Shown here one piece after another: positions 1 through 64,000 of a DNA stretch of 64,000 nt. The notes beneath the pieces were generated by a model. That model worked only from the letters and a program-made list of their open reading frames with translations, was not told the DNA's origin and did no database searches. Each line of letters opens with the position of its first letter. Positions within the stretch are counted from its first letter, which is position 1. Both the position numbers and the translations under genes were made by a program. The stretch comes from Prevotellaceae bacterium (GTDB lineage: Bacteria > Bacteroidota > Bacteroidia > Bacteroidales > UBA932), in contig JAISLK010000010.1 in NCBI GenBank assembly GCA_031290935.1, forward strand, positions 1,748-65,747, given 5' to 3'.

Positions 1-619
1 CGTGATACTGGATAACCGTTTTCGGGTGACGGTCTTTAACCGCCTTCACTATTTTCCCGAGGAACGCCGGGCGGCCGATGCCGGCCATGTCTTTCAGGCA
101 AATCTCGTCGGCGCCGAAGTCCACCAGCCGGTCGGCCAGGGTCACGTAGTAATCTTCCGTAAAGACCTGCCCGTAGGTAATGCTCATCGCGGCCTGGGCG
201 GTCATCCCCGCGGCCTTCGCGTATTCAATCGAAGGGCGCAGGTTGCGCGGGTCGTTGAGGCCGCAGAAGGAGCGCGCGATATCCGTCCCCTGCGCCTTCT
301 TGACCTTGAACATCAGGCGCCGCACGTCGGCGGGCACGGGGTTCATGCGCAGCGCATTCAGCGCGCGCTCGAGCATGTGCGTCCGGATGCCGGCCTTCTT
401 GAACGGCGCCGTCCATGCGCGCACCGCCGCGTTCGGGTTTTCGCCGAACAGCAGGTTCACCTGCTCGAAGGCCCCGCCGTTGGTTTCCACACGGGCAAAG
501 CACCCCATATCGATAATCACCGGCGCGATTTGCTGCAGCTGGTCTGCGCGCGGCACGTATTTGCCCGACGACTGCCACATGTCGCGGTAAAGTAAACTGA
601 ATTTAATCTCTCTTGCCAT
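1..619 (-). CDS. Carboxyltransferase subunit, HMGL-like domain (oxaloacetate decarboxylase alpha / pyruvate carboxylase B / transcarboxylase 5S type). Only the 5' part is present; the gene runs off the window start
   Basis: Missing from the ORF track because no stop lies in the window. Reverse translation from CAT at 617-619 gives MAREIKFSLLYRDMWQSSGKY...VETNGGAFEQVNLLFGENPN...ICLKDMAGIGRP. The + strand ORFs 2..595 and 180..590 are Arg/Ala-rich shadow frames. Confidence 0.6.
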   Translation of the reverse strand, partial: MAREIKFSLLYRDMWQSSGKYVPRADQLQQIAPVIIDMGCFARVETNGGAFEQVNLLFGENPNAAVRAWTAPFKKAGIRTHMLERALNALRMNPVPADVRRLMFKVKKAQGTDIARSFCGLNDPRNLRPSIEYAKAAGMTAQAAMSITYGQVFTEDYYVTLADRLVDFGADEICLKDMAGIGRPAFLGKIVKAVKDRHPKTVIQYH

Positions 620-773
620 ATATTTTACTGTTTAATGATTTAAAAATTCCAAGACCTGTCGCTTTTGGCCTGCAAAGATACAAAATAAATCCGCAATAAA
701 AGTACGCCGGAAGCAAACAAAACCGATTTTTTTCTTAACCTTGTGCCCGACGAACGCGATGAAAAACGGATAT

Positions 774-856
774 GGAGCTCCATAAATGAAATATGGAGCT
801 CAATAAATGAAATATTGAGCTCAATAAATGAAATATTGAGCTCAATAAATGAAATT
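774..856. repeat. Tandem repeat, about 4 copies of a 21-22 bp unit GAGCTCAATAAATGAAATATT
   Basis: Read directly. Lies in the divergent intergenic region between the carboxyltransferase gene and parA. ORF 735..974 is repeat-encoded. Confidence 0.9.
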
Positions 857-1052
857 GGTCAATGACAAAACGAACCGGATATAGACACATTTTAATTACA
901 ACGACATGGCACACTGTCCCGGCTGGATGCCCCGGAACCACTACGCGCCGCATCAGCAGGCGACCCTCACCCAACGCTACCTGAACGACCCGGACAACCG
1001 TATCCGCCCGGGACTGGCGCCCGGGACGGCGACCGGTACGTCCTCTCCGAAG

Positions 1053-1155
1053 AGTTGAAAGTGGAAAGTTGAAAGTTGAAAGTGGAAAATTAATTGAAAG
1101 TTGAAAATTAGCCGGCGCCAGCTAACTTTCAACTTTCAACTTTCCACTTTCAACT
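1053..1155. repeat. Perfect 31-bp inverted repeat built from GTTGAAAG words, with a 41-nt spacer
   Basis: Arm 1053-1083 is the exact reverse complement of arm 1125-1155. The spacer contains GCCGGCGCCAGC (1111-1122). Confidence 0.95.
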
Positions 1156-1179
1156 TGCATTTATCCCAATTATTTTTCT

Positions 1180-1187
1180 TACTTTTG
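1180..1187 (+). promoter_or_regulatory. Bacteroidota -7 promoter box TActTTTG for parA
   Basis: Matches TAnnTTTG, 29 nt upstream of the parA ATG. Confidence 0.5.
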
Positions 1188-1215
1188 CAAATCATACTGC
1201 ATATACATTTGAATT

Positions 1216-2001
1216 ATGGGCAAAATAATAGCCATCGCAAACCAGAAAGGCGGAGTAGGCAAGACCACCACCGCCATCAACCTCGCCGCCGGCCTCGCCG
1301 TCCTCGAAAAAAGAGTCCTCCTCATTGACGCCGACCCGCAGGCCAACGCCACCTCCGGCTTTGGCTTCGATACCCGCACCATCGCCGGAGATACCATATA
1401 CGAATGCCTCATCGGCTCCTCCGAAGCCGCCGGCGCCCTGCTCGAAACGGAAATCAGAGGCCTCCACCTCATCCCCTCGCACATCGACCTCGTAGGCGCC
1501 GAAATAGAAATGCTGCAACTCCCCCACCGCGAAAACGTCCTGAAAAACGTACTCCGGAAAATCACCGGCCGGTACGACTACATCCTCATCGACTGCTCCC
1601 CCTCCCTCGGCCTCATCACCGTCAACGCCCTCACCGCCGCCGACTCCGTGATTATCCCCGTACAGTGCGAATTCTTTGCCCTGGAAGGCCTCGGCAAACT
1701 CCTGAACACCGTAAAAATAGTGCAGACCCGCCTCAACCCCGACCTGGCCATCGAAGGCTTCCTCCTCACCATGTACGACGCCCGCCTGCGCCTCGCCAAC
1801 CAGGTCGTAGAAGAAGTCCGCCGGCACTTCCCCAACATGGTCTTCCAGACCGTCATCCAGCGCAATGTGAAACTCAGCGAATCCCCCTCCTTCGGGAAAC
1901 CCGTCATCCTCTACGACGCCGCCTCCATCGGCGCCAACAACTACCTCAACCTCTCCAAAGAAATCCTTACCAAAAACGAAGACACTAACCGTCCGAAATA
2001 A
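1216..2001 (+). CDS. parA: Chromosome partitioning ATPase ParA/Soj
   Basis: Deviant Walker A KGGVGKTTTAINLA followed by LLIDADPQANAT. 261 aa, directly followed by parB. Confidence 0.95.
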   Translation: MGKIIAIANQKGGVGKTTTAINLAAGLAVLEKRVLLIDADPQANATSGFGFDTRTIAGDTIYECLIGSSEAAGALLETEIRGLHLIPSHIDLVGAEIEMLQLPHRENVLKNVLRKITGRYDYILIDCSPSLGLITVNALTAADSVIIPVQCEFFALEGLGKLLNTVKIVQTRLNPDLAIEGFLLTMYDARLRLANQVVEEVRRHFPNMVFQTVIQRNVKLSESPSFGKPVILYDAASIGANNYLNLSKEILTKNEDTNRPK

Positions 2002-2025
2002 CCCCCGGACAAACACCCATCGGAC

Positions 2026-2937
2026 ATGGCAAAAAACCAAAGACCGGCATTAGGAAAAGGCATCGGCGCACTGCTGGAAGACTCCGCCGCCGCCGTTACC
2101 CCGCGCGAACCGCGCACACCCCCCGCCGCCCCGGCATTTCACAACGGCCCGGAAATAGCAGTGGACGCCATTGAACCCAACCCCCACCAGCCACGCAAAC
2201 ACTTCGACGACGAAGCCCTCCGGGAACTGTCGGAATCAATAAAAAACCTGGGCCTCATCCAGCCCGTCACCGTACGCGAAACCAAAAACGGAAAATACCA
2301 AATCATCAGCGGCGAACGGCGATACCGCGCCGCCCGCATGGCCGGCCTCGAAACCATCCCCGTATTCATCCGCTCCGGCGACGAAGAAGAAAAAAACACC
2401 CTGATATGCGCCCTGGTAGAAAACATTCAGCGCGAAGACCTCAACCCCCTCGAAATCGCCGTAACCTACCAGCGCCTCCTCGACGAAGGCCGCCTCACCC
2501 AGGAAACACTGAGCGAACGCGTCGGGAAAAAACGCTCGACGGTAGCCAACTACCTGCGCCTGCTCCAGCAGCCGGCAGAAGTCCAGGCCGCCGTTCGCGC
2601 AAATACCATCACCATGGGACACGCCCGCGCCATCGCCGGCCTCCGGGAAAGCAAAGACCAGATCAAAGCCGTCCGCAAAACCATAGACGAAGGCCTGTCC
2701 GTACGCCAGGTAGAAAACCTGGTGAAGAAACTCACACAGCCGGAAACAGCAAACACCCCCCAGACCCCCCCCCCGCCGCCCGAAACAGACAGCGCAATAA
2801 AAGAAGCCATGCAACGCTGCTTCAATCTCCACGTCACCATCAAACACAGCGACGCCGGCCCCAGCATCACCATCCCCTTCAAAAACGGAGAAGAAATGGA
2901 TGCGTTCTTAATTAAACTAAACAATTTAAACGCTTGA
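2026..2937 (+). CDS. parB: Chromosome partitioning protein ParB/Spo0J
   Basis: ParB box ISGERRYRAARMAGL and HTH region. 303 aa. Confidence 0.95.
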   Translation: MAKNQRPALGKGIGALLEDSAAAVTPREPRTPPAAPAFHNGPEIAVDAIEPNPHQPRKHFDDEALRELSESIKNLGLIQPVTVRETKNGKYQIISGERRYRAARMAGLETIPVFIRSGDEEEKNTLICALVENIQREDLNPLEIAVTYQRLLDEGRLTQETLSERVGKKRSTVANYLRLLQQPAEVQAAVRANTITMGHARAIAGLRESKDQIKAVRKTIDEGLSVRQVENLVKKLTQPETANTPQTPPPPPETDSAIKEAMQRCFNLHVTIKHSDAGPSITIPFKNGEEMDAFLIKLNNLNA

Positions 2938-3788
2938 ACCCGAGAAAAACCTTCCTCCTGCTGCTCCTCCTGGCCGGTCCCGGCCGGCCTGCCTTCACGC
3001 AGCCGAATGAACACCCCCCCCGCGAACCCGGTAAAAACTACTGGCACGGCCTTACCGGCAAAGATTCATTAACAATAACCAAAGTCTGGACCGCCTCGCT
3101 GCTCCTGCCCGGCTACGCACAAGCCTATAACCGCGACTACTGGAAAATCCCGGCCATATGGGGCGCCATGGGCGGCTTCATAGGCGCCGGCATCCACAGC
3201 CATAACCTGTACAAAAAAACCGGAGAAACACATTTCCGCCGGCAAAGCACCTGGCTCTACCTGGGCGCCGCCGCCGTTTACTGGAGCAGCCTGCTCGATG
3301 GCGCCGCATCCTATAAAACCGCCAAAGAAGTACTCCCGGCACGCGCAGCCCTCTACTCCACCATGCTGCCGGGCCTCGGACAAATTTATAACGGCGACTA
3401 CTGGAAACTCCCCATCATCTACGGCGGCCTGGCTTTCACCGGCTATTTAATCGACTTCAACAACAGACAATACAACCGCTTCCGCGAAGCATACGAAATC
3501 CTCAATGACGGCGACCCGGATACGGTAGACGAATTTAACGGCCGGCACACGGAAGCCAACCTCAAATATTACCGCGACAGCTACCGCCGCAGCCGCGACT
3601 ACGCCGTCCTCTTCACCGTCCTGGTGTACGTACTGAACATCGTCGACGCAAACGTCTTTGCCCACCTGAAAGACTTTGACGTAAGCGACAACCTCTCCAT
3701 GCGTATCAACCCGGCACTGCTAAACGCCGACGCCGCTGCCTCCGGCAGGCAACCGGCGATAGGCATGCAACTCCAATTCACATTTTAA
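2934..3788 (+). CDS. DUF5683-family membrane protein
   Basis: Duplicated LPG(Y/L)(A/G)Q.YN.DYWK.P motif. The TTG start overlaps the parB stop. This position after parB is conserved in Bacteroidota. Confidence 0.7.
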   Translation: MNPRKTFLLLLLLAGPGRPAFTQPNEHPPREPGKNYWHGLTGKDSLTITKVWTASLLLPGYAQAYNRDYWKIPAIWGAMGGFIGAGIHSHNLYKKTGETHFRRQSTWLYLGAAAVYWSSLLDGAASYKTAKEVLPARAALYSTMLPGLGQIYNGDYWKLPIIYGGLAFTGYLIDFNNRQYNRFREAYEILNDGDPDTVDEFNGRHTEANLKYYRDSYRRSRDYAVLFTVLVYVLNIVDANVFAHLKDFDVSDNLSMRINPALLNADAAASGRQPAIGMQLQFTF

Positions 3789-3803
3789 ACATTTTAAACA
3801 TTT

Positions 3804-5327
3804 ATGGATATGAAAAAAATACTTCTCCTTTTTCTTTTTTTCTTTTCCCTGGCCGCCGCCCGCGCACAGCCGCCTGTCCTAAAAACAGCAGACGACACCG
3901 TCGTGAACCTGGAAAGCATGGCAACGCCCAACGAAGAAGAAATCCTGGACTCTACAATAAACAAAAACCTGGACAGCCTGCTCTCAATATGGTACCTGCA
4001 ACGCGCATTGCGGGATTCCTCGGAAATACTCATTGATATTGAAGAAGACCGGAGCCAGGCCGATTTGCCGGACTCCGTATATATCGAACGGCTTAAACGC
4101 ATGCCGACATTTATTGATTTGCCCTATAACGACGTAGTGCGCCGCTGTATCATTGCCTATACGCAAAAAGACCCCGAGAAATCGGAAATGATTTTAGGCC
4201 TGGCGCAGTATTACCTCCCGATAATCGAAGAAATCCTGGACATGTATGAACTGCCGCTGGAACTGCGGGCGATGGCGATTATCGAATCGGCGCTGAACCC
4301 CCGCGCCGTTTCACGCGCCAAAGCAAAAGGAATGTGGCAATTTATCTACCCTACGGCATTGCGGTATAATCTTAAAATAAATTCGTTCGTTGATGAACGC
4401 CTGGACCCCGTGGCAGCCACGCATGCCGCTGCAAAGTACCTGAAAGATTTGTACAATATTTTCGGCGACTGGCCGCTGGCTATTGCCGCCTACAATTGCG
4501 GCGACGGTAATGTCCGCAAAGCTATCCGGCGCTCTGGCGGCAAAAGCGATTACTGGGACATCTATCCCTACCTGCCGCGCGAAACACGCAGCTATGTGCC
4601 CCTGTTTGTGGGCGCCGGCTATTTGCTGGAATATTACAAAGAACATCGCCTCCGCCCGAAGCAGGTAAGCATGCCCGCGCAGGTGGACACGTTTATCATA
4701 AATAAAATGCTGCATTTCGAGCAAATATCGGAAGTTACCGGCATTTCCATAGACGAACTGCGCGACTTTAATCCGCAATACCTGCATGACATTATACCGG
4801 GCACTTCCGCACCTTATGTGCTGCGCATCCCGTTTGAATATACAGGTTTATTTGCCGAAAAAGAAAAAGAAATCTATGCCTATAAAGACAGCGTATACTT
4901 TAACCCGAATATCATCAAACAAATTGCACAGCGGGGAAGCGCAACAACCGTTGGCGGGCGCACTATCCACCGGGTAAGGAAAGGGGAAACGCTTGGCGCT
5001 ATCGCCTTAAAATACGGCGTGAAAATTTCGGATTTGCAATACTGGAACAACATCGGCAAGAACGCGCGCATCAATGCCGGGCAAAAATTAGTAGTGAATG
5101 CCCGCGCTAAAAAAACAACCACGGCTTCCGCTTCCGCTTCCGCCAAACCCGCGCAAATCCCCGCTAACGGAAAAGCCCTGGTGCATACGGTAAAGAAAGG
5201 GGAAAACCTGTGGAGCATCTCCCAATTATACGACGATGTAACTTTCTATGACATCATGCAATTAAACGGCCTTACGAAGAGCGCGAAAATTTATCCCGGC
5301 GATAGAATCATGATAAAAAAACTGTAA
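3804..5327 (+). CDS. Lytic murein transglycosylase (SLT domain) with two C-terminal LysM domains, MltD-like
   Basis: Signal peptide. SLT motif ESALNPRAVSRAKAKGMWQF...AAYNCG. LysM repeats HRVRKGETLGAIALKY and HTVKKGENLWSISQLY. Confidence 0.85.
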   Translation: MDMKKILLLFLFFFSLAAARAQPPVLKTADDTVVNLESMATPNEEEILDSTINKNLDSLLSIWYLQRALRDSSEILIDIEEDRSQADLPDSVYIERLKRMPTFIDLPYNDVVRRCIIAYTQKDPEKSEMILGLAQYYLPIIEEILDMYELPLELRAMAIIESALNPRAVSRAKAKGMWQFIYPTALRYNLKINSFVDERLDPVAATHAAAKYLKDLYNIFGDWPLAIAAYNCGDGNVRKAIRRSGGKSDYWDIYPYLPRETRSYVPLFVGAGYLLEYYKEHRLRPKQVSMPAQVDTFIINKMLHFEQISEVTGISIDELRDFNPQYLHDIIPGTSAPYVLRIPFEYTGLFAEKEKEIYAYKDSVYFNPNIIKQIAQRGSATTVGGRTIHRVRKGETLGAIALKYGVKISDLQYWNNIGKNARINAGQKLVVNARAKKTTTASASASAKPAQIPANGKALVHTVKKGENLWSISQLYDDVTFYDIMQLNGLTKSAKIYPGDRIMIKKL

Positions 5328-5340
5328 CAGCGTTTTTTTG

Positions 5341-7101
5341 TTAATAACCCTTAATGCTGTTTATTCTCTCTGTAATAGGAAAAGCAGGCCGCAGGAACTG
5401 CGCTGTTTCCGCCCTCCGCGAAGCGTGGGGATGTTCGCTGCAGATTTCCCAGCGGGATTTGGGGCGTTCGCTGCTGCGCCATTCGTAGCCTTTCAGTGTG
5501 GCTTTTTCCAGGGGCAGTTTGCCGAGCGGGTAAGTGTCACTCTTTACGGGTTGGGAATAATATTTGATGCGTTGTATTTTCCGTTGCTTTAATTCCACTT
5601 GCATGTGTACGCTTTCCGAGAGGTTGCCGTTGGTAACGAGGCTGTCTTCTTGAAGGTAGTACACGGTTTGCGCCCCGCCGAGAATATCGGCCAGATAAAT
5701 ATCATTATCCCTGAAATGGGCGATAATGTCGCGGCCTTTCACCTGGTTGTAAAAAGTATCCTGTTCGTGCATAATAATAAAAGCCGATTGCAGGAAGTCG
5801 GCGCGTAACAGCTCTTTTTGGTCGGTCAGGAAATGAATTTCGTTGGCGGAAATTTGTTGCTCTTCGTTCCACATGACCGGCCGGCCGAACATGCGCCCCA
5901 GCGAATCCAGCGACGAATAGGCAAACGAATCACAGGCCGCCTGCAGATTCGAGCGGAAGGTGCGGACAGTATGATAAGCAAAAATTTTGCGGATGGAACT
6001 GTCGGGCACAGGCGCAGCCGGCGCAGCCGTATCAGCCGCTGCCGGCGCCGGCAGCGGCGTATCAATAAGCGTGGTGTCAACGGCTGCCTGCGCCAGCGTA
6101 TCGGCGGCAGGCAGGGCAGGGGAGGGCGTTGTATCTTTTGCCGCGTACGCCGGATTTAATTCCGTAACAAAATGCAGCGTATCGGCGCGTATAAATGCCG
6201 TATCGGGCTGGTTATTTTCCAGTGTATAGTAAGCCATCGACGGTTGCCGGCTAACGATAACCGTTTCGGGTATTTCGGTAAAATACGCTTTATTGCCGAA
6301 AACAATTAACGACTGTGTGGTGTCGTGCATCTGCACATGCCCGTACAGGTCGCCCTGGCGGGACAAACGGTCGTAGAAGATGCTGTCTGCCCAAATTTCC
6401 TGTTTGTCCGATTGCAGGTACGCATTTTCTGAAAAATGGAAATAATCGCGGGGCTTGTCATACCAGCCGTAGTGGCACGACAGGAAGCCGTCTTTATGCC
6501 AGATAGAAGTGGCGCCGGTAAACGTGACGAGGTCTGTTTCCGTATTGTAATTGCCCGACTCGCAAAGGATATCGTAGGTTTCATTGCGAATGGACACCGA
6601 GTCGGCGAAGGTAAACAGTTTTTCGTTCGAATAATAATACCCTTCGACGCTTTCCATCAAGTTATCTTTATTGTCAATGGTCCCGCCGTTGAAGAAATGC
6701 CCGATATTTTGCTTGGTGTCAAAATCCAGGTGCTGCGTGCGCAGGGTGGCGGTGTTGTCTGTCAAGCGCACCAGGCTGCCGCGCACTTTTGCCATATTGG
6801 TAGCGCCGTCGTAGTGCAGCTGGCCGCCATACAGCGTAGTGTTGTCTTTGACGATAACCACGCGGCTGTATGCTTCAAATTCCGACGACGAGAAAATATA
6901 CGCGCTGTCGCAAGACATCATGGCGCCGTTGTGCATGAGTTGTACATGGCCGACAAGCCGGTTAATGGTTTTACCGTTGTAGGGCATGCTCCGGATAGCG
7001 TCGGCATGAATCATCTCTACCACTTTCCGGTTGTCTGCCGCCGGTTGCGCCAGCAGGGGAAAGGCGTTTAAAAGGAAATAAAAAATAAAAAGACGGCGCA
7101 T
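5341..7101 (-). CDS. OstA-like (LptA/LptD N-terminal type) repeat protein
   Basis: Start moved to MRRLFIFYFLL (CAT 7099-7101), which gives a signal peptide and removes the overlap with the upstream gene. Repeated beta-jellyroll-like segments and an Ala/Pro-rich linker. Confidence 0.5.
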   Translation of the reverse strand: MRRLFIFYFLLNAFPLLAQPAADNRKVVEMIHADAIRSMPYNGKTINRLVGHVQLMHNGAMMSCDSAYIFSSSEFEAYSRVVIVKDNTTLYGGQLHYDGATNMAKVRGSLVRLTDNTATLRTQHLDFDTKQNIGHFFNGGTIDNKDNLMESVEGYYYSNEKLFTFADSVSIRNETYDILCESGNYNTETDLVTFTGATSIWHKDGFLSCHYGWYDKPRDYFHFSENAYLQSDKQEIWADSIFYDRLSRQGDLYGHVQMHDTTQSLIVFGNKAYFTEIPETVIVSRQPSMAYYTLENNQPDTAFIRADTLHFVTELNPAYAAKDTTPSPALPAADTLAQAAVDTTLIDTPLPAPAAADTAAPAAPVPDSSIRKIFAYHTVRTFRSNLQAACDSFAYSSLDSLGRMFGRPVMWNEEQQISANEIHFLTDQKELLRADFLQSAFIIMHEQDTFYNQVKGRDIIAHFRDNDIYLADILGGAQTVYYLQEDSLVTNGNLSESVHMQVELKQRKIQRIKYYSQPVKSDTYPLGKLPLEKATLKGYEWRSSERPKSRWEICSEHPHASRRAETAQFLRPAFPITERINSIKGY

Positions 7102-7115
7102 TTTATTGGGATAAA

Positions 7116-8456
7116 TTATTTCCGCCATCCTTCCCGTTCAAATTTGCAATGGTCGAACATCGGGTCAATGCGGATAAGGGCTGCCGCCTGTTTTTGTTTT
7201 ATCCATTTGTCAAACACTGTTTGCTGGCGGCGCTGTTTGGCTAATTGTTGGATGATGGAATAATCGTCTTCCAGGTTGGCGGTGTGGGAAGGTATCAGCC
7301 GTTCCAGGCGGATAATCTTGTATTGCGTGTTTCCCATCCTGTCCTGCGATTCATAAGGAATAGATATGTCGCCTTCCTTCATATTCCGCAACACGCCAAA
7401 GTCTGCCGGGCTGAGCTGGTCTTTCTCAAAGTGAGACGACAGGTTTTCTTCGTTCACCATCAACCCGCCGCTGGTATTGGTTTTGGAATCTTCCGAAAGC
7501 CTTAATGCCGCCTGCTCGAAGCTCAGTTCGCCCGAACGTATGACAGCGGCGATGCTGTCTAATTTCCGGAAAGCAATCGCGCGGTCATCCGTAGTGTATT
7601 GCGGTTTGAGCAGTATGTGCCGGCAATTGAACATGTCATTGCCCTGTTTTTCGATGAGCTGGATAATATGGAAACCAAATTCCGTTTCCACAATAGGGGA
7701 TACCTGCCCGGGCTTAAGCGTCAGCGCGGCGTCGGCAAAGGCGGGGGCTAATTCCTGTTTGTAGCGCAGTCCCAATTCGCCGCCCCGCAAGGCGCTGGCG
7801 GGGTCTTCCGAATAAAGGATGGCAAGCGTGCTGAATTTTTCGCCGTTGACAATACGTTCGCGCAGGTCGAGCAAACGTTTGCGCACGTCAAATTTTGCTT
7901 CGCTCGCCGGCGGATTAACGATGATTTGCCGCAGTACGTATTGTGTCGGGAGCACAGGCAAACTGTCTTTCGGTATTTGCCTGTAGGTTTTTCCCACTTC
8001 GGTGGGCGTTATCGGGGCGTCCTGCACAAGGGAAGCGTGCATCTTTCTTGTAAGGAGTTGTTCGCGGACAATGTCGCGCAAATCTTTTTTCAGTTGAAAC
8101 ATCGGTTTGTGGAATATTTCTTCCACCGCTTTTTCGCTTCCGGCACGCATGACCATTTGCCGCACCTGGTTTTCGATTTGCGCTTCCACCTCTTCGTCGG
8201 GCACATTCAGGCTGTCAAGGCGCGCCTGCACCAGTAACAGTTTTTGCAGCAATAAATCTTCCAGCACTTCGCAATGGATGTTCTTTTCGGAGGTAATGCC
8301 CAAAAACCGCTGCTGGCTTACCTGCGATTCTACATCGTATAACAAAATCATTTCGCGCCCTACTACGGCAACGACTTTATCAATTAACCCGTCTTGCGCG
8401 GATACATTGGGCGCCAGGGCGAGCAATAAACAAATCAGGGAAAAAAATGTACGCAT
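7116..8456 (-). CDS. SurA-like periplasmic peptidyl-prolyl isomerase (parvulin type)
   Basis: Signal peptide, SurA N-terminal-like region and parvulin motif FGFHIIQLIEKQG. 446 aa. Confidence 0.8.
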   Translation of the reverse strand: MRTFFSLICLLLALAPNVSAQDGLIDKVVAVVGREMILLYDVESQVSQQRFLGITSEKNIHCEVLEDLLLQKLLLVQARLDSLNVPDEEVEAQIENQVRQMVMRAGSEKAVEEIFHKPMFQLKKDLRDIVREQLLTRKMHASLVQDAPITPTEVGKTYRQIPKDSLPVLPTQYVLRQIIVNPPASEAKFDVRKRLLDLRERIVNGEKFSTLAILYSEDPASALRGGELGLRYKQELAPAFADAALTLKPGQVSPIVETEFGFHIIQLIEKQGNDMFNCRHILLKPQYTTDDRAIAFRKLDSIAAVIRSGELSFEQAALRLSEDSKTNTSGGLMVNEENLSSHFEKDQLSPADFGVLRNMKEGDISIPYESQDRMGNTQYKIIRLERLIPSHTANLEDDYSIIQQLAKQRRQQTVFDKWIKQKQAAALIRIDPMFDHCKFEREGWRK

Positions 8457-8464
8457 AATTTAGT

Positions 8465-9373
8465 TCAATTATTGATGTATAGTTTTAGCTTGTTGTGGTT
8501 GAGTGCATCGTTATAAATAGAGTTTTCGAGGTTTTTCAGCAGTTCCTGCCTCCGTTTATTCCGTATAATATTGCTGATGTTTTCCCGCTCGTAGTCCAGC
8601 GGCGCCTGTTCGCCGACAGCCATGGAGCCGTACAGGTAAACAAAGTAAGCATAGCCGTTGGCCCTGGCCTGTATATAGCCTTTCTTCCATTCGTCTTCGA
8701 TTTGCCCGGCGGTAAGCGGCAGTTCATTGGCCAATGTTTCGGCGTCCACCCATTGTTCATTGAAATTGGTGTACTTTTCGGCGACGGTGGAGCAGATGCG
8801 TTCCAGCGCCTCGCGGTTTTCCGGTGTGGACGAACGGTATATTTTTGCTATCTGCTTTACTTGCGGAATATCTTCCGACACTTTAATGAAAATAACTTGC
8901 GCAAGCGGTTTGGTCAATATAAAATTTTGGGCGGAGGCATGGTAAAACATTTCAATTTCCCGGTCGCTGACAATGGTATCAAGCCGTTGCTCCATATACA
9001 TTTTTTCGTAGTGGTAAATGAGCAGCGACATCCGGTAATCTTCCAATTCCATGGAAACGTTTTTCTGTTCTTTGCTCAGGTATTGTTCTGCCATTTGGGC
9101 GACCAGCTGTTTCCGCGCCCAGTTGGAGACGTATGTTTGCAATATCTGTAAACTGTCTTCGGGCGACAACCCGCTGGGGAAAATCATATCCACATCCGAT
9201 TTTAACAATACTTTCCCGTTCACTTCCGCTAATTTTTCACCCGCTCCATGGTTGGTAAAATAATGGCAGCCGACGGGCAGCAGGCAGCAAACAGGCAGCA
9301 GCCAACAGGCAATACGGCGAAGCAAGCCCCGCCTTATTAGAATATACATATTTCCTGTATTACGCATCTCCAC
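8465..9373 (-). CDS. SurA/PpiD-like periplasmic chaperone paralog (putative lipoprotein)
   Basis: Lipobox-like LLPVGC. Sits between surA-like and guaB. No clear parvulin catalytic motif. The start may be the internal M at 9349. Confidence 0.4.
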   Translation of the reverse strand: MEMRNTGNMYILIRRGLLRRIACWLLPVCCLLPVGCHYFTNHGAGEKLAEVNGKVLLKSDVDMIFPSGLSPEDSLQILQTYVSNWARKQLVAQMAEQYLSKEQKNVSMELEDYRMSLLIYHYEKMYMEQRLDTIVSDREIEMFYHASAQNFILTKPLAQVIFIKVSEDIPQVKQIAKIYRSSTPENREALERICSTVAEKYTNFNEQWVDAETLANELPLTAGQIEDEWKKGYIQARANGYAYFVYLYGSMAVGEQAPLDYERENISNIIRNKRRQELLKNLENSIYNDALNHNKLKLYINN

Positions 9374-9422
9374 TTTTTATACTAATTAATATAATACCGC
9401 CACTGCCTACTGCCACTAAAAA

Positions 9423-10892
9423 CTACCTGCTGTAATTCGGCGCTTCGCGCGTAATTGTTACATCATGGGGATGGCTTTCAATAACGCCGGCAGCCGTAAT
9501 GCGGATAAATTCCGCCTGTTTCAATGCGGCAATATCCTTTGCGCCGCAATAGCCCATGCCGGCGCGCAGTCCGCCGATAAGCTGGTAAAACACTTCCGAT
9601 AGCGTTCCCTTGTACGGCACTTGCGCGACGATGCCTTCCGGCACTAATTTCTTCACGTCGTCTTCCATGTCCTGGAAATAGCGGTCTTTTGAGCCATGCT
9701 GCATCGCGTCGAGCGAACCCATGCCGCGGTAGGATTTGAATTTGCGCCCGTTCAGGATAATGGTATCGCCCGGCGATTCTTCCACGCCGGCGAACAGAGA
9801 GCCGGCCATAATCGTATCGGCGCCGGCGGCGAGGGCTTTCACGATGTCGCCGGAGTAGCGGATGCCGCCGTCGGCAATCAGCGGGACGCCGCTGCCTTTC
9901 AACGCCTGCGCCACGTCGCAAATAGCCGACAGTTGCGGTACCCCAACGCCCGCCACCACGCGCGTAGTACAAATAGACCCCGGCCCGATACCGACTTTCA
10001 CCGCGTCGGCGCCGGCGGCTACCAGGGCTTTGGCGGCTTCGCCGGTAGCGATATTCCCGACAACTACCTGCAAGTCGGGGAATGTCTTTTTCACTTCTTT
10101 GAGCATACGGATAACGTGTACGGAATGCCCGTGCGCCGTGTCAATCACCACTGCGTCCACATCCACGCCGACCAGTGCGGCGACTTGCGCAAGGGTATGG
10201 GCGCTGACGCCTACGCCGGCAGCCACGCGCAAACGGCCTTTCCGGTCTTTGCTGGCAGTGGGGTTATCCTTGATTTGGGCAATATCTTTAAAGGTGAGCA
10301 GCCCGATAAGTTTGCCGTTGTCATCTACCACCGGCAATTTTTCTATTTTATGTTTCCGCAGCAACTCGGTCGCTTCCTGCAAATCGCTGCCATGCTTTGT
10401 TACTATAAGGTTTTCGGAGGTCATCACTTCGCTGATGGGCGTTTTCATATTTTCCTGGAACCGCAAATCGCGATTGGTTACAATACCGGTAAGGAAATTG
10501 TTTTCATCTATCACCGGAATGCCCCCGATATGGTGTTCCGCCATCAAAGCCATGACATCGCCCACGGTAGCGTCTTTGTGAATCGTTACCGGGTCATATA
10601 TCATGCCGTTTTCAGCGCGTTTCACTTTGCGCACCTGCTCTACCTGCTGCTCGATGCTCATGTTTTTATGGATAACGCCGATGCCGCCTTCGCGGGCGAT
10701 AGCTATCGCCAGCGAGGCTTCGGTAACGGTGTCCATAGCTGCCGATACGATGGGCGCATCCAGCGAAATGCCGCGTGAGAATACGGTATTCACCTTTACT
10801 TCGCGCGGTAATACGGCCGATTCGGCCGGCACCAGCAACACATCGTCAAAAGTTAGCCCTTCGGTGGGAATGCGTTCAATGATAGAAGCCAT
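9423..10892 (-). CDS. guaB: IMP dehydrogenase
   Basis: CBS pair and catalytic loop GIGPGSICTTR. 489 aa. Confidence 0.97.
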   Translation of the reverse strand: MASIIERIPTEGLTFDDVLLVPAESAVLPREVKVNTVFSRGISLDAPIVSAAMDTVTEASLAIAIAREGGIGVIHKNMSIEQQVEQVRKVKRAENGMIYDPVTIHKDATVGDVMALMAEHHIGGIPVIDENNFLTGIVTNRDLRFQENMKTPISEVMTSENLIVTKHGSDLQEATELLRKHKIEKLPVVDDNGKLIGLLTFKDIAQIKDNPTASKDRKGRLRVAAGVGVSAHTLAQVAALVGVDVDAVVIDTAHGHSVHVIRMLKEVKKTFPDLQVVVGNIATGEAAKALVAAGADAVKVGIGPGSICTTRVVAGVGVPQLSAICDVAQALKGSGVPLIADGGIRYSGDIVKALAAGADTIMAGSLFAGVEESPGDTIILNGRKFKSYRGMGSLDAMQHGSKDRYFQDMEDDVKKLVPEGIVAQVPYKGTLSEVFYQLIGGLRAGMGYCGAKDIAALKQAEFIRITAAGVIESHPHDVTITREAPNYSR

Positions 10893-10920
10893 GTGGTTTT
10901 ATATCTAAAAAATTAATTGC

Positions 10921-10928
10921 CAAAGGTA
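10921..10928 (-). promoter_or_regulatory. -7 box (TACCTTTG on the minus strand) for guaB
   Basis: CAAAGGTA on the + strand, 29 nt upstream of the guaB start. Confidence 0.5.
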
Positions 10929-10947
10929 CAAAAAAAAATGATATGGC

Positions 10948-11035
10948 GATGTGATGATGTGGTGATGTGATGATGTGATGATGTGATGATGTGATGATGT
11001 GATGATGTGGTGATGTGATGATGTGGTGATGTGAT
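10948..11035. repeat. Octamer microsatellite (GATGTGAT / GGTGATGT variants), about 11 copies
   Basis: Read directly. Lies between the divergent guaB and SDR promoters. The His-rich ORF 10876..11100 is an artefact of it. Confidence 0.9.
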
Positions 11036-11100
11036 AAGTCGCAAATGGCTGTCGCCGGAGTTAGCGGCGTTCCGTGATTGCCCGATTTTAAAATTATCAC

Positions 11101-11108
11101 TACCTTTG
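11101..11108 (+). promoter_or_regulatory. -7 box TACCTTTG for the SDR gene
   Basis: 20 nt upstream of the ATG at 11128. Confidence 0.5.
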
Positions 11109-11127
11109 CTGCTAAATTTTTTAAAGA

Positions 11128-12141
11128 ATGAAATCAGTTAAGATAGCAATCACAGGCGCCTCGGGCTACATAGGCTCTCATGTGGTGGATCAGGCATTGA
11201 GAAAAGGTTATGACGTGCGGATTTTAGTACGCGCCGACGTGAACCGTCCCGATTGGGCGGAAAAAGGCGTTGAAGTATTTAAGGGAGATATTCGTAACGA
11301 AGATGCCTTGATCCCTTTTTTGACGGATGTTGATTATTTAATCCATTGCGCAGCGGTAAATACACCTTCCAGTAAACGCCGGAAAGATATTTTTGAAAGC
11401 AATGTGGATGGTGTGAAACTTATTTTACGAACAGCCAAAAAACAGGGCGTCAAAAAAATTGTGTACACGGGAAGTAGCGTTGCTTTAGGCTGTACAGGCA
11501 AAGGAAAAATGATTAACGAAGAAACAGTATTTAACATGTGGAATGCATCTAGTGACTATGCCCGGTCAAAGTATTTAGGTGAGAAAGTAGCGTTGGAGCT
11601 ATTTCAAAATGAAGGTGTGCCGGTAGCTATCGCTGAACCCACCGTTGTTATTGGCCCCGGCGATGTAAAACCCACCTATACCGGGATATTGATTATGGAC
11701 TTGGTGAACGGGAAAATCCCGGCTTACTTTGATACGCGCTACAACTTTGTGGATGTGCGCGACGTAGCCTGCGGGCATCTGTTGATATTGGAAAAAGGGA
11801 AGGTGGGAGAACGCTATTTGCTTTGCGGAAACGACAATATACTCGTGTCGGAATATTTTAATATGATTTGTGAGATGACCGGCAAAAAGCCTCGTCTCGT
11901 ATTGCCGTTATGGATGGTTTATCCGATGGCGTGGGGTTTTGATTTACTTTGGAAATTAACAGGCATAGAACCTTACATCCGTTTATCGGCTGTAAGACGT
12001 GCGCGGCTTGATTTATGTTATGACAATGCGAAAGCCAAAAAACAGTTGGACTTTAATCCGCGCCTATGGAAAGAGGCAATAAGAGATGAATTACAATGGA
12101 TGATAGCGAATGGGTATTTGAAAAATAATTTAATTGTATGA
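11128..12141 (+). CDS. NAD-dependent epimerase/dehydratase (extended SDR, dihydroflavonol-reductase/HpnA-like)
   Basis: Rossmann motif ITGASGYIGSHVV and catalytic YARSK. 337 aa. Confidence 0.8.
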   Translation: MKSVKIAITGASGYIGSHVVDQALRKGYDVRILVRADVNRPDWAEKGVEVFKGDIRNEDALIPFLTDVDYLIHCAAVNTPSSKRRKDIFESNVDGVKLILRTAKKQGVKKIVYTGSSVALGCTGKGKMINEETVFNMWNASSDYARSKYLGEKVALELFQNEGVPVAIAEPTVVIGPGDVKPTYTGILIMDLVNGKIPAYFDTRYNFVDVRDVACGHLLILEKGKVGERYLLCGNDNILVSEYFNMICEMTGKKPRLVLPLWMVYPMAWGFDLLWKLTGIEPYIRLSAVRRARLDLCYDNAKAKKQLDFNPRLWKEAIRDELQWMIANGYLKNNLIV

Positions 12142-13232
12142 TATTTTTACAATTATCACAACAGATAAAGCATGTCCACGAGGTTTTACAGCAATATGCC
12201 GTCAAAGCCGTTAATGTAGGGCTTACGATACGCAATTTGCTAATAGGCTATTATATTGTTGAATATGAACAGCAGGGAGATGACAAGGCTACTTATGGCG
12301 AAAAATTATTGGAAAAATTATCGGTTTCATTAGCTGGAGAGGGATTGAAAAATATATCACAGGCAGAATTATCTCGCTTCAGGCAATTCTATACCACCTA
12401 TCCGCAAATTCTTGGGACGCTGTCCCAAAAATCGCTTCAATTGCCGGCGTCAATTCTTGGGACGGTGTCCCAAAAATTGATACAGATGACTGACGATACC
12501 ATAGCGATAGAACCATTAAAACTCTTGTCGAGTTTGTCCTTTTCCCATTTTGCGGAACTGATAAAAATTAGCGATCCGCTCAAGCGCACTTTTTATGAAA
12601 TAGAATGTATTAACGGAACATGGGGTATACGAGAACTGAGGCGACAAATTAATTCGCTATTTTTTGAACGAACAGGATTAAGTAAGCAGCCTGAAAAATT
12701 AATACATCTTGTACATGCAACTGCTGAACAAATCAACATAAACGAGGTGATTAAATCTCCTTTTACTTTTGAGTTCTTAGGATTAAAGTCAAAAGATGTC
12801 GTTACAGAGTCAAACATAGAACAGGCAATCATGGAAAATATCCAACATTTTCTGTTGGAATTAGGTAATGGATTTTGTTTTGAAGCACGACAAAAGAAAA
12901 TATTAATAGAGGATGAGTATTTCTTTATTGATTTGGTATTTTACCATCGCATACTTCATTGTCATGTGCTTGTTGAAATTAAAACAGAAGAATTTAAACA
13001 TGAACATATTGGACAGCTAAATGTGTATTTGGAACATTACAAGCGTCACGAAATGCATGGAGGTGATAATCCTCCTGTGGGCATATTGCTGGTAACGAAT
13101 AAAAATAATACACTGGTGGAATATGCAAAAGGCGCTATGGATAATCAACTGTTTGTATCAAAATATTTGTTGGAATTACCCCACAAAGAAGATTTGATAC
13201 AGCTAATCAGGCAAGAAATTAGCAAATATTAA
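12138..13232 (+). CDS. YhcG/DUF1016-family PD-(D/E)XK nuclease domain protein
   Basis: FTFEFLGL...GFCFEARQKKI...IDLVFYHRILHCHVLVEIK core typical of DUF1016. The ATGA overlap with the SDR stop suggests translational coupling. Confidence 0.75.
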   Translation: MIFLQLSQQIKHVHEVLQQYAVKAVNVGLTIRNLLIGYYIVEYEQQGDDKATYGEKLLEKLSVSLAGEGLKNISQAELSRFRQFYTTYPQILGTLSQKSLQLPASILGTVSQKLIQMTDDTIAIEPLKLLSSLSFSHFAELIKISDPLKRTFYEIECINGTWGIRELRRQINSLFFERTGLSKQPEKLIHLVHATAEQININEVIKSPFTFEFLGLKSKDVVTESNIEQAIMENIQHFLLELGNGFCFEARQKKILIEDEYFFIDLVFYHRILHCHVLVEIKTEEFKHEHIGQLNVYLEHYKRHEMHGGDNPPVGILLVTNKNNTLVEYAKGAMDNQLFVSKYLLELPHKEDLIQLIRQEISKY

Positions 13233-13279
13233 ATAAATATAAAATGTAAAGTGACAACACCTCGAATAAAACTAATTGT

Positions 13280-14179
13280 ATGAAAGAGAAAACGACGCTA
13301 AAAATAGAACATTTTATTAAAAAACTGGTTGGCCGTTCTATTCCTGAAAAGATTTTGATGCCGGGCCATACCTGGCTGCTGAAGATATTAAAAAGAAATC
13401 TTATAAAACGTAGAATTTTTAGATTTGAAGTCCATCTCACCGAACATTGTAATCTAAATTGTAAATACTGTAATCATTTTTCTTCACTTGCAGAAAAGGA
13501 ATTTTTAGATATTGAAACTTTTGAGCGCGATTTGGCGAGGATTTCCGAATTGACGGAACGGAAAATTGAATGGGTGGATTTATTAGGAGGGGAGCCTTTA
13601 TTGCATCCCCAACTCATTGCATTCCTGAACCTGCCTCGAAAATACTTTGATACGGGAAAAATAATGCTCGTTACTAATGGGATTCTTTTACTAAAACAGC
13701 CGGATGAATTTTGGCAAAGCTGTAACCAAAATAATGTAGAAGTCAGGATTTCTCAATATCCTATTAAATTAGACCGTCTTGAAATAAACAGGATAGCGAA
13801 AAAATGGAAAGTAACGGTCAGGTATATGGGTGAAGGGACAAAAACAATGTGCCGCACACCGCTTGATTTAAAAGGCGCCCAAGATGCAAAAGACAGTTTT
13901 CTACGGTGCCGCTTTGCAAACTACAGCACTTACCTGGAAAAAGGTAAAATATATCCCTGCCCGTGGATTCCGAATATAAGGCATTTTAATCGCTATTTCA
14001 ATAAAAACCTGCAAGTCGCGGAAAACGATTATATAGATATTTACAAGGCCAAAAGCCTGGATGAAATACTTGAATTTTTGTGTAAACCCGTTCCCTTTTG
14101 CCGTCATTGCAATATGAAAGGAATGATTTATGGATTACAATGGGGCATTTCAAAAAAAGAAATATCCGAATGGGTATAA
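13280..14179 (+). CDS. Radical SAM enzyme with C-terminal Cys cluster (paralog 1)
   Basis: CNLNCKYCNHF (CxxxCxxC), LLGGEPLLHP, LVTNG. C-terminal conserved Cys residues include CKPVPFCRHCN. Confidence 0.8.
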   Translation: MKEKTTLKIEHFIKKLVGRSIPEKILMPGHTWLLKILKRNLIKRRIFRFEVHLTEHCNLNCKYCNHFSSLAEKEFLDIETFERDLARISELTERKIEWVDLLGGEPLLHPQLIAFLNLPRKYFDTGKIMLVTNGILLLKQPDEFWQSCNQNNVEVRISQYPIKLDRLEINRIAKKWKVTVRYMGEGTKTMCRTPLDLKGAQDAKDSFLRCRFANYSTYLEKGKIYPCPWIPNIRHFNRYFNKNLQVAENDYIDIYKAKSLDEILEFLCKPVPFCRHCNMKGMIYGLQWGISKKEISEWV

Positions 14180-14213
14180 TAAAAATTAGATAAAAGACAT
14201 AATATATAAAACT

Positions 14214-15113
14214 ATGAAAGAAAAAGCAATTGTAAAAATAAAATACATTGTTAGAAGAACAATAGGCAGCCTTATCCCTGACAAAATTTTGAGGTCGAAC
14301 TATAATCTTTTTTTGAAAGTATCAGGGAAAAACTTGAAAAGGCGTAAATTATTCAGATTTGAGGTTCATCTCACCGAACATTGTAATTTAAATTGCAAGT
14401 ATTGTAATCATTTTTCTCCGCTCGCAGAAAAAGAATTTTTAAATATAGAGTCATTTGAGCGCGATTTGGCAAGGATTTCCGAACTGACGGAACGGAAAAT
14501 AGAACTGGTGAATTTATTGGGAGGCGAACCCTTATTACATCCACAACTCATGGACATCCTCAGCCTCACAAGAAAATACTTCGATACGGGGAAAATAGTA
14601 CTGATTACAAATGGAACGCTCCTGTTAAAACAACCGGATGCGTTTTGGCAAAACTGTAAACAAAATGATATAGAACTTCGGATTACTTATTACCCTATTA
14701 AATTAGACAGGCCTGCTATAAGCGGCATAGCGAAAGAACATGGCGTAACTATCCGGTATATGGGCGGAGGGGTAAAAACAATGTCCCGCGTACCGCTTGA
14801 TTTGAATGGTACACAAAATGCAAAGAACAGTTTTCTTCAATGCTACCAGGCCAATAATTGCGTGTTTTTAGAAAATGGGAAAATATATACTTGCCCGGTG
14901 ATACCGAATATAAGGCACTTTAATCATTATTTCAAGAAAGATTTGCAAATATCGGCAAACGATTACATAGATATTTATAAAGTCAAAAATGTAGATGAAA
15001 TATTTGATTTTCTATGTAAACCCGTTCCTTTTTGCCGGTATTGCAATTTAAAAGAAACTGTTTACGAATTACAATGGGAACATTCAAAAAAAGAAATATC
15101 CGAATGGGTATAA
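14214..15113 (+). CDS. Radical SAM enzyme with C-terminal Cys cluster (paralog 2)
   Basis: Collinear 299-aa paralog of 13280..14179 with the same CxxxCxxC and CKPVPFCRYCN motifs. Confidence 0.8.
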   Translation: MKEKAIVKIKYIVRRTIGSLIPDKILRSNYNLFLKVSGKNLKRRKLFRFEVHLTEHCNLNCKYCNHFSPLAEKEFLNIESFERDLARISELTERKIELVNLLGGEPLLHPQLMDILSLTRKYFDTGKIVLITNGTLLLKQPDAFWQNCKQNDIELRITYYPIKLDRPAISGIAKEHGVTIRYMGGGVKTMSRVPLDLNGTQNAKNSFLQCYQANNCVFLENGKIYTCPVIPNIRHFNHYFKKDLQISANDYIDIYKVKNVDEIFDFLCKPVPFCRYCNLKETVYELQWEHSKKEISEWV

Positions 15114-15125
15114 TAAAAACAACCA

Positions 15126-15953
15126 ATGACCCAACCCCTCGTTTCCATATGTATCCCCGCCTACAACGCTGAAAAATTTATCGGCGATACCATCCGCTCT
15201 GCCTTGGCACAAACCTACCGTAATCTGGAAATCATTGTGTGCAACGATTGCTCCAGCGACAATACACTGCAAGTAGCGAAGTCGTTTTCCGACCCGCGCA
15301 TGACGGTGTATGTGAACGAACACAACTTAGGCTGTTCGGGCAACTACAACCGATCGCTTTCGTATGCCCGGGGGAAATATGTGAAACTGCTTTGCGCTGA
15401 TGATATGATCACGCCCGACTGTATTGAAAAACAAGTGCGGGCATTTGAAGAAAACGAAGACAAAAACATTGTGATGGTAACGGCGGGCAAGTACGTGATT
15501 AACGAAAATGGCAAGCGTGTTTTCTCCAAAAAATTTCCGGGGAAAGGATGTATGGAAGGCAAGAAAGCCGTACGCAAAAGTGTGCTTTACGGCACCAATA
15601 TTTTCGGCGAGCCGGGATTGTTGCTGATGAAAACGGATATATTGCGCAAAACAACCGGGGTAACGGAAGACAAGTACTACACGATGTGCAATGATTTTGA
15701 TTTATGGTGTAAAATGTTATTGCATGGAAATTTATTTGTCATTCACGAGCCGCTGTTTTCATTCCGTATCGTAAGCTCTTCGCAAACCGCGCGCATGGGA
15801 TGGCGGGGAGCTGGAATATTTAAAAACTACTGTACGCTTTTGTACCGGCAAAAAAAATACGATATTTCCCCTGCAACACTTTTCATAGGTAAAATAATGA
15901 TGTTCGTCATGATGTTCGCCCGTAATACAGTGGTATATCTATTCACAAAATAA
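15126..15953 (+). CDS. Family 2 glycosyltransferase
   Basis: VSICIPAYNAEKFI...IIVCNDCSSDNT...CADD motifs of GT-A/GT2. Confidence 0.85.
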   Translation: MTQPLVSICIPAYNAEKFIGDTIRSALAQTYRNLEIIVCNDCSSDNTLQVAKSFSDPRMTVYVNEHNLGCSGNYNRSLSYARGKYVKLLCADDMITPDCIEKQVRAFEENEDKNIVMVTAGKYVINENGKRVFSKKFPGKGCMEGKKAVRKSVLYGTNIFGEPGLLLMKTDILRKTTGVTEDKYYTMCNDFDLWCKMLLHGNLFVIHEPLFSFRIVSSSQTARMGWRGAGIFKNYCTLLYRQKKYDISPATLFIGKIMMFVMMFARNTVVYLFTK

Positions 15954-15959
15954 TTTTAT

Positions 15960-16892
15960 ATGCAACTCTCCGTCATCATACCCTGCTACAACGAAGAAGC
16001 GGTGATTGCCGAAACCTGCCGGCAGCTCACAGAAGTAATGAAAAAATTACCGCACGGGTACGAATTGATTTTTGTAAACGACGGCAGCCGGGACGCTACG
16101 CTGCAAATCCTCCGGGAGCTGGCGGAAAAAGACAGCGCGGTGAAAGTACTCGGCTTTTCGCGCAACTTCGGGCATCAGTGCGCCGTCGCCGCCGGCCTGC
16201 GGCACTGTGCGGGCGATGTGGCAGTGATTATCGACGCCGACCTGCAGGACCCTCCTGCCGTGATTCTGGAGATGCTGGACATTATGAAAGCCACACAGGC
16301 CAACGTAGTGTATGGCGTAAGGAAACACCGCAAGGGCGAAAGCTGGTTTAAATTATTTACGGCAAAAATATTTTACCGGCTGTTAAACTACCTGTCGGAT
16401 GTGAAATTCCCTGTAGATACCGGCGATTTCCGGCTTATGGACAGGCAAATCATTAACGAATTTAATGCGCTGAAAGAAAAAAATAAATACATCCGCGGAT
16501 TGATAAGCTGGATGGGATTTAAACAAGTGCCCTGCTATTACGAGCGGGAAGAACGCTTTGCGGGTGAAACCAAATACCCGTTGCGGAAGATGCTTCGATT
16601 TGCCATGATAGGCCTGTTTTACTTTTCCAAAAAGCCCCTCAAACTGGCTACTTCCCTGGGTTTTTTCTGTGTATTTTTAGGACTGGCTTTTGTGCTGTGG
16701 ATGTTCGTAAGCCGTTTTTTCCTGGGAGGCATTACCGTCCAGGGATGGATATCGACCATTGCCATTGTAGTGTTCTTTGGCGGTGTGCAGCTGTTAACCA
16801 TCGGCGTGCTGGGGCAGTATATCGGCAATATTTTTGACGAAACAAAAGGGCGTCCGGAATACATCGTATCGGAAAAGATCCATTTCGATTAA
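15960..16892 (+). CDS. Family 2 glycosyltransferase, polyprenyl-phosphate sugar transferase type (GtrB/CsbB/ArnC-like)
   Basis: LSVIIPCYNEE...VNDGSRDAT...DADLQDPP, plus two C-terminal TM helices typical of GtrB-like enzymes. Confidence 0.75.
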   Translation: MQLSVIIPCYNEEAVIAETCRQLTEVMKKLPHGYELIFVNDGSRDATLQILRELAEKDSAVKVLGFSRNFGHQCAVAAGLRHCAGDVAVIIDADLQDPPAVILEMLDIMKATQANVVYGVRKHRKGESWFKLFTAKIFYRLLNYLSDVKFPVDTGDFRLMDRQIINEFNALKEKNKYIRGLISWMGFKQVPCYYEREERFAGETKYPLRKMLRFAMIGLFYFSKKPLKLATSLGFFCVFLGLAFVLWMFVSRFFLGGITVQGWISTIAIVVFFGGVQLLTIGVLGQYIGNIFDETKGRPEYIVSEKIHFD

Positions 16893-16914
16893 TTCCTCTT
16901 TCCATTTTTTTTAT

Positions 16915-16922
16915 TACCTTTG
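16915..16922 (+). promoter_or_regulatory. Candidate -7 box TACCTTTG immediately upstream of the 21-22 bp array
   Basis: Perfect TAnnTTTG, 12 nt before the first array unit. No other such box lies before the ATG at 17250. Confidence 0.4.
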
Positions 16923-16933
16923 CCCCCGGAAAG

Positions 16934-17197
16934 AATTAAGTGCACTTAAACCGGAATTAAGTTTACTTAAAGTCAAATTAAGTGCACTTAAAGCCGGATT
17001 AAGTTGACTTAAACCAGAATTAAGTTGACTTAAAACCGGATTAAGTGAACTTGAATCGAAATTAAGTTGACTTAAATCAAAATTAAGTTTACTTAAAACT
17101 GAATTAAGTTGACTTAAAGCCGGATTAAGTTTACTTAAACCGGAATTAAGTTTACTTAAACCGGAATTAAGTTGACTTAAACCGGAATTAAGTTAAC
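16934..17197. repeat. Tandem array, 12-13 copies of a 21-22 bp unit each containing the palindrome TTAAGTnnACTTAA
   Basis: Read directly. Units look like ATTAAGT(T/G)(G/T/C)ACTTAAA(CCGGA). There are no spacers, so it is not CRISPR. Confidence 0.95.
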
Positions 17198-17249
17198 CTG
17201 TATGCTGCGATAATTAAAAACAAATGTATAACCGAAACACACACACAAG

Positions 17250-17948
17250 ATGGCTACACATCACTACTGGATACCGTACAATCACGATGCCCTGCACAAA
17301 CAGGCCAACCGGACGGGAAACTACCTTTCCGGCCCGGCTAACCGCGAACGCATGGGGTTAAGCCCCGCCACGCCCCAGGGGCAATGGATAGATGCGGCGT
17401 TTTTCCCGGCGCTCTACCGGTTCAACGAGGCTTACCGCAACTGGAGCAACGTTGCGGAACGCACAATTGTCTCCACAGCCGTTTTCCGGGATGCGGAGCG
17501 GGATTTCAAGCCGGCGTACCGGAAACTGTACACCGGTTTTCTTAAATCCAATCCCCTGGTTACTAATGTTGACCTTGACGACATGGGGCTGCCCCAGCGC
17601 CGCAGCCATGTGAGCAACCACACTCCCCCGCTGTCCGGGAGCCACCCGATGGCCGATGTATCGCTGCAGTCGGGCGGGCGGGTATGGTTCCGCATCTTTG
17701 ACTCCGGCACCCTCCGCCGCGCCAAACCGCCCGGCGTACACAGCGTGGAGCTCCGGTGGGACATCCTCGACGAGCCGCCGAAGCACATCGATGACATGCA
17801 CCAGACGTCGTCGTTCACCAAATCGCCGTTTTTCCTCGACTTTGATATTGACCGGCGGGGGCAGCACCTGTACTTCGTCCTCCGGTGGGAAAACACCCGG
17901 AGCCAGAAAGGCCCCTGGGGCGCTATCAAGGATGTGATTATCCCGTAA
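17250..17948 (+). CDS. Hypothetical protein with an FN3-like C-terminal strand motif (RWEN..KGPW)
   Basis: 232-aa ORF. GC-rich codon usage contrasts with the AT-rich neighbours. The C-terminus is homologous to the fragment at 46558..46676. Confidence 0.55.
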   Translation: MATHHYWIPYNHDALHKQANRTGNYLSGPANRERMGLSPATPQGQWIDAAFFPALYRFNEAYRNWSNVAERTIVSTAVFRDAERDFKPAYRKLYTGFLKSNPLVTNVDLDDMGLPQRRSHVSNHTPPLSGSHPMADVSLQSGGRVWFRIFDSGTLRRAKPPGVHSVELRWDILDEPPKHIDDMHQTSSFTKSPFFLDFDIDRRGQHLYFVLRWENTRSQKGPWGAIKDVIIP

Positions 17949-17959
17949 AAAATAATTCC

Positions 17960-17967
17960 TATATTTG
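17960..17967 (+). promoter_or_regulatory. -7 box TATATTTG for the AAA/PD-(D/E)XK gene
   Basis: 25 nt upstream of the ATG at 17992. Confidence 0.5.
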
Positions 17968-17991
17968 TACATAATAAAACACACACCGACT

Positions 17992-19557
17992 ATGCGCGCA
18001 CGTAGATTTTTCAACACCACCGGGCCCTGTAACCCCGAAGACCATTACATGCTGCCGCCCGCCGACCGGCTGGTAGGCGCGCAGCTGCACCGCTATATCC
18101 GCGACAAGCTCTACTGGGTGCTGCATGCGCCCCGGCAAACCGGCAAGACCACCTTTTTGCAAAGCTGGATGCGCGAAATCAACGCCGGCACGGAAGCCAT
18201 TTCCTGCTACGTAAGCGTGGAAACCTGCCAGGGAGTGCCGGAGCCGGAACGCGCCATGCCCGCGATTTGTGCAGCCATGAAAGGATATGCCTCGCGCTTT
18301 AATGTGGCCGTTCCTGAAGAGACGGATGCTTCGCCGTTGAATATGCTGAACAATATACTGGGCAACTGGTCTGCGCTCGTGGCGCCCAAACCCCTGATTG
18401 TGCTGTTCGACGAAGTGGACGTGCTGGAAGGCGAGGCGCTGATTAGCTTCCTGCGCCAGTTGCGGGGCGGCTTTGCCGCGCGCGGCGCGGGGACGTTCCC
18501 CATATCCATTGCCCTGGTAGGCATGCGCGACCTGAAAGACTACATCACGGCGGCCAAAGACGGCAAGGCACCCAATCCCGGCTCACCGTTCAATGTTAAA
18601 GCAGACTCGGCGTCGTTGACGAATTTCACAAGGGAAGATATTGCGAAACTGTTTGCCCAGCGCACGCAGGAAACCGGGCAGCACATCACGCCGGAAGCCC
18701 TGAATTATGTATATGAACAGTCCACAGGGCAGCCCTGGATTGTGAACTCCCTGTTTTCACGCGCCACCATGCGGGTGCTGGATGAGGAGAGCGCGGAAAC
18801 CGTAACGCTGGCGCACATCCGGGAAGCGCGGGAGCAGATGATTCTGGCGCGGGAAACGCACCTCGACGCCTTGGCCTACCGGTTGGAAAACCCGCAGATA
18901 CGCATAGTGATGGAATCGCTGATGACCGGCGAATCCAACCCCAGCCTGGCCAGCAGCGAAGCGTTCCGGCAATGCCTGGATTTGGGGCTGGTAACGATAA
19001 AAGACGGCACCCCCCAAATGGCCAACCCCATTTACCGGGAAGTCATGGCGCGCCAGATGACATACAGCCCGCAGCTGGCCATTCCCAAACCCTCGTGGCC
19101 CTGGCAGCATCCCGACGGCTCGCTGGATATGGACCGGCTGCTGGCCGAATTCCAAAAATTCTGGCGGCGCCATTCGGAAGTATGGGAGCAGCAATCCGAC
19201 TACACGGAAGCGTTCCCGCATTTATTGCTGATGGCCTTTTTGCAGCGCGTAACCAACGGCGGCGGGCACATCGAGCGGGAATATGCCGCCGGTCGCGGCC
19301 GGATGGACCTGGCGGTGGAATTTGGCGACAGGTGTTACATTATCGAAGTGAAAGTGATTTATTCCTATGATACCCCCGCCATAGTGCGCGAAGAAGGCCT
19401 GGAGCAGGTATGCGCGTACCGCGACAGGATAGACGCCTCGGCGCCGGCGTGGCTGGTGATTTTCGACCGCCGCGAGAAGTCCAAAGCGCTTTCGTGGGAC
19501 GAGCGCATCTCCCGGGAAGTAGATGCAGCCACAGGCATCACCGTATTGGGATGCTGA
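17992..19557 (+). CDS. AAA-type ATPase fused to a C-terminal PD-(D/E)XK nuclease-like domain
   Basis: N-terminus FFNTTGPCNPEDHYMLP, Walker A PRQTGKTTFL, Walker B LIVLFDEVD. C-terminal GRMDLAVEF...YIIEVKV. Start trimmed to the M after the promoter box. Confidence 0.7.
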   Translation: MRARRFFNTTGPCNPEDHYMLPPADRLVGAQLHRYIRDKLYWVLHAPRQTGKTTFLQSWMREINAGTEAISCYVSVETCQGVPEPERAMPAICAAMKGYASRFNVAVPEETDASPLNMLNNILGNWSALVAPKPLIVLFDEVDVLEGEALISFLRQLRGGFAARGAGTFPISIALVGMRDLKDYITAAKDGKAPNPGSPFNVKADSASLTNFTREDIAKLFAQRTQETGQHITPEALNYVYEQSTGQPWIVNSLFSRATMRVLDEESAETVTLAHIREAREQMILARETHLDALAYRLENPQIRIVMESLMTGESNPSLASSEAFRQCLDLGLVTIKDGTPQMANPIYREVMARQMTYSPQLAIPKPSWPWQHPDGSLDMDRLLAEFQKFWRRHSEVWEQQSDYTEAFPHLLLMAFLQRVTNGGGHIEREYAAGRGRMDLAVEFGDRCYIIEVKVIYSYDTPAIVREEGLEQVCAYRDRIDASAPAWLVIFDRREKSKALSWDERISREVDAATGITVLGC

Positions 19558-19597
19558 CGCCGATAAAATAAAGTTTTGCAGATTTCAAAAAAAGCGC

Positions 19598-19605
19598 TAC
19601 CTTTG
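19598..19605 (+). promoter_or_regulatory. -7 box TACCTTTG for the Abi gene
   Basis: 62 nt upstream of the ATG at 19667. Confidence 0.45.
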
Positions 19606-19666
19606 CAACCAACAGTACCCGTCTCCATCCCATAAGAACTGCAGGCGGGTCATTTTTTATATTATA

Positions 19667-20605
19667 ATGAATAAACCAGCCTATTCTATCATTGACCAGA
19701 TTTTACTGCTGAAGCAGCGCGGAATGGTTTTTAAAGATGAAAGACAAGCCTGCGAACGCTTGAAAAATATCAGTTATTACCGGCTGAAGGGTTATTGGTG
19801 GGATATGCAAAATGACCATGTACTGCATACATTTCTGCCAGGCGTTTATTTCGAGGACATTATTGAACGCTATAATTTTGACCGGCAACTTCGCATTATA
19901 TTGTTTGATGCGGTTGAGCAAATAGAAATAGCCCTGCGTACTAAAATGATTTACCATTTATCCCTTGCATACGGCGGATTATGGTATTTAAGTCCGGCAT
20001 TGTTTGATTCCGCAAATATTACCCTCAATGATGTGAAACGAACAGCCCATCTTCATGTGTTAAACGAATTGCAAAAAGAATTTAACCGCAGCCAGGAAAT
20101 ATTTGTCAAAGACCATCGCAGTCGTTATCCGAACGAAAATCCCGATGCATGGAAAATATTGGAAGTTGCGTCTTTGGGGACACTTTCCAAATTATACAAG
20201 AACTTAAGAAACAAGCTACCGGAAAAGGCAATTATTGCCAATGAAATGGGGTTAAATTCAACCTTTACGTTTGTTGGCTGGCTGGAAACTATTGCGCTTA
20301 TCCGAAATATTCTGGCTCATCATTCCCGTTTGTGGAGCCGGACGATTATTAAGAAACCGAGCATGCAACTGAATAACCCCGGCGGGAAATGGTTTACGCA
20401 CCCGCTCCAGCCCGGGCAGTTGAGTAAACCTTTTGCGATTATTTCCTGTATGGTATATTTATGCAACCGTTTGAGCCATTCGGAGGATATTAAGCAACGC
20501 ATCGTCGCTTTAATCAATACTTATCCTGATATTCCGATATACAAATATGGCTTTTTCAACAATTGGCAAGCCGAACCGCTCTGGAACGACGCTACGAAAC
20601 TTTAA
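19667..20605 (+). CDS. Abi_2 (AbiD/AbiF-like) abortive-infection family protein
   Basis: YYRLKGYWW and LAHHSRLWSR motifs. Start set at MNKPAYSIIDQ downstream of the promoter box. Confidence 0.75.
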   Translation: MNKPAYSIIDQILLLKQRGMVFKDERQACERLKNISYYRLKGYWWDMQNDHVLHTFLPGVYFEDIIERYNFDRQLRIILFDAVEQIEIALRTKMIYHLSLAYGGLWYLSPALFDSANITLNDVKRTAHLHVLNELQKEFNRSQEIFVKDHRSRYPNENPDAWKILEVASLGTLSKLYKNLRNKLPEKAIIANEMGLNSTFTFVGWLETIALIRNILAHHSRLWSRTIIKKPSMQLNNPGGKWFTHPLQPGQLSKPFAIISCMVYLCNRLSHSEDIKQRIVALINTYPDIPIYKYGFFNNWQAEPLWNDATKL

Positions 20606-23060
20606 CCAATCTGTACTTTTTCCACCCAATCAACGCAACGGTCAGCAGGAGCGAAATCACGGAAATGATACATCCCGTGCGGAAAGCAAGCGAGTCAAAG
20701 CGCAGCTCCAGCTGATGCGCCCCCGCACCCAGCAGCACGCCGCTAAAGCCGATATTCACCTGTTCCATCTCCAGGGGGGCGCCGTTGTCAAACACTTTCC
20801 AGCCTTTGTCGAACGGGATGGTAAAGAACAGCAGTTTCTCCTTACGCAGGGCGATATGTCCCTGAATTTTATTCTGGCTGAAATACGTCATTTGAAATGC
20901 TTCCTGCCGGAGGCTGTCCACATCGGCCGCCAGGTTGTCGATTAAATACCGGTCTTGCTCAACGGGCTGCGGCAACCGCTGCAGGGCGGCATAGCGCGCC
21001 GTATCGGCGTCGTCAATGACGGCGGCTTCCAGCAGGGCAATGTCTTTAAACGGCAAACTGTCGAACACGCTGCGCGGCAGGTAGTGCGAATACGTATAGC
21101 CGAAAGGCAGGGCAAACCTGTTTTTATAAATATACACGTCCTGAATCTTATTGATGGAATCGTTCAGCAGCAACGCTTGCGGCGGCAACGGCGTTTTCGA
21201 CAAATTGTAATGCACATTGCCGAAGATTTGCAGCAGCGGCCTGTCCACCGTCAATCCTTCAATCCAGCGGGTGGCATATTCATCGTTCGGCGGAATCACC
21301 TGCGCGGCCGACAAAAAACGCACATAATTTGCCTGGTTAAACTGCAGGTAGGAAGTAGTTCCATAGAACCGTTGCACCATGGGATCTTTAAGGCTTTTGT
21401 GAATAGCCGTGCTGGAGCCGTAATTTTTCTGTACCCGGTAAAAAGCAGTATCCCGTTGATGCAGGTACTTTACGGCTTCAATGGAATAGTCGTTGTAACT
21501 CACCTTTCGTTTCATTTCCCCGTACGACACAATGTCCCGGTTATTGACCGTGATATTCGCCATATAAACCAGTTCTATGAATACCAAACCGATTAAAAGG
21601 GGCTTCACATAACGCCCGGCGCTTTTCACCGGAAACAGGCCGAGCAGTATGGCATAGAGTAATAAAAATAAGAAACAAAACGATTGCAATCCGGCCTGGA
21701 ACAACGGCTGCCCGGCCTGGTAGGGATGCTGCACGCCCAGTATGTTGGGGAGATAGAGCAACAATAACAACACGGCAAAAGTGCCTGCCAGGATTTTATA
21801 ATTGATTTTGCGGGTAACACAAATACGGTTGAAAGCCAGCAATGCATATATTAGTAACAGCAAGGCAAAGAAGAAAGATAAAACACGATAGTATTTCCCG
21901 GCAAAAAACCAGAGCGCATAGCGGAAAAAAGGAAAAATAAACGGCAAAAGCGCACAGGCAAATACTGTCCCGAATACCCACTTCCTGCGTTTCGACAGCG
22001 CAGGGAAAAATTGTGTAAACAGTAACAGGGCGAGTAAGCCTGTATATAACATTGGGGCTTCAAAGTAATTTTCGGCGCCGGCAAAATAATTCCCCGTACC
22101 CAGCATATCGGAAGAGAACAACCGCCCTATTTTGGTAAGATTATCCAACAATCTATCCGGTTGAAAAACGGGTGTGTTCATTAGTTGGGAGAAATAGGAT
22201 ACTTCGCCGCTTACGCGAGGACTTTCCAACATCCATAGCGCTCTTTCAAAGGAAATAAAAGCGCTCATGCCCACTCCCAAACTACCTAATCCTACTAATT
22301 GTCCATATGTATGCAGCATTTTTTTTGCATTCCATCCATGTTGATTATATAAGCGAACCAGCACATAAATGCCGGCGAAAATAGAGAACATCGCCAAATC
22401 AAATGTAATCGTAAGACCAATCAATGCAATAGCAAATGGGAAGAAATACCATTGCTTATGTAATAATTTTTCAACCGAGAAAAACAAAAAAGCGATTTGA
22501 TAAACCTCTATGGAATGTTGATACCAGCAACTTCCCAATACAATGAATCCGGAAAAAGCAAAGCACATGGCGCCGGTAATCGCGGTGTAAGGCGTAATAT
22601 GCAATTCGCGCAAAAACAAATAAAACAACAAGCCGGCGGTAAGGAATTTTAAAGCTTCCATAAAACCTGCCAAGTAAGCAATATTATCAGGGTTTGCAAG
22701 GTACAGGAGCCATGTAAAAGGTTCGCCCAAAAGCATTCCTACCGCATTTTGCCCCATCCCCAAATAAAATGACCAGCGCGGAAAACCGTCCAGATTATGC
22801 AAAGAATCGGAAATATAGTAGAGTTCAGGATACCATCCATTGATAGAATCGCTGCCGATATCCTTATACAAAAACACTTTGTTCAGCAGCAAAAAGTCGT
22901 GAAACACGAATAACGCCATGCCTCCCAACAAAGCCAGGAGGATATAAAAACCTTTTTTGGAAGAAAGGGTTGTTTCCTGCAACGCCGGTTGCGGTTTATT
23001 TTTCTGTGGAACCCGCTGCTGTTTATTGGCAATTGGCTTTCGCCGGTAAGTTGTTCCCAT
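20592..23060 (-). CDS. YfhO-family polytopic membrane protein (putative periplasmic glycan glycosyltransferase)
   Basis: 822 aa. N-terminal FLYKDIGSDSINGWYPE...FPRWSFYLGMGQN followed by many TM helices and a large C-terminal soluble domain. Confidence 0.65.
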   Translation of the reverse strand: MGTTYRRKPIANKQQRVPQKNKPQPALQETTLSSKKGFYILLALLGGMALFVFHDFLLLNKVFLYKDIGSDSINGWYPELYYISDSLHNLDGFPRWSFYLGMGQNAVGMLLGEPFTWLLYLANPDNIAYLAGFMEALKFLTAGLLFYLFLRELHITPYTAITGAMCFAFSGFIVLGSCWYQHSIEVYQIAFLFFSVEKLLHKQWYFFPFAIALIGLTITFDLAMFSIFAGIYVLVRLYNQHGWNAKKMLHTYGQLVGLGSLGVGMSAFISFERALWMLESPRVSGEVSYFSQLMNTPVFQPDRLLDNLTKIGRLFSSDMLGTGNYFAGAENYFEAPMLYTGLLALLLFTQFFPALSKRRKWVFGTVFACALLPFIFPFFRYALWFFAGKYYRVLSFFFALLLLIYALLAFNRICVTRKINYKILAGTFAVLLLLLYLPNILGVQHPYQAGQPLFQAGLQSFCFLFLLLYAILLGLFPVKSAGRYVKPLLIGLVFIELVYMANITVNNRDIVSYGEMKRKVSYNDYSIEAVKYLHQRDTAFYRVQKNYGSSTAIHKSLKDPMVQRFYGTTSYLQFNQANYVRFLSAAQVIPPNDEYATRWIEGLTVDRPLLQIFGNVHYNLSKTPLPPQALLLNDSINKIQDVYIYKNRFALPFGYTYSHYLPRSVFDSLPFKDIALLEAAVIDDADTARYAALQRLPQPVEQDRYLIDNLAADVDSLRQEAFQMTYFSQNKIQGHIALRKEKLLFFTIPFDKGWKVFDNGAPLEMEQVNIGFSGVLLGAGAHQLELRFDSLAFRTGCIISVISLLLTVALIGWKKYRLVKVS

Positions 23061-23091
23061 AGTAATTCTTGATTTCTAATTCTTAATTATT

Positions 23092-24870
23092 CTACATTCT
23101 TTCCGGCACGCCGATGCCTAAAATATGCATGGCGGTTTTTAATACGTCCGCTACCAGTTGCAACAGCAGCAAGCGTTGTTTTTTCACCGCCGCGTCGGGT
23201 TCTTTCAGCACGGAGACGTCGTGGTAGTACTGGTTAAACTCCTTCGCCAGCTCGTAAGCATAATTGGCAACCAGCGCCGGCGAATGTTCGCCGCCCGCTT
23301 CGCGGATTTTTGCAGGAAAGGCATGGAGTAATTTTACCAGCGAAATTTCTTTGTCCATCAGCGCGGCGCCGGTTAGTTCCGCCGGCAATCCCTGTTCCCC
23401 CGCCTTCCGCAATACGGATTTGATGCGGGCATGGGTGTATTGGATAAACGGCCCCGTGTTTCCGTTGAAGTCAATAGATTCTTTGGGGTCGAACAGCATC
23501 GTCTTTTTGGGGTCTACTTTCAGGATGAAATATTTCAACGCGCCCAACCCGACCATTTCAAACAGGCGCTGTTGCTCGTCTACCGGCATTTCATCGAGCT
23601 TTCCCAATTCGATGGACGTTTCACGGGCAGTGGTAATCATTTCTGCTATCAAATCGTCGGCGTCCACCACCGTGCCTTCGCGCGATTTCATCTTCCCTGC
23701 GGGCAATTCCACCATGCCGTACGAAAGGTGATAAATCGCCGCCGCCCACGGGTAACCTGATTTTTCCAGTATTAATTTGAGCGCCTGGAAGTGATAATTC
23801 TGTTCATTGCCCACCACGTATATGTGTTCGTCAAAATGATATTCTTCGTAGCGTTGCTGCGCTGTGCCGAGGTCTTGCGTCATATACACCGACGTGCCGT
23901 CGGAACGCAATAGCAATTTCCGGTCTAACCCGTCGGCCGTTAAATCTATCCACACAGAGCCGTCGGGACGCTTTGTAAACACGCCTTTTTGCAACCCGTC
24001 GGCCACTATTTTTTTGCCGGACAAATACGTGTCGGATTCATAATAAATCTTGTCAAAATGCACGCCGAGTTTCCGGTATGTTTCATCAAAACCCGCGTAC
24101 ACCCATGCGTTCATCGTGCGCCACAAGTCCACGGTTGCTTCATCGCCCTGTTCCCATTGGCGCAGCATCTCCTGCGCCCCGGTTATTATCGGCGCCTGTT
24201 TGGCGGCTTCCTCATCGTTTTTTCCCAGCGCTTTCAACGCCGCCTGTTGCTTTTTATATTCCTTGTCGAACAGCACGTAATATTCCCCCACCAGGTGGTC
24301 GCCTTTCTTCCCGGACGATTCCGGCGTTTCGCCCTTGCCCCATTGTTGCCATGCCAGCATGGATTTGCAGATATGAATCCCGCGGTCGTTTACCAGGTTT
24401 ACTTTAATTACCTTGTGTCCGTTGGCTTCCAGGAGTTGCGCAATCGACCATCCCAGTAAATTATTGCGGACATGCCCCAGGTGCAGCGGCTTGTTGGTAT
24501 TGGGCGACGAATATTCTATGACTACCGTTTTCCCCGAAGGCGCATGCATTCCGTAGCGCGTGGCGCCAGCTATCGCGGCAAGCTGTTTGTACCAAAAATC
24601 CGCCGATAATTTAATATTCAAAAAACCTTTCACTACGTTGAACGACGCGACTTCCGGACATTGTTGCCGTAACCGGTTGCCGACTTCTCCGCCCGTTTGC
24701 TCCGGCGATTTTTTGCTGATTTTTAACAACGGGTACATCATTGCCGTGAAGTCGCCTTCAAATTCCTTGCGGGTAGCCTGTAACTGCAACGCCGCTTCCG
24801 GCGCCGGCTGCGCATATAACGACATAATCGCCTTGGCTACTTCTTTGTTCAAAAATTGTTCTGCGGTCAT
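23092..24870 (-). CDS. argS: Arginine--tRNA ligase
   Basis: SPNTNKPLHLGHVRN (HIGH) and GKMKSREG (KMSK). Start set at MTAEQFLN because the promoter box lies inside the longer ORF. Confidence 0.95.
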   Translation of the reverse strand: MTAEQFLNKEVAKAIMSLYAQPAPEAALQLQATRKEFEGDFTAMMYPLLKISKKSPEQTGGEVGNRLRQQCPEVASFNVVKGFLNIKLSADFWYKQLAAIAGATRYGMHAPSGKTVVIEYSSPNTNKPLHLGHVRNNLLGWSIAQLLEANGHKVIKVNLVNDRGIHICKSMLAWQQWGKGETPESSGKKGDHLVGEYYVLFDKEYKKQQAALKALGKNDEEAAKQAPIITGAQEMLRQWEQGDEATVDLWRTMNAWVYAGFDETYRKLGVHFDKIYYESDTYLSGKKIVADGLQKGVFTKRPDGSVWIDLTADGLDRKLLLRSDGTSVYMTQDLGTAQQRYEEYHFDEHIYVVGNEQNYHFQALKLILEKSGYPWAAAIYHLSYGMVELPAGKMKSREGTVVDADDLIAEMITTARETSIELGKLDEMPVDEQQRLFEMVGLGALKYFILKVDPKKTMLFDPKESIDFNGNTGPFIQYTHARIKSVLRKAGEQGLPAELTGAALMDKEISLVKLLHAFPAKIREAGGEHSPALVANYAYELAKEFNQYYHDVSVLKEPDAAVKKQRLLLLQLVADVLKTAMHILGIGVPERM

Positions 24871-24907
24871 AAAATCAAATGGACTGTTAATGGTTTTACG
24901 CAAGGTG

Positions 24908-24915
24908 CAAAGGTA
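24908..24915 (-). promoter_or_regulatory. -7 box for argS
   Basis: CAAAGGTA on the + strand, 38 nt upstream of the start at 24870. Confidence 0.5.
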
Positions 24916-25038
24916 AGAAAAATCCGCAGTAAACGAAATACGTTTTCCCAATGGTTGCCTTTTGTAGATACAAATACCAAATATGATTTTATAAATACAA
25001 ATGGCAAGTTATAAAATTTACGGCAATTAGTTTTTTGT

Positions 25039-27534
25039 TTAAAATTGCACCACCGTTATTCCTGCCCCTCCTCTATCCAAGTGCTCATCGGCGATGGAAG
25101 AGATGCCGCCGAAAGTGCGCAGTAATTTGCGGATTTCTTCTTTGAGGATGCCGTTGCCTTTTCCATGCAGGATTTTTACTTCGCTTGCGCCAACCATCAA
25201 CGCCTCGTCAATAAACCGCATCACATTGTCCAGGGCTTCTTCGGCGCGTTGACCACGCACGTCAATGGCAGTTTTGAAATTCAGTTTGCGTTGCGATGTA
25301 TTGTAGCCGGTATTCATCGAAATCACCGGGCGGCTTTTCTGTAAACTGCGAAATTCGTTGCCGGATATGCGTTCCAAGCGTTCGGCGGGAACATTGATAA
25401 GCATATTTCCAATACCCACCGTAACGACGCCGGCGGTTATTTTTACCACTTCGCCGGCTGTGTCCTGCCCTTTCAGGCGGACTTTATCTCCTGTTTGCAA
25501 CGGTTGTTCTTTCGTTATCTTTACTTCGGTTTCCACTGCGGATTTTTCCTTTTTGCGTTGTTCGCGGCGTTCTTGCCGCTGGCGCAGCTGCGCTATCTTG
25601 CGGGCGATTTTTTCATCGGCGCCTGAGGGTGTTTCTGCTTGCAATTGCTGTTTGAATGTTTCCACTTCCCGGCGCACCAATTTAGTCTGTTCCTTTTCGG
25701 CCTGCGCTTCCTTGATTTCAAGAATTGTTCGTTCGATGCGTTTGTTGGCTTCGGCGAGCAGGCGTTTGGCTTCGTCTTTTGCTTCCTGAATAATTTGCTT
25801 GCGGATTTTTTGCAACTCTGCCAATTCGCTTTGATAACGCGCCGTTACGTCTTCCAGTTGTTTATCGGTTTGCCGGATGCGTTGCCGCTTCTCTTCCCAG
25901 TAGCGTTTGTCGCGGGCAATGTCGCGTAAATTTTTTTCAATATTTACATACTGGCTTCCCGCTTTTTCTTCCGCTGTTTTTACAATAGCTTCGGGAAGCC
26001 CCGTTTTACGTGCCAGTTCAAAGGCAAATGAACTGCTCGGCGCACCGGTTTCCAGAAAAAATAACGGCTGGATTTTTTGCACGTCGAACTGCATCGCGCC
26101 GTTCACAATGCCTTCCGTGGAGGCGGCGTAATATTTCAAGTTGGTGTAATGCGTCGTAATTACGCCAAAGGCCTGCAGCTTCACTAAGCAGTCAAGCACG
26201 GCTTCGGCAATGGCGCCGCCGGCGGCCGGCTCCGTGCCGCTGCCGAATTCGTCGATAAGCACCAGCGTATCGGGCGTGGCATGCTGCACAAAATATTTCA
26301 TATTTAACAAACGGGAGCTATAAGTGCTCAAATCATTTTCGATGGATTGTTCATCGCCGATGTCAATACACAAATCATGGAACATGCCCATTTCGGAATT
26401 TTCGGAGGCGGTAACCAGGAAACCGCACTGCAAAAGGTATTGCAAGAGGCCAACCGTTTTCAAACATACTGATTTCCCGCCGGCGTTAGGGCCGGAAATA
26501 AGCAGGATATGCTTCTCCCGGCAAAGTTGTAAATCCAGCGGTACAATGGTTTTTCCTTCTTTCTTCAAAGCCTTTTCCAGTAATGGATGCCGCGCTTTTT
26601 GCAAATTAATTTGCGGCACATCATATACCATCGGTTTCACCGCGCCGGTTTCAATTGCCCACTGCGCTTTGGCGCGGATGAAATCTATTTCCCCCAGTAA
26701 ATCCGTTGCCGCCATCACGTCCTCCAAATAAGGCAGCAAAAAGGCGGCAAAGGCTTGCAGGATTTTCTGTATTTCCCGTTGCTCGGCATAGCCAAGTTCC
26801 TTGATTTCGTTGTTCAGCTCGACTACTTCCAAGGGTTCTACAAAAACCGTTTTCCCGGTGGCGGATTCGTCATACACCAGGCCTTTTATTTTTCGTTTAT
26901 TCCCGGCCGGCAACGGAATCACCGCGCGCCCGTCGCGAATGGAAATAGCCGCATTCTCGGCGGTAAAACCTTCGGCCTGCGCGGCCTTTAAAATATGTTG
27001 CATCCGGCGTGCTACCTGCGTTTGCTTGTCGGCCATTGACCGGCGTACGGTCAGCAGTTCCGGCGAAGCATTGTCCTTAATAACGCCGTGCTTCGTGATA
27101 ATCGCATCGAGCCGCTGCATCACCGCAGGATAGAGGGTTACCGGGGCTATCAGTTGTTTCAACGACGGGTATAGCCCGTCCTTTGTTTTTTTGAAAAACT
27201 GCAACACCGCATGGACGGTATCCAGCGCCCTTCTCAAGTCGAACAATTCCGCTACATCGAGATACAAACCCTGTATGCGCAATTTCTTTAAGAACGGCGA
27301 CGCATCTACATAGCCATCGTTCGGGAACGTATTTTCCATTAACAGGCAGGTGCGCATTTCGTCGGTGAGCGACAGTTGCCGCTGCACTTCGTTGCAGGAC
27401 GAAGAGAACGACGCCGCGTAAATCTTTTGCTTTCCCGCCGCCGTTGCGCAATAGCGCGCCGCCCATTCGCGGATGCGGTCAAAGGCGATTTTCTGTTCTA
27501 TGCCTGCAGGGTAATTCAATGGCTGTTTATACAT
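25039..27534 (-). CDS. mutS2: Endonuclease MutS2 (MutS ATPase plus C-terminal Smr domain)
   Basis: Walker A GPNAGGKS and Smr ILHGKGNGILK. Start at MYKQPLNYPAG (CAT 27532-27534). The ORF-track extension to 28188 runs antisense through uvrC. Confidence 0.9.
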   Translation of the reverse strand: MYKQPLNYPAGIEQKIAFDRIREWAARYCATAAGKQKIYAASFSSSCNEVQRQLSLTDEMRTCLLMENTFPNDGYVDASPFLKKLRIQGLYLDVAELFDLRRALDTVHAVLQFFKKTKDGLYPSLKQLIAPVTLYPAVMQRLDAIITKHGVIKDNASPELLTVRRSMADKQTQVARRMQHILKAAQAEGFTAENAAISIRDGRAVIPLPAGNKRKIKGLVYDESATGKTVFVEPLEVVELNNEIKELGYAEQREIQKILQAFAAFLLPYLEDVMAATDLLGEIDFIRAKAQWAIETGAVKPMVYDVPQINLQKARHPLLEKALKKEGKTIVPLDLQLCREKHILLISGPNAGGKSVCLKTVGLLQYLLQCGFLVTASENSEMGMFHDLCIDIGDEQSIENDLSTYSSRLLNMKYFVQHATPDTLVLIDEFGSGTEPAAGGAIAEAVLDCLVKLQAFGVITTHYTNLKYYAASTEGIVNGAMQFDVQKIQPLFFLETGAPSSSFAFELARKTGLPEAIVKTAEEKAGSQYVNIEKNLRDIARDKRYWEEKRQRIRQTDKQLEDVTARYQSELAELQKIRKQIIQEAKDEAKRLLAEANKRIERTILEIKEAQAEKEQTKLVRREVETFKQQLQAETPSGADEKIARKIAQLRQRQERREQRKKEKSAVETEVKITKEQPLQTGDKVRLKGQDTAGEVVKITAGVVTVGIGNMLINVPAERLERISGNEFRSLQKSRPVISMNTGYNTSQRKLNFKTAIDVRGQRAEEALDNVMRFIDEALMVGASEVKILHGKGNGILKEEIRKLLRTFGGISSIADEHLDRGGAGITVVQF

Positions 27535-27547
27535 TTTTAAAGCGCTA

Positions 27548-27555
27548 CAAAGGTA
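27548..27555 (-). promoter_or_regulatory. -7 box for mutS2
   Basis: CAAAGGTA on the + strand, 14 nt upstream of the start. Confidence 0.4.
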
Positions 27556-27600
27556 AAAAATAATTTTCTTATCTTCGTCCGGAAAGATACGTTGCGACTT

Positions 27601-29409
27601 ATGACTAAAAACGACATACGGCTTACAGCGATACTTGGCAACTTGCCGCATTACCCGGGCGTTTATCATTTCCTGAATGCCGACGGGGAAGTGATTTATG
27701 TGGGCAAGGCGAAAGATTTGCGCCGGCGCGTGGCGCAATATTTTATGCCAGGACGGCATGGAAGCGCCAAACTGCAACTGCTGGTCAGTAAAATTGCCGA
27801 TATTCAATATACGGCAGTGCCTACCGAATCCGACGCATTGCTGTTGGAGAACAACCTTATCAAAAAACTGCAACCGCGCTACAATGTTTTGCTCAAAGAC
27901 GATAAAACTTACCCGTGGATTTGTATCAAGAATGAGCCTTTCCCGCGCGTTTTCCATACACGGCGGCGGGTGAAGGACGGCTCGGACTATTACGGCCCTT
28001 ATACTTCCATCGGCATGATGCACGTATTGCTGGAGCTCATCCGCCAGCTGTACCCGCTGCGCACATGCCGTTTGTCGCTTACGCCGGAAGCCATCGCGAA
28101 AAACAAATACAGGCCCTGTCTGGATTTTCACATCGGGAAATGCAAAGCGCCTTGCGCCAACCGGCAAACACTGCGGGAATACATGCAAAATATCGAAGCA
28201 ATAAAAGCCATTATCAGGGGGAACCTGGCGGAAGTCCGCCGGTTATTACAGGAACAGATGCGGCAGTCGGCGGACAGGTATGAATTTGAAGAAGCGCAGA
28301 AAATCAAAGAACGTATCGCCATGCTGGAACGCTACCAGGCAAAGTCCGTCATTGTGAATACCGGCTTGTCCGACGCAGACGTGTTTTCCATTTTGGTGGA
28401 CGGCAACGAGGCTTACTGCAATTTCCTGCATGTGGTGCAGGGAGCCGTGGTGTGGCTGCAAACACTGGAATTGCGCATGGGTATAGAAGAAGAACGCGAG
28501 TCATTATTGAGTTATTTTATCGCCGAAATGCTTGGCCGGACCGGCAACCTCTCCCGGCAGTTAATCGTTCCGTTCCTGCCCGACCAGGAATTGCCCGATA
28601 CGGAATATATCGTACCGAAACGCGGCGACAAATTAAAATTGTTGCAGCTCAGCGAACGCAACGGACGGCTATACAGAATTGAAAAACTCAAGCAACTGGA
28701 AAAACTGTATCCCGAGCGGCATTCGGAACGCGTGCTGGCTGCGGCGCAACGCGACCTGCGCCTTCCGGAACCGCCGGTATATATTGAATGCTTCGACAAC
28801 TCAAATATTCAGGGTGCGTTTCCCGTTTCGTCGTGCGTTGTGTTCCGTAACGCCCACCCCAGCAAGAAGGATTACCGCCGCTTCAATGTGCAAACCGTCG
28901 AAGGGCCCGACGATTTTGCCACCATGTTTGAAGTGGTTACACGCCGCTACAGCCGCCTGAAAAAAGAACGCCTGCCGCTGCCGCAATTAGCGGTCATCGA
29001 CGGCGGAAAGGGGCAGCTGCATGCCGCGTTCGATGCGCTGGCCGCACTCGGGCTGGAAAAGAAAATTGCCCTTGTGGGACTGGCAAAACGGCTGGAAGAA
29101 ATTTATTTCGCCGGCGACAGCGTCCCCCTCTACCTCGATAAGAATTCCACCACCCTGCGCCTGCTCATGCAACTGCGCGACGAAGCGCACCGCTTCGGCA
29201 TTGCCCACCACCGCTCGCGCCGCTCAAAAGCATTAATCGCTACGCAGCTTACCGCCATTGACGGCATCGGGGAAAAGACCGCCGAAAAATTATTGACGGC
29301 CTTCAAAAGCGTTGCCCGCATCAAAGCCGCCTCCCTGAAAGAACTGCAGGCAGTGGCCGGCAAAAAGATTGCCGAAAAAATAATAACAATGCGGAAAGCC
29401 AAAGGGTAG
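27601..29409 (+). CDS. uvrC: Excinuclease ABC subunit C
   Basis: GIY-YIG N-terminus PGVYHFLNADGEVIYVGKAKDLRRRV and C-terminal HhH. The ATG at 27601 is preferred over the TTG at 27592. Confidence 0.95.
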   Translation: MTKNDIRLTAILGNLPHYPGVYHFLNADGEVIYVGKAKDLRRRVAQYFMPGRHGSAKLQLLVSKIADIQYTAVPTESDALLLENNLIKKLQPRYNVLLKDDKTYPWICIKNEPFPRVFHTRRRVKDGSDYYGPYTSIGMMHVLLELIRQLYPLRTCRLSLTPEAIAKNKYRPCLDFHIGKCKAPCANRQTLREYMQNIEAIKAIIRGNLAEVRRLLQEQMRQSADRYEFEEAQKIKERIAMLERYQAKSVIVNTGLSDADVFSILVDGNEAYCNFLHVVQGAVVWLQTLELRMGIEEERESLLSYFIAEMLGRTGNLSRQLIVPFLPDQELPDTEYIVPKRGDKLKLLQLSERNGRLYRIEKLKQLEKLYPERHSERVLAAAQRDLRLPEPPVYIECFDNSNIQGAFPVSSCVVFRNAHPSKKDYRRFNVQTVEGPDDFATMFEVVTRRYSRLKKERLPLPQLAVIDGGKGQLHAAFDALAALGLEKKIALVGLAKRLEEIYFAGDSVPLYLDKNSTTLRLLMQLRDEAHRFGIAHHRSRRSKALIATQLTAIDGIGEKTAEKLLTAFKSVARIKAASLKELQAVAGKKIAEKIITMRKAKG

Positions 29410-29451
29410 CCGGCAGCCGGCAGCCGGCAGTTGCAGCCGGCAGCCCGGCAG
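29410..29451. repeat. Heptamer repeat (CCGGCAG), about 5 copies
   Basis: Begins one base after the uvrC stop. An inverted copy CTGCCGG lies at 29943-29949 on the far side of the 41-bp array. Confidence 0.85.
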
Positions 29452-29546
29452 CTTTAAATCTTTACGCTCTCTGTACCGGAAATCAGTTCCCGGCAAACAC
29501 TAAACAGTCCACAACCTGCCGTCCACAATCAATAACGCCGTACCGC

Positions 29547-29915
29547 GACGCTTCCGGAAGGAATCCGCAGGCGCGGAAAACGTTCCGGACGCTTCTAGAA
29601 GGAATCCGCAGGCGCGGAAAACGTCCCGAAGGCTTCCGGGAGGAATCCGCAGGCGCGGAAAACGCCCCGGACGCTTCTGGAAGGAATCCGCAGGCGCGGA
29701 AAACGTCCCGGACGCTTCCGGAAGGAATCCGCAAGCGCGGAAAACGTCCCGGACGCTTCCGAAAGGAATCCGCAGGCGCGGAAAACGTCCTGGACGCTTC
29801 TGGAAGGAATCCGCAGGCGCGGAAAACGTCCCGGACGCTTCTGGAAGGAATCCGCAGGCGCGGAAAACGCCCCGGACGCTTCCGGAAGGAATCCGCAGGC
29901 GCGGAAAACGCTCCG
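29547..29915. repeat. Tandem array, 9 copies of a 41-bp unit GACGCTTCCGGAAGGAATCCGCAGGCGCGGAAAACGTCCCG
   Basis: Exact 41-bp phasing was checked at several unit starts. Each unit holds two short palindromes (CTTCCGGAAG and TCCGC..GCGGA). Confidence 0.95.
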
Positions 29916-30049
29916 GCAACGTTTTTTTGCTTCCGCCCCCCCCTGCCGGCGCCAGCCTGATTAATTATATTAAACAATTAATCACATTAGCACATCAACA
30001 TTTGCATAATCCGGGAAAAAGTACGTTCTTTGCACTTTAAAATATTTCC

Positions 30050-30592
30050 ATGAAAATAGAAAAAGACAAAGTAGTTTCATTAAGCTACGTGCTGACGGTG
30101 GATGGCGAAACGATAGAAACCGTAACGCCGGAAAAGCCCATGAAATTCATTATGGGTACGGGTTACCTCCTGCCCAGGTTTGAGGAAAACATCTTCGGCA
30201 AACAGGCCGGCGACACGTTTGAATTTACGCTCGCCGCGGCGGACGCTTACGGCGAAACGCTGCCCGAAGCCATTGTTGAATTGCCCGCCTCCCTTTTTGA
30301 GGTAGAGGGCAAGCTGGAAGCGGGCTTGCTAACCGCAGGCAATGTATTGCCCATGACAGATTCCGACGGTAACCGCCTGAACGGCGTTATCGACGAAGTG
30401 CGCAAAGATACGGTCGTAATGAATTTCAATCATCCGCTGGCGGGAGAAGAACTGTATTTCAAAGGTACGGTGGTCGCCGTGCGCGAAGCCACTGCCGAAG
30501 AACTGCTGCACGGGCTGTACGGCGAAAAAAACGCCGGCTGCGGCTGCGGCGGCTGCAGCTGCGATGCCGAAGACTGCAGTACGTGCCGTTAA
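30050..30592 (+). CDS. slyD: FKBP-type peptidyl-prolyl isomerase SlyD with a Cys-rich C-terminal tail
   Basis: MKIEKDKVVSLSYVLTVDGE...NHPLAGEELYF. Tail GCGCGGCSCDAEDCSTCR. Confidence 0.85.
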   Translation: MKIEKDKVVSLSYVLTVDGETIETVTPEKPMKFIMGTGYLLPRFEENIFGKQAGDTFEFTLAAADAYGETLPEAIVELPASLFEVEGKLEAGLLTAGNVLPMTDSDGNRLNGVIDEVRKDTVVMNFNHPLAGEELYFKGTVVAVREATAEELLHGLYGEKNAGCGCGGCSCDAEDCSTCR

Positions 30593-31824
30593 GTACGCCG
30601 CGTTTCCAAATACGAACTGTCCCCATAACTCAGAAACCGGAAATCATTTTGCAGGGCGTAGCGGTACACCCTGCGCCAATCCTCGCCGATGAATGCGCCG
30701 ACTAATAACAGCAGCGTGCTTTGCGGCTGGTGGAAGTTGGTGATTATCCCGTTCACCACCCGGAAAGGGCAGGGCGGCGCTATCAGCAGCCGGGTGGTGG
30801 CGTGTATATTTTCCATTTGATTATTTTCCATATATTGCAGCAACGCCTGTAAGGCCTCGCCGGGAGCGGCTTTGCAGGGGGTGGTGCAGGCTTCCCATTG
30901 CGATACCGCCTGCGGCGGATGCCCGAGCAGGCACTGTTGCCCGAGGAAATACAGGCTTTCCAGCGTGCGGGCAGAAGTCGTCCCCACTGCGACGATGTGG
31001 CCGGCGTATTGCAGCATATTCCGCAGGGCGCGGCGGCTTACGGTGAACGGCTCCTGGTGCATGACGTGCGCGGCAATCGTTTCCGATTTTACCGGCTGGA
31101 ATGTCCCTGCGCCCACGTGCAGGGTCAGGCTTTCGGAAGCTATCCCGCGTTGCGCAAGGCTGTCGAGTACGGCCTGCGTGAAATGCAGGCCGGCAGTGGG
31201 CGCTGCCACCGACCCGTTGTGCCTGGCGTATATTGTTTGATAACGCAGCGTATCTTCCGGCAGGGCGTCGCGCTTCAGGTAGGGCGGGAGGGGCGCTGTG
31301 CCGCACTGCGCCAATACTTGCGCAAACGGCTCGCCGCTGTCCCACGAAAACCGCACCCGTACGCCGCCGGCCTGCTTTTCCAGCAATTCCGCCGACAGGG
31401 TATGCCGCCCGAACGGGAGGTGTAATTTGCCGCTCTTCCAACGCTTGCTGTTGCCGGCCATACACTGCCATTCGCACGGCGAAGCGGCGGAGAAGCAGGC
31501 TTCGTACCCGGCGGGCGACAACGGGGCCAGGCAGAATACCTCTACCGCCGCGCCGGTATCTTTCCGGAAAAGCAGCCGCGCCGGGATAACTTTTGTTTCG
31601 TTAAACACCAGCAACGAGTTTTGGGGCAGCAGCGCCGGAAGCGCCGTGAAGGCGGTGTGCCCGATGTTCCCGGCGATGTACGTTAAAAGCTTTGCCCGGT
31701 CGCGCTGCGCCAGCGGGAACCTGGCGATGCGCTCATCGGGCAAAGGGTAATTATAGTCCGCTATCCGTATATCGGGCGCCGGTGCAGGGGATTCAATGCA
31801 ATTGTTCATAGTAAACCGGTTCAT
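30589..31824 (-). CDS. queA: S-adenosylmethionine:tRNA ribosyltransferase-isomerase
   Basis: IADYNYPLPDERIARFP...PPYL...GTTSARTLES motifs. The start may be the M at 31809. Confidence 0.9.
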   Translation of the reverse strand: MNRFTMNNCIESPAPAPDIRIADYNYPLPDERIARFPLAQRDRAKLLTYIAGNIGHTAFTALPALLPQNSLLVFNETKVIPARLLFRKDTGAAVEVFCLAPLSPAGYEACFSAASPCEWQCMAGNSKRWKSGKLHLPFGRHTLSAELLEKQAGGVRVRFSWDSGEPFAQVLAQCGTAPLPPYLKRDALPEDTLRYQTIYARHNGSVAAPTAGLHFTQAVLDSLAQRGIASESLTLHVGAGTFQPVKSETIAAHVMHQEPFTVSRRALRNMLQYAGHIVAVGTTSARTLESLYFLGQQCLLGHPPQAVSQWEACTTPCKAAPGEALQALLQYMENNQMENIHATTRLLIAPPCPFRVVNGIITNFHQPQSTLLLLVGAFIGEDWRRVYRYALQNDFRFLSYGDSSYLETRRT

Positions 31825-32932
31825 GTTCCGGGAAAATATCGGGATGGAAAATATGCGCCAAATCTTTCAATACCACATCGGGCTGCACCACGCCGGACTC
31901 CCAGAAATCACTGCCGCCGCCGGGAGTAAAGCGGCGGGTATTGTTATATATTTTCCCGTTTATAAATGCCGGCGTGCGGGCAAAACGGCTATCGGCGGCT
32001 TCCAGCTCATGCAGGGTGCGGTAACTATTCGGGTGCAGCCAGTAGTCGGCCTGCATGGCGCAGGTATAGGCGCTCTCCAGGCTCAGCGGAGCGCTGTTGC
32101 GCCCGCTGCGCAGCCCGATGATTTGTGCGCCGGCGTCGCTTACCAGCTTATTCATGTAATTGTCCTCGCCGGGCATGTACCAGGTATCGCGCCAGGGCGC
32201 GTTCATGATTACTTTGGGGCGTGTGCCGGCGGCGCGTACCTGCGCGGCAACCGTTTCGTAGCTTTTCACAATGTCCGAAAACCGCTTCACGGCCGTGTCT
32301 TCCATCTGGAAGAATGCCGCTACAGCTACCATGTATTCCGCTTTCCCCAAAACCGACTCCTCCAAATAATCGGCTAAATATACCACACGGATGCCCATCT
32401 CATTTAACTTGTCGGTAACGCCGGACATCTCGTCGTTGATGCCGTAGGCAAAGACCACGTCGGGCTGCAGGGTAACGATGACCTCGTAGTCCAGTAACGA
32501 TTCGTATCCTGCGTCGCGGATTTCGCCGCGGGCAAGGCGTTCGAGCACCAAAGGGTTGGTGAGGTACCCGGCGCCGGAGACGCCGGCAATCGCCCGGGTT
32601 TGCCCGATGCAGTCAATGAAGGCGACGTGCGATGAGGATAAGCAGATAACCCGCTGCACCGGTACCGGAATATAATTCACCGGCAGCGAATCATGAAACT
32701 GTCCACGCGGGCGCAGGTAATACAGTAATTCCATATTCTCCGCTCCCTGCCAGGGATTGAAGACATGCAGCAATTTGTTGCCGCCTTTCTTTTCGAGGTA
32801 AAAACCTTTGGCGTGCGAAGGTTGGTAATATGTTTGGAAACCCGTTTCCTGTTTCTGCTGCGGCGAATGGCACGCGGTGAAAAGAAGCGCGCAGAGGATA
32901 ATAACAGTCGTAAGTCGTAAGCCGTAAGTCAT
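31793..32932 (-). CDS. ABC transporter periplasmic binding lipoprotein (Fe-siderophore/cobalamin, BtuF-like cluster)
   Basis: Lipobox LFTAC and a Fe/B12 periplasmic-binding domain pattern (ICLSSSHVAFIDCIG...). Confidence 0.7.
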   Translation of the reverse strand: MTYGLRLTTVIILCALLFTACHSPQQKQETGFQTYYQPSHAKGFYLEKKGGNKLLHVFNPWQGAENMELLYYLRPRGQFHDSLPVNYIPVPVQRVICLSSSHVAFIDCIGQTRAIAGVSGAGYLTNPLVLERLARGEIRDAGYESLLDYEVIVTLQPDVVFAYGINDEMSGVTDKLNEMGIRVVYLADYLEESVLGKAEYMVAVAAFFQMEDTAVKRFSDIVKSYETVAAQVRAAGTRPKVIMNAPWRDTWYMPGEDNYMNKLVSDAGAQIIGLRSGRNSAPLSLESAYTCAMQADYWLHPNSYRTLHELEAADSRFARTPAFINGKIYNNTRRFTPGGGSDFWESGVVQPDVVLKDLAHIFHPDIFPEHEPVYYEQLH

Positions 32933-32943
32933 AAAGTTGAGCG

Positions 32944-33003
32944 TTGAGCGTTGAAAGTTGAGAATTGAAAGCTGCTTTTGGTTTTCAACTTTCGACGCTC
33001 AAC
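32944..33003. repeat. Imperfect word-type palindrome (GTTGAGC/GTTGAAAG words)
   Basis: Arm 32944-32962 pairs with arm 32985-33003 with one mismatch. Same word family as 1053-1155. Confidence 0.8.
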
Positions 33004-33083
33004 TTTCAACTGAAAAAAGGCTCTGCCAACCGCAAAGCCCCTCTTAATTTCTCCTGATTGATTCCTAATTCTTAATTCTCTTG

Positions 33084-33155
33084 AGCCTCCCATCGGATTT
33101 GAACCGACGACCTGCTCATTACGAATGAGCTGCTCTACCGCTGAGCTAAGGAGGC
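33084..33155 (-). tRNA. tRNA-Thr (anticodon CGT)
   Basis: The cloverleaf folds by hand: acceptor GCCTCCT/GGGAGGC, D stem GCTC/GAGC, anticodon stem GCTCA/TGAGC with loop TTCGTAA, T loop TTCAAAT. Confidence 0.9.
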
Positions 33156-33168
33156 AATAAAAGGGCTG

Positions 33169-33176
33169 CAAAGATA
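33169..33176 (-). promoter_or_regulatory. -7 box for tRNA-Thr
   Basis: CAAAGATA on the + strand, 14 nt upstream of the tRNA 5' end. Confidence 0.5.
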
Positions 33177-33184
33177 TTGATTTT

Positions 33185-34192
33185 TTATAAATCCTGCAAC
33201 TGTTTTTCCAAACGGGCGCTTTCATTGAGCCGCCGCTGCAAAATAGAACGGTAAGGGGCAATTTCCTTGACCGGATACAGCTTCTCGGCATACTGCAACC
33301 ATTCCAGCGATAGTTCATAGTCGCCGTTGACTTCGCACCCCAGCGCCATGTTGAACGCCGCCTGCGCTGCTGTTTTGCGGTTATTATGCCCGGCATACTG
33401 CTCCCATATTTTCATGGCTTCGTTCCATTCGGAGTTTTCGGCAAGGGCGGCCGCCCGCTGCAAATCCCGGTGGGAAGGCACAAAGAAGAAACGCTGCACC
33501 GTGAGCCAGTAGGGCGCGAGCCGGCGGGCGTACAGTTTCCCCGCTTCCGCTGCGGCCAGCTGCGCCGCTTCCGCCGTGGAGGGCAGTTCTGTGAGGGACT
33601 GTGCGGCGTTCAAGGTATTCTTTTCCCACAGGAGCGTGTCCGAAAGCGTTTCCCGGTGGGTATAGCTGCGGGTAATCGTGTCGTACACTTCAAACGTCGC
33701 CGTATAGGCGGCATAGCTTCCGGCATTAAAATAACCGTCGCCGTTATCCCCGCGCCGCTCGATGCGCCGGAACGGCGTTATGGTAACGTTTTTTACTGCA
33801 ATAATCAAATCATTGTCCGTAATGGCTTCTACCGTGCCGGTGCAGGAGGCCGGGCCGGCGCAAAAAGAATAAAAGCTGTACACCGGCAGGTCATATTCGG
33901 CGAGCGATGCAAATTCTTCCAGCGTTTCCTTGACGCCTATCGCCGCTGTTACGGCATGCAGGCTGTCGTTGCGGAAGGTATGCTGTTCGCCGGTGGTTTC
34001 CGATACATACAGCATCGCATAAATCGCCGGCGTGCGTCCTGTGAACGACAGCGGCTCTTTGGCCGGTTTCAGCACCTGCAGCGATACCACCCGGTAATCA
34101 TCCGCTGCCGCTGTCAGCGCCCACGGCAGGAAGAGGGCAATGGCAGCAAGTTTGACCGTCGTCAGTCGTAAGTTATCAGTCATGGTTCCCAA
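33185..34192 (-). CDS. Hypothetical secreted protein with a TPR-like C-terminal region
   Basis: Signal peptide and helical repeat-like C-terminus. No catalytic motif recognised. Confidence 0.45.
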   Translation of the reverse strand: MGTMTDNLRLTTVKLAAIALFLPWALTAAADDYRVVSLQVLKPAKEPLSFTGRTPAIYAMLYVSETTGEQHTFRNDSLHAVTAAIGVKETLEEFASLAEYDLPVYSFYSFCAGPASCTGTVEAITDNDLIIAVKNVTITPFRRIERRGDNGDGYFNAGSYAAYTATFEVYDTITRSYTHRETLSDTLLWEKNTLNAAQSLTELPSTAEAAQLAAAEAGKLYARRLAPYWLTVQRFFFVPSHRDLQRAAALAENSEWNEAMKIWEQYAGHNNRKTAAQAAFNMALGCEVNGDYELSLEWLQYAEKLYPVKEIAPYRSILQRRLNESARLEKQLQDL

Positions 34193-34211
34193 TTTTTAAT
34201 TCCTCATTCGC

Positions 34212-34958
34212 TCAGGTGTGCATGCCTCCGCAGACAGGGATGACCTGCCCGCTGATGTAGGACGACAGGTCGGAGGCAAGGAAGAGGGCGACGTTTGCTA
34301 CGTCTTCCGGTGTGCCGCCGCGTCGAAGGGGGATTGTTTCCAGCCATTTTTCCCGGACTTCGTCGGATAGCTGGTGTGTCATTTCGGTGATGATAAAGCC
34401 CGGGGCGATGGCGTTGCAGCGGATGCCGCGTGACCCCAGTTCTTTGGCCACCGACTTGGCCAGCCCTATCATGCCGGCTTTGGAGGCGGCATAGTTGGCC
34501 TGTGCCGCGTTGCCCGATATGCCTACCACGGAACTCATGTTGATGATGCTGCCCGCCCGTTGCCGTACCATCACCGGGGCTACGGCGCGGGTGAAGTTAA
34601 ATGCCGATTTGAGGTTCACGGTGATCACCGTATCCCACTGTTCTTCGCTCATGCGCAGCAGCAGGCCGTCGCGCGTGATACCGGCGTTGTTGATTAAAAC
34701 GTCCACCCGCCCGAAGTCTTTCACTATCGTATCGACCACTTGCAGGGTATCGTCGAACCTGGCGGCGTTCGAGGCATAGCCTTTGGCTTTCACGCCCAGC
34801 GCCTGCAGTTCCGTTTCGGTTTGGTTCGCATTCCCGTCTATCGCCAAATCGGTAAATGCCACCGCGCAGCCTTCCCGCGCCAGACGTAACGCTACGGCTT
34901 TCCCGATACCGCGCGCGGCGCCGGTAACAATAGCCGTTTTTCCTTCTAACAGTTTCAT
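34212..34958 (-). CDS. fabG: 3-oxoacyl-ACP reductase
   Basis: TGAARGIGKA, NNAG, and the S...YAASK catalytic triad. 248 aa. Confidence 0.9.
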   Translation of the reverse strand: MKLLEGKTAIVTGAARGIGKAVALRLAREGCAVAFTDLAIDGNANQTETELQALGVKAKGYASNAARFDDTLQVVDTIVKDFGRVDVLINNAGITRDGLLLRMSEEQWDTVITVNLKSAFNFTRAVAPVMVRQRAGSIINMSSVVGISGNAAQANYAASKAGMIGLAKSVAKELGSRGIRCNAIAPGFIITEMTHQLSDEVREKWLETIPLRRGGTPEDVANVALFLASDLSSYISGQVIPVCGGMHT

Positions 34959-34988
34959 GTGTTAATATTTTTTAAATTTATGACGGGA

Positions 34989-34996
34989 CAAAGATA
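34989..34996 (-). promoter_or_regulatory. -7 box for fabG
   Basis: CAAAGATA on the + strand, 31 nt upstream of the start. Confidence 0.5.
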
Positions 34997-35058
34997 CAAC
35001 TTTTTTTGATGTGCCGGCAGGAAGCGGGCAGGGGGCGAATAATTATTCGCCCCTGCTG

Positions 35059-35169
35059 CCGTTCCGCCTCAGAACGGGTGACCGTTCCGCCCTGGAACGG
35101 GTAACCGTTCTGCACTGGAACGGGTGACCGTTCTGCCCTGGAACGGGTGACCGTTCTGAGGCGGAACGG
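35059..35169. repeat. Four to five 23-bp units (GGAACGGGTGACCGTTCTGCCCT) bracketed by a perfect 19-bp inverted repeat
   Basis: CCGTTCCGCCTCAGAACGG (35059-35077) is the exact reverse complement of 35151-35169. Each unit has a GAACGG..CCGTTC hairpin. Confidence 0.9.
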
Positions 35170-35186
35170 GCGGGCGCCCCTGTCCT

Positions 35187-35255
35187 GACCACCCGTGCGG
35201 TCAGCCTTTGACCACCCGTGCGGTCAGCCTTTAACCGCACACGCGGTCAGGGTGG
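35187..35255. repeat. Second 23-bp tandem repeat (GACCACCCGTGCGGTCAGCCTTT): two copies plus one diverged copy
   Basis: Read directly. Adjacent to the previous array. Confidence 0.8.
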
Positions 35256-35309
35256 GCCGGCGTCCGCCCCCATCCGTTCATCCGTTCATCTGTGAATCCG
35301 TGAAATGCC

Positions 35310-38190
<2,881 letters not shown>

Positions 38191-38208
38191 TTAAAAATAA
38201 TAAGGCTG

Positions 38209-38216
38209 CAAAGGTA
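38209..38216 (-). promoter_or_regulatory. -7 box for gyrB
   Basis: CAAAGGTA on the + strand, 31 nt upstream of the start. Confidence 0.5.
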
Positions 38217-38343
38217 CAAAAAATATTTAAAGAGGAAAAGGCCGGCCTTTGGCAGATTTACAGATTGACGGATTGACGGATTCAGGCTGGCGCCGGCGCA
38301 ACTCATAATTAATCACACCAATTCCTGATTCCGCCCCGGTACA

Positions 38344-38480
38344 GGCTGTCGATACTTACCTGTAGTGGCAGTCGATACTTCCCTGTAGTGGCAGTCGATA
38401 CCCCCCTGTAGTGGCAGTCGATACTTACCTGTAGTGTCTGTCGATACTTACCTGTAGTGGCTGTCGTATCTCCACGAGAC
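38344..38480. repeat. Tandem array, 5-6 copies of a 23-bp unit GGCAGTCGATACTTACCTGTAGT
   Basis: Read directly. Flanked by imperfect inverted repeats (38282-38340 versus 38482-38541). Confidence 0.9.
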
Positions 38481-38568
38481 AACCGGGCGGGCAAAACCAG
38501 CTTGGAATTATGAATCAGGAATTGGCAGGCGCCAGCCGGCCTGATTTTCCTGTTCTGATTTTTTTTCA

Positions 38569-38576
38569 TACCTTTG
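38569..38576 (+). promoter_or_regulatory. -7 box TACCTTTG for rpsU
   Basis: 36 nt upstream of the ATG at 38612. Confidence 0.5.
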
Positions 38577-38611
38577 CCAGCCAAAAGAAAAAAGGAGGTG
38601 TATGTGGCCTC

Positions 38612-38803
38612 ATGATTATTGTACAAATAAAAGAAGGCGAAAATATTGAACGGGCGCTGAAAAAATTTAAGCGTAAATTTGAAAAAACAGGCGTAATCCG
38701 TGAATTGCGCGTGCGTAAAAATTTTGAAAAGAAATCCGTAAAACGCCGCGACGAAATTAAACGCGCTGTTTACCGCCAACGCTTGCAGTCGGAAGAAGAA
38801 TAA
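38612..38803 (+). CDS. rpsU: 30S ribosomal protein S21
   Basis: MIIVQIKEGENIERALKKFKRKFEKTGV... 63 aa. Start trimmed from the ORF-track 38510. Confidence 0.92.
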   Translation: MIIVQIKEGENIERALKKFKRKFEKTGVIRELRVRKNFEKKSVKRRDEIKRAVYRQRLQSEEE

Positions 38804-38822
38804 TTTCCCCCTGCCACATAAG

Positions 38823-38866
38823 AACCGGAAAGTCGATTTATTTGCATTTTCCGGTTTTTTTTTTTA
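38823..38866 (+). terminator. Rho-independent terminator after rpsU
   Basis: Stem AACCGGAAA/TTTCCGGTT followed by a T run of more than 10. Confidence 0.7.
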
Positions 38867-38893
38867 CTTTAGCGGTGAAAAAACAACGGACAA

Positions 38894-39811
38894 ATGTTTC
38901 ATCGTTTCATTAATTACTTACGCCACGAAAAACGCTTCTCCGAGCGGACAGTAAGCATTTACGCCGACGCTATCCGGCGTTTTCTGGAGTACGCAGCCGT
39001 TGATTCCAACGATGTGCAGGCGCTGGCTGCACTGACGGCGCAGGAAGTACGTTCCTGGATGGCCGATTTGCTCAAAAGCCAATTGGCCGCCCGCTCCGTC
39101 AATTTACAGCTTTCGGCATTGAGCCGGTTCTTTAAATTCCTGCTGATAGAAGGTATCCTCAAAAAAAACCCGATGCAAAAAATCCAGCGGCCGAAAACAA
39201 GCAAGCGGTTGCCTGAATTTTTTACAGCTACGGCGTTAAACGATTTCCTCAATCGCGATGTCCCTGACAACGGTTATATCAACGTGCGGGACAGGATGGT
39301 TATTGAGTTGTTATACACTACCGGCATCCGCCGCGCCGAATTGATTGCCCTGCGCCCGGTTGATATTTATATTGCCGGCGCGGAAGCGGTGTTGCGCGTT
39401 ACCGGTAAAGGCGACAAGCAGCGCGAAACACCGCTTACCGAAGGGACAAAGGCACAGTTGCAGGAATATTTAAAGGTACGGGAAAGCGCTTTCCCGGGCT
39501 TGTCCGGCAATGACCGCCTGTTTGTAACCGTGAAAGGAAAACCGTTGTATCCACAGGCGGTATACCACCTGGTGCACGACCGGCTGGCAAACCAGCAGGG
39601 ATTTACGGGGAAGAAAAGCCCGCATGTATTGCGTCATTCGCTGGCTACGCATTTATTGAACAACGGCGCCGACATCATGAGTATAAAGGAAACATTGGGG
39701 CATGCGAGCCTTGCCGCCACGCAGGTTTATACGCATAATTCGTTTGCCCAATTAAAGAAAGTGTATGCAAAAACGCACCCGAGGGCAGGGGCAGCAGGCA
39801 GTAAACAGTAA
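38894..39811 (+). CDS. xerC: Tyrosine recombinase XerC/XerD family
   Basis: R...HVLRHSLATHLL...LGHASLAATQVYTH catalytic motifs. Conserved rpsU-xer-hpf synteny of Bacteroidota. Confidence 0.85.
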   Translation: MFHRFINYLRHEKRFSERTVSIYADAIRRFLEYAAVDSNDVQALAALTAQEVRSWMADLLKSQLAARSVNLQLSALSRFFKFLLIEGILKKNPMQKIQRPKTSKRLPEFFTATALNDFLNRDVPDNGYINVRDRMVIELLYTTGIRRAELIALRPVDIYIAGAEAVLRVTGKGDKQRETPLTEGTKAQLQEYLKVRESAFPGLSGNDRLFVTVKGKPLYPQAVYHLVHDRLANQQGFTGKKSPHVLRHSLATHLLNNGADIMSIKETLGHASLAATQVYTHNSFAQLKKVYAKTHPRAGAAGSKQ

Positions 39812-39858
39812 CAGGGAACTGTATAAATATAAAAACAATTTTATAAGGAGAACAAATT

Positions 39859-40152
39859 ATGGAAGTACGTGTACAATCGGTAAAATTTGACGCCGCCCAG
39901 AAATTAATTGACTTTACGATCAAAAAAGTGGCAAAGTTAGGCCGTTTTTTCGACGGCATTATCGCTGCAGAGGTTACTATGAGCCTTACGCCGGATCATG
40001 ATAATAAAAAAGTAGCCGTCCGGCTCGAAATTCCCGGCTATGATTTACGTACCGAAAAACAATGCAGAACCTTTGAAGAAGCCGTGCGCCAATGTGTGGA
40101 CGTGCTGAAAATTCAGTTAAAGAAAACCAAAGAAAAAATGCGCGGGGAATAA
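39859..40152 (+). CDS. hpf: Ribosome hibernation factor HPF/RaiA (short form)
   Basis: 97-aa S30AE-family pattern MEVRVQSVKFDAAQKLIDF... Confidence 0.8.
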   Translation: MEVRVQSVKFDAAQKLIDFTIKKVAKLGRFFDGIIAAEVTMSLTPDHDNKKVAVRLEIPGYDLRTEKQCRTFEEAVRQCVDVLKIQLKKTKEKMRGE

Positions 40153-40167
40153 TTCGCTTCCTGATTT

Positions 40168-41757
40168 TTAATTAAACCCGTAGCTGCTCCAGTTATTGAG
40201 CACTTCTACCGCTTTGATAAATTCTTTGTCGAGGCGTTTGTTGATGATTTCGTAGTAGGCGCCGGTGCTCCAAAGGGTGCGGGCGATAAGGGCTTTTAAT
40301 TGTAGCCGCATGTCGCTGCCGGATATTTCAAGGCCTTTTGCATCGCGCGCTATGCCCTGTTTTTCGGCATAGGCGAGGAATTGTTCGAAGAGGCCGTCGG
40401 TAATGTCAAACTGTTTGTCAAAAGCGGCAAGGGTTTTATAGTTTTTTTCCAAACGGCTGCGGTGCGTATCAACATATTCCAGGATAAACTGGTTGAAGAG
40501 GCCGGCGTGGTTGAGCCGGCCGTAATAGTCGGAATATCCGGCGGTGTCGCGCGGCATGAAAATGTCGGGCATAATGCCGCCGCCGCCATATACGGTGCGG
40601 CGTTTGGATAGGGTCTGGTAGCTCAGGGAGTCGGGAAAACGGATACTGTCGCGGCTGAAGAATTCGCCGTGCAATGCACGTTTATATAAGTCGGCATAGT
40701 ATTTATCGGTTTCTCCGGCGTTGTAGGGGCGTTGAATCAGGCGGCCGGAAGGCGTATGGTAGCGGGCGACGGTGAGCCGGATTTGCGAACCGTCGGTGAG
40801 GGGGAGCAGTTGCTGTACCAGCCCTTTCCCGTAGGAGCGCCGGCCGATGAGGATACCCCTGTCCCAGTCCTGGATGCAGCCGGCAACAATTTCACTGGCC
40901 GAAGCGGAACCTTCATCAAGCAGGACTACCAGATTGCCGGCTTTGAAAAAACCGCCGTTGTCAGAGAATTCCATTGTTTTCGGGTAATGCAGTCCTTCGG
41001 TGTACACCAGCAGGCGGCCGGCGTCGAAGAACTGGTTGCACAAATCAACGGAGGTCTTTAATACTCCGCCGCTATTGCCCCGCAGGTCGAGAATCATGGA
41101 AGCGGGCGTTTTTTTGAATTTCTTTTTCATGGCGCTTTGTATTTCGTCCAGCGTCGTCATGGAGAAACGCCCGAGGCGGATGTACGCCATGCCCGGCTGT
41201 ACTTCGTACAGCGCATCCACGCTATGGATAGGAATTTTATCGCGCACTACGGTAAAGGGCAACGGTTGGGGCGCTCCCTTGCGGATAATCGTCAATGCGA
41301 CTTTCGTGCCTTTCGGCCCCCGCAGGTATTTTAGCACCTGCGCGTTTGTGAGCCCCACGCCGGCGATGTTTTTTTCATCTACCGTAACGATGCGGTCGCC
41401 GGCGCGGATGCCTACCGCCTGCGACGGGCCGCCGGAGATGGGTGATACAACGGCGAGGGTATCGTTCAAGATATTAAATTCAATCCCGACGCCTTCAAAG
41501 TTGCCTTCGAGCGGTTCGTACGAGGCCTTCACTTCATCGGCATTGAGGTAGATAGAATGCGGGTCTAAGTTTTTCAGGGTAGCAACAATCGCCTTTTCGG
41601 TGAGTTTGCCGATGCCGGCGCTGTCCACGTAATGGTTGTTGATGTAAAGCAGCAGCTGGGCGAATTTCTGGTAACTTCCGGTAACTTCGGGGTTGGTTTG
41701 GGCAGCCGCAGGCAAGGAGAGCAGCAGGGATAAAAGCCAGTAAGTAATTTTTTTCAT
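40168..41757 (-). CDS. S41 family C-terminal processing peptidase with PDZ domain
   Basis: PDZ GIRAGDRIVTVD. S41 core LVVLLDEGSASASEI...GKGLVQ. Confidence 0.9.
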   Translation of the reverse strand: MKKITYWLLSLLLSLPAAAQTNPEVTGSYQKFAQLLLYINNHYVDSAGIGKLTEKAIVATLKNLDPHSIYLNADEVKASYEPLEGNFEGVGIEFNILNDTLAVVSPISGGPSQAVGIRAGDRIVTVDEKNIAGVGLTNAQVLKYLRGPKGTKVALTIIRKGAPQPLPFTVVRDKIPIHSVDALYEVQPGMAYIRLGRFSMTTLDEIQSAMKKKFKKTPASMILDLRGNSGGVLKTSVDLCNQFFDAGRLLVYTEGLHYPKTMEFSDNGGFFKAGNLVVLLDEGSASASEIVAGCIQDWDRGILIGRRSYGKGLVQQLLPLTDGSQIRLTVARYHTPSGRLIQRPYNAGETDKYYADLYKRALHGEFFSRDSIRFPDSLSYQTLSKRRTVYGGGGIMPDIFMPRDTAGYSDYYGRLNHAGLFNQFILEYVDTHRSRLEKNYKTLAAFDKQFDITDGLFEQFLAYAEKQGIARDAKGLEISGSDMRLQLKALIARTLWSTGAYYEIINKRLDKEFIKAVEVLNNWSSYGFN

Positions 41758-41790
41758 CTGGGATATTTTGAATGAATAAGTCCTTTTTCA

Positions 41791-41798
41791 CAAAGATA
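41791..41798 (-). promoter_or_regulatory. -7 box for the S41 peptidase gene
   Basis: CAAAGATA on the + strand, 34 nt upstream of the start. Confidence 0.5.
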
Positions 41799-41945
41799 CG
41801 AACTTAAAGTTAAACACCGGCAATGAGCATCATTTTTAACTCTTGGCGCGTTATTTTTGTCTTTTTCGCCCGGGAAATTAACCGGATTTGCTAAAAATGC
41901 GGCAGCGGTTTTTAATTTTTAGTTTTTGACTTTTGCGTGATGACT

Positions 41946-41977
41946 AAAAAAGCATATCGAATTTTCGATATGCTTTT
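41946..41977 (-). terminator. Rho-independent (bidirectional) terminator downstream of tRNA-Lys
   Basis: 10-bp stem AGCATATCGA/TCGATATGCT flanked by an A run and a T run. Confidence 0.75.
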
Positions 41978-41981
41978 ATTG

Positions 41982-42054
41982 TGATCCGCCCGGGGCTCGA
42001 ACCCGGGACCCCAACATTAAAAGTGTTGTGCTCTACCAGCTGAGCTAGCGAATC
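41982..42054 (-). tRNA. tRNA-Lys (anticodon TTT)
   Basis: Cloverleaf by hand: acceptor GATTCGC/GCGGATC, anticodon stem CAACA/TGTTG with loop CTTTTAA, T loop TTCGAGC. Confidence 0.9.
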
Positions 42055-42081
42055 GTTCCGTCGCTTTTTTTAAAGCGGATG

Positions 42082-42089
42082 CAAAGGTA
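42082..42089 (-). promoter_or_regulatory. -7 box for tRNA-Lys
   Basis: CAAAGGTA on the + strand, 28 nt upstream of the tRNA 5' end. Confidence 0.5.
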
Positions 42090-42124
42090 GTGTTTTTTTC
42101 AGAAGTATCAAAACAAAATTGTAT

Positions 42125-42892
42125 CTACTTTCCAAATTGTTGTAATTTTAAGGCGGTAAGCACGCGCTTGGTGTCAAGTGTAAAATCACTGGTCATTATC
42201 CAGGTATAGTAGGCCGGTTCGTTTTTCAGTACATCCGTTACGCGTTTGCCTTTGTGTTTGCCGAAAGTAATCACTGCTTCTCCCTTATCGTTAAGTACAA
42301 AGCGGCCGGCGTAGTCCAGCAGGCGTTTTTCGTTGGAGAGGGCGGCCAGGTGCGCCATATCGTTTTGCAGGGTATCGTATTTGTCTAATTGCGCCTGTAG
42401 CACTTCATAGGTAGCCCGTGTATCGGCTTCAGCGCTGTGAGCGTTTTCCAGTGTTTTGTTGCAGTAAAATTTGTATGCGCCGGACAGCGTACGCGGTTCC
42501 ATTTTATAAAAAACAGTTTGCACATCAATCAGCTTGCGTTTGTGGAAATCAAAATGCACGTCGGCGCGGATAAATTCTTCGGCTAAGATGGGGATGTCGA
42601 ATTTCAGGGAGTTGTAGCCGGCGATATCGCAGCCTTCCATGTAGGCGGCCAAGTTTTTCGCTACTTCGGGAAATGTCGGGCAGGCTGCCACGTCGGCGTC
42701 GCTAATGCCGTGCAAGGCCTGCGCTTCTTTGGGGATAGGAATGGTCGGGTTGAGGCGGCGCGTTTTGCATTCTTCGCTGTTATCGGGCGATATTTTCAGG
42801 ATGCTTATTTCCACGATGCGGTCTTTCACAATATCCAGGCCGGTGGTTTCCACATCAAAAAAAATGATAGGGTTTTTCAGGTTTAATTTCAC
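42125..42892 (-). CDS. DnaQ-like 3'-5' exonuclease domain protein
   Basis: Exo I motif FFDVETTGL and HSAEADT (Exo III). 255 aa. Confidence 0.8.
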   Translation of the reverse strand: MKLNLKNPIIFFDVETTGLDIVKDRIVEISILKISPDNSEECKTRRLNPTIPIPKEAQALHGISDADVAACPTFPEVAKNLAAYMEGCDIAGYNSLKFDIPILAEEFIRADVHFDFHKRKLIDVQTVFYKMEPRTLSGAYKFYCNKTLENAHSAEADTRATYEVLQAQLDKYDTLQNDMAHLAALSNEKRLLDYAGRFVLNDKGEAVITFGKHKGKRVTDVLKNEPAYYTWIMTSDFTLDTKRVLTALKLQQFGK

Positions 42893-44328
42893 GGCAGTAA
42901 TGTGGGCAAGGTGGCTTTTAGCTGATCTATGACAACATCTTTCAGGATGATTTTTTTCTCGCTGTCCAGTAAATATATCGTCGGGATAGCGTGGATGTCG
43001 TATTTTGCATAGATGTTTTCCGTGTCATCCGGCGACCAGACATTTATCCAGTCAAACTGGTTCTTTTCGGTAATGTAGGGCAGCCAGTCTGATTTGGTTT
43101 TGTCCACATAGACGGCGTATACCTGCAATCCTTTGTTGCGGTATTCCTGATAGACTTCCCAGAGAACGGGGGTAACCATCGCGCAGGTTCCGCACAGGGG
43201 ATTGAAGAAATACAGTACGGTGTAGGGCGACTGTACGTCGTGCAGCGCGATGAACTGCCCGTTCGGGTCTTGCAGTTTCAAATTGGTAGCAATAGAACCG
43301 AACGGGTTTAGCTGCCCCAGCCTTGTGGCTTCTTTCAGTTTATCGACATAGGCTTTGTCTGCCCAGTTGTCGGCGTCCTGCGCGACGTATTTATCGGCAA
43401 TATATAATGCGATAGGTTCTATTTCGGGATAGGGCGAGCTGCGGAACAGGTTGTAGAGGCTGCGTACCGTAAATTCATATATTTCCCGGTTGGCACTGGC
43501 TTTGTTAATTAAGAAGTCAACCTGCGCCTCCATCACGTCTTTTTCCGGCGGGAGCACTTGTGAGAAATATGTGGAGAACAGATTAGATAATACCGGTATG
43601 CGCAGTACCCGCGTATCGGAGAAGTCCACGTTGTCAAAAAAATGTTCTTTATAAAAATTCATGAAATAAGCCTGCCGCAGCGAATCGGGATTGGGCGACA
43701 TGGGGGAGATGTTCGGCTCCGGCGCTTCCGGTTCCTGCATGGAGTGGAAGAAGAAGGCAAGGGTTGTGCCGGGGTAATTTTCCTGGATAGCGTTGATGCG
43801 GGCTCTTACCTGCTGGTTCAGTTCCTGCATCTGCGAAGTAATGGAATAGGCCGAATCGGGGTTTTGCCGGTAGAGTTGCATCCGTTCCTGCAAGCGTTGG
43901 GCGCGTTGCCGGATAGAACTGATAAAATGCATATAGCCGGCAAAGCCTTCGTTTTCCGGGGAGCCCTTTACAACAAGCGAAGGCAGCCCCTGCGCAACGT
44001 CGAAGGTGATTGAAAATTGTTGCGGCGCCCCGGCGGTAATAAAAAATTCGATGTTGCTTTCATTTGTCTGGATGCTGTACATGCCGGCATCCAGCGGTTG
44101 TTCGCCCTGGAATACAACTTTTCCGCCGGCGTCCGACCGGAGCGAGTCGAATGCAGCGGATTCCGCATTCACGTAACGGTTCAGCCGTACCTGTGCATCC
44201 TGCTTTGCACCGGTAATCTGTACTTCGATAGCATACCCTTTCGGGGCAGCGTTCTTTTTCTGCGAAGCAGCAACTCCCCACGTATTGCATAGTAATACGG
44301 CAAGGGAAAGTGTAAGTAGTTTTTTCAT
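42889..44328 (-). CDS. Thioredoxin-fold (TlpA/AhpC-TSA-like) secreted protein with large N-terminal domain
   Basis: Signal peptide. C-terminal thioredoxin-like domain with FFNPLCGTC (CxxC). Confidence 0.65.
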   Translation of the reverse strand: MKKLLTLSLAVLLCNTWGVAASQKKNAAPKGYAIEVQITGAKQDAQVRLNRYVNAESAAFDSLRSDAGGKVVFQGEQPLDAGMYSIQTNESNIEFFITAGAPQQFSITFDVAQGLPSLVVKGSPENEGFAGYMHFISSIRQRAQRLQERMQLYRQNPDSAYSITSQMQELNQQVRARINAIQENYPGTTLAFFFHSMQEPEAPEPNISPMSPNPDSLRQAYFMNFYKEHFFDNVDFSDTRVLRIPVLSNLFSTYFSQVLPPEKDVMEAQVDFLINKASANREIYEFTVRSLYNLFRSSPYPEIEPIALYIADKYVAQDADNWADKAYVDKLKEATRLGQLNPFGSIATNLKLQDPNGQFIALHDVQSPYTVLYFFNPLCGTCAMVTPVLWEVYQEYRNKGLQVYAVYVDKTKSDWLPYITEKNQFDWINVWSPDDTENIYAKYDIHAIPTIYLLDSEKKIILKDVVIDQLKATLPTLLP

Positions 44329-44377
44329 TATATTATTATGTATTGATTTTTGATTTCTGACTGGCTGCCGCCGGTAT

Positions 44378-45871
44378 TTATGAGTCGCTGTTTTCCGCTT
44401 CTTCCGCCGTATCCTTGATAGGTTCCTTGTCGATGTACAGCCCCAGCAGCTGCGACAACAAGTCGTGGGATACGCGGCGGGCGATAATGGTTTTATCTTT
44501 GTTCAGGAGGAACACCTGCGGCGTTGTATTCACGCCATACCAGTCAATAAAGCCTGTTTGCCGGTAAGGGTCCCATACGTTTATCCAGTCTTCCAGCCGG
44601 TTTTTCTGTAAAAACTCCAACCATTCCGGCTGGTTGACTTGCGTATATACGCAGAAGGCCTGTACCCCCTTGTCCTTATATTTGGTGTACACTTCATGCA
44701 GTTTCGGAACTTCCGTTTTGCAATGCCCGCAGTTGGAATCAAAGAAAATAAGCAGCGCGTAGGGCGTTTGGATGTCATACAGCGATACATATTCCCCCGT
44801 CATCGTTTGCATTTTCAGGTCATGCGCTTTCATGCCCACCAGCGAATGGGCGTTATAGTGCGCATATTCGCGGATGCTTTTCATGAAAGTCGTGTCTTTC
44901 TCCGCCCATGCGGCTTGCCCCGAGAGGTAATAGGTGTTGATAATGTCGAGGACAACCGCTTCCATGCCCATCGCATATTCATCATTGATGGTATAGGTTT
45001 TCCACTGGATATAGGTATTGAAAAGATGCCCCAGGCAAAACATGAACATCGTGCTGTCGGCCTTTGCCAGCTCCAGCGCCGCGTGTATTTGCGGGATAAT
45101 GGAATCGGGGTGTTGAATAAGTTTGTTTTGGAAATAATATTCAAAGTTCGGCTGGAACACCGGCGTATTCAACAACCGGGCGTCGGAAAGATCCAGGTTG
45201 TCGAGATAATGGTCTTTTTCCCAGTTGTAATAATACACCCAGCGCAGGGAATCGCCGTTGGCGGCGTCTTTGGGAATCTCCGGCTCGGGCGCAGGAGCAG
45301 GCGGCTGCACCGCCCGCGCCATAGACGCTAAAAGTTTACCTTTCCACTGTTCCATCGCTTGCCGGGTATAGGCTTTCTCTTCGTCTGCTATTATCTTCAA
45401 GCTGTCGCGGGCAATGGAAGCGAACGAAGAGTCTTTCTGCGCCTGTTCGCGCAGGCGGTTACCGGCGCGTTGCCGTTGCCCGAGGTATTTTTGGAAATCC
45501 AGGAACGCGACGTTCTCCGGCGAATTCTCATAAATAATATCCACCGATTTATCCTTATTTTTCTTGTAGTGGACGCTAAACTGCTGGCTGTCGTCGTCCG
45601 AAATGAGAAAGTCGAATAACAGCATGCCGCCGGAAGCAAAGAGATAGAGGCCGCCCGGCAATGGCGTTTCTTTTGAAAATACGGCGCGGCCCTGCGCATC
45701 GGTCAGCGCCGTATCAACGGCATATTTACTGTTGCCGCCATATCTTGCCAACAAAACCGTAGAGTCTTTTTGTGCACCGTCGAGCAATAACGCTATCCGG
45801 TAGCCCTGTGCGGCAGCCATTCCGGGAAGTAATGCCAGCACTGTCATACAAACAATAAACCATGTTCTCAT
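44378..45871 (-). CDS. Thioredoxin-fold (TlpA/AhpC-TSA-like) secreted protein, paralog of 42889..44328
   Basis: Same architecture as its neighbour. FFDSNCGHC (CxxC). Confidence 0.65.
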   Translation of the reverse strand: MRTWFIVCMTVLALLPGMAAAQGYRIALLLDGAQKDSTVLLARYGGNSKYAVDTALTDAQGRAVFSKETPLPGGLYLFASGGMLLFDFLISDDDSQQFSVHYKKNKDKSVDIIYENSPENVAFLDFQKYLGQRQRAGNRLREQAQKDSSFASIARDSLKIIADEEKAYTRQAMEQWKGKLLASMARAVQPPAPAPEPEIPKDAANGDSLRWVYYYNWEKDHYLDNLDLSDARLLNTPVFQPNFEYYFQNKLIQHPDSIIPQIHAALELAKADSTMFMFCLGHLFNTYIQWKTYTINDEYAMGMEAVVLDIINTYYLSGQAAWAEKDTTFMKSIREYAHYNAHSLVGMKAHDLKMQTMTGEYVSLYDIQTPYALLIFFDSNCGHCKTEVPKLHEVYTKYKDKGVQAFCVYTQVNQPEWLEFLQKNRLEDWINVWDPYRQTGFIDWYGVNTTPQVFLLNKDKTIIARRVSHDLLSQLLGLYIDKEPIKDTAEEAENSDS

Positions 45872-45897
45872 AATATCAAGTTCTGCTTATTTGTATG

Positions 45898-45905
45898 CAA
45901 AAGTA
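45898..45905 (-). promoter_or_regulatory. -7 box for the TlpA-like operon
   Basis: CAAAAGTA on the + strand, 27 nt upstream of the start at 45871. Confidence 0.5.
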
Positions 45906-46017
45906 GATAAATTTATTCAAAGCACAAAAAGAGCGATGGGATGATGTCGCAAGTCGCGATTGCCCTGCGGGCAAGCCGGCAACTCATAATTCATCATTCA
46001 TAATTAAAAAAAAACAC

Positions 46018-46025
46018 TATCTTTG
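46018..46025 (+). promoter_or_regulatory. Candidate -7 box TATCTTTG reading into the 21-bp array
   Basis: Perfect TAnnTTTG, 21 nt before the ATG at 46046 and about 255 nt before the array. Confidence 0.4.
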
Positions 46026-46278
46026 CACCCAACAAGTTAAACATTATGGAAAACCTTTTAAACATCACCGCCCCGCGCACCGAAACCTTTCCGGTTTTTT
46101 TGATGTTTAGGTTTACCTCCACTCCAGAACTTTCTGAGAATCAGTTAATCACAGCGTATTTCGCACTGAAACCCTTGCGGCGCAAGGGATGCGGCGCACA
46201 GGACTTTTCCCGCGCAATAGCTTCATTTACACAAACGGCGGGCTGCCCCGCGAATGCCCCGTTCTGGCAAACGCCCCG

Positions 46279-46506
46279 CGCGGGGGCTTTCCCGCAAAGC
46301 GCGGGGGCTTTCCCGCAGACCGCGGGGGCTTTCCCGCAGACCGCGGGGGCTTTCCCGCAGACCGCGGGGGCTTTCCCGCAAAGCGCGGGGGCTTCCACGC
46401 GGACCGCGGGGGCTTTCCCGCAGACCGCGTGGGCTTTCCCGCAAAGCGCGGGGGCTTTCCCGCAGACCGCGGGGGCTTTCCCACAGACCGCGGGGGCTTT
46501 CCCGCG
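46279..46506. repeat. Tandem array, about 11 copies of a 21-bp unit CGCGGGGGCTTTCCCGCAGAC
   Basis: Read directly. Each unit forms a GCGGG..CCCGC hairpin. The array has no stop codon in any frame, so six overlapping artefact ORFs cover it. Confidence 0.95.
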
Positions 46507-46557
46507 CATTGTGCGGCGTTTCACTAATCGCCCAAAGCAACCAAAACAACAATCATA

Positions 46558-46676
46558 TGACCATCGACTTTGAAGAAGAAGACCGCGGGAAAACCTTCTG
46601 GTACGCCGTCCGCTGGGAAAACACCACCGGACTGAAAGGCCCCTGGAGCGAAATCAGGAGCGCGGTGATTCCGTAA
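46558..46676 (+). pseudogene. Fragment homologous to the C-terminus of the 17250..17948 protein (RWEN..KGPW..VIP)
   Basis: MTIDFEEEDRGKTFWYAVRWENTTGLKGPWSEIRSAVIP aligns without gaps to the last 39 aa of the 232-aa protein. I counted 16 identities by hand. Confidence 0.5.
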
Positions 46677-46736
46677 TGATGAGTTATGAATTATGAGTGA
46701 TGAATTATGAATTATGAATTTTTAAAACAAAATAAT

Positions 46737-47258
46737 ATGAAAAAAATTTTAACTATTATCATGCTTTTCGGGGTTTGCTACGGCTATGCCCAGAACACCC
46801 CGCGTTACGCCGCCAGCGCCAAAACATGGAAATTCGGTAACCAGACTTGGAGCGATGCCATTCAAATTCCCGAATGTAACAAATCAAGTTTCGAGAACAG
46901 CGACACGGCGCCGCAGTGCCGCAACTATACCGAAGACTCGAACACGTGGTATTATTATAATTGGGCGTATGTAAAGGCCAATGCAGCGAAATTGTGTCCC
47001 AGCCCTTGGCGCGTGCCCTCGAAGGAGGACTTTGAATTGATGGTTGAGCTAACCGATGAAAACAATCTAATGAGCGCCTGGGGGCGTCCCGGCCTCGCAG
47101 ATGACAGTTCAGTGCACCTCGTGGGCTCGCTCGCCCTCTTCCGGTCCACTACGGCGGCTCGTACCGCGCGTGCGTACGTGTCGCACTACGACCACGACAG
47201 TATGGGCGTGCTCTACACCGGCATACACTATGGACTGCCGGTTCATTGCGTCCGTTAG
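46737..47258 (+). CDS. Secreted protein with Fibrobacter succinogenes major paralogous (FISUMP) domain
   Basis: Signal peptide MKKILTIIMLFGV. Motifs W..NL-type, PSPWRVPSKEDFELM and C-terminal VHCVR. Start trimmed to 46737. Confidence 0.65.
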   Translation: MKKILTIIMLFGVCYGYAQNTPRYAASAKTWKFGNQTWSDAIQIPECNKSSFENSDTAPQCRNYTEDSNTWYYYNWAYVKANAAKLCPSPWRVPSKEDFELMVELTDENNLMSAWGRPGLADDSSVHLVGSLALFRSTTAARTARAYVSHYDHDSMGVLYTGIHYGLPVHCVR

Positions 47259-47278
47259 TCGCAGGAATTCCTCCCCGC

Positions 47279-47514
47279 GCCGCCCGCACGAAAGTGCAGG
47301 CGGCGGTCGTTTGTTGTCCGCAGGACAACCATATCAATAGCAAAGACGAGCCCCCGTATTGCCAATAGCCCGCAGGGCTTTCATGCCGGCGCTTTGTATG
47401 CATCCCCTGCGGGGAATGGGTCTACAGGGTGACGGCATTGTTCTATTGATATGGTTGCCCTCACGGGCAACCGCCCTGCGGTTGCCGCCGCCGCACGAAA
47501 GTGCGGGCGGCGGC
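47279..47514. other. About 236-bp imperfect palindromic module made of at least 7 GC-rich hairpins
   Basis: Terminal hairpins with GAAA loops at 47279-47306 and 47485-47514. Perfect 15-bp long-range inverted repeat CAACCATATCAATAG (47326-47340) / CTATTGATATGGTTG (47443-47457). Internal GCA/TGC-loop hairpins. Confidence 0.8.
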
Positions 47515-47537
47515 AACCTAAATCCGTAAATTTTCTT

Positions 47538-47545
47538 TACCTTTG
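47538..47545 (+). promoter_or_regulatory. -7 box TACCTTTG for the HD-domain gene
   Basis: Immediately upstream of the ATGs at 47552 and 47555. Confidence 0.5.
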
Positions 47546-47551
47546 CAACGC

Positions 47552-48802
47552 ATGATGCAAAAGAAAAAAATAATCAATGACCCGATTCACGGATTTATAG
47601 ATATTCCTGCCGGGTTGATATTTGAATTGCTTGAGCACCCCTTCCTGCAACGGCTGCGGGGCATCAAACAGATGGGATTAACGTACCTCGTATATCCCTG
47701 CGCCTGCCATTCGCGGTTTTCACATGCCCTGGGCGCCATGCACCTGATGCGCCAGGCGCTCCTTTCCCTCCGCTCCAAAGGGCATGCCATAACGCCCGAA
47801 GAGATGGAAGCCGCCGAATGCGCCATTTTGCTGCACGACGTCGGGCACGGGCCGTTCAGCCATACCCTCGAACATACCATCGTCGAAAATATCCATCACG
47901 AAGAACTCTCGCTGGTATTCATGAAACGCCTGGACGCGCAGTACGGCGGGCGGCTGAAAACAGCCATTGCCATCTTCGACGGCAGTTACCCCAAAAAGTT
48001 TTTGCACCAGTTAGTCTCAAGCCAGCTGGACGTAGACCGGCTGGATTACCTGCGCCGCGACAGCTTTTTCTCCGGCGTAGTAGAAGGGATGATAGGCCTT
48101 GAGCGCATCCTCAAAATGCTGGACGTAGTCAACAATGAACTGGTCGTAGAAGCAAAAGGCATCTATTCCGTCGAAAAATTCCTTATTTCGCGCCGCCTCA
48201 TGTACTGGCAAGTATATTTACACAAAACGGTAATTGCCGCCGACCAGCTATTATTAAACATCCTGCGTCGCGCAAAACTGTTAATCGCCGGAGCCGTTCC
48301 TCTGCCCGTGCCGCCCGCGCTACAGCTCTTTTTATCCAACCGTTTTACCCTGGAAGATTTCCACCGGCAGGACGTCCTGGACGCTTTCGCCCTCCTTGAC
48401 GACAGCGATATCGACTGCGCCATCAAAAGCTGGCGCAACGCCGATGATGAAATCCTGTCGGAACTTTGCCGCATGATGACCGCGCGCCGTTTATTCAAAA
48501 TTGAAATCAGCCCCCAACCCTTCGATGAAACATATACCGGGAAAATCAAAACGCAGGTTCAACAACATTTCTCACATATCCCCGAAGCCGCGCCCTACTT
48601 TATGGTAAACGATATTATCAAAAACCGGGGATACGACGACCGCACCGGGAAAATACAAATCCGCTTCGGGAAATCCGAACTGCGCGACATCTACGACGTG
48701 TCCGACCTGCTCAGCGCACAAGCCTTCTCCGGCGTTACAAAGAAATACTTCCTCTGTTACCCGAAGGGAATAGACAACGATGCCATTCATTTTAACCAAT
48801 AA
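47552..48802 (+). CDS. HD-domain phosphohydrolase (dNTP triphosphohydrolase-like)
   Basis: HSRFSHALG, LLHDVGHGPFSH and DVDRLDYLRRD motifs. Upstream of lpxD, as in many Bacteroidota. Confidence 0.85.
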   Translation: MMQKKKIINDPIHGFIDIPAGLIFELLEHPFLQRLRGIKQMGLTYLVYPCACHSRFSHALGAMHLMRQALLSLRSKGHAITPEEMEAAECAILLHDVGHGPFSHTLEHTIVENIHHEELSLVFMKRLDAQYGGRLKTAIAIFDGSYPKKFLHQLVSSQLDVDRLDYLRRDSFFSGVVEGMIGLERILKMLDVVNNELVVEAKGIYSVEKFLISRRLMYWQVYLHKTVIAADQLLLNILRRAKLLIAGAVPLPVPPALQLFLSNRFTLEDFHRQDVLDAFALLDDSDIDCAIKSWRNADDEILSELCRMMTARRLFKIEISPQPFDETYTGKIKTQVQQHFSHIPEAAPYFMVNDIIKNRGYDDRTGKIQIRFGKSELRDIYDVSDLLSAQAFSGVTKKYFLCYPKGIDNDAIHFNQ

Positions 48803-48820
48803 AATAAAACAATAATAAAA

Positions 48821-49837
48821 ATGTTATTTACAGCAAAAATACTGGCCGAATACCTTCACGGCGACATCATCGGCGACGAAAACGCCGCCGCCGGCACCGT
48901 AGCCCGCATAGAACAGGGAACCCCGGGCGCCCTCTGTTTCCTCGCCAACCCGAAGTACGAACAGCACCTCTATACCACCAAAGCCTCGATTGTACTCGTC
49001 AACCGCAGTTTCAAACTCCAACAGCCCGTATCCTGCACCCTCATCCGCGTGGACAACGCCTACGAAAGCATTGCCTCCCTCCTCGACCTGTACAACTCCA
49101 TGAAAACCCTCCACAAAAAAGGACGCTCCTGGCGGGCGCGCATCTCCTGGCGGGCGAAACTCGGGAAAGCCGTATGGGTCGGCGCCGGCAGCTACATTGC
49201 GCGCGGCACGCGGGTCGGAAACAACACCAAAATATTCCCCCACGTATATATCGGCGAACAGGTAACCATCGGCGACAACTGCATCATCTACCCCGGCGTA
49301 AAAATCTATCACGGATGCAAAATCGGCAATAATTGCACGATACACGCCAACACCGTCATCGGCTCCGACGGCTTCGGCTTTGCCCCCACCGCCGACGGGT
49401 CGTACAAAAAAATTCCGCAAATCGGGCATGTAATATTGGAAGACAACGTGGAAATCGGCGCCAACACCGTCATTGACCGCGCTACGATGGACGCCACCAT
49501 CATCCGGCAAGGCGTGAAAATTGACAACCTCGTACAGATTGCCCACAACGTGGAAGTAGGCGAAAACACCGTCATGGCTGCGCTTTCCGGCGTAGCCGGC
49601 TCCACCAAAATAGGCCGCCGGTGCATGTTCGGCGGGCAGGTAGGCATTGCCGGGCACATCACCGTCGCCGACGGCACCCGCGCCGGCGCGCAAACAGGCA
49701 TCAGCGCTACCGTAAAAGCCCCCAACCAGACCCTCATGGGCTCCCCGGCCATCAATTATTCCGACTACTTCAAAGCCTACGCCATCTTCCGCAAACTCCC
49801 CGAAATTAAAAAACAATTGGACGCCCTTGCGAAATAG
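48821..49837 (+). CDS. lpxD: UDP-3-O-acylglucosamine N-acyltransferase
   Basis: LpxD N-terminal domain plus left-handed beta-helix hexapeptide repeats. 338 aa. Confidence 0.92.
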
Positions 49838-50003
49838 CAATGGATAAAATTTATCAGAAATAGTTATAAACGGTCGAGAAGGCCATACTGCTTTCGATGG
49901 TGGTAATATGTATGTAAAAACTGTATATGACTGTGCCTATAGATTAGTCCGCTGTTAGCGTCCATAGCCTTTTTATCAATCTAAATTGGCTAACCGAATG
50001 TTT

Positions 50004-50894
50004 TTAATATTCCCACAAATCCTGCTCGAAGTTGAAAAGTTCTTCTTTGATTTTTTCCGATTCCAGCATCATCTCAAAATCGTTGCGGGCGTAGGAACTT
50101 ATCAAACGGTTGTTTTGATTGTTGGCTTCCGCCACAATATAGGAATTGAAGTAACGTTTGAGGAATAAATCATCAAACGACATCTGGGAAATTTCGTTTC
50201 CGCCGGTAAAGCAAAGCGTGTTCGCCAAAGTTTTACGTATTTCGGGATAATACACCCAGAATAAACGCGCTTTTACTTTGTCGCCCTCTTCTTCCTCCCC
50301 GTCGTCCGTACGCAGCTGGCGGTGATATACGCGGATGGGGCAAATGCCGATAATCCGTACAAACATTTGCGAGTAACGGGTATCGAAGAACCATTCTTCT
50401 TTTACCAGCAGTTCCTGCACTTCGCTCCAGTTGATTTGCCCGCGGATGATAACGGTCGTGTCCCCCGTGCCGTCCATTTTAGGTCGTACCGATTTGCGGT
50501 CGGCGGCGTTAAACCGCGAGATAAGCGCTTCGGGCTTTAATACGGTGGTAAATTCGTCGGAGTCGGTATCATAGGCGGTTATTTTCCCAGCCTGTATGGC
50601 TTGCACCAACGCCTGCACCAGACTTTTCCGGCCTTGCAGGACTTCGGTCGGATAGTATAGGGGGTAATTGATTTTTTCCCTGAGGTCGATAATACGCCAT
50701 ATTTTCCTTGCCCATACCACATCGGATTCGCGAATGGGCGTATAAGGGAACGGTTCTTTTTCCTGGACGATATCCCGCTGGAAGGCGCCGTCCATCACTA
50801 AACTTTGCTTTTGCGGCATCTGCCATTGAGCGGCCGCGCTGCCGGCGGAAAGCAGGAAAATACTGAATAATGAAATGGTAATAAAATGCTTCAT
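50004..50894 (-). CDS. gldN: Gliding motility / T9SS protein GldN (PorN)
   Basis: Signal peptide and VVWARKIWRIIDLREKIN motif. Last gene of the gldKLMN operon. Confidence 0.85.
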   Translation of the reverse strand: MKHFITISLFSIFLLSAGSAAAQWQMPQKQSLVMDGAFQRDIVQEKEPFPYTPIRESDVVWARKIWRIIDLREKINYPLYYPTEVLQGRKSLVQALVQAIQAGKITAYDTDSDEFTTVLKPEALISRFNAADRKSVRPKMDGTGDTTVIIRGQINWSEVQELLVKEEWFFDTRYSQMFVRIIGICPIRVYHRQLRTDDGEEEEGDKVKARLFWVYYPEIRKTLANTLCFTGGNEISQMSFDDLFLKRYFNSYIVAEANNQNNRLISSYARNDFEMMLESEKIKEELFNFEQDLWEY

Positions 50895-50911
50895 ATCTTT
50901 ACAAATAATTT

Positions 50912-52456
50912 TTATCTGACTTTTACGGTAATGTCCGGCAACTCTACGTCCCCGTTAGGCCCTCTGGCGATGATGTTCGTAAACGCAACGAGTTGCCCCG
51001 AACGAACCCGGTTGAGCAACTGCTTTTGTTCGTCGGTAAATAATTGCGAACCGGATGTTTTTTCTTCCAGGTAACCTTGAATCGTAGCGGATACGGTGAA
51101 AGAAGTAACCCGGTATTTTAAATCGAAATCAAAATCTTTCATTTCGGCAAATAGGCCTTGCGAAGCCATCAGGTCGCCTTTTGTCGCGGTTTTCGCAGTA
51201 ATCCCTTCCAGGCGCGGCGCCGGGATCGGCAGGTTCTTTACGCGGAATGACATCCCGCCCATATCTTTCCCGTCGAATGTTACGGACACCTTGCAAACAT
51301 TACCGCTGCCCGGGACGAGGATAAACTCGTTTGCACCGCGCGTAATCGTGCCGTTCGTTACGGACGGTATTAACTTTTCCGGCGGAACGCCGGACAGCGA
51401 AATGCTAACGGGGTTTTCTATCCCGCGGTACACCACGTTCATTTTGGTGGGCGAAACAACCACGTTCGGTTCCGCCACCTGGAATTGCATGGCTACCGGG
51501 CGGGTTGTTTTCCCGCCGGGCCCGCTAAATTCGATAGCGCCTTTCAGGTTCACCGGCCCGACTGTTTGCGCCTGATAGTTGTAAATAATTTTCCCCGCCT
51601 GGTTTGCCTGGTACGTTCTCCCGCCTATTTGCAATACGGGACGCGCCGTGGGGTCATAAGCGGCTAAAAATATTTCGGCGCTGTATTCCGTCCCTTTCAA
51701 TACATAATTGGAAACCGGGACAACCGCTACGTCAATATCCGAAAATTTAAAATCGGACGCGTCAATTTGGCCGGACAGGTGGTTCAGTACTTCGCTTTCG
51801 CAGTTGAGGATATCCAGTTGAAATTTTGACAGCAGCGAAATCGCCGAAATCAACGGGATACTCTCAAACTGGGTTTCCCACGTCCGGCGCATGCCGTCGG
51901 AGGCTTCCGGCGGGTTGTCGGTTTGCAGTAAATGATGGATAGATTCGTTCACCATCGCATTACCGGTGGACATGCCGAGTAGAAATTCCTTATAGTCAAT
52001 AATTTTTTTGCGCATGGTATAAGCTTCCCCATCGCCGTCGCCCAGTAAAATCCGGGATGCGACGTCGGTATTATCTTTTCCTTCGATAGCCCATGAATCA
52101 AAAGAAAGCCCGTCGGGTTCCAGCGCCGGCGCATCTTCCCCGTCGCTGGCTTTTACGATTTGCACTTTCAGCAGTTGAATATAGGTGTACAGTTCCTCGG
52201 CTCTTTTGTGTACTTCTTCGGCTTTATTTTGCCAGGGGCCTACTTTTTCGGGATTTTCTGCCGCCGCCCGTGCAAAGTTGGACAGCTCGGCTTTATTCTT
52301 TATGCGGGTAGTTTGAATACTTTGCTTGAGGCTTTTGTTGATAAGAACAAATGCGTCCAATACTTCAACAGATACGTTCAGCGCCAACATGGCTGTTAGC
52401 ACCAGGTACATCATGTTGATCATTTTTTGACGAGGAGTGAGTCTTCCGCCAGCCAT
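50912..52456 (-). CDS. gldM: Gliding motility / T9SS protein GldM (PorM)
   Basis: N-terminus LTPRQKMINMMYLVLTAMLALNVS, the hallmark TM helix. 514 aa. Confidence 0.9.
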   Translation of the reverse strand: MAGGRLTPRQKMINMMYLVLTAMLALNVSVEVLDAFVLINKSLKQSIQTTRIKNKAELSNFARAAAENPEKVGPWQNKAEEVHKRAEELYTYIQLLKVQIVKASDGEDAPALEPDGLSFDSWAIEGKDNTDVASRILLGDGDGEAYTMRKKIIDYKEFLLGMSTGNAMVNESIHHLLQTDNPPEASDGMRRTWETQFESIPLISAISLLSKFQLDILNCESEVLNHLSGQIDASDFKFSDIDVAVVPVSNYVLKGTEYSAEIFLAAYDPTARPVLQIGGRTYQANQAGKIIYNYQAQTVGPVNLKGAIEFSGPGGKTTRPVAMQFQVAEPNVVVSPTKMNVVYRGIENPVSISLSGVPPEKLIPSVTNGTITRGANEFILVPGSGNVCKVSVTFDGKDMGGMSFRVKNLPIPAPRLEGITAKTATKGDLMASQGLFAEMKDFDFDLKYRVTSFTVSATIQGYLEEKTSGSQLFTDEQKQLLNRVRSGQLVAFTNIIARGPNGDVELPDITVKVR

Positions 52457-52505
52457 AATTTTTTAATTTAAAAAGTAGCTTATGAATATTTTTATCATTT
52501 GCGTA

Positions 52506-53465
52506 CTATTTTCTTTTCAAAGTTTTATTCACCGTATTTACTACCGACACGTACGCCGTGTTCAATTCGGCAATTAATTTGTTCAGTTCAATCATTTGCC
52601 GGTCGAACTGTTCGGATTGTTTTGCCGAGTTGTCCATTACCGTCAGTAATTTTTGGCTGTGTTCGACATATCCTTTATGTTCCTGCATATACAATTCGTA
52701 GGAAGTATTCACGGCCTGCAAATTTTTATTCAATGCCACCAAATTCACGTTCGCCTGTTGCCCGCCTGCCGTGATGGTTTTCGCCGTTTCATTGTAAGCG
52801 GCGGCAAAAGCCTGGGTCGTCTGACTCAGCGCCGTTAAATTTGCGGAGGCTTGCTGCCCGCCAGCGGCAATGGTTTTCGCCGTTTCATTGTAAGCGTTGG
52901 CAAACGCCTGCGTTGTTTGATTCAATGTCGATAAATTGACATTCGCCTGTTGCCCGCCGGCCATAATGGTTTGCGCCGTTTCATTGTAAGCGGCGGCAAA
53001 AGTTTGGGCTGTCTGGTTAAGCACCGTCATATTGCCTGCCGCCTGTTGCAGTCCGCCTACAAACCGGTTGGAAGTTTCGGCTACGGTAGCCAATGCGCCA
53101 AGGCTGCTTAACGATTGATTGAACCGTTCTACATTTCTTTTCAGGTTTTCAGCTGAGTCGGAATCTATGTCCAGCCCCTGCCTTTTCTGCATGCCTGCTG
53201 CGGCTTTATTTGTCGCCGCGCCGTGCCCGTCTCCCAATTCGGGAAATACCGTATCCCAATGGTACTCGAGCGGAATGGGGTCAAATGCCGAGAAAAAGAA
53301 AATAATACACTCAATGCCCATCCCGATAGTAAGCATATATCCTGCAAATGGCCAGTGCTGCAACTTAAACAGTGCGCCGATAATAACCATGGACGCCCCC
53401 CAGCCATACATGCGGGCGGTAAATGTTTTCCAACCTTTTTTTTCTACGAATTGAAAGAATGCCAT
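52506..53465 (-). CDS. gldL: Gliding motility / T9SS protein GldL (PorL) with a triplicated 32-aa C-terminal repeat
   Basis: MAFFQFVEKKGWKTFTARMYGWGASMVIIGALFKLQHWP and a second TM containing E. Start at CAT 53463-53465 rather than the ORF-track 53573. Confidence 0.85.
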   Translation of the reverse strand: MAFFQFVEKKGWKTFTARMYGWGASMVIIGALFKLQHWPFAGYMLTIGMGIECIIFFFSAFDPIPLEYHWDTVFPELGDGHGAATNKAAAGMQKRQGLDIDSDSAENLKRNVERFNQSLSSLGALATVAETSNRFVGGLQQAAGNMTVLNQTAQTFAAAYNETAQTIMAGGQQANVNLSTLNQTTQAFANAYNETAKTIAAGGQQASANLTALSQTTQAFAAAYNETAKTITAGGQQANVNLVALNKNLQAVNTSYELYMQEHKGYVEHSQKLLTVMDNSAKQSEQFDRQMIELNKLIAELNTAYVSVVNTVNKTLKRK

Positions 53466-53502
53466 ATTAAATATTTTAACAGTTATGTGTGTTTTTAATT
53501 GT

Positions 53503-54843
53503 TTATCGGGTTCCCATGTACGACCGTACGCAACGGAATCCGATATATGATTTGGTCGAATCCTGGTATTCATACATGCGCGTGCCGCATTGTAAAAAAT
53601 ACGAAATGTCTTTCCACGAACCGCCGCGCACTACTTTGCGTTTAAAGACGGCCGGGTCGGAGGTTTTTGGGATAGTCGTATAATTTGGTTCTAAATCGTG
53701 ATATTGGCTATAAGCATTTTCATCGAATGTATTGGACGTCCATTCGGACACATTGCCCGCCATGTCGTATAACCCATAATCATTCGGTTCGTAAGAACCT
53801 ACTGGCATGGTATAAACGCCGCCGTCAAGTTCATATTTTCCGCGTTGCGGTTTGAAGTTGGCCAAATAGCAGCCTTCTTTATTGGTGGCATACGGTCCGC
53901 CCCAGGGGTACAGTTCGCTTTCCAGGCCGCCGCGTGCGGCATATTCCCATTCCGCTTCATTCGGCAACCGATATGGACTAGGATAATTTTTCACAAGGCT
54001 GGCATGAAGCATCTCTGTACGCCATCTGCAAAATGCCGTAGCCTGTTTCCAGGAAACGCCGACCACCGGATAGTCATTGTAGGATACATGAGAAAAATAG
54101 CTGATAACAAAAGGTTCGTTGTAGGAAAAAGCAAAATCGCGTATCCAGCATAAGGTGTCGGGATATACATAAACCGATTCTTTCATAATGAATGAACTGC
54201 GGTCGCGTATTGCTTCGCGTTCTCCCTGCGAATTAATTATAAAACCGGTATATTTTTTCTGTTCCGCATCGTAACGGGCATTAGCGGCCTGTTGGTAGTC
54301 AATCCATGAGTATTCATAAATCAATTTGCGGACGTCAATTTCTTCCCGTCTGGAAATGGCTTCATCGCCGGCATAATTCATTTCACGAATCAGCGGGCGT
54401 TGCGTTTCATCCCTGTAATTTATACGCGCCCGCCAGTCTAACGGCCTTTTCTCGTCGGTATAGTCCACATCTTCTTCTTCCGGCAAAAAAAAGTTGTCGT
54501 CAGCTGTACCCAATAGCGCACGAATAGTAGAGTCTCGCACATAACTGGTAAATTGGCGGTATTCATAGTTGGTGATTTCCGTTTGATCCATCCAAAATGC
54601 ATTGATTGTAATTGTACGGGGAACAGCGTTCATAGCCCACAAAATATCCTGGTCGTTATTTCCTATGACTACATGCCCGGAAGGAACATATATCATTCCA
54701 TAGGGCGGAATTTCCGAAGTTGCTGTAGATTTCCCTTTTGTTCCACGCGACAATTCGCCTGTGTAACCGTAATTAGTCCTCATACACCCGTAGAGACAAA
54801 GAGACAATACAATAACCACAGTTAAGTAGAGCGATTTATTCAT
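53503..54843 (-). CDS. gldK: Gliding motility / T9SS lipoprotein GldK (PorK), FGE-sulfatase fold
   Basis: Lipobox LSLCLYGC. Motifs ...RGGSWKD...GFRCV. Confidence 0.9.
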   Translation of the reverse strand: MNKSLYLTVVIVLSLCLYGCMRTNYGYTGELSRGTKGKSTATSEIPPYGMIYVPSGHVVIGNNDQDILWAMNAVPRTITINAFWMDQTEITNYEYRQFTSYVRDSTIRALLGTADDNFFLPEEEDVDYTDEKRPLDWRARINYRDETQRPLIREMNYAGDEAISRREEIDVRKLIYEYSWIDYQQAANARYDAEQKKYTGFIINSQGEREAIRDRSSFIMKESVYVYPDTLCWIRDFAFSYNEPFVISYFSHVSYNDYPVVGVSWKQATAFCRWRTEMLHASLVKNYPSPYRLPNEAEWEYAARGGLESELYPWGGPYATNKEGCYLANFKPQRGKYELDGGVYTMPVGSYEPNDYGLYDMAGNVSEWTSNTFDENAYSQYHDLEPNYTTIPKTSDPAVFKRKVVRGGSWKDISYFLQCGTRMYEYQDSTKSYIGFRCVRSYMGTR

Positions 54844-54869
54844 AGTTATTTTAATGTATTTTTAATTTT

Positions 54870-55808
54870 TTACAAATATCTTATACTTTTATACTGTTGT
54901 GTACCGCGCACTGCCTTTACTGCAAATGAATAACTTAACATCAACTCATGTGTACCGCTGTTGAAACGGCTTAGCCGGGATGTGGCATATTCATAAGCAT
55001 AGGCGATATTCAATCCGTTGAAAACTTCCAGCCCAGCCATTACGGCGATGGTTTGTCCCCAACGGTAGCTGGCGCCCGCCCAATATTTTTTATTATACAT
55101 CGCATTGCAAGCTATGTTATAGCTTGTTTGCGTAAAATCGGACACAACCACCAACATGGGCGTTATCGTCCATGCGGCGCTGTCCGCAAAAAATGTAAAC
55201 CCGCCCATAGCGTGCAGCGTTGGGCGGTAGCGGGCATTATTGTCAATGCCTAATTTCGGGCTGGTAAGATGCGTAAATGATAATCCGCCAAACCAGCGGG
55301 AATCGGAATAATATGCGCCTGTTCCCAAATCGAAAGCAACGCCTGCATTTTCCTGGCTCGGCGCAACCGGGTCGATTCCGCCGTCGGGCAGTTTCCACGT
55401 AGTGTTAGCATACCAACTGCCGATAAACCCTAATGAAACGCCTACGCCTATCTGTCCGGCGCCCAATGCCCGGCGGTAAGCATAGCCGAAATTTAACCCC
55501 GGCGCCCGTAAAAAACCCGCCATTTCGTTCTGTAACGTAACACTGATACCGCTACGTATTCCAAATACATTCACCGGCCCATGTACGTTTACAACAGTAG
55601 AAACGGGAGCTTCATCAAAACCTCGTAATTCCAAACGGTTATAGCCGGAAGCGCAAAACATTTCTTCTTGTGTATTGCCTGCATATCCCGGATTTATAAA
55701 TGTTGGGTTCATAAACCATAAATTAAATTGAGCGTCTTGTTGTGCTTGAATTTTATTGGCAAACCCCACTATGGCTATTACCGGAAGTATTTTATACCAA
55801 ACAATCAT
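54870..55808 (-). CDS. PorP/SprF family T9SS outer-membrane protein
   Basis: QQDAQFNLWFMNPTFINPGYAG N-terminal motif and C-terminal ...YSF-type beta-barrel end. Sits immediately upstream of gldK. Confidence 0.8.
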   Translation of the reverse strand: MIVWYKILPVIAIVGFANKIQAQQDAQFNLWFMNPTFINPGYAGNTQEEMFCASGYNRLELRGFDEAPVSTVVNVHGPVNVFGIRSGISVTLQNEMAGFLRAPGLNFGYAYRRALGAGQIGVGVSLGFIGSWYANTTWKLPDGGIDPVAPSQENAGVAFDLGTGAYYSDSRWFGGLSFTHLTSPKLGIDNNARYRPTLHAMGGFTFFADSAAWTITPMLVVVSDFTQTSYNIACNAMYNKKYWAGASYRWGQTIAVMAGLEVFNGLNIAYAYEYATSRLSRFNSGTHELMLSYSFAVKAVRGTQQYKSIRYL

Positions 55809-56064
55809 GCACTTTACCCCTAATTTCTATATAAAGTAATTTTGCAAAGTAACTAAATAAAGCCGAATTGCGCAAAAAAAAGTTTTATTTTAATAAAAAA
55901 AATCACTATCAGTCCTGTTTTAGAAATTAATAGCTATTTGGTTTGACTACATTTTTCCATGTAAGTTTAACGTGTCGCCGCCTGTTGCAACCCATAAATC
56001 TGTATGACGAAGGCACTTTTCCCATGTTTGACGGTAAAGGCAACACACATCAAAAACATAAAAG

Positions 56065-57225
56065 TTAAATACCTTTTTTAAACAGTTCTTTTACTTTTGA
56101 AATAATGAGCACCGGATGCTCTTTATAAACGATTATTCCTTCCGGAGACACTAATATGCAAGTGGGGACTCTAAAAATGCTGTATTGTTTTTTAATAGAT
56201 TTCCCTCTTCCCGAGTGGCTATCGTTCAAATGTATCCACGTTAAGTTATCGTTTTCAATGGCCGCTATCCAGTTTTCATCTTTTTGTTCATTGCAGGCGA
56301 TGCCTATAAACTCAATATTTGCGTCCTGTTCTTTTAAATTTTTATATAATTTCGCCAACAACGGACTTGATTCGCGGCAAGGGCCGCACCATGAGCCCCA
56401 GAAATCAAGTAATACATATTTCCCCTTGAAATTCGACAAGGTGATTTCCTGCCCGTCCAGCGCTTTCATGGTAAAGTCGGGCGCCTGCGCTCCCACTTCG
56501 GATGCGCGGACGCCGGCAATATAATTTTTCACCAATATCCCTGCCGGAGAATTTTGTACTCTCTCCGAAAGCGCATAAAATGCCTTTTCATAGTCGTCAA
56601 TGTTGTTATCAGAATCAAAACGAAGCAAAGAGGCCGAATAAGCCACATCGGGATTGTTTTTTACAAAAATCCTTTCCACACTGTGTATGCCCTCGAAAAT
56701 ATTGTTTGATTTATCTATTAAATCACGTGCTATTTTGAACAGCACAGTGTCGTTTGTTTCACGAAATTTAGCAAGCATTTTTAGCGCTTCGCTCTGTATA
56801 TTTTGCGCGCTGTCGGTAATGCTATTGATTTCCGCCATGTCAGGATGGCTGTACAATCCGCCAGTCATCTTGATATATCGCCAGTCATTTACATTACCGC
56901 TTACGTTCAATGCGGCATAAGATTCCAAAAAACGTTTTGGCGACTGGGTATCTTCAGGTTTGAACTTTTCGTCCGGCCTCAACAAGGTTAGCTGAACCTC
57001 ACAATCGTTTACTTTTGTTTTGAGTGTAAATTTGCCTGCTTTCGTTACAACAGCCGAGTCCGTGGCTATCCACAATGATCCGCCAGGGTCTTCGACAGAC
57101 AGGATAATCCTGTCGCCTACTTCCAAACCATCAATTTCTCCATTGATGATATTTTGTTTTTCCATGCTACATGCAAATGCAAAGAGTAGCGTCGTTATGA
57201 ATAACATGAAGGATTTATTTGCCAT
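56065..57225 (-). CDS. TlpA-family thiol:disulfide oxidoreductase with DUF4369-like N-terminal domain
   Basis: Lipoprotein-type signal peptide and FWGSWCGPC thioredoxin motif. Confidence 0.8.
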   Translation of the reverse strand: MANKSFMLFITTLLFAFACSMEKQNIINGEIDGLEVGDRIILSVEDPGGSLWIATDSAVVTKAGKFTLKTKVNDCEVQLTLLRPDEKFKPEDTQSPKRFLESYAALNVSGNVNDWRYIKMTGGLYSHPDMAEINSITDSAQNIQSEALKMLAKFRETNDTVLFKIARDLIDKSNNIFEGIHSVERIFVKNNPDVAYSASLLRFDSDNNIDDYEKAFYALSERVQNSPAGILVKNYIAGVRASEVGAQAPDFTMKALDGQEITLSNFKGKYVLLDFWGSWCGPCRESSPLLAKLYKNLKEQDANIEFIGIACNEQKDENWIAAIENDNLTWIHLNDSHSGRGKSIKKQYSIFRVPTCILVSPEGIIVYKEHPVLIISKVKELFKKGI

Positions 57226-57257
57226 AGTATATTGCTTTTAAATTATGTTTTGATTCA

Positions 57258-57265
57258 CAAAGATA
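57258..57265 (-). promoter_or_regulatory. -7 box for the TlpA-family gene
   Basis: CAAAGATA on the + strand, 33 nt upstream of the start. Confidence 0.5.
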
Positions 57266-57312
57266 CAAAAAATTACAAAACCGGTGAGGAATTGGGCACG
57301 AACGTTCTTAAT

Positions 57313-57343
57313 CAAAAAAACCTCCACTGTTCGATGTGTGGAG
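57313..57343 (-). terminator. Displaced original terminator of tRNA-Leu (next to attL)
   Basis: Stem CTCCAC/GTGGAG with a U-tract on the minus strand. Homologous to the hairpin at 63581-63618. Confidence 0.5.
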
Positions 57344-57352
57344 ATTTTTGTA

Positions 57353-57371
57353 TTGTACCCGGGGCGGGAAT
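57353..57371. repeat. attL core TTGTACCCGGGGCGGGAAT (orphan copy of the tRNA-Leu 3' end)
   Basis: Identical to 63646-63664. Confidence 0.9.
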
Positions 57372-57463
57372 AAAAATACATCATTAACATATTCATTTTA
57401 AATTATTTTTATTTCCACAAGGTGTAAAAAAAGTGTAAAAACAACAAAATCATTCTTTGGCTT

Positions 57464-57571
57464 TTATATTGCCGTATCTTGTTTTGTCATTTTACGCTGG
57501 CTTGCATAACCCCAAATACCTGCTCCGATAGCAAACATGCCTACTCCGATGAATAAATAAATTAGCGCCAT
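57464..57571 (-). CDS. 35-aa single-TM peptide (not in the ORF track)
   Basis: Hand-translated as MALIYLFIGVGMFAIGAGIWGYASQRKMTKQDTAI. A hydrophobic helix followed by a basic tail. Confidence 0.3.
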   Translation of the reverse strand: MALIYLFIGVGMFAIGAGIWGYASQRKMTKQDTAI

Positions 57572-57580
57572 AATAGTATT

Positions 57581-57781
57581 TTATTTTGAGTTTCTTTTAT
57601 TGTTTTCTTTGTCTAACCAAATTAAGTATAACCCTATTGACATTGCCAACGCTGTTACCGTGCTTCCTACAGCAAATAGCAACGGCGCTGAAAGGTCTTG
57701 CCTCATCAAGCCTGCTAATATCACCCCTCCAAAAACTAATTTTGCAATATCAATAAGTATTTTACCAACTTCTTTTTTCAT
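57581..57781 (-). CDS. 66-aa two-TM small membrane protein
   Basis: Two hydrophobic segments and a charged C-terminus. A -7 box lies at 57786-57793. Confidence 0.45.
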   Translation of the reverse strand: MKKEVGKILIDIAKLVFGGVILAGLMRQDLSAPLLFAVGSTVTALAMSIGLYLIWLDKENNKRNSK

Positions 57782-58026
57782 AGCACAAAGGTAAGAAAAT
57801 TCTATTAAAAGAAAACAAAGATAAAAAAGTTTACATATAAGACAACGACAAACAGATTATATGTCTATTTGCCTAATTATATAATTATATTATTTGCAAA
57901 ATATTATATTTTATACTTTAATTTTACTGACGAATTAAATGAAAATTTCTGATAAATCAAGATGAATTTTCTTCCATTTTTCAAGTTTCCATTCCATAAT
58001 TCTTGAAAATAACCACATGCTGATTG

Positions 58027-58404
58027 TTATTCAACGTCGCTCCATAGCTGGTTACATCGTTTTTTTTCAGGTTCATTAAAACCTAACATTTTATTGATTA
58101 TTTCCAATGCTTTGATTTTAGCGTGGAGGTTCTCAGTATCGGCAAAACCTATCTTGGCAAGTTCCCCTAATACCCGCTCTTTGGTTATATCGGATTTGCT
58201 TTTTAACTCGGCTTGTAACCCCTCAACTCTTGCCCTAACCTTGCCCTTGCTTAGCAAATCAACCGCTTTCCGGTTTACCGTTTCCGACTTCATTTTATTT
58301 GCATCAAAAGCCCGCCGGTATGCCTCGCTGGCATTGCCCGTTTCTACATAAGCATTGCAAAAGGTTTCTTGCTTTGGTGTTATTTTTTTTGTATGTGTAT
58401 TCAT
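58027..58404 (-). CDS. Phage terminase small subunit-like protein (Terminase_2 type)
   Basis: ITPKQETFCNAYVETGNASEAYRRAF...AVDLLSKGKVRARVEGL resembles the N-terminal HTH signature of SF6-type TerS. 125 aa. Confidence 0.6.
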   Translation of the reverse strand: MNTHTKKITPKQETFCNAYVETGNASEAYRRAFDANKMKSETVNRKAVDLLSKGKVRARVEGLQAELKSKSDITKERVLGELAKIGFADTENLHAKIKALEIINKMLGFNEPEKKRCNQLWSDVE

Positions 58405-58527
58405 TTGTTAAAAAAAGTAGTATATTTGCATTACCATTCAATAATGGGATTTTTTGTTTTTTTTGTTAATTACAAAAATGTTTTTCCCATTTTTAGGGAC
58501 TCCGATAACTCATCATTCTTATTTTAA

Positions 58528-58572
58528 TTGTTACCAAAATTTGGTAATAGATTCACCTTATTATGTAGGGAA
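58528..58572. repeat. 45-bp direct repeat, copy 1 (contains the 17-bp palindrome TTACCAAAATTTGGTAA)
   Basis: Identical to 59519-59563. Confidence 0.95.
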
Positions 58573-58581
58573 CTTGACGCT

Positions 58582-59511
58582 CTAGCGTGCATACCTCGCT
58601 ATGGTAAAAATTGCCGTTTCCAACTCTTTAATCAAATCGCTTTTTTGACCCTCTGGAGCGGCTAATATTTTGTTTAGGTCGGCTTTTACACGACTGTAAT
58701 ATTTTCTATCATCAAACACGTTTTTTGCCTTTAATTCCGTCAAAAAATCATTTATGATATTTTTTTGCCCTGACTGCTGCAACAAATAAGCAAACAAGGC
58801 TGTTTGGGCTTCTTTAGGGGTTGTAATATTATCTGTCATAAAACTTGCATTTTTTATTTTCTGTATAGTCTTAAATTCATCGCACCAACTTTGAATAATA
58901 GAACGGTAAAAACTCACCTCGTACAACTTTATACCTGTTAAATTGGTATTTAATTGCTTATTGAGGCGTTTTGTATATTTTAATTCATACCTCAAAAGAT
59001 TAGTGTCTCGCCAAATATCCGGTATTTGTACACCTTTTGCCGTAGCTTCCCCGGCCTTGTCATAAAACACTATTTGCCGTTGGTGATTGGTGTAATACAA
59101 TGTTTCATCTTTGACAGCTTCCATTCGCTTAAAATGTGGCTTGCTTCCTAAATACCGATAATAATCGGCGGGCGGGCGTTTGGTAGGAATGACAGTTGAA
59201 ACGTCCAAACGTGTAACCCTTGCCCTGCTTACATCGGTGTGCAAAGTATCGCTTAATTTCTCTATCGTTTGTTTGGTGTCCTGCCGCGTCAAGGTATGCA
59301 GATTGTCGCCAAAGTAATTTTTTGCTAAACTGCCCCTCAATGATATTCCGTTTTCTGCAATATGTGCCAAATACCCGCCCGCTTTGCCGCTGCAGCTGTA
59401 ACCACGCGCGTTTTGCCGTTCTGTTATTTCAGATAAATAGGGTTGAACGTCAAAAGGACTTGCCCCCGACAACTCAACCCTATCAATCCAAAAATGCACT
59501 GTGTCAAACAT
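58582..59511 (-). CDS. Rolling-circle replication initiator-like protein (Rep_trans / phage CRI family)
   Basis: MFDTVHFWI start, VTRLDVS, IVFYDK and LLRYELKY motifs. Start trimmed to the M after repeat copy 2. Confidence 0.55.
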   Translation of the reverse strand: MFDTVHFWIDRVELSGASPFDVQPYLSEITERQNARGYSCSGKAGGYLAHIAENGISLRGSLAKNYFGDNLHTLTRQDTKQTIEKLSDTLHTDVSRARVTRLDVSTVIPTKRPPADYYRYLGSKPHFKRMEAVKDETLYYTNHQRQIVFYDKAGEATAKGVQIPDIWRDTNLLRYELKYTKRLNKQLNTNLTGIKLYEVSFYRSIIQSWCDEFKTIQKIKNASFMTDNITTPKEAQTALFAYLLQQSGQKNIINDFLTELKAKNVFDDRKYYSRVKADLNKILAAPEGQKSDLIKELETAIFTIARYAR

Positions 59512-59518
59512 ACTACAT

Positions 59519-59563
59519 TTGTTACCAAAATTTGGTAATAGATTCACCTTATTATGTAGGGAA
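59519..59563. repeat. 45-bp direct repeat, copy 2
   Basis: Identical to 58528-58572. Lies 8-52 nt upstream of the rep-like start. Confidence 0.95.
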
Positions 59564-59577
59564 ATTAGCCTTTGGAG

Positions 59578-60081
59578 TTATTCCCCTTTTGCCGACTTCC
59601 TCAACTCATCTAACGCCTCGTTTAACTGTCCGTCTGCTAACTCTGCAGCATACCCGCGTATCAACTGCCTGCCTTGTGGAACGATTAAAATTTCAATCGT
59701 ATTCAGGCCGGGTTCTACAACAAACAAATAACCGTCCGCCCGATTATCAAAGAATGGGTTTTGCTTGCCGCCTTTGAATTCTTTTGATTGTGGCGGCTCG
59801 CCGTATCCGATTAACGTTTCCCCGGGTTTCAAACCCTCAAAATAAATGCTGCTAAAATTTATATTGCCCTTGCACTGCAAACGTGTCTCCGCCGTTGAAT
59901 TTGGATTACATTTATCGTTCCGTTGGTAGTACATGACAATTTCATTTTTGGCGTTTTTAAGCGCTTCCAACGGCTTAAAATAACCTGCCTGTGCTGTTAC
60001 TGCATACCGGGGCGTTTTGCTTTCCGTCCCGTCTTTTTTGATGCTTTGCCGGCGCTCCATTTTTAGGTAACAACTAAACAT
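59578..60081 (-). CDS. Hypothetical protein (167 aa)
   Basis: ORF in an operon with the xis-like gene (8-nt overlap). No motif recognised. Confidence 0.45.
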   Translation of the reverse strand: MFSCYLKMERRQSIKKDGTESKTPRYAVTAQAGYFKPLEALKNAKNEIVMYYQRNDKCNPNSTAETRLQCKGNINFSSIYFEGLKPGETLIGYGEPPQSKEFKGGKQNPFFDNRADGYLFVVEPGLNTIEILIVPQGRQLIRGYAAELADGQLNEALDELRKSAKGE

Positions 60082-60376
60082 GGCTACCTCCTTTCTTGCC
60101 GGTTGAACAATACACGGCCGCCTTATTCTCTACCTCCTCGGTAGTGCTTACCCTGTTTTGTAATAACCACCGCTGCAATTCTGCACGGTCAAAATAAACC
60201 AGCTTGCCAGACGGCTTGCTGTGAGGTATCCTGTGCCCGGATGTCAACTTGTACAGGTAGCTTTTTGATAGCCCTGTAAATTGTGCTGCCTCCCCAAACG
60301 TCAACACCTCTTTTGTGGCAATACCTGCCATCTTAATGGAGTTTTCTAACTCCTCAACTTTTTTTTGTAATTCCAT
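60074..60376 (-). CDS. Helix-turn-helix (HTH_17/excisionase-type) DNA-binding protein
   Basis: LTFGEAAQFTGLSKSYLYKLTSGHRIPHSKP.GKLVYFDRAELQRWL. Confidence 0.7.
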   Translation of the reverse strand: MELQKKVEELENSIKMAGIATKEVLTFGEAAQFTGLSKSYLYKLTSGHRIPHSKPSGKLVYFDRAELQRWLLQNRVSTTEEVENKAAVYCSTGKKGGSHV

Positions 60377-60442
60377 TTTGAAATAAATTTTAATTATTAA
60401 AAAATGGTTTAGCTAAACCGATATTTATTGTTATAACATCGG

Positions 60443-60450
60443 CAAAGATA
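60443..60450 (-). promoter_or_regulatory. -7 box for the xis-rep operon
   Basis: CAAAGATA on the + strand, 67 nt upstream of the start at 60376. Confidence 0.45.
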
Positions 60451-60463
60451 GAGAGTATTGGAA

Positions 60464-60498
60464 AGAAAAAAGGGTTACAATGTGTTACTGTAACCCTT
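60464..60498 (-). terminator. Rho-independent terminator after the int-fic-orf293 unit
   Basis: 10-bp stem AAGGGTTACA/TGTAACCCTT with a U-tract on the minus strand. Confidence 0.7.
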
Positions 60499-60519
60499 AC
60501 TGTAAGTCGTTGTAAGTAT

Positions 60520-61401
60520 TTAGATGTGTTCTATTATATCATCTATTTCCCTGTATCCTTTTGGTCTGTGTTGAAAATCATGTTTATACTTGCTAACCGT
60601 GTTTTTCATCGTATCTTTATTTGGTGGCGTGCCTTTCCAAAGAAAAGTATTTACTGTTATTTCCCATAAATTAGCGCCGTCTGTGTCTGCAAAAAGGTTT
60701 TCAATGCAATAAGCAAGCAATCCTACTGATTTTTGCCAAATGAGAGGTTTAAACGGCTTTTCATTGTCCGGGATTGGTGTACCTCCAAACACATAATAAA
60801 AGTGGCTGCAAATCGTTTCTTTGGGCAAAAAGCCGCCGTTTACTAAACCGTCAAACAGTTTCTTTTGCTCATCGGTGGTAAAGGAGCGGGTGAAGTAGAG
60901 CGGGTTAAACTCATAGTTACGTTTTGTGGCTATTTTACTGTCTAAATATCTGAAAAAGCGGGCAATTTTACCCTTAATACGTTGTATATCTCCATCAGGT
61001 AAATATTCAAATATTGCCTCTGATTGTTTTACCCATTGTTCCTCTTTGGCTTTGTATGTACTATAAAATTCTTCTTCAAGGTTTCTTAAATCTGCATCGT
61101 CATCGTTTCTATGTTCATCACTATACATTTTCAATCTGATGAGTAAATATTCCTCATTGGTTGCTTGTACATCATTCCCCCAATGCTTTATAAGCCATCC
61201 CACAAAACCACAAGCCAATATAGGAAGCGCTCTAAGTTCTTCAGTGTGAGAATCTCCTATCAAATAATGTTTGGCAGTTTCATCTGTTTCTCTAAATCTG
61301 AGTAGGTAGTTATTATCCATATCCATAAAAAATCCAACCTTCCCATTTTTCCAATAAGTATGTACTTGACGAGCAATGTATTCTATTAAATCTCTTTTCA
61401 T
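60520..61401 (-). CDS. Hypothetical protein (293 aa)
   Basis: Long ORF 12 nt downstream of fic. No motif recognised. Confidence 0.5.
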   Translation of the reverse strand: MKRDLIEYIARQVHTYWKNGKVGFFMDMDNNYLLRFRETDETAKHYLIGDSHTEELRALPILACGFVGWLIKHWGNDVQATNEEYLLIRLKMYSDEHRNDDDADLRNLEEEFYSTYKAKEEQWVKQSEAIFEYLPDGDIQRIKGKIARFFRYLDSKIATKRNYEFNPLYFTRSFTTDEQKKLFDGLVNGGFLPKETICSHFYYVFGGTPIPDNEKPFKPLIWQKSVGLLAYCIENLFADTDGANLWEITVNTFLWKGTPPNKDTMKNTVSKYKHDFQHRPKGYREIDDIIEHI

Positions 61402-61412
61402 ATTTCAAAATT

Positions 61413-62186
61413 TTACTCTTTTACCCCCTCAACAACCCCCAAATACTTTTCCAAAGACTGTTTTACGGCGTTTGCCGTCAGCAAATAAAACGGCTCGTGG
61501 TTGTTATCTACATGGCTTTGTTCCAATGCCGTGTAATACGCCTGTTTTGCCTCGTTATCGGCTTTCAGTGAAGTTATCGTATAGCCCTTTGAAAACAGGT
61601 AGAAGTTCATCAAAAGGCGGCTTGTACGTCCGTTACCGTCAATAAACGGGTGTATCTTTACTAATTCATCGTGCAGATATGCTGCAATGATTACCGGGTG
61701 TGTGCCCTCCGTTTCCATTTGCCGGTATTGCAAAATAAAACTTTCCATTTGCAGCTTTATCAAATAGGGTTGAGGTGGAACGTACCGGCTGCCGACTATC
61801 ATCACGGGGACGGTTCTGTATTGCCCCGCCTGCTCCCGGTTGATGCCGTGCAGTATCAAAGCATGGATTTCCTTTATTGTCCGCTCGGTTATGTCTATAT
61901 CGTTGCTTGCCGTTTCTTTGATAAATTCAATGGCTTGGGCGTGGTTGATAGCCTCCAGATGTTCCCTCATCGTTTTGCCGCCGATGGTAACGCCTTCGCT
62001 CACTACCAATGCCGTTTCCTGCAAAGTCAGCGTATTTCCCTCAATCCGGTTGCTTTCATAGGTGTATTCTATTTCAAAAGCCGCTTTGATTTTGTTTAAC
62101 GCCTCCACGTTAAGCGGACGGGCTGCCTGCAAACGCGCTTTCAATTTGTCGGCTTCTACCAATGTGTTTTTTAGTTCCGTATTCAT
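61413..62186 (-). CDS. Fic/DOC family protein
   Basis: Canonical Fic motif HPFIDGNGRTSR. Confidence 0.9.
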   Translation of the reverse strand: MNTELKNTLVEADKLKARLQAARPLNVEALNKIKAAFEIEYTYESNRIEGNTLTLQETALVVSEGVTIGGKTMREHLEAINHAQAIEFIKETASNDIDITERTIKEIHALILHGINREQAGQYRTVPVMIVGSRYVPPQPYLIKLQMESFILQYRQMETEGTHPVIIAAYLHDELVKIHPFIDGNGRTSRLLMNFYLFSKGYTITSLKADNEAKQAYYTALEQSHVDNNHEPFYLLTANAVKQSLEKYLGVVEGVKE

Positions 62187-62199
62187 GTGCCTATAATTT

Positions 62200-63387
62200 C
62201 TAAAATTTTAAATTCAGCAGCGGCAAACTATTTATTGCCGCTTCTTTCAGGCTGTCCACTGCCCTTGTGTATTTCTCTGTGTGCTTTAATCCGGAGTGCC
62301 CCAAAAGGCTGGCAACGGTTTTTATGTTAGCCCCGTTGTTGAGTATGTTTACAGCAAAAGAATGACGGGCACAATGCCATGTTATATGCTTATCTATCCC
62401 GGCTCTTTTTGTCCAATGTCTCAATGCTCTCAAGCACATGGTAGCGCTCGGCAAGATAAATATACGTTCCTCTTTTGGATGGTCGGTAACAGGCTTTTTT
62501 ATTAAAGACAGCAAGCCGTCATTTAACGGAATTACAACGCCGCTTGCTGCGCTGTGTCCTTTTGTTTTGTCCTGCTCAAATTTTAATATCTTATTTTGAA
62601 AATCCACATTACCATACGTTAAATCTTTTACATCACAGAACCGGATACCAGTATACAGGCAAAATATAAACGCACGCCTTATATTATTGTTTTGCCCATT
62701 ATAAGTAGTCGCTATCAGTTGCTGTATTTCCCCAATACTTAAAATATCTTTCCTCAACGTTTGGGCATCCACTTTGCAAACGATACCGGCACATGGATTA
62801 GTGGTTAATACATCGTGCTCGACGGCGTATTTAATAACTTTTTTGAAACGCTTAAAACAGCCACAAGCGCCCTCTCCTGTACTCCGGCTTTTCAAATATT
62901 CAACAAAATTCAGCATCATTTCTTTGTTCAATTGTGATGGCTTTATGAATGTTTGGAATAATGGATAATTTGCAGCCAAAAAATCTTTAAACCGATTTAA
63001 CGCCTGTTTTATTACCCTGACATCTTTTTTTGTGTAATTATCTATGTAAGACTGGAAGTAATCTAAAAAATTCCCACTTTTTGCCTTTAACCTATACCCG
63101 TATATATCTTTTTTTAGTTCCTGCTCTTTTTCACGCCTGATAGCTTCTGCAAGCGCTAAGGTTTCCCTGTTTGTTTCTCTGTCGTCAGCTGTCCGTATGG
63201 GCTGTATTAAATATAAATTTAGGGTTTCTTTTTTTCTACTGTGTTTAATTTTTGTTTGGCCGGTGCACGTATCTACTTGTTTTGAATATCCTAAATAATA
63301 ATCCAGGTACAAACTAATACGCCCGTCGGCAAGTATATTTTGTGCTAATTTTGGATTTTGCTTGTATTTTTGTATTAATTTTGCCAT
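62200..63387 (-). CDS. Tyrosine-type site-specific integrase
   Basis: WHCARHSFA...LLGHSGLKHTEKYTRA catalytic region and an N-terminal arm-binding/SAM-like region typical of Bacteroidota integrases. Confidence 0.92.
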   Translation of the reverse strand: MAKLIQKYKQNPKLAQNILADGRISLYLDYYLGYSKQVDTCTGQTKIKHSRKKETLNLYLIQPIRTADDRETNRETLALAEAIRREKEQELKKDIYGYRLKAKSGNFLDYFQSYIDNYTKKDVRVIKQALNRFKDFLAANYPLFQTFIKPSQLNKEMMLNFVEYLKSRSTGEGACGCFKRFKKVIKYAVEHDVLTTNPCAGIVCKVDAQTLRKDILSIGEIQQLIATTYNGQNNNIRRAFIFCLYTGIRFCDVKDLTYGNVDFQNKILKFEQDKTKGHSAASGVVIPLNDGLLSLIKKPVTDHPKEERIFILPSATMCLRALRHWTKRAGIDKHITWHCARHSFAVNILNNGANIKTVASLLGHSGLKHTEKYTRAVDSLKEAAINSLPLLNLKF

Positions 63388-63580
63388 TTTGCCCTACTTT
63401 AGTTTTACAACCCGTACACAAAGGGTACACAACCCCATTTGTAAATAAATACCTGAATATCTTTTATTTTTTCTTTTGCTTTCTTTTCTTTGCAAAGGTA
63501 CAATTTTTTTTAATTCAATGTGTAAAAAAAGTGTAAAAAATAACAAAACAAGGGTAAAAACAGGAAAAACGGCACTCAAT

Positions 63581-63618
63581 AAAAAACCTCAACTGTTTGA
63601 ATTGTTGAGGTTTTTTTT
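63581..63618 (-). terminator. Island-borne terminator now serving tRNA-Leu
   Basis: Stem CCTCAAC/GTTGAGG flanked by an A run and a T run. Confidence 0.6.
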
Positions 63619-63645
63619 CTTTTAGTTTCCCTTATTTTCAGAGGT

Positions 63646-63664
63646 TTGTACCCGGGGCGGGAAT
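63646..63664. repeat. attR core TTGTACCCGGGGCGGGAAT (inside the tRNA-Leu 3' end)
   Basis: Identical to 57353-57371. Confidence 0.9.
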
Positions 63665-63734
63665 TGAACCCGCACGGACATTACTGCCCACAGGATTTTA
63701 AGTCCTGCGTGTCTACCTATTCCACCACCCGGGC
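63649..63734 (-). tRNA. tRNA-Leu (anticodon TAA), long variable arm
   Basis: Acceptor GCCCGGG/CCCGGGT, anticodon stem CAGGA/TCCTG with loop CTTAAAA, T arm GCGGG-TTCAATT-CCCGC. Confidence 0.9.
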
Positions 63735-63745
63735 GAAAGGGGACA

Positions 63746-63753
63746 CAAAGGTA
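63746..63753 (-). promoter_or_regulatory. -7 box for tRNA-Leu
   Basis: CAAAGGTA on the + strand, 12 nt upstream of the tRNA 5' end. Confidence 0.5.
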
Positions 63754-64000
63754 GAAAAAAAATTAATGATGTAAAAATTCAATTGCCCGGAAATTGTAAA
63801 CAAAAATTTGCAGATAAAAAATGTAGTTATATCTGCATCATTATAGCGTCCTTTAAAAAATTAACAACTTATTCTAGTTAGAAAACCTCGAACGTTTTTG
63901 TACCAAAGAATAAAGCAACATACACGAGTAGAACGTGAATTTTGTTTATTTTTGGCACAGGTAATTCGATGACATTCTAACTGATAAATAAAATTCACGT

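Follow-up and report, generated by a model that had tools for sequence, protein, structure and literature searches.

The window analysed here, a 64-kb stretch of a termite-gut Prevotellaceae genome, contains a 6.3-kb mobile island within the 3′ end of a tRNA-Leu(TAA) gene. Its features, in window coordinates, are:

57314–57349, minus strand: chromosomal terminator hairpin (z = −3.8), just outside attL, originally downstream of tRNA-Leu
57353–57371, unstranded: attL core, the distal copy of a 19-bp direct repeat and a duplicate of the tRNA-Leu 3′ end
57405–57452, unstranded: A-rich repeat near attL matching that near attR, a candidate arm-type site for the opposite flank of attP
57464–57571, minus strand: hydrophobic 35-aa peptide from the ORF list, transmembrane with a basic tail, accessory
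57581–57781, minus strand: DUF6722 small membrane protein, 66 aa, accessory (PF20482, E = 2.1e-11)
57981–58404, minus strand: Terminase_2-type small terminase (TerS) gene, frameshifted as assembled; the repaired product would be 141 aa
58528–58572, minus strand: second copy of the origin-like motif, on the downstream side of rep, the same 45 bp as copy 1
58582–59511, minus strand: rolling-circle replication initiator (Rep), Phage_CRI (filamentous-phage gene II protein, pII-type), 309 aa (PF05144, E = 2.6e-16)
59519–59563, minus strand: origin-like motif copy 1, upstream of rep, an ATA(G/A)TAAG box and then the palindrome TTACCAAATTTTGGTAA
59578–60081, minus strand: orf167, a family-specific core protein of 167 aa, present in 70 of 87 loci
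60074–60376, minus strand: HTH_17 / AlpA-type / excisionase-type DNA-binding protein, 100 aa (PF12728, E = 3.6e-12; TIGR01764, 41.7 bits)
60470–60498, minus strand: intrinsic terminator after orf293, 12-bp stem and T run (z = −3.3)
60520–61401, minus strand: orf293, 293 aa, a mosaic gene (by sequence comparison) after the integrase module
61413–62186, minus strand: Fic-domain protein, accessory cargo (PF02661, E = 3e-23)
62200–63387, minus strand: tyrosine integrase, 395 aa (PF00589, E = 1.2e-24; PF13102; PF17293; phrog_1)
63524–63568, unstranded: two adjacent copies of the A-rich repeat AAAAAAAGTGTAAAAA... near attR, candidate integrase arm-type sites
63581–63617, minus strand: island-borne terminator hairpin (z = −4.1), now following the rebuilt tRNA
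63646–63664, unstranded: attR core, overlapping the 3′ end of the intact tRNA-Leu
63648–63734, minus strand: tRNA-Leu(TAA) (ARAGORN), the integration target, its 3′ end rebuilt by the island

The 19-bp repeat TTGTACCCGGGGCGGGAAT has just two occurrences in the window, one at each island end, with ~0.007 identical 19-mer pairs expected by chance in 64 kb. ARAGORN places the tRNA-Leu on the minus strand across the right copy, which is therefore the tRNA 3′ end, as the initial annotation had proposed; the integrase that it had placed beside the tRNA was likewise recovered. The integrase combines Phage_integrase, SAM_5 and Arm-DNA-bind_5 domains, and since it has the last of these we regard the A-rich repeats as candidate arm-type sites. 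The hairpins at the junctions, described earlier as related but non-identical terminators, are indeed 83% identical over 35 nt (57315–57349 versus 63581–63615), and both are strong folds followed by T runs. The impression of co-oriented ORFs in DNA more AT-rich than the flanks was also correct: all nine island ORFs lie on the minus strand, and island GC is 38.1% versus 50.0% in the remaining window, the lowest value for any other 6.3-kb sliding window being 39.8%.

The terminator at 60470–60498 divides the island into two units, int-fic-orf293 and HTH_17-orf167-rep-terS. The fic gene is present in only 3 of 87 related loci and in the near-twin island L106. Profile searches gave no family match for orf293; over its N-terminal part it shares 32% identity with the gene after the integrase in a primase-type island (L088), and over its C-terminal part 67% with the L004 gene. 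In the second unit, the HTH_17 protein also matches PF05930 (Phage_AlpA) at 23.3 bits (cutoff 21), and its gene is kept in 66 of the 87 loci. For orf167 we retrieved 142 homologues, none with a Pfam domain on record, and its AlphaFold2 model (pLDDT 78.6) has no fold match in the PDB. Of the 87 relatives, one has DUF6722; in L106 the gene again neighbours terS and adjoins a 34-aa counterpart of the 35-aa peptide. Profile searches of the island matched no capsid, portal, TerL, tail, lysis, relaxase or T4CP family. The gene content first read from the letters, namely Fic, an excisionase-like HTH_17 protein, unknown 293-aa and 167-aa proteins, a terminator after the former, two tiny transmembrane proteins and no virion or conjugation genes, is thus upheld by Pfam, PHROG and TIGRFAM-type matches and by the terminator's 12-bp stem and T run.

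Rep scores 60.5 bits against PF05144 (cutoff 21.7) and has no match to Rep_trans (PF02486) at E ≤ 1; of the suggested Rep_trans/CRI-like initiator, the CRI part stands and the Rep_trans part does not. Rep has 261 homologues; 50,697 phage records contained no relative of it, and the phage records and long phage contigs searched had neither Rep nor orf167. In 72 loci the origin-like motif adjoins rep and shares its strand; it is absent from non-Rep islands and from the phage contigs examined. Its palindrome covaries, with eight of eight pairs changed on both sides and a covariation score of 0.272 versus 0.118 for shuffles (none of 500 shuffles reached 0.272). The layout is that of the f1/M13 origin, with an ATAGT box and, ~10 nt further on, a palindrome, as the M13 sequence TTTAATAGTGGACTCTTGTTCCAAACTGGAACA shows, and Rep probably nicks at the conserved ATA(G/A)TAAG box. 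Unlike the f1/M13 module, the island has no other inovirus genes, its Rep is only remotely similar in sequence to pII, and two origin copies flank rep.

The gene II-family Rep and the M13-like origin would also suit a satellite or remnant of a filamentous (inovirus-like) ssDNA phage, with Rep making single-stranded circles from the f1-like origin and these being extruded via the morphogenesis proteins of a helper inovirus. The tiny membrane proteins would then be coat-like; those of 35 and 66 aa both have a hydrophobic core and a basic tail, and Vibrio harbours satellite filamentous elements whose initiators are of Cri type. However, a pI/Zot ATPase, a secretin and any recognisable coat family were all missing from the profile matches of the island, its small membrane proteins are cargo that few relatives share, and the gene that recurs after rep encodes a tailed-phage terminase-type protein. 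Together with the lack of phage relatives of Rep, and with a tyrosine integrase and arm sites at a tRNA rather than XerCD/dif, this makes a filamentous origin very unlikely.

TerS matches Terminase_2 (PF03592) at E = 4.2e-18, passing the Pfam gathering score, and phrog_51 at E = 3.4e-23, and its profile matches the solved SF6 small terminase 3ZQP (E = 3e-6). Matches extend to 195 annotated phage records; in one phage contig a 50%-identical homologue of the same length class is the gene immediately before those for TerL, portal, protease and capsid, and no phage TerS closer than ~60% identity was found. Judging by these matches, the gene is a genuine Terminase_2 small terminase, as the initial annotation had supposed, rather than a mere HTH regulator. 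As assembled, its ORF (58027–58404) ends early owing to one extra nucleotide in a T8 run (58060–58067), and the conserved C-terminal tail is encoded in a different frame that runs to 57981; because of this frameshift the island copy may be impaired. The TerS cluster to which it belongs (68–87% identity) was found in small islands without structural genes in all eight contexts examined: four are Rep-type (the window, L093, L094 and L106) and four (L088, L090, L092 and L096) have D5/VapE primase-helicase or AAA_25 with DUF6371 modules. Pairwise dN/dS values of 0.08–0.2 indicate that the island terS genes are under purifying selection.

Comparison of more than 85 loci revealed a family of tRNA-integrating islands in Bacteroidales, 5–7.6 kb in size (5.05–7.6 kb measured), with a core of int, HTH_17, orf167 and Rep and with bounding repeats that copy the 3′ end of a tRNA-Leu (taa or caa), a tRNA-Met or a tRNA-Val. 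The compact architecture, gene order and intact att repeats recur in dozens of divergent loci (Rep identity 34–80%), and the core genes are evidently under purifying selection. These observations argue against a decayed prophage in which integrase, replication gene and terS were retained by chance, as does the absence of Rep and orf167 from the phage records and long phage contigs searched. The frameshift in terS would fit such a remnant, as would one relative, L032, with TerS, TerL and a head-morphogenesis gene, but we consider it the most improbable of the explanations weighed here.

Among Rep-defined family loci with at least 450 bp after rep (n = 62), 37 (~60%) carry a small-terminase-type gene there: 34 are DUF5681-like, one is the short Terminase_2 gene of the window, one is the full-length TerS of L032, followed by TerL, and one (L074) matches phrog_7344 terS. 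At least three unrelated families of this type use the slot, with no co-occurrence in one island. Rather than being universal in the family, terS appears to be one of several interchangeable small-terminase-type genes. The DUF5681 proteins are putative small terminases, assigned from gene position alone: their phage homologues overlap TerL in three records, and the position argument fails in two Bacteroides temperate phages.

The island could alternatively be an integrative rolling-circle element that is moved by conjugation (an IME) or is immobile, with Rep doubling as a relaxase at the origin-like site and the terminase-type genes being anti-packaging defence cargo or HTH regulators rather than serving island transfer. 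Rolling-circle initiators and relaxases are mechanistically related, and the Bacteroides element NBU1 reportedly integrates, like the island, at the 3′ end of tRNA-Leu. NBUs are likewise small integrated Bacteroidales elements needing a helper for transfer, and NBU1-like elements are mobilised by conjugative helpers (review PMC11389934). Defence-like genes (Fic, HsdR, an MmeI-type methyltransferase domain) are also among the cargo of the islands, and no circular or encapsidated form was seen in the 87 related contigs checked, none of which had terminal overlap or permuted gene order. However, NBUs carry a Mob relaxase and oriT, whereas no relaxase, T4CP, oriT-type or other conjugation gene was found in the island or in 74 representative accessory ORFs from its relatives, and the island has a terminase-type gene in place of Mob. 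Furthermore, the family matched by Rep is PF05144 rather than the relaxase-linked PF02486, primase-type islands lacking any nickase carry the same TerS, and three mutually exclusive, unrelated terminase-type families in one slot fit a helper-specificity cassette better than random cargo. We consider this alternative, whether as an IME or as an immobile element, unlikely.

On balance, the island is probably a minimal PICI/PICMI/VEIME-like satellite of tailed phages, with rolling-circle replication, in a Bacteroidales (Prevotellaceae) chromosome. It has genes for excision, rolling-circle copying and a packaging subunit but none for a virus shell, and a helper phage is therefore its most likely means of spread. 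Gene content and comparison suggest the following life cycle. The quiescent island would sit in the tRNA-Leu 3′ end, supplying a replacement tRNA end and terminator, until a signal, presumably a helper phage, switches on the HTH_17-orf167-rep-terS unit. Integrase and the HTH_17 (AlpA/Xis-type) protein would excise it as a circle, and Rep would nick the f1-like origin beside rep for rolling-circle amplification. The island TerS, or the equivalent small-terminase-type protein in relatives, would then bind island DNA and bring in the large terminase of the helper, helper capsids would be filled with multimers of the 6.3-kb unit, and after injection the recircularised element would integrate at tRNA-Leu.

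Several points count against the satellite reading. The pII-type initiators normally release unit-length single-stranded circles, and terminases need double-stranded concatemers. With two direct origin copies, the circle should split into two parts. In ~40% of family members no recognisable terminase-type gene follows rep. No helper phage was identified, the remaining window being ordinary chromosome, and the closest phage TerS reaches only ~60% identity. The related contigs gave no sign of excised, circular or packaged forms, and the DUF5681 assignment by gene position is a further weak point. For this copy, the terS frameshift counts against the reading as well.

PICIs (SaPIs, EcCICFT073-type) share with the island a terminal site-specific integrase, a replication and packaging unit that begins with an AlpA/HTH_17-type regulator, an autonomous replication module, their own terS, absence of tail and lysis genes, and accessory genes between int and regulator and after terS (layout in PMC10085698). 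Unlike PICIs, the island uses a pII-type rolling-circle initiator instead of a primase-replicase, lacks a capsid-morphogenesis gene, has all genes co-oriented, is half or less of the usual size, and resides in Bacteroidota, whereas Proteobacteria and Firmicutes account for >99.9% of detected PICIs. Because primase-replicase and capsid morphogenesis, two of the five core components, are missing, the element is not a PICI, though PICI-like in logic. The satellite proposal of the initial annotation thus gained comparative support and survived the refutation tests run, while its appeal to a defining PICI layout failed.

PICMIs, the minimalist islands of Vibrionaceae, are closer in size (~6 kb) and minimal gene set, with int, AlpA and accessory or defence-like cargo, but have a primase and no terS and integrate next to fis (PMC10803314), in contrast to the Rep, terS and tRNA-Leu site seen here. 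The 6.1-kb PICMI115, without capsid-remodelling genes, travels as 8-mers inside helper capsids of full size (PMC10803314); since the island also lacks capsid remodelling, packaging as multimers in full-size capsids would be expected. Marine VEIMEs are likewise small and integrative, encode tyrosine integrases and homologues of AlpA and TerS but no capsid genes, and occur as concatemers, consistent with rolling-circle replication (PMC9618062). They differ in that primase/helicases, rather than pII-type initiators, are described for their replication (PMC9618062), and in being defined by presence inside virions, the island being known from sequence. Some VEIMEs are integrated in Flavobacteria, members of Bacteroidota (PMC9618062), contrary to the earlier statement that such satellites were undescribed in this phylum.

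The window contains exactly two copies of the 19-bp sequence TTGTACCCGGGGCGGGAAT, at 57353-57371 and 63646-63664; chance alone would give ~0.007 identical 19-mer pairs in 64 kb. ARAGORN placed a tRNA-Leu(taa) gene at 63648-63734 on the minus strand and the right copy is therefore the 3′ end of this gene, bearing out the initial annotation, which had seen an intact tRNA-Leu end in it. The related but non-identical terminator hairpins described at the two junctions were also recovered: 57315-57349 and 63581-63615 are 83% identical over 35 nt, and in both a T run comes directly after a stem of 12-13 bp (z = -3.8 on the left and -4.1 on the right). The left hairpin is the chromosomal terminator that formerly stood behind tRNA-Leu, while the right one is island-borne and now stands behind the rebuilt tRNA. 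Between the repeats lie 6274 bp (57372-63645) with a GC content of 38.1%, compared to 50.0% for the remaining window and 39.8% for the lowest-GC 6.3-kb sliding window elsewhere; all nine island ORFs are on the minus strand, so that the co-orientation and AT-richness noted by eye both hold. An A-rich repeat (AAAAAAAGTGTAAAAA...) is found just inside both island ends (57405-57452 and 63524-63568). Since the integrase has an arm-binding domain and the repeats lie near both ends, we read them as candidate arm-type sites around attP. An exact-protein lookup with the flanking thioredoxin-like gene, aimed at an empty attB, returned no other contig.

The island contains the following features, listed in the direction of transcription.

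62200-63387, minus strand: tyrosine integrase (PF00589, E = 1.2e-24; PF13102; PF17293; phrog_1, E = 1.9e-40)
61413-62186, minus strand: Fic protein (PF02661)
60520-61401, minus strand: orf293, no family match
60470-60498, minus strand: terminator with a 12-bp stem
60074-60376, minus strand: HTH_17 protein (PF12728, E = 3.6e-12; PF05930 Phage_AlpA; TIGR01764, excisionase-type)
59578-60081, minus strand: orf167, no family match
58582-59511, minus strand: rolling-circle replication initiator, Rep (PF05144 Phage_CRI, E = 2.6e-16)
58027-58404, minus strand: small terminase ORF (PF03592, E = 4.2e-18; phrog_51, E = 3.4e-23)
57581-57781, minus strand: DUF6722 membrane protein (PF20482)
57464-57571, minus strand: 35-aa hydrophobic peptide (from the ORF list)

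Family searches agreed with the initial annotation on the integrase, the Fic and HTH_17 proteins, the 293-aa and 167-aa proteins without assigned family, the small terminase (TerS) and the two small membrane proteins. They agreed equally on what the island lacks: no capsid, portal, large terminase, tail, lysis, relaxase, coupling-protein or mating-pore family matched in it, nor did any head or morphogenesis family in Pfam or PHROGs match an island ORF, orf293 and orf167 being left without a family. The terminator at 60470-60498 divides the genes into two units, int-fic-orf293 ahead of it and one headed by the HTH_17 gene behind it. The HTH_17 protein scores 23.3 bits against Phage_AlpA (PF05930, cutoff 21) and probably acts as a regulator. 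The other 42 ORFs of the window are chromosomal (e.g. gliding and type IX secretion genes, gyrB and IMPDH), and no helper prophage was found within the window. A Sigma-70 promoter scan, which is uninformative for Bacteroidota, gave fewer matches than shuffled sequence. For orf167 we found no match in Pfam, PHROGs or NCBIfam, no PDB sequence match, and no meaningful Foldseek match (TM < 0.3) to its AlphaFold2 model (pLDDT 78.6).

We next turn to the small terminase. The ORF scores 66.8 bits against PF03592 (cutoff 26.1) and is not merely a generic HTH protein. A profile of TerS and its relatives matched the SF6 small terminase (3ZQP, E = 3e-6), with profile positions 1-116 aligning to SF6 TerS residues 20-152, that is, to the DNA-binding domain and the oligomerisation helices. 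TerS matched in 195 phage records, and most of the top matches listed are annotated as small terminase. The homologue P0188 (50% identity, same short type) lies directly before a large terminase gene (TerL; Terminase_3, contig L101), followed by portal, S78 protease and HK97 capsid genes. Of the long-type homologues the nearest is P0147 (contig L105), which lies directly before a 624-aa ORF that has no Pfam match on record and is presumed to be TerL; this module also goes on with portal, protease and capsid genes. A ~50-aa insertion present in many phage TerS proteins is missing from the island copies and from the phage protein P0188 too. Judged by these sequence comparisons, the window terS is a genuine Terminase_2 small terminase. 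As assembled, however, the gene is frameshifted: the alignment shows that the window protein lacks the conserved C-terminal tail (...VTTGGATLNNNQHVVIFKNYG...), which is encoded intact in another frame ending at 57981. Compared with its homologues, terS (57981-58404) has a surplus base in a T8 run at 58060-58067, which shifts the frame; at this homopolymer the coding strand of two homologous island genes reads A7 (L088) and A8 followed by G (L090), both in frame. Removal of one base from the window gene yields a 141-aa protein that matches its homologues. An assembly error, a very recent inactivating mutation or homopolymer slippage at an on/off site could each account for the frameshift.

Rep scores 60.5 bits against PF05144 (cutoff 21.7; profile positions 64-224 of 232) and has no match to PF02486 at E ≤ 1; of the initial 'Rep_trans/CRI-like' assignment, the Phage_CRI half stands and the Rep_trans half does not. 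A search of 50,697 phage records found no relative of Rep, and plasmids yielded a single remote match; we therefore dropped the readings of the island as a free plasmid or a known phage. Rep matched no solved structure, and the alignment of its profile with a pII sequence was not significant.

A 45-bp exact direct repeat flanks rep (58528-58572 and 59519-59563), and its two copies belong to a motif found throughout the Rep family: a conserved ATA(G/A)TAAG box with a palindrome ~10 nt behind it, for example TTACCAAATTTTGGTAA, GTAACAGAAAACTTGTAAC, GTTGCCAAAAATGGAAAC or TTGACAATTTTTGTCAA. A profile search found this motif at 72 Rep loci, on the rep strand except for weak palindromic echoes, and directly adjoining rep in all of them except L043 and L075. 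Roughly 20 loci have the motif upstream of rep only, ~25 have it downstream only, and in ~18 it flanks the gene. The primase-type islands and phage contigs examined lack it. The palindrome arms covary, with changes on both sides at eight of eight pairs and a covariation score of 0.272 compared to 0.118 for shuffled alignments (0 of 500 shuffles reach 0.272; slid controls 0.07-0.13). Folding of the palindrome is only weakly favoured over shuffles (z = -1.0 and -1.7), and we set aside the idea of a stable hairpin; we read the covariation as either a protein-binding dyad or an extruded hairpin. In the M13 plus-strand origin (TTCTTTAATAGTGGACTCTTGTTCCAAACTGGAACA) a palindrome likewise comes after an ATAGT box; gene II protein nicks in this box and binds the repeats. 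We conclude that the motif adjoining rep is a putative double-strand origin for the pII-type Rep, which would nick in its box. In f1, two direct origins resolve one circle into two, and pII-type initiators normally yield unit-length single-stranded circles; two direct origin copies served by such an initiator should split the island circle in two, one of 991 nt with rep alone and one of 5.3 kb lacking it. The two exceptional loci carry their origin-like copies ~2 kb upstream of rep, between int and the HTH_17 gene: three within ~460 bp in L043 (5243-5706) and a single one in L075 (2770-2809).

The Rep and origin types, together with the small membrane proteins, could point to a satellite or remnant of a filamentous phage. 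We regard this as very improbable, since family searches including PHROGs found neither inovirus pI/Zot nor coat-protein families among the island ORFs, in which the island differs from inovirus satellites, Rep has no kin in the phage collection, and the genes that follow rep are terminase genes of tailed-phage type.

The protein collection holds 261 Rep homologues, and we examined 87 loci (Rep identity 34-80%) from termite gut, rumen, digesters and freshwater, and a few more besides. The conserved gene order is int, one or more variable genes, HTH_17, orf167 and rep; int was found in 53, HTH_17 in 66 and orf167 in 70 of the 87 loci, many contigs being too short to hold all of them. Conservation of orf167 is at least equal to that of Rep, and the gene is confined to this Rep-type family. 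At loci that include the tRNA, 12-25-bp repeats of its 3′ end bound the island, the targets being tRNA-Leu(taa or caa), tRNA-Met and tRNA-Val. The islands measure 5.05-7.6 kb, with one exception of 11 kb, and the integrase may lie at either end relative to the tRNA. The relatives are bulk-metagenome contigs, the two from IMG/VR being predictions rather than particle-derived; among the 87 contigs we found no terminal overlap indicative of a circular form, and int is always upstream of rep, with no permuted order.

We compared the position behind rep across those non-redundant Rep loci, 62 in number, whose sequence continues for at least 450 bp beyond the gene. In 33 of them, including L008, L009, L014, L017 and L042, it is occupied directly after rep and on the same strand by a ~95-aa protein of a single family (consensus MSRKKGTxKTGGRxKGTPNKVT...LEPKxRL...LPK), 7 of 20 members of which match Pfam DUF5681. 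Another locus (L083) has a different DUF5681 protein here, L074 a protein matching four PHROG terS families (phrog_7344, E = 8e-12), L032 a full-length Terminase_2 TerS with TerL (phrog_38, E = 4e-97) and an SPP1 gp7-like head-morphogenesis protein behind it, and the window its short Terminase_2 TerS. Overall, 37 of the 62 loci (~60%) carry a terminase-type gene in this slot and none carries two types together; in the other ~40% no terminase-type gene could be recognised behind rep. In three phages (MW202710.1, hhalign probability 97.5%, E = 7e-12; MW202462.1; and Rhizobium phage RHph_N3_2) a DUF5681-like homologue lies just upstream of, and overlaps, the large terminase gene, while two temperate phages of Bacteroides have it next to the integrase. 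These placements make a small terminase, or a packaging-redirecting protein, a suggestive but unsettled reading of the DUF5681-like protein; the comparison gives an uncharacterised family a testable function. We rejected distant kinship between it and the window TerS (hhalign probability 0.7%). In L032 (5152-8435; identical to L087, IMG/VR UViG_3300002504_000076) reverse-strand genes, an ORF6N antirepressor among them, come after the TerS-TerL-gp7-like genes; the island may have taken up a piece of a packaging module, or it may sit next to a prophage.

The window type of TerS is not confined to Rep-type islands. The 20 closest homologues (68-87% identity, 134-169 aa) all come from termite-gut samples, and the genomic context of seven of these was a small island in every case. 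Three islands with this TerS (L093, L094 and L106) are of the Rep type, L106 being a near-twin of the window island with Fic, a 334-aa gene, HTH_17, Rep, TerS, a 34-aa peptide and DUF6722. Others, from termite-gut Bacteroidales and with a TerS 68-84% identical to that of the window, replicate differently: L088 (104-7431) and L096 encode int, a 388-aa gene, HTH_17, a 108-aa gene, a D5_N/VapE primase-helicase, a DUF6371/Zn-ribbon protein and TerS, L090 has the same layout as far as its partial contig shows, and in L092 (3526-10447) an AAA_25 helicase replaces the primase-helicase. These primase-type islands are closer to the classical PICI layout than the window island is. TerS is the last or next-to-last gene in every island context examined, and pairwise dN/dS between island terS genes is 0.08-0.2. 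With islands of three unrelated replication systems carrying it, this low dN/dS indicates one packaging gene kept under selection, as a hijacking function would predict but a decaying leftover would not. A decayed prophage is also a very improbable source of the window island, given the purifying selection and the recurrence of the same compact architecture at dozens of divergent loci.

The N-terminal part of orf293 is also shared with a primase-type island. The protein is a mosaic, with residues 17-153 being 32% identical to the post-integrase gene of the primase-type island L088 and residues 167-290 being 67% identical to that of the Rep-type island L004; a related gene follows int in ~32 relatives. 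The 34/35-aa peptide and DUF6722 pair lies beside terS in both L106 (5118-5406) and the window (57464-57781) and is inverted between them, which suggests a small mobile two-gene cassette of membrane proteins.

PICIs are defined by five core components: integrase, regulator (alpA/merR/stl), primase-replicase, capsid morphogenesis and small terminase (PMC10085698). The initial annotation had assigned a PICI-type layout. By the published list, the integrase, the AlpA/HTH_17-type regulator and the small terminase (frameshifted as assembled) are present, and the accessory genes occupy the same places as in PICIs; however, the sole replication gene is the Phage_CRI initiator rather than a primase-replicase, and no capsid-morphogenesis gene was found with Pfam or PHROGs. 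The window island would work like a PICI, yet is not filed as one because these two of the five core components are missing. It resembles PICMIs in its small size and minimal gene set. Unlike PICMIs, which have int, alpA and primase as their core, integrate next to fis and lack terS (PMC10803314), it has no primase, sits in tRNA-Leu and carries terS. It shares its gene logic with marine VEIMEs, which occur as concatemers and are in some cases integrated in Flavobacteria (PMC9618062); VEIMEs are defined by recovery from virions, whereas the sequences compared here are bulk-metagenome contigs. The VEIMEs of Flavobacteria also qualify the earlier statement that satellites had not been described in Bacteroidota, which stands in narrower form: our literature searches found no specific description for Bacteroidales or Bacteroides, and a large satellite census, with >99.9% of its PICIs in Proteobacteria or Firmicutes, never mentions Bacteroidota.

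Alternatively, the island could be an integrative rolling-circle element that is moved by conjugation or immobile, with Rep perhaps acting as a relaxase and the terminase-type genes serving as anti-phage cargo or regulators. Relatives do carry varied cargo (HTH_3 regulators, Fic, WYL_2, a deaminase, an MmeI-type methyltransferase domain, Bro-N and a type I restriction subunit). Nevertheless we consider this unlikely: the island has no Mob or T4CP genes, whereas mobilisable elements of the NBU class bring their own Mob relaxase and oriT; primase-type islands with the same TerS have no nickase; and the cassette types in the slot are mutually exclusive. Among the matches listed for 74 representative accessory ORFs of relatives (the first 25 of 32), none was to a relaxase, coupling-protein or mating-pore family.

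Taken together, the evidence tips modestly towards the window island being a minimal satellite of tailed phages, in partial support of the satellite interpretation in the initial annotation. Several findings count against it: pII-type initiators normally make unit-length single-stranded circles, two origin copies flank rep, terS is frameshifted, no circular form was seen among the contigs, no helper lies in the window, and ~40% of the relatives lack a recognisable terminase-type gene in the slot. The pattern seen across relatives is nonetheless strong and offers direct handles for experiments. The group is best described as a candidate Bacteroidales phage satellite family that combines a filamentous-phage-type rolling-circle replicon with a swappable small-terminase cassette. 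In the satellite life cycle that we infer beyond integration, a helper phage would activate the HTH_17 unit, Int and the HTH_17 protein would excise the island, Rep would nick the putative origin and amplify the island by rolling circle, the island TerS would recruit the helper TerL for headful packaging of island multimers, and the island would reintegrate at tRNA-Leu. The multimer step has precedent in the 6.1-kb PICMI115, which is packaged as 8-mers in full-size helper capsids without remodelling genes (PMC10803314), and in VEIME concatemers (PMC9618062). More tentatively, and with slightly less than even confidence, we propose an undescribed Bacteroidota satellite class of 5-7.6-kb tRNA-integrating islands with a pII module and f1-like origin, in which the swappable cassette (at least three unrelated TerS-type families, one common to primase-type islands of the same habitat) sets the tailed helper and multimers are packaged without capsid remodelling.

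Bacteroidales dominate many gut ecosystems, and satellites there would fill a taxonomic gap. If the proposal is correct, tailed-phage satellites can run on a replication module of filamentous-phage type, the islands offer a route by which Fic, restriction, deaminase and other cargo genes pass among gut Bacteroidales, and int, HTH_17, orf167, pII-type Rep, the origin motif and a TerS-type cassette form a marker set for gut metagenomes. The interchangeable small-terminase slot points to simple helper switching.

Two further loci stand apart within the family. One Dysgonamonadaceae contig encodes two diverged Rep homologues six genes apart (P0031 and P0098; LBF08_05070 and LBF08_05100), which may represent tandem islands at one attachment site. 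The other, L001 (BNVH01000087.1), is labelled Synergistales bacterium and is a typical member (Rep identity 74%) of an otherwise Bacteroidales family, reflecting either mis-binning or cross-phylum transfer.
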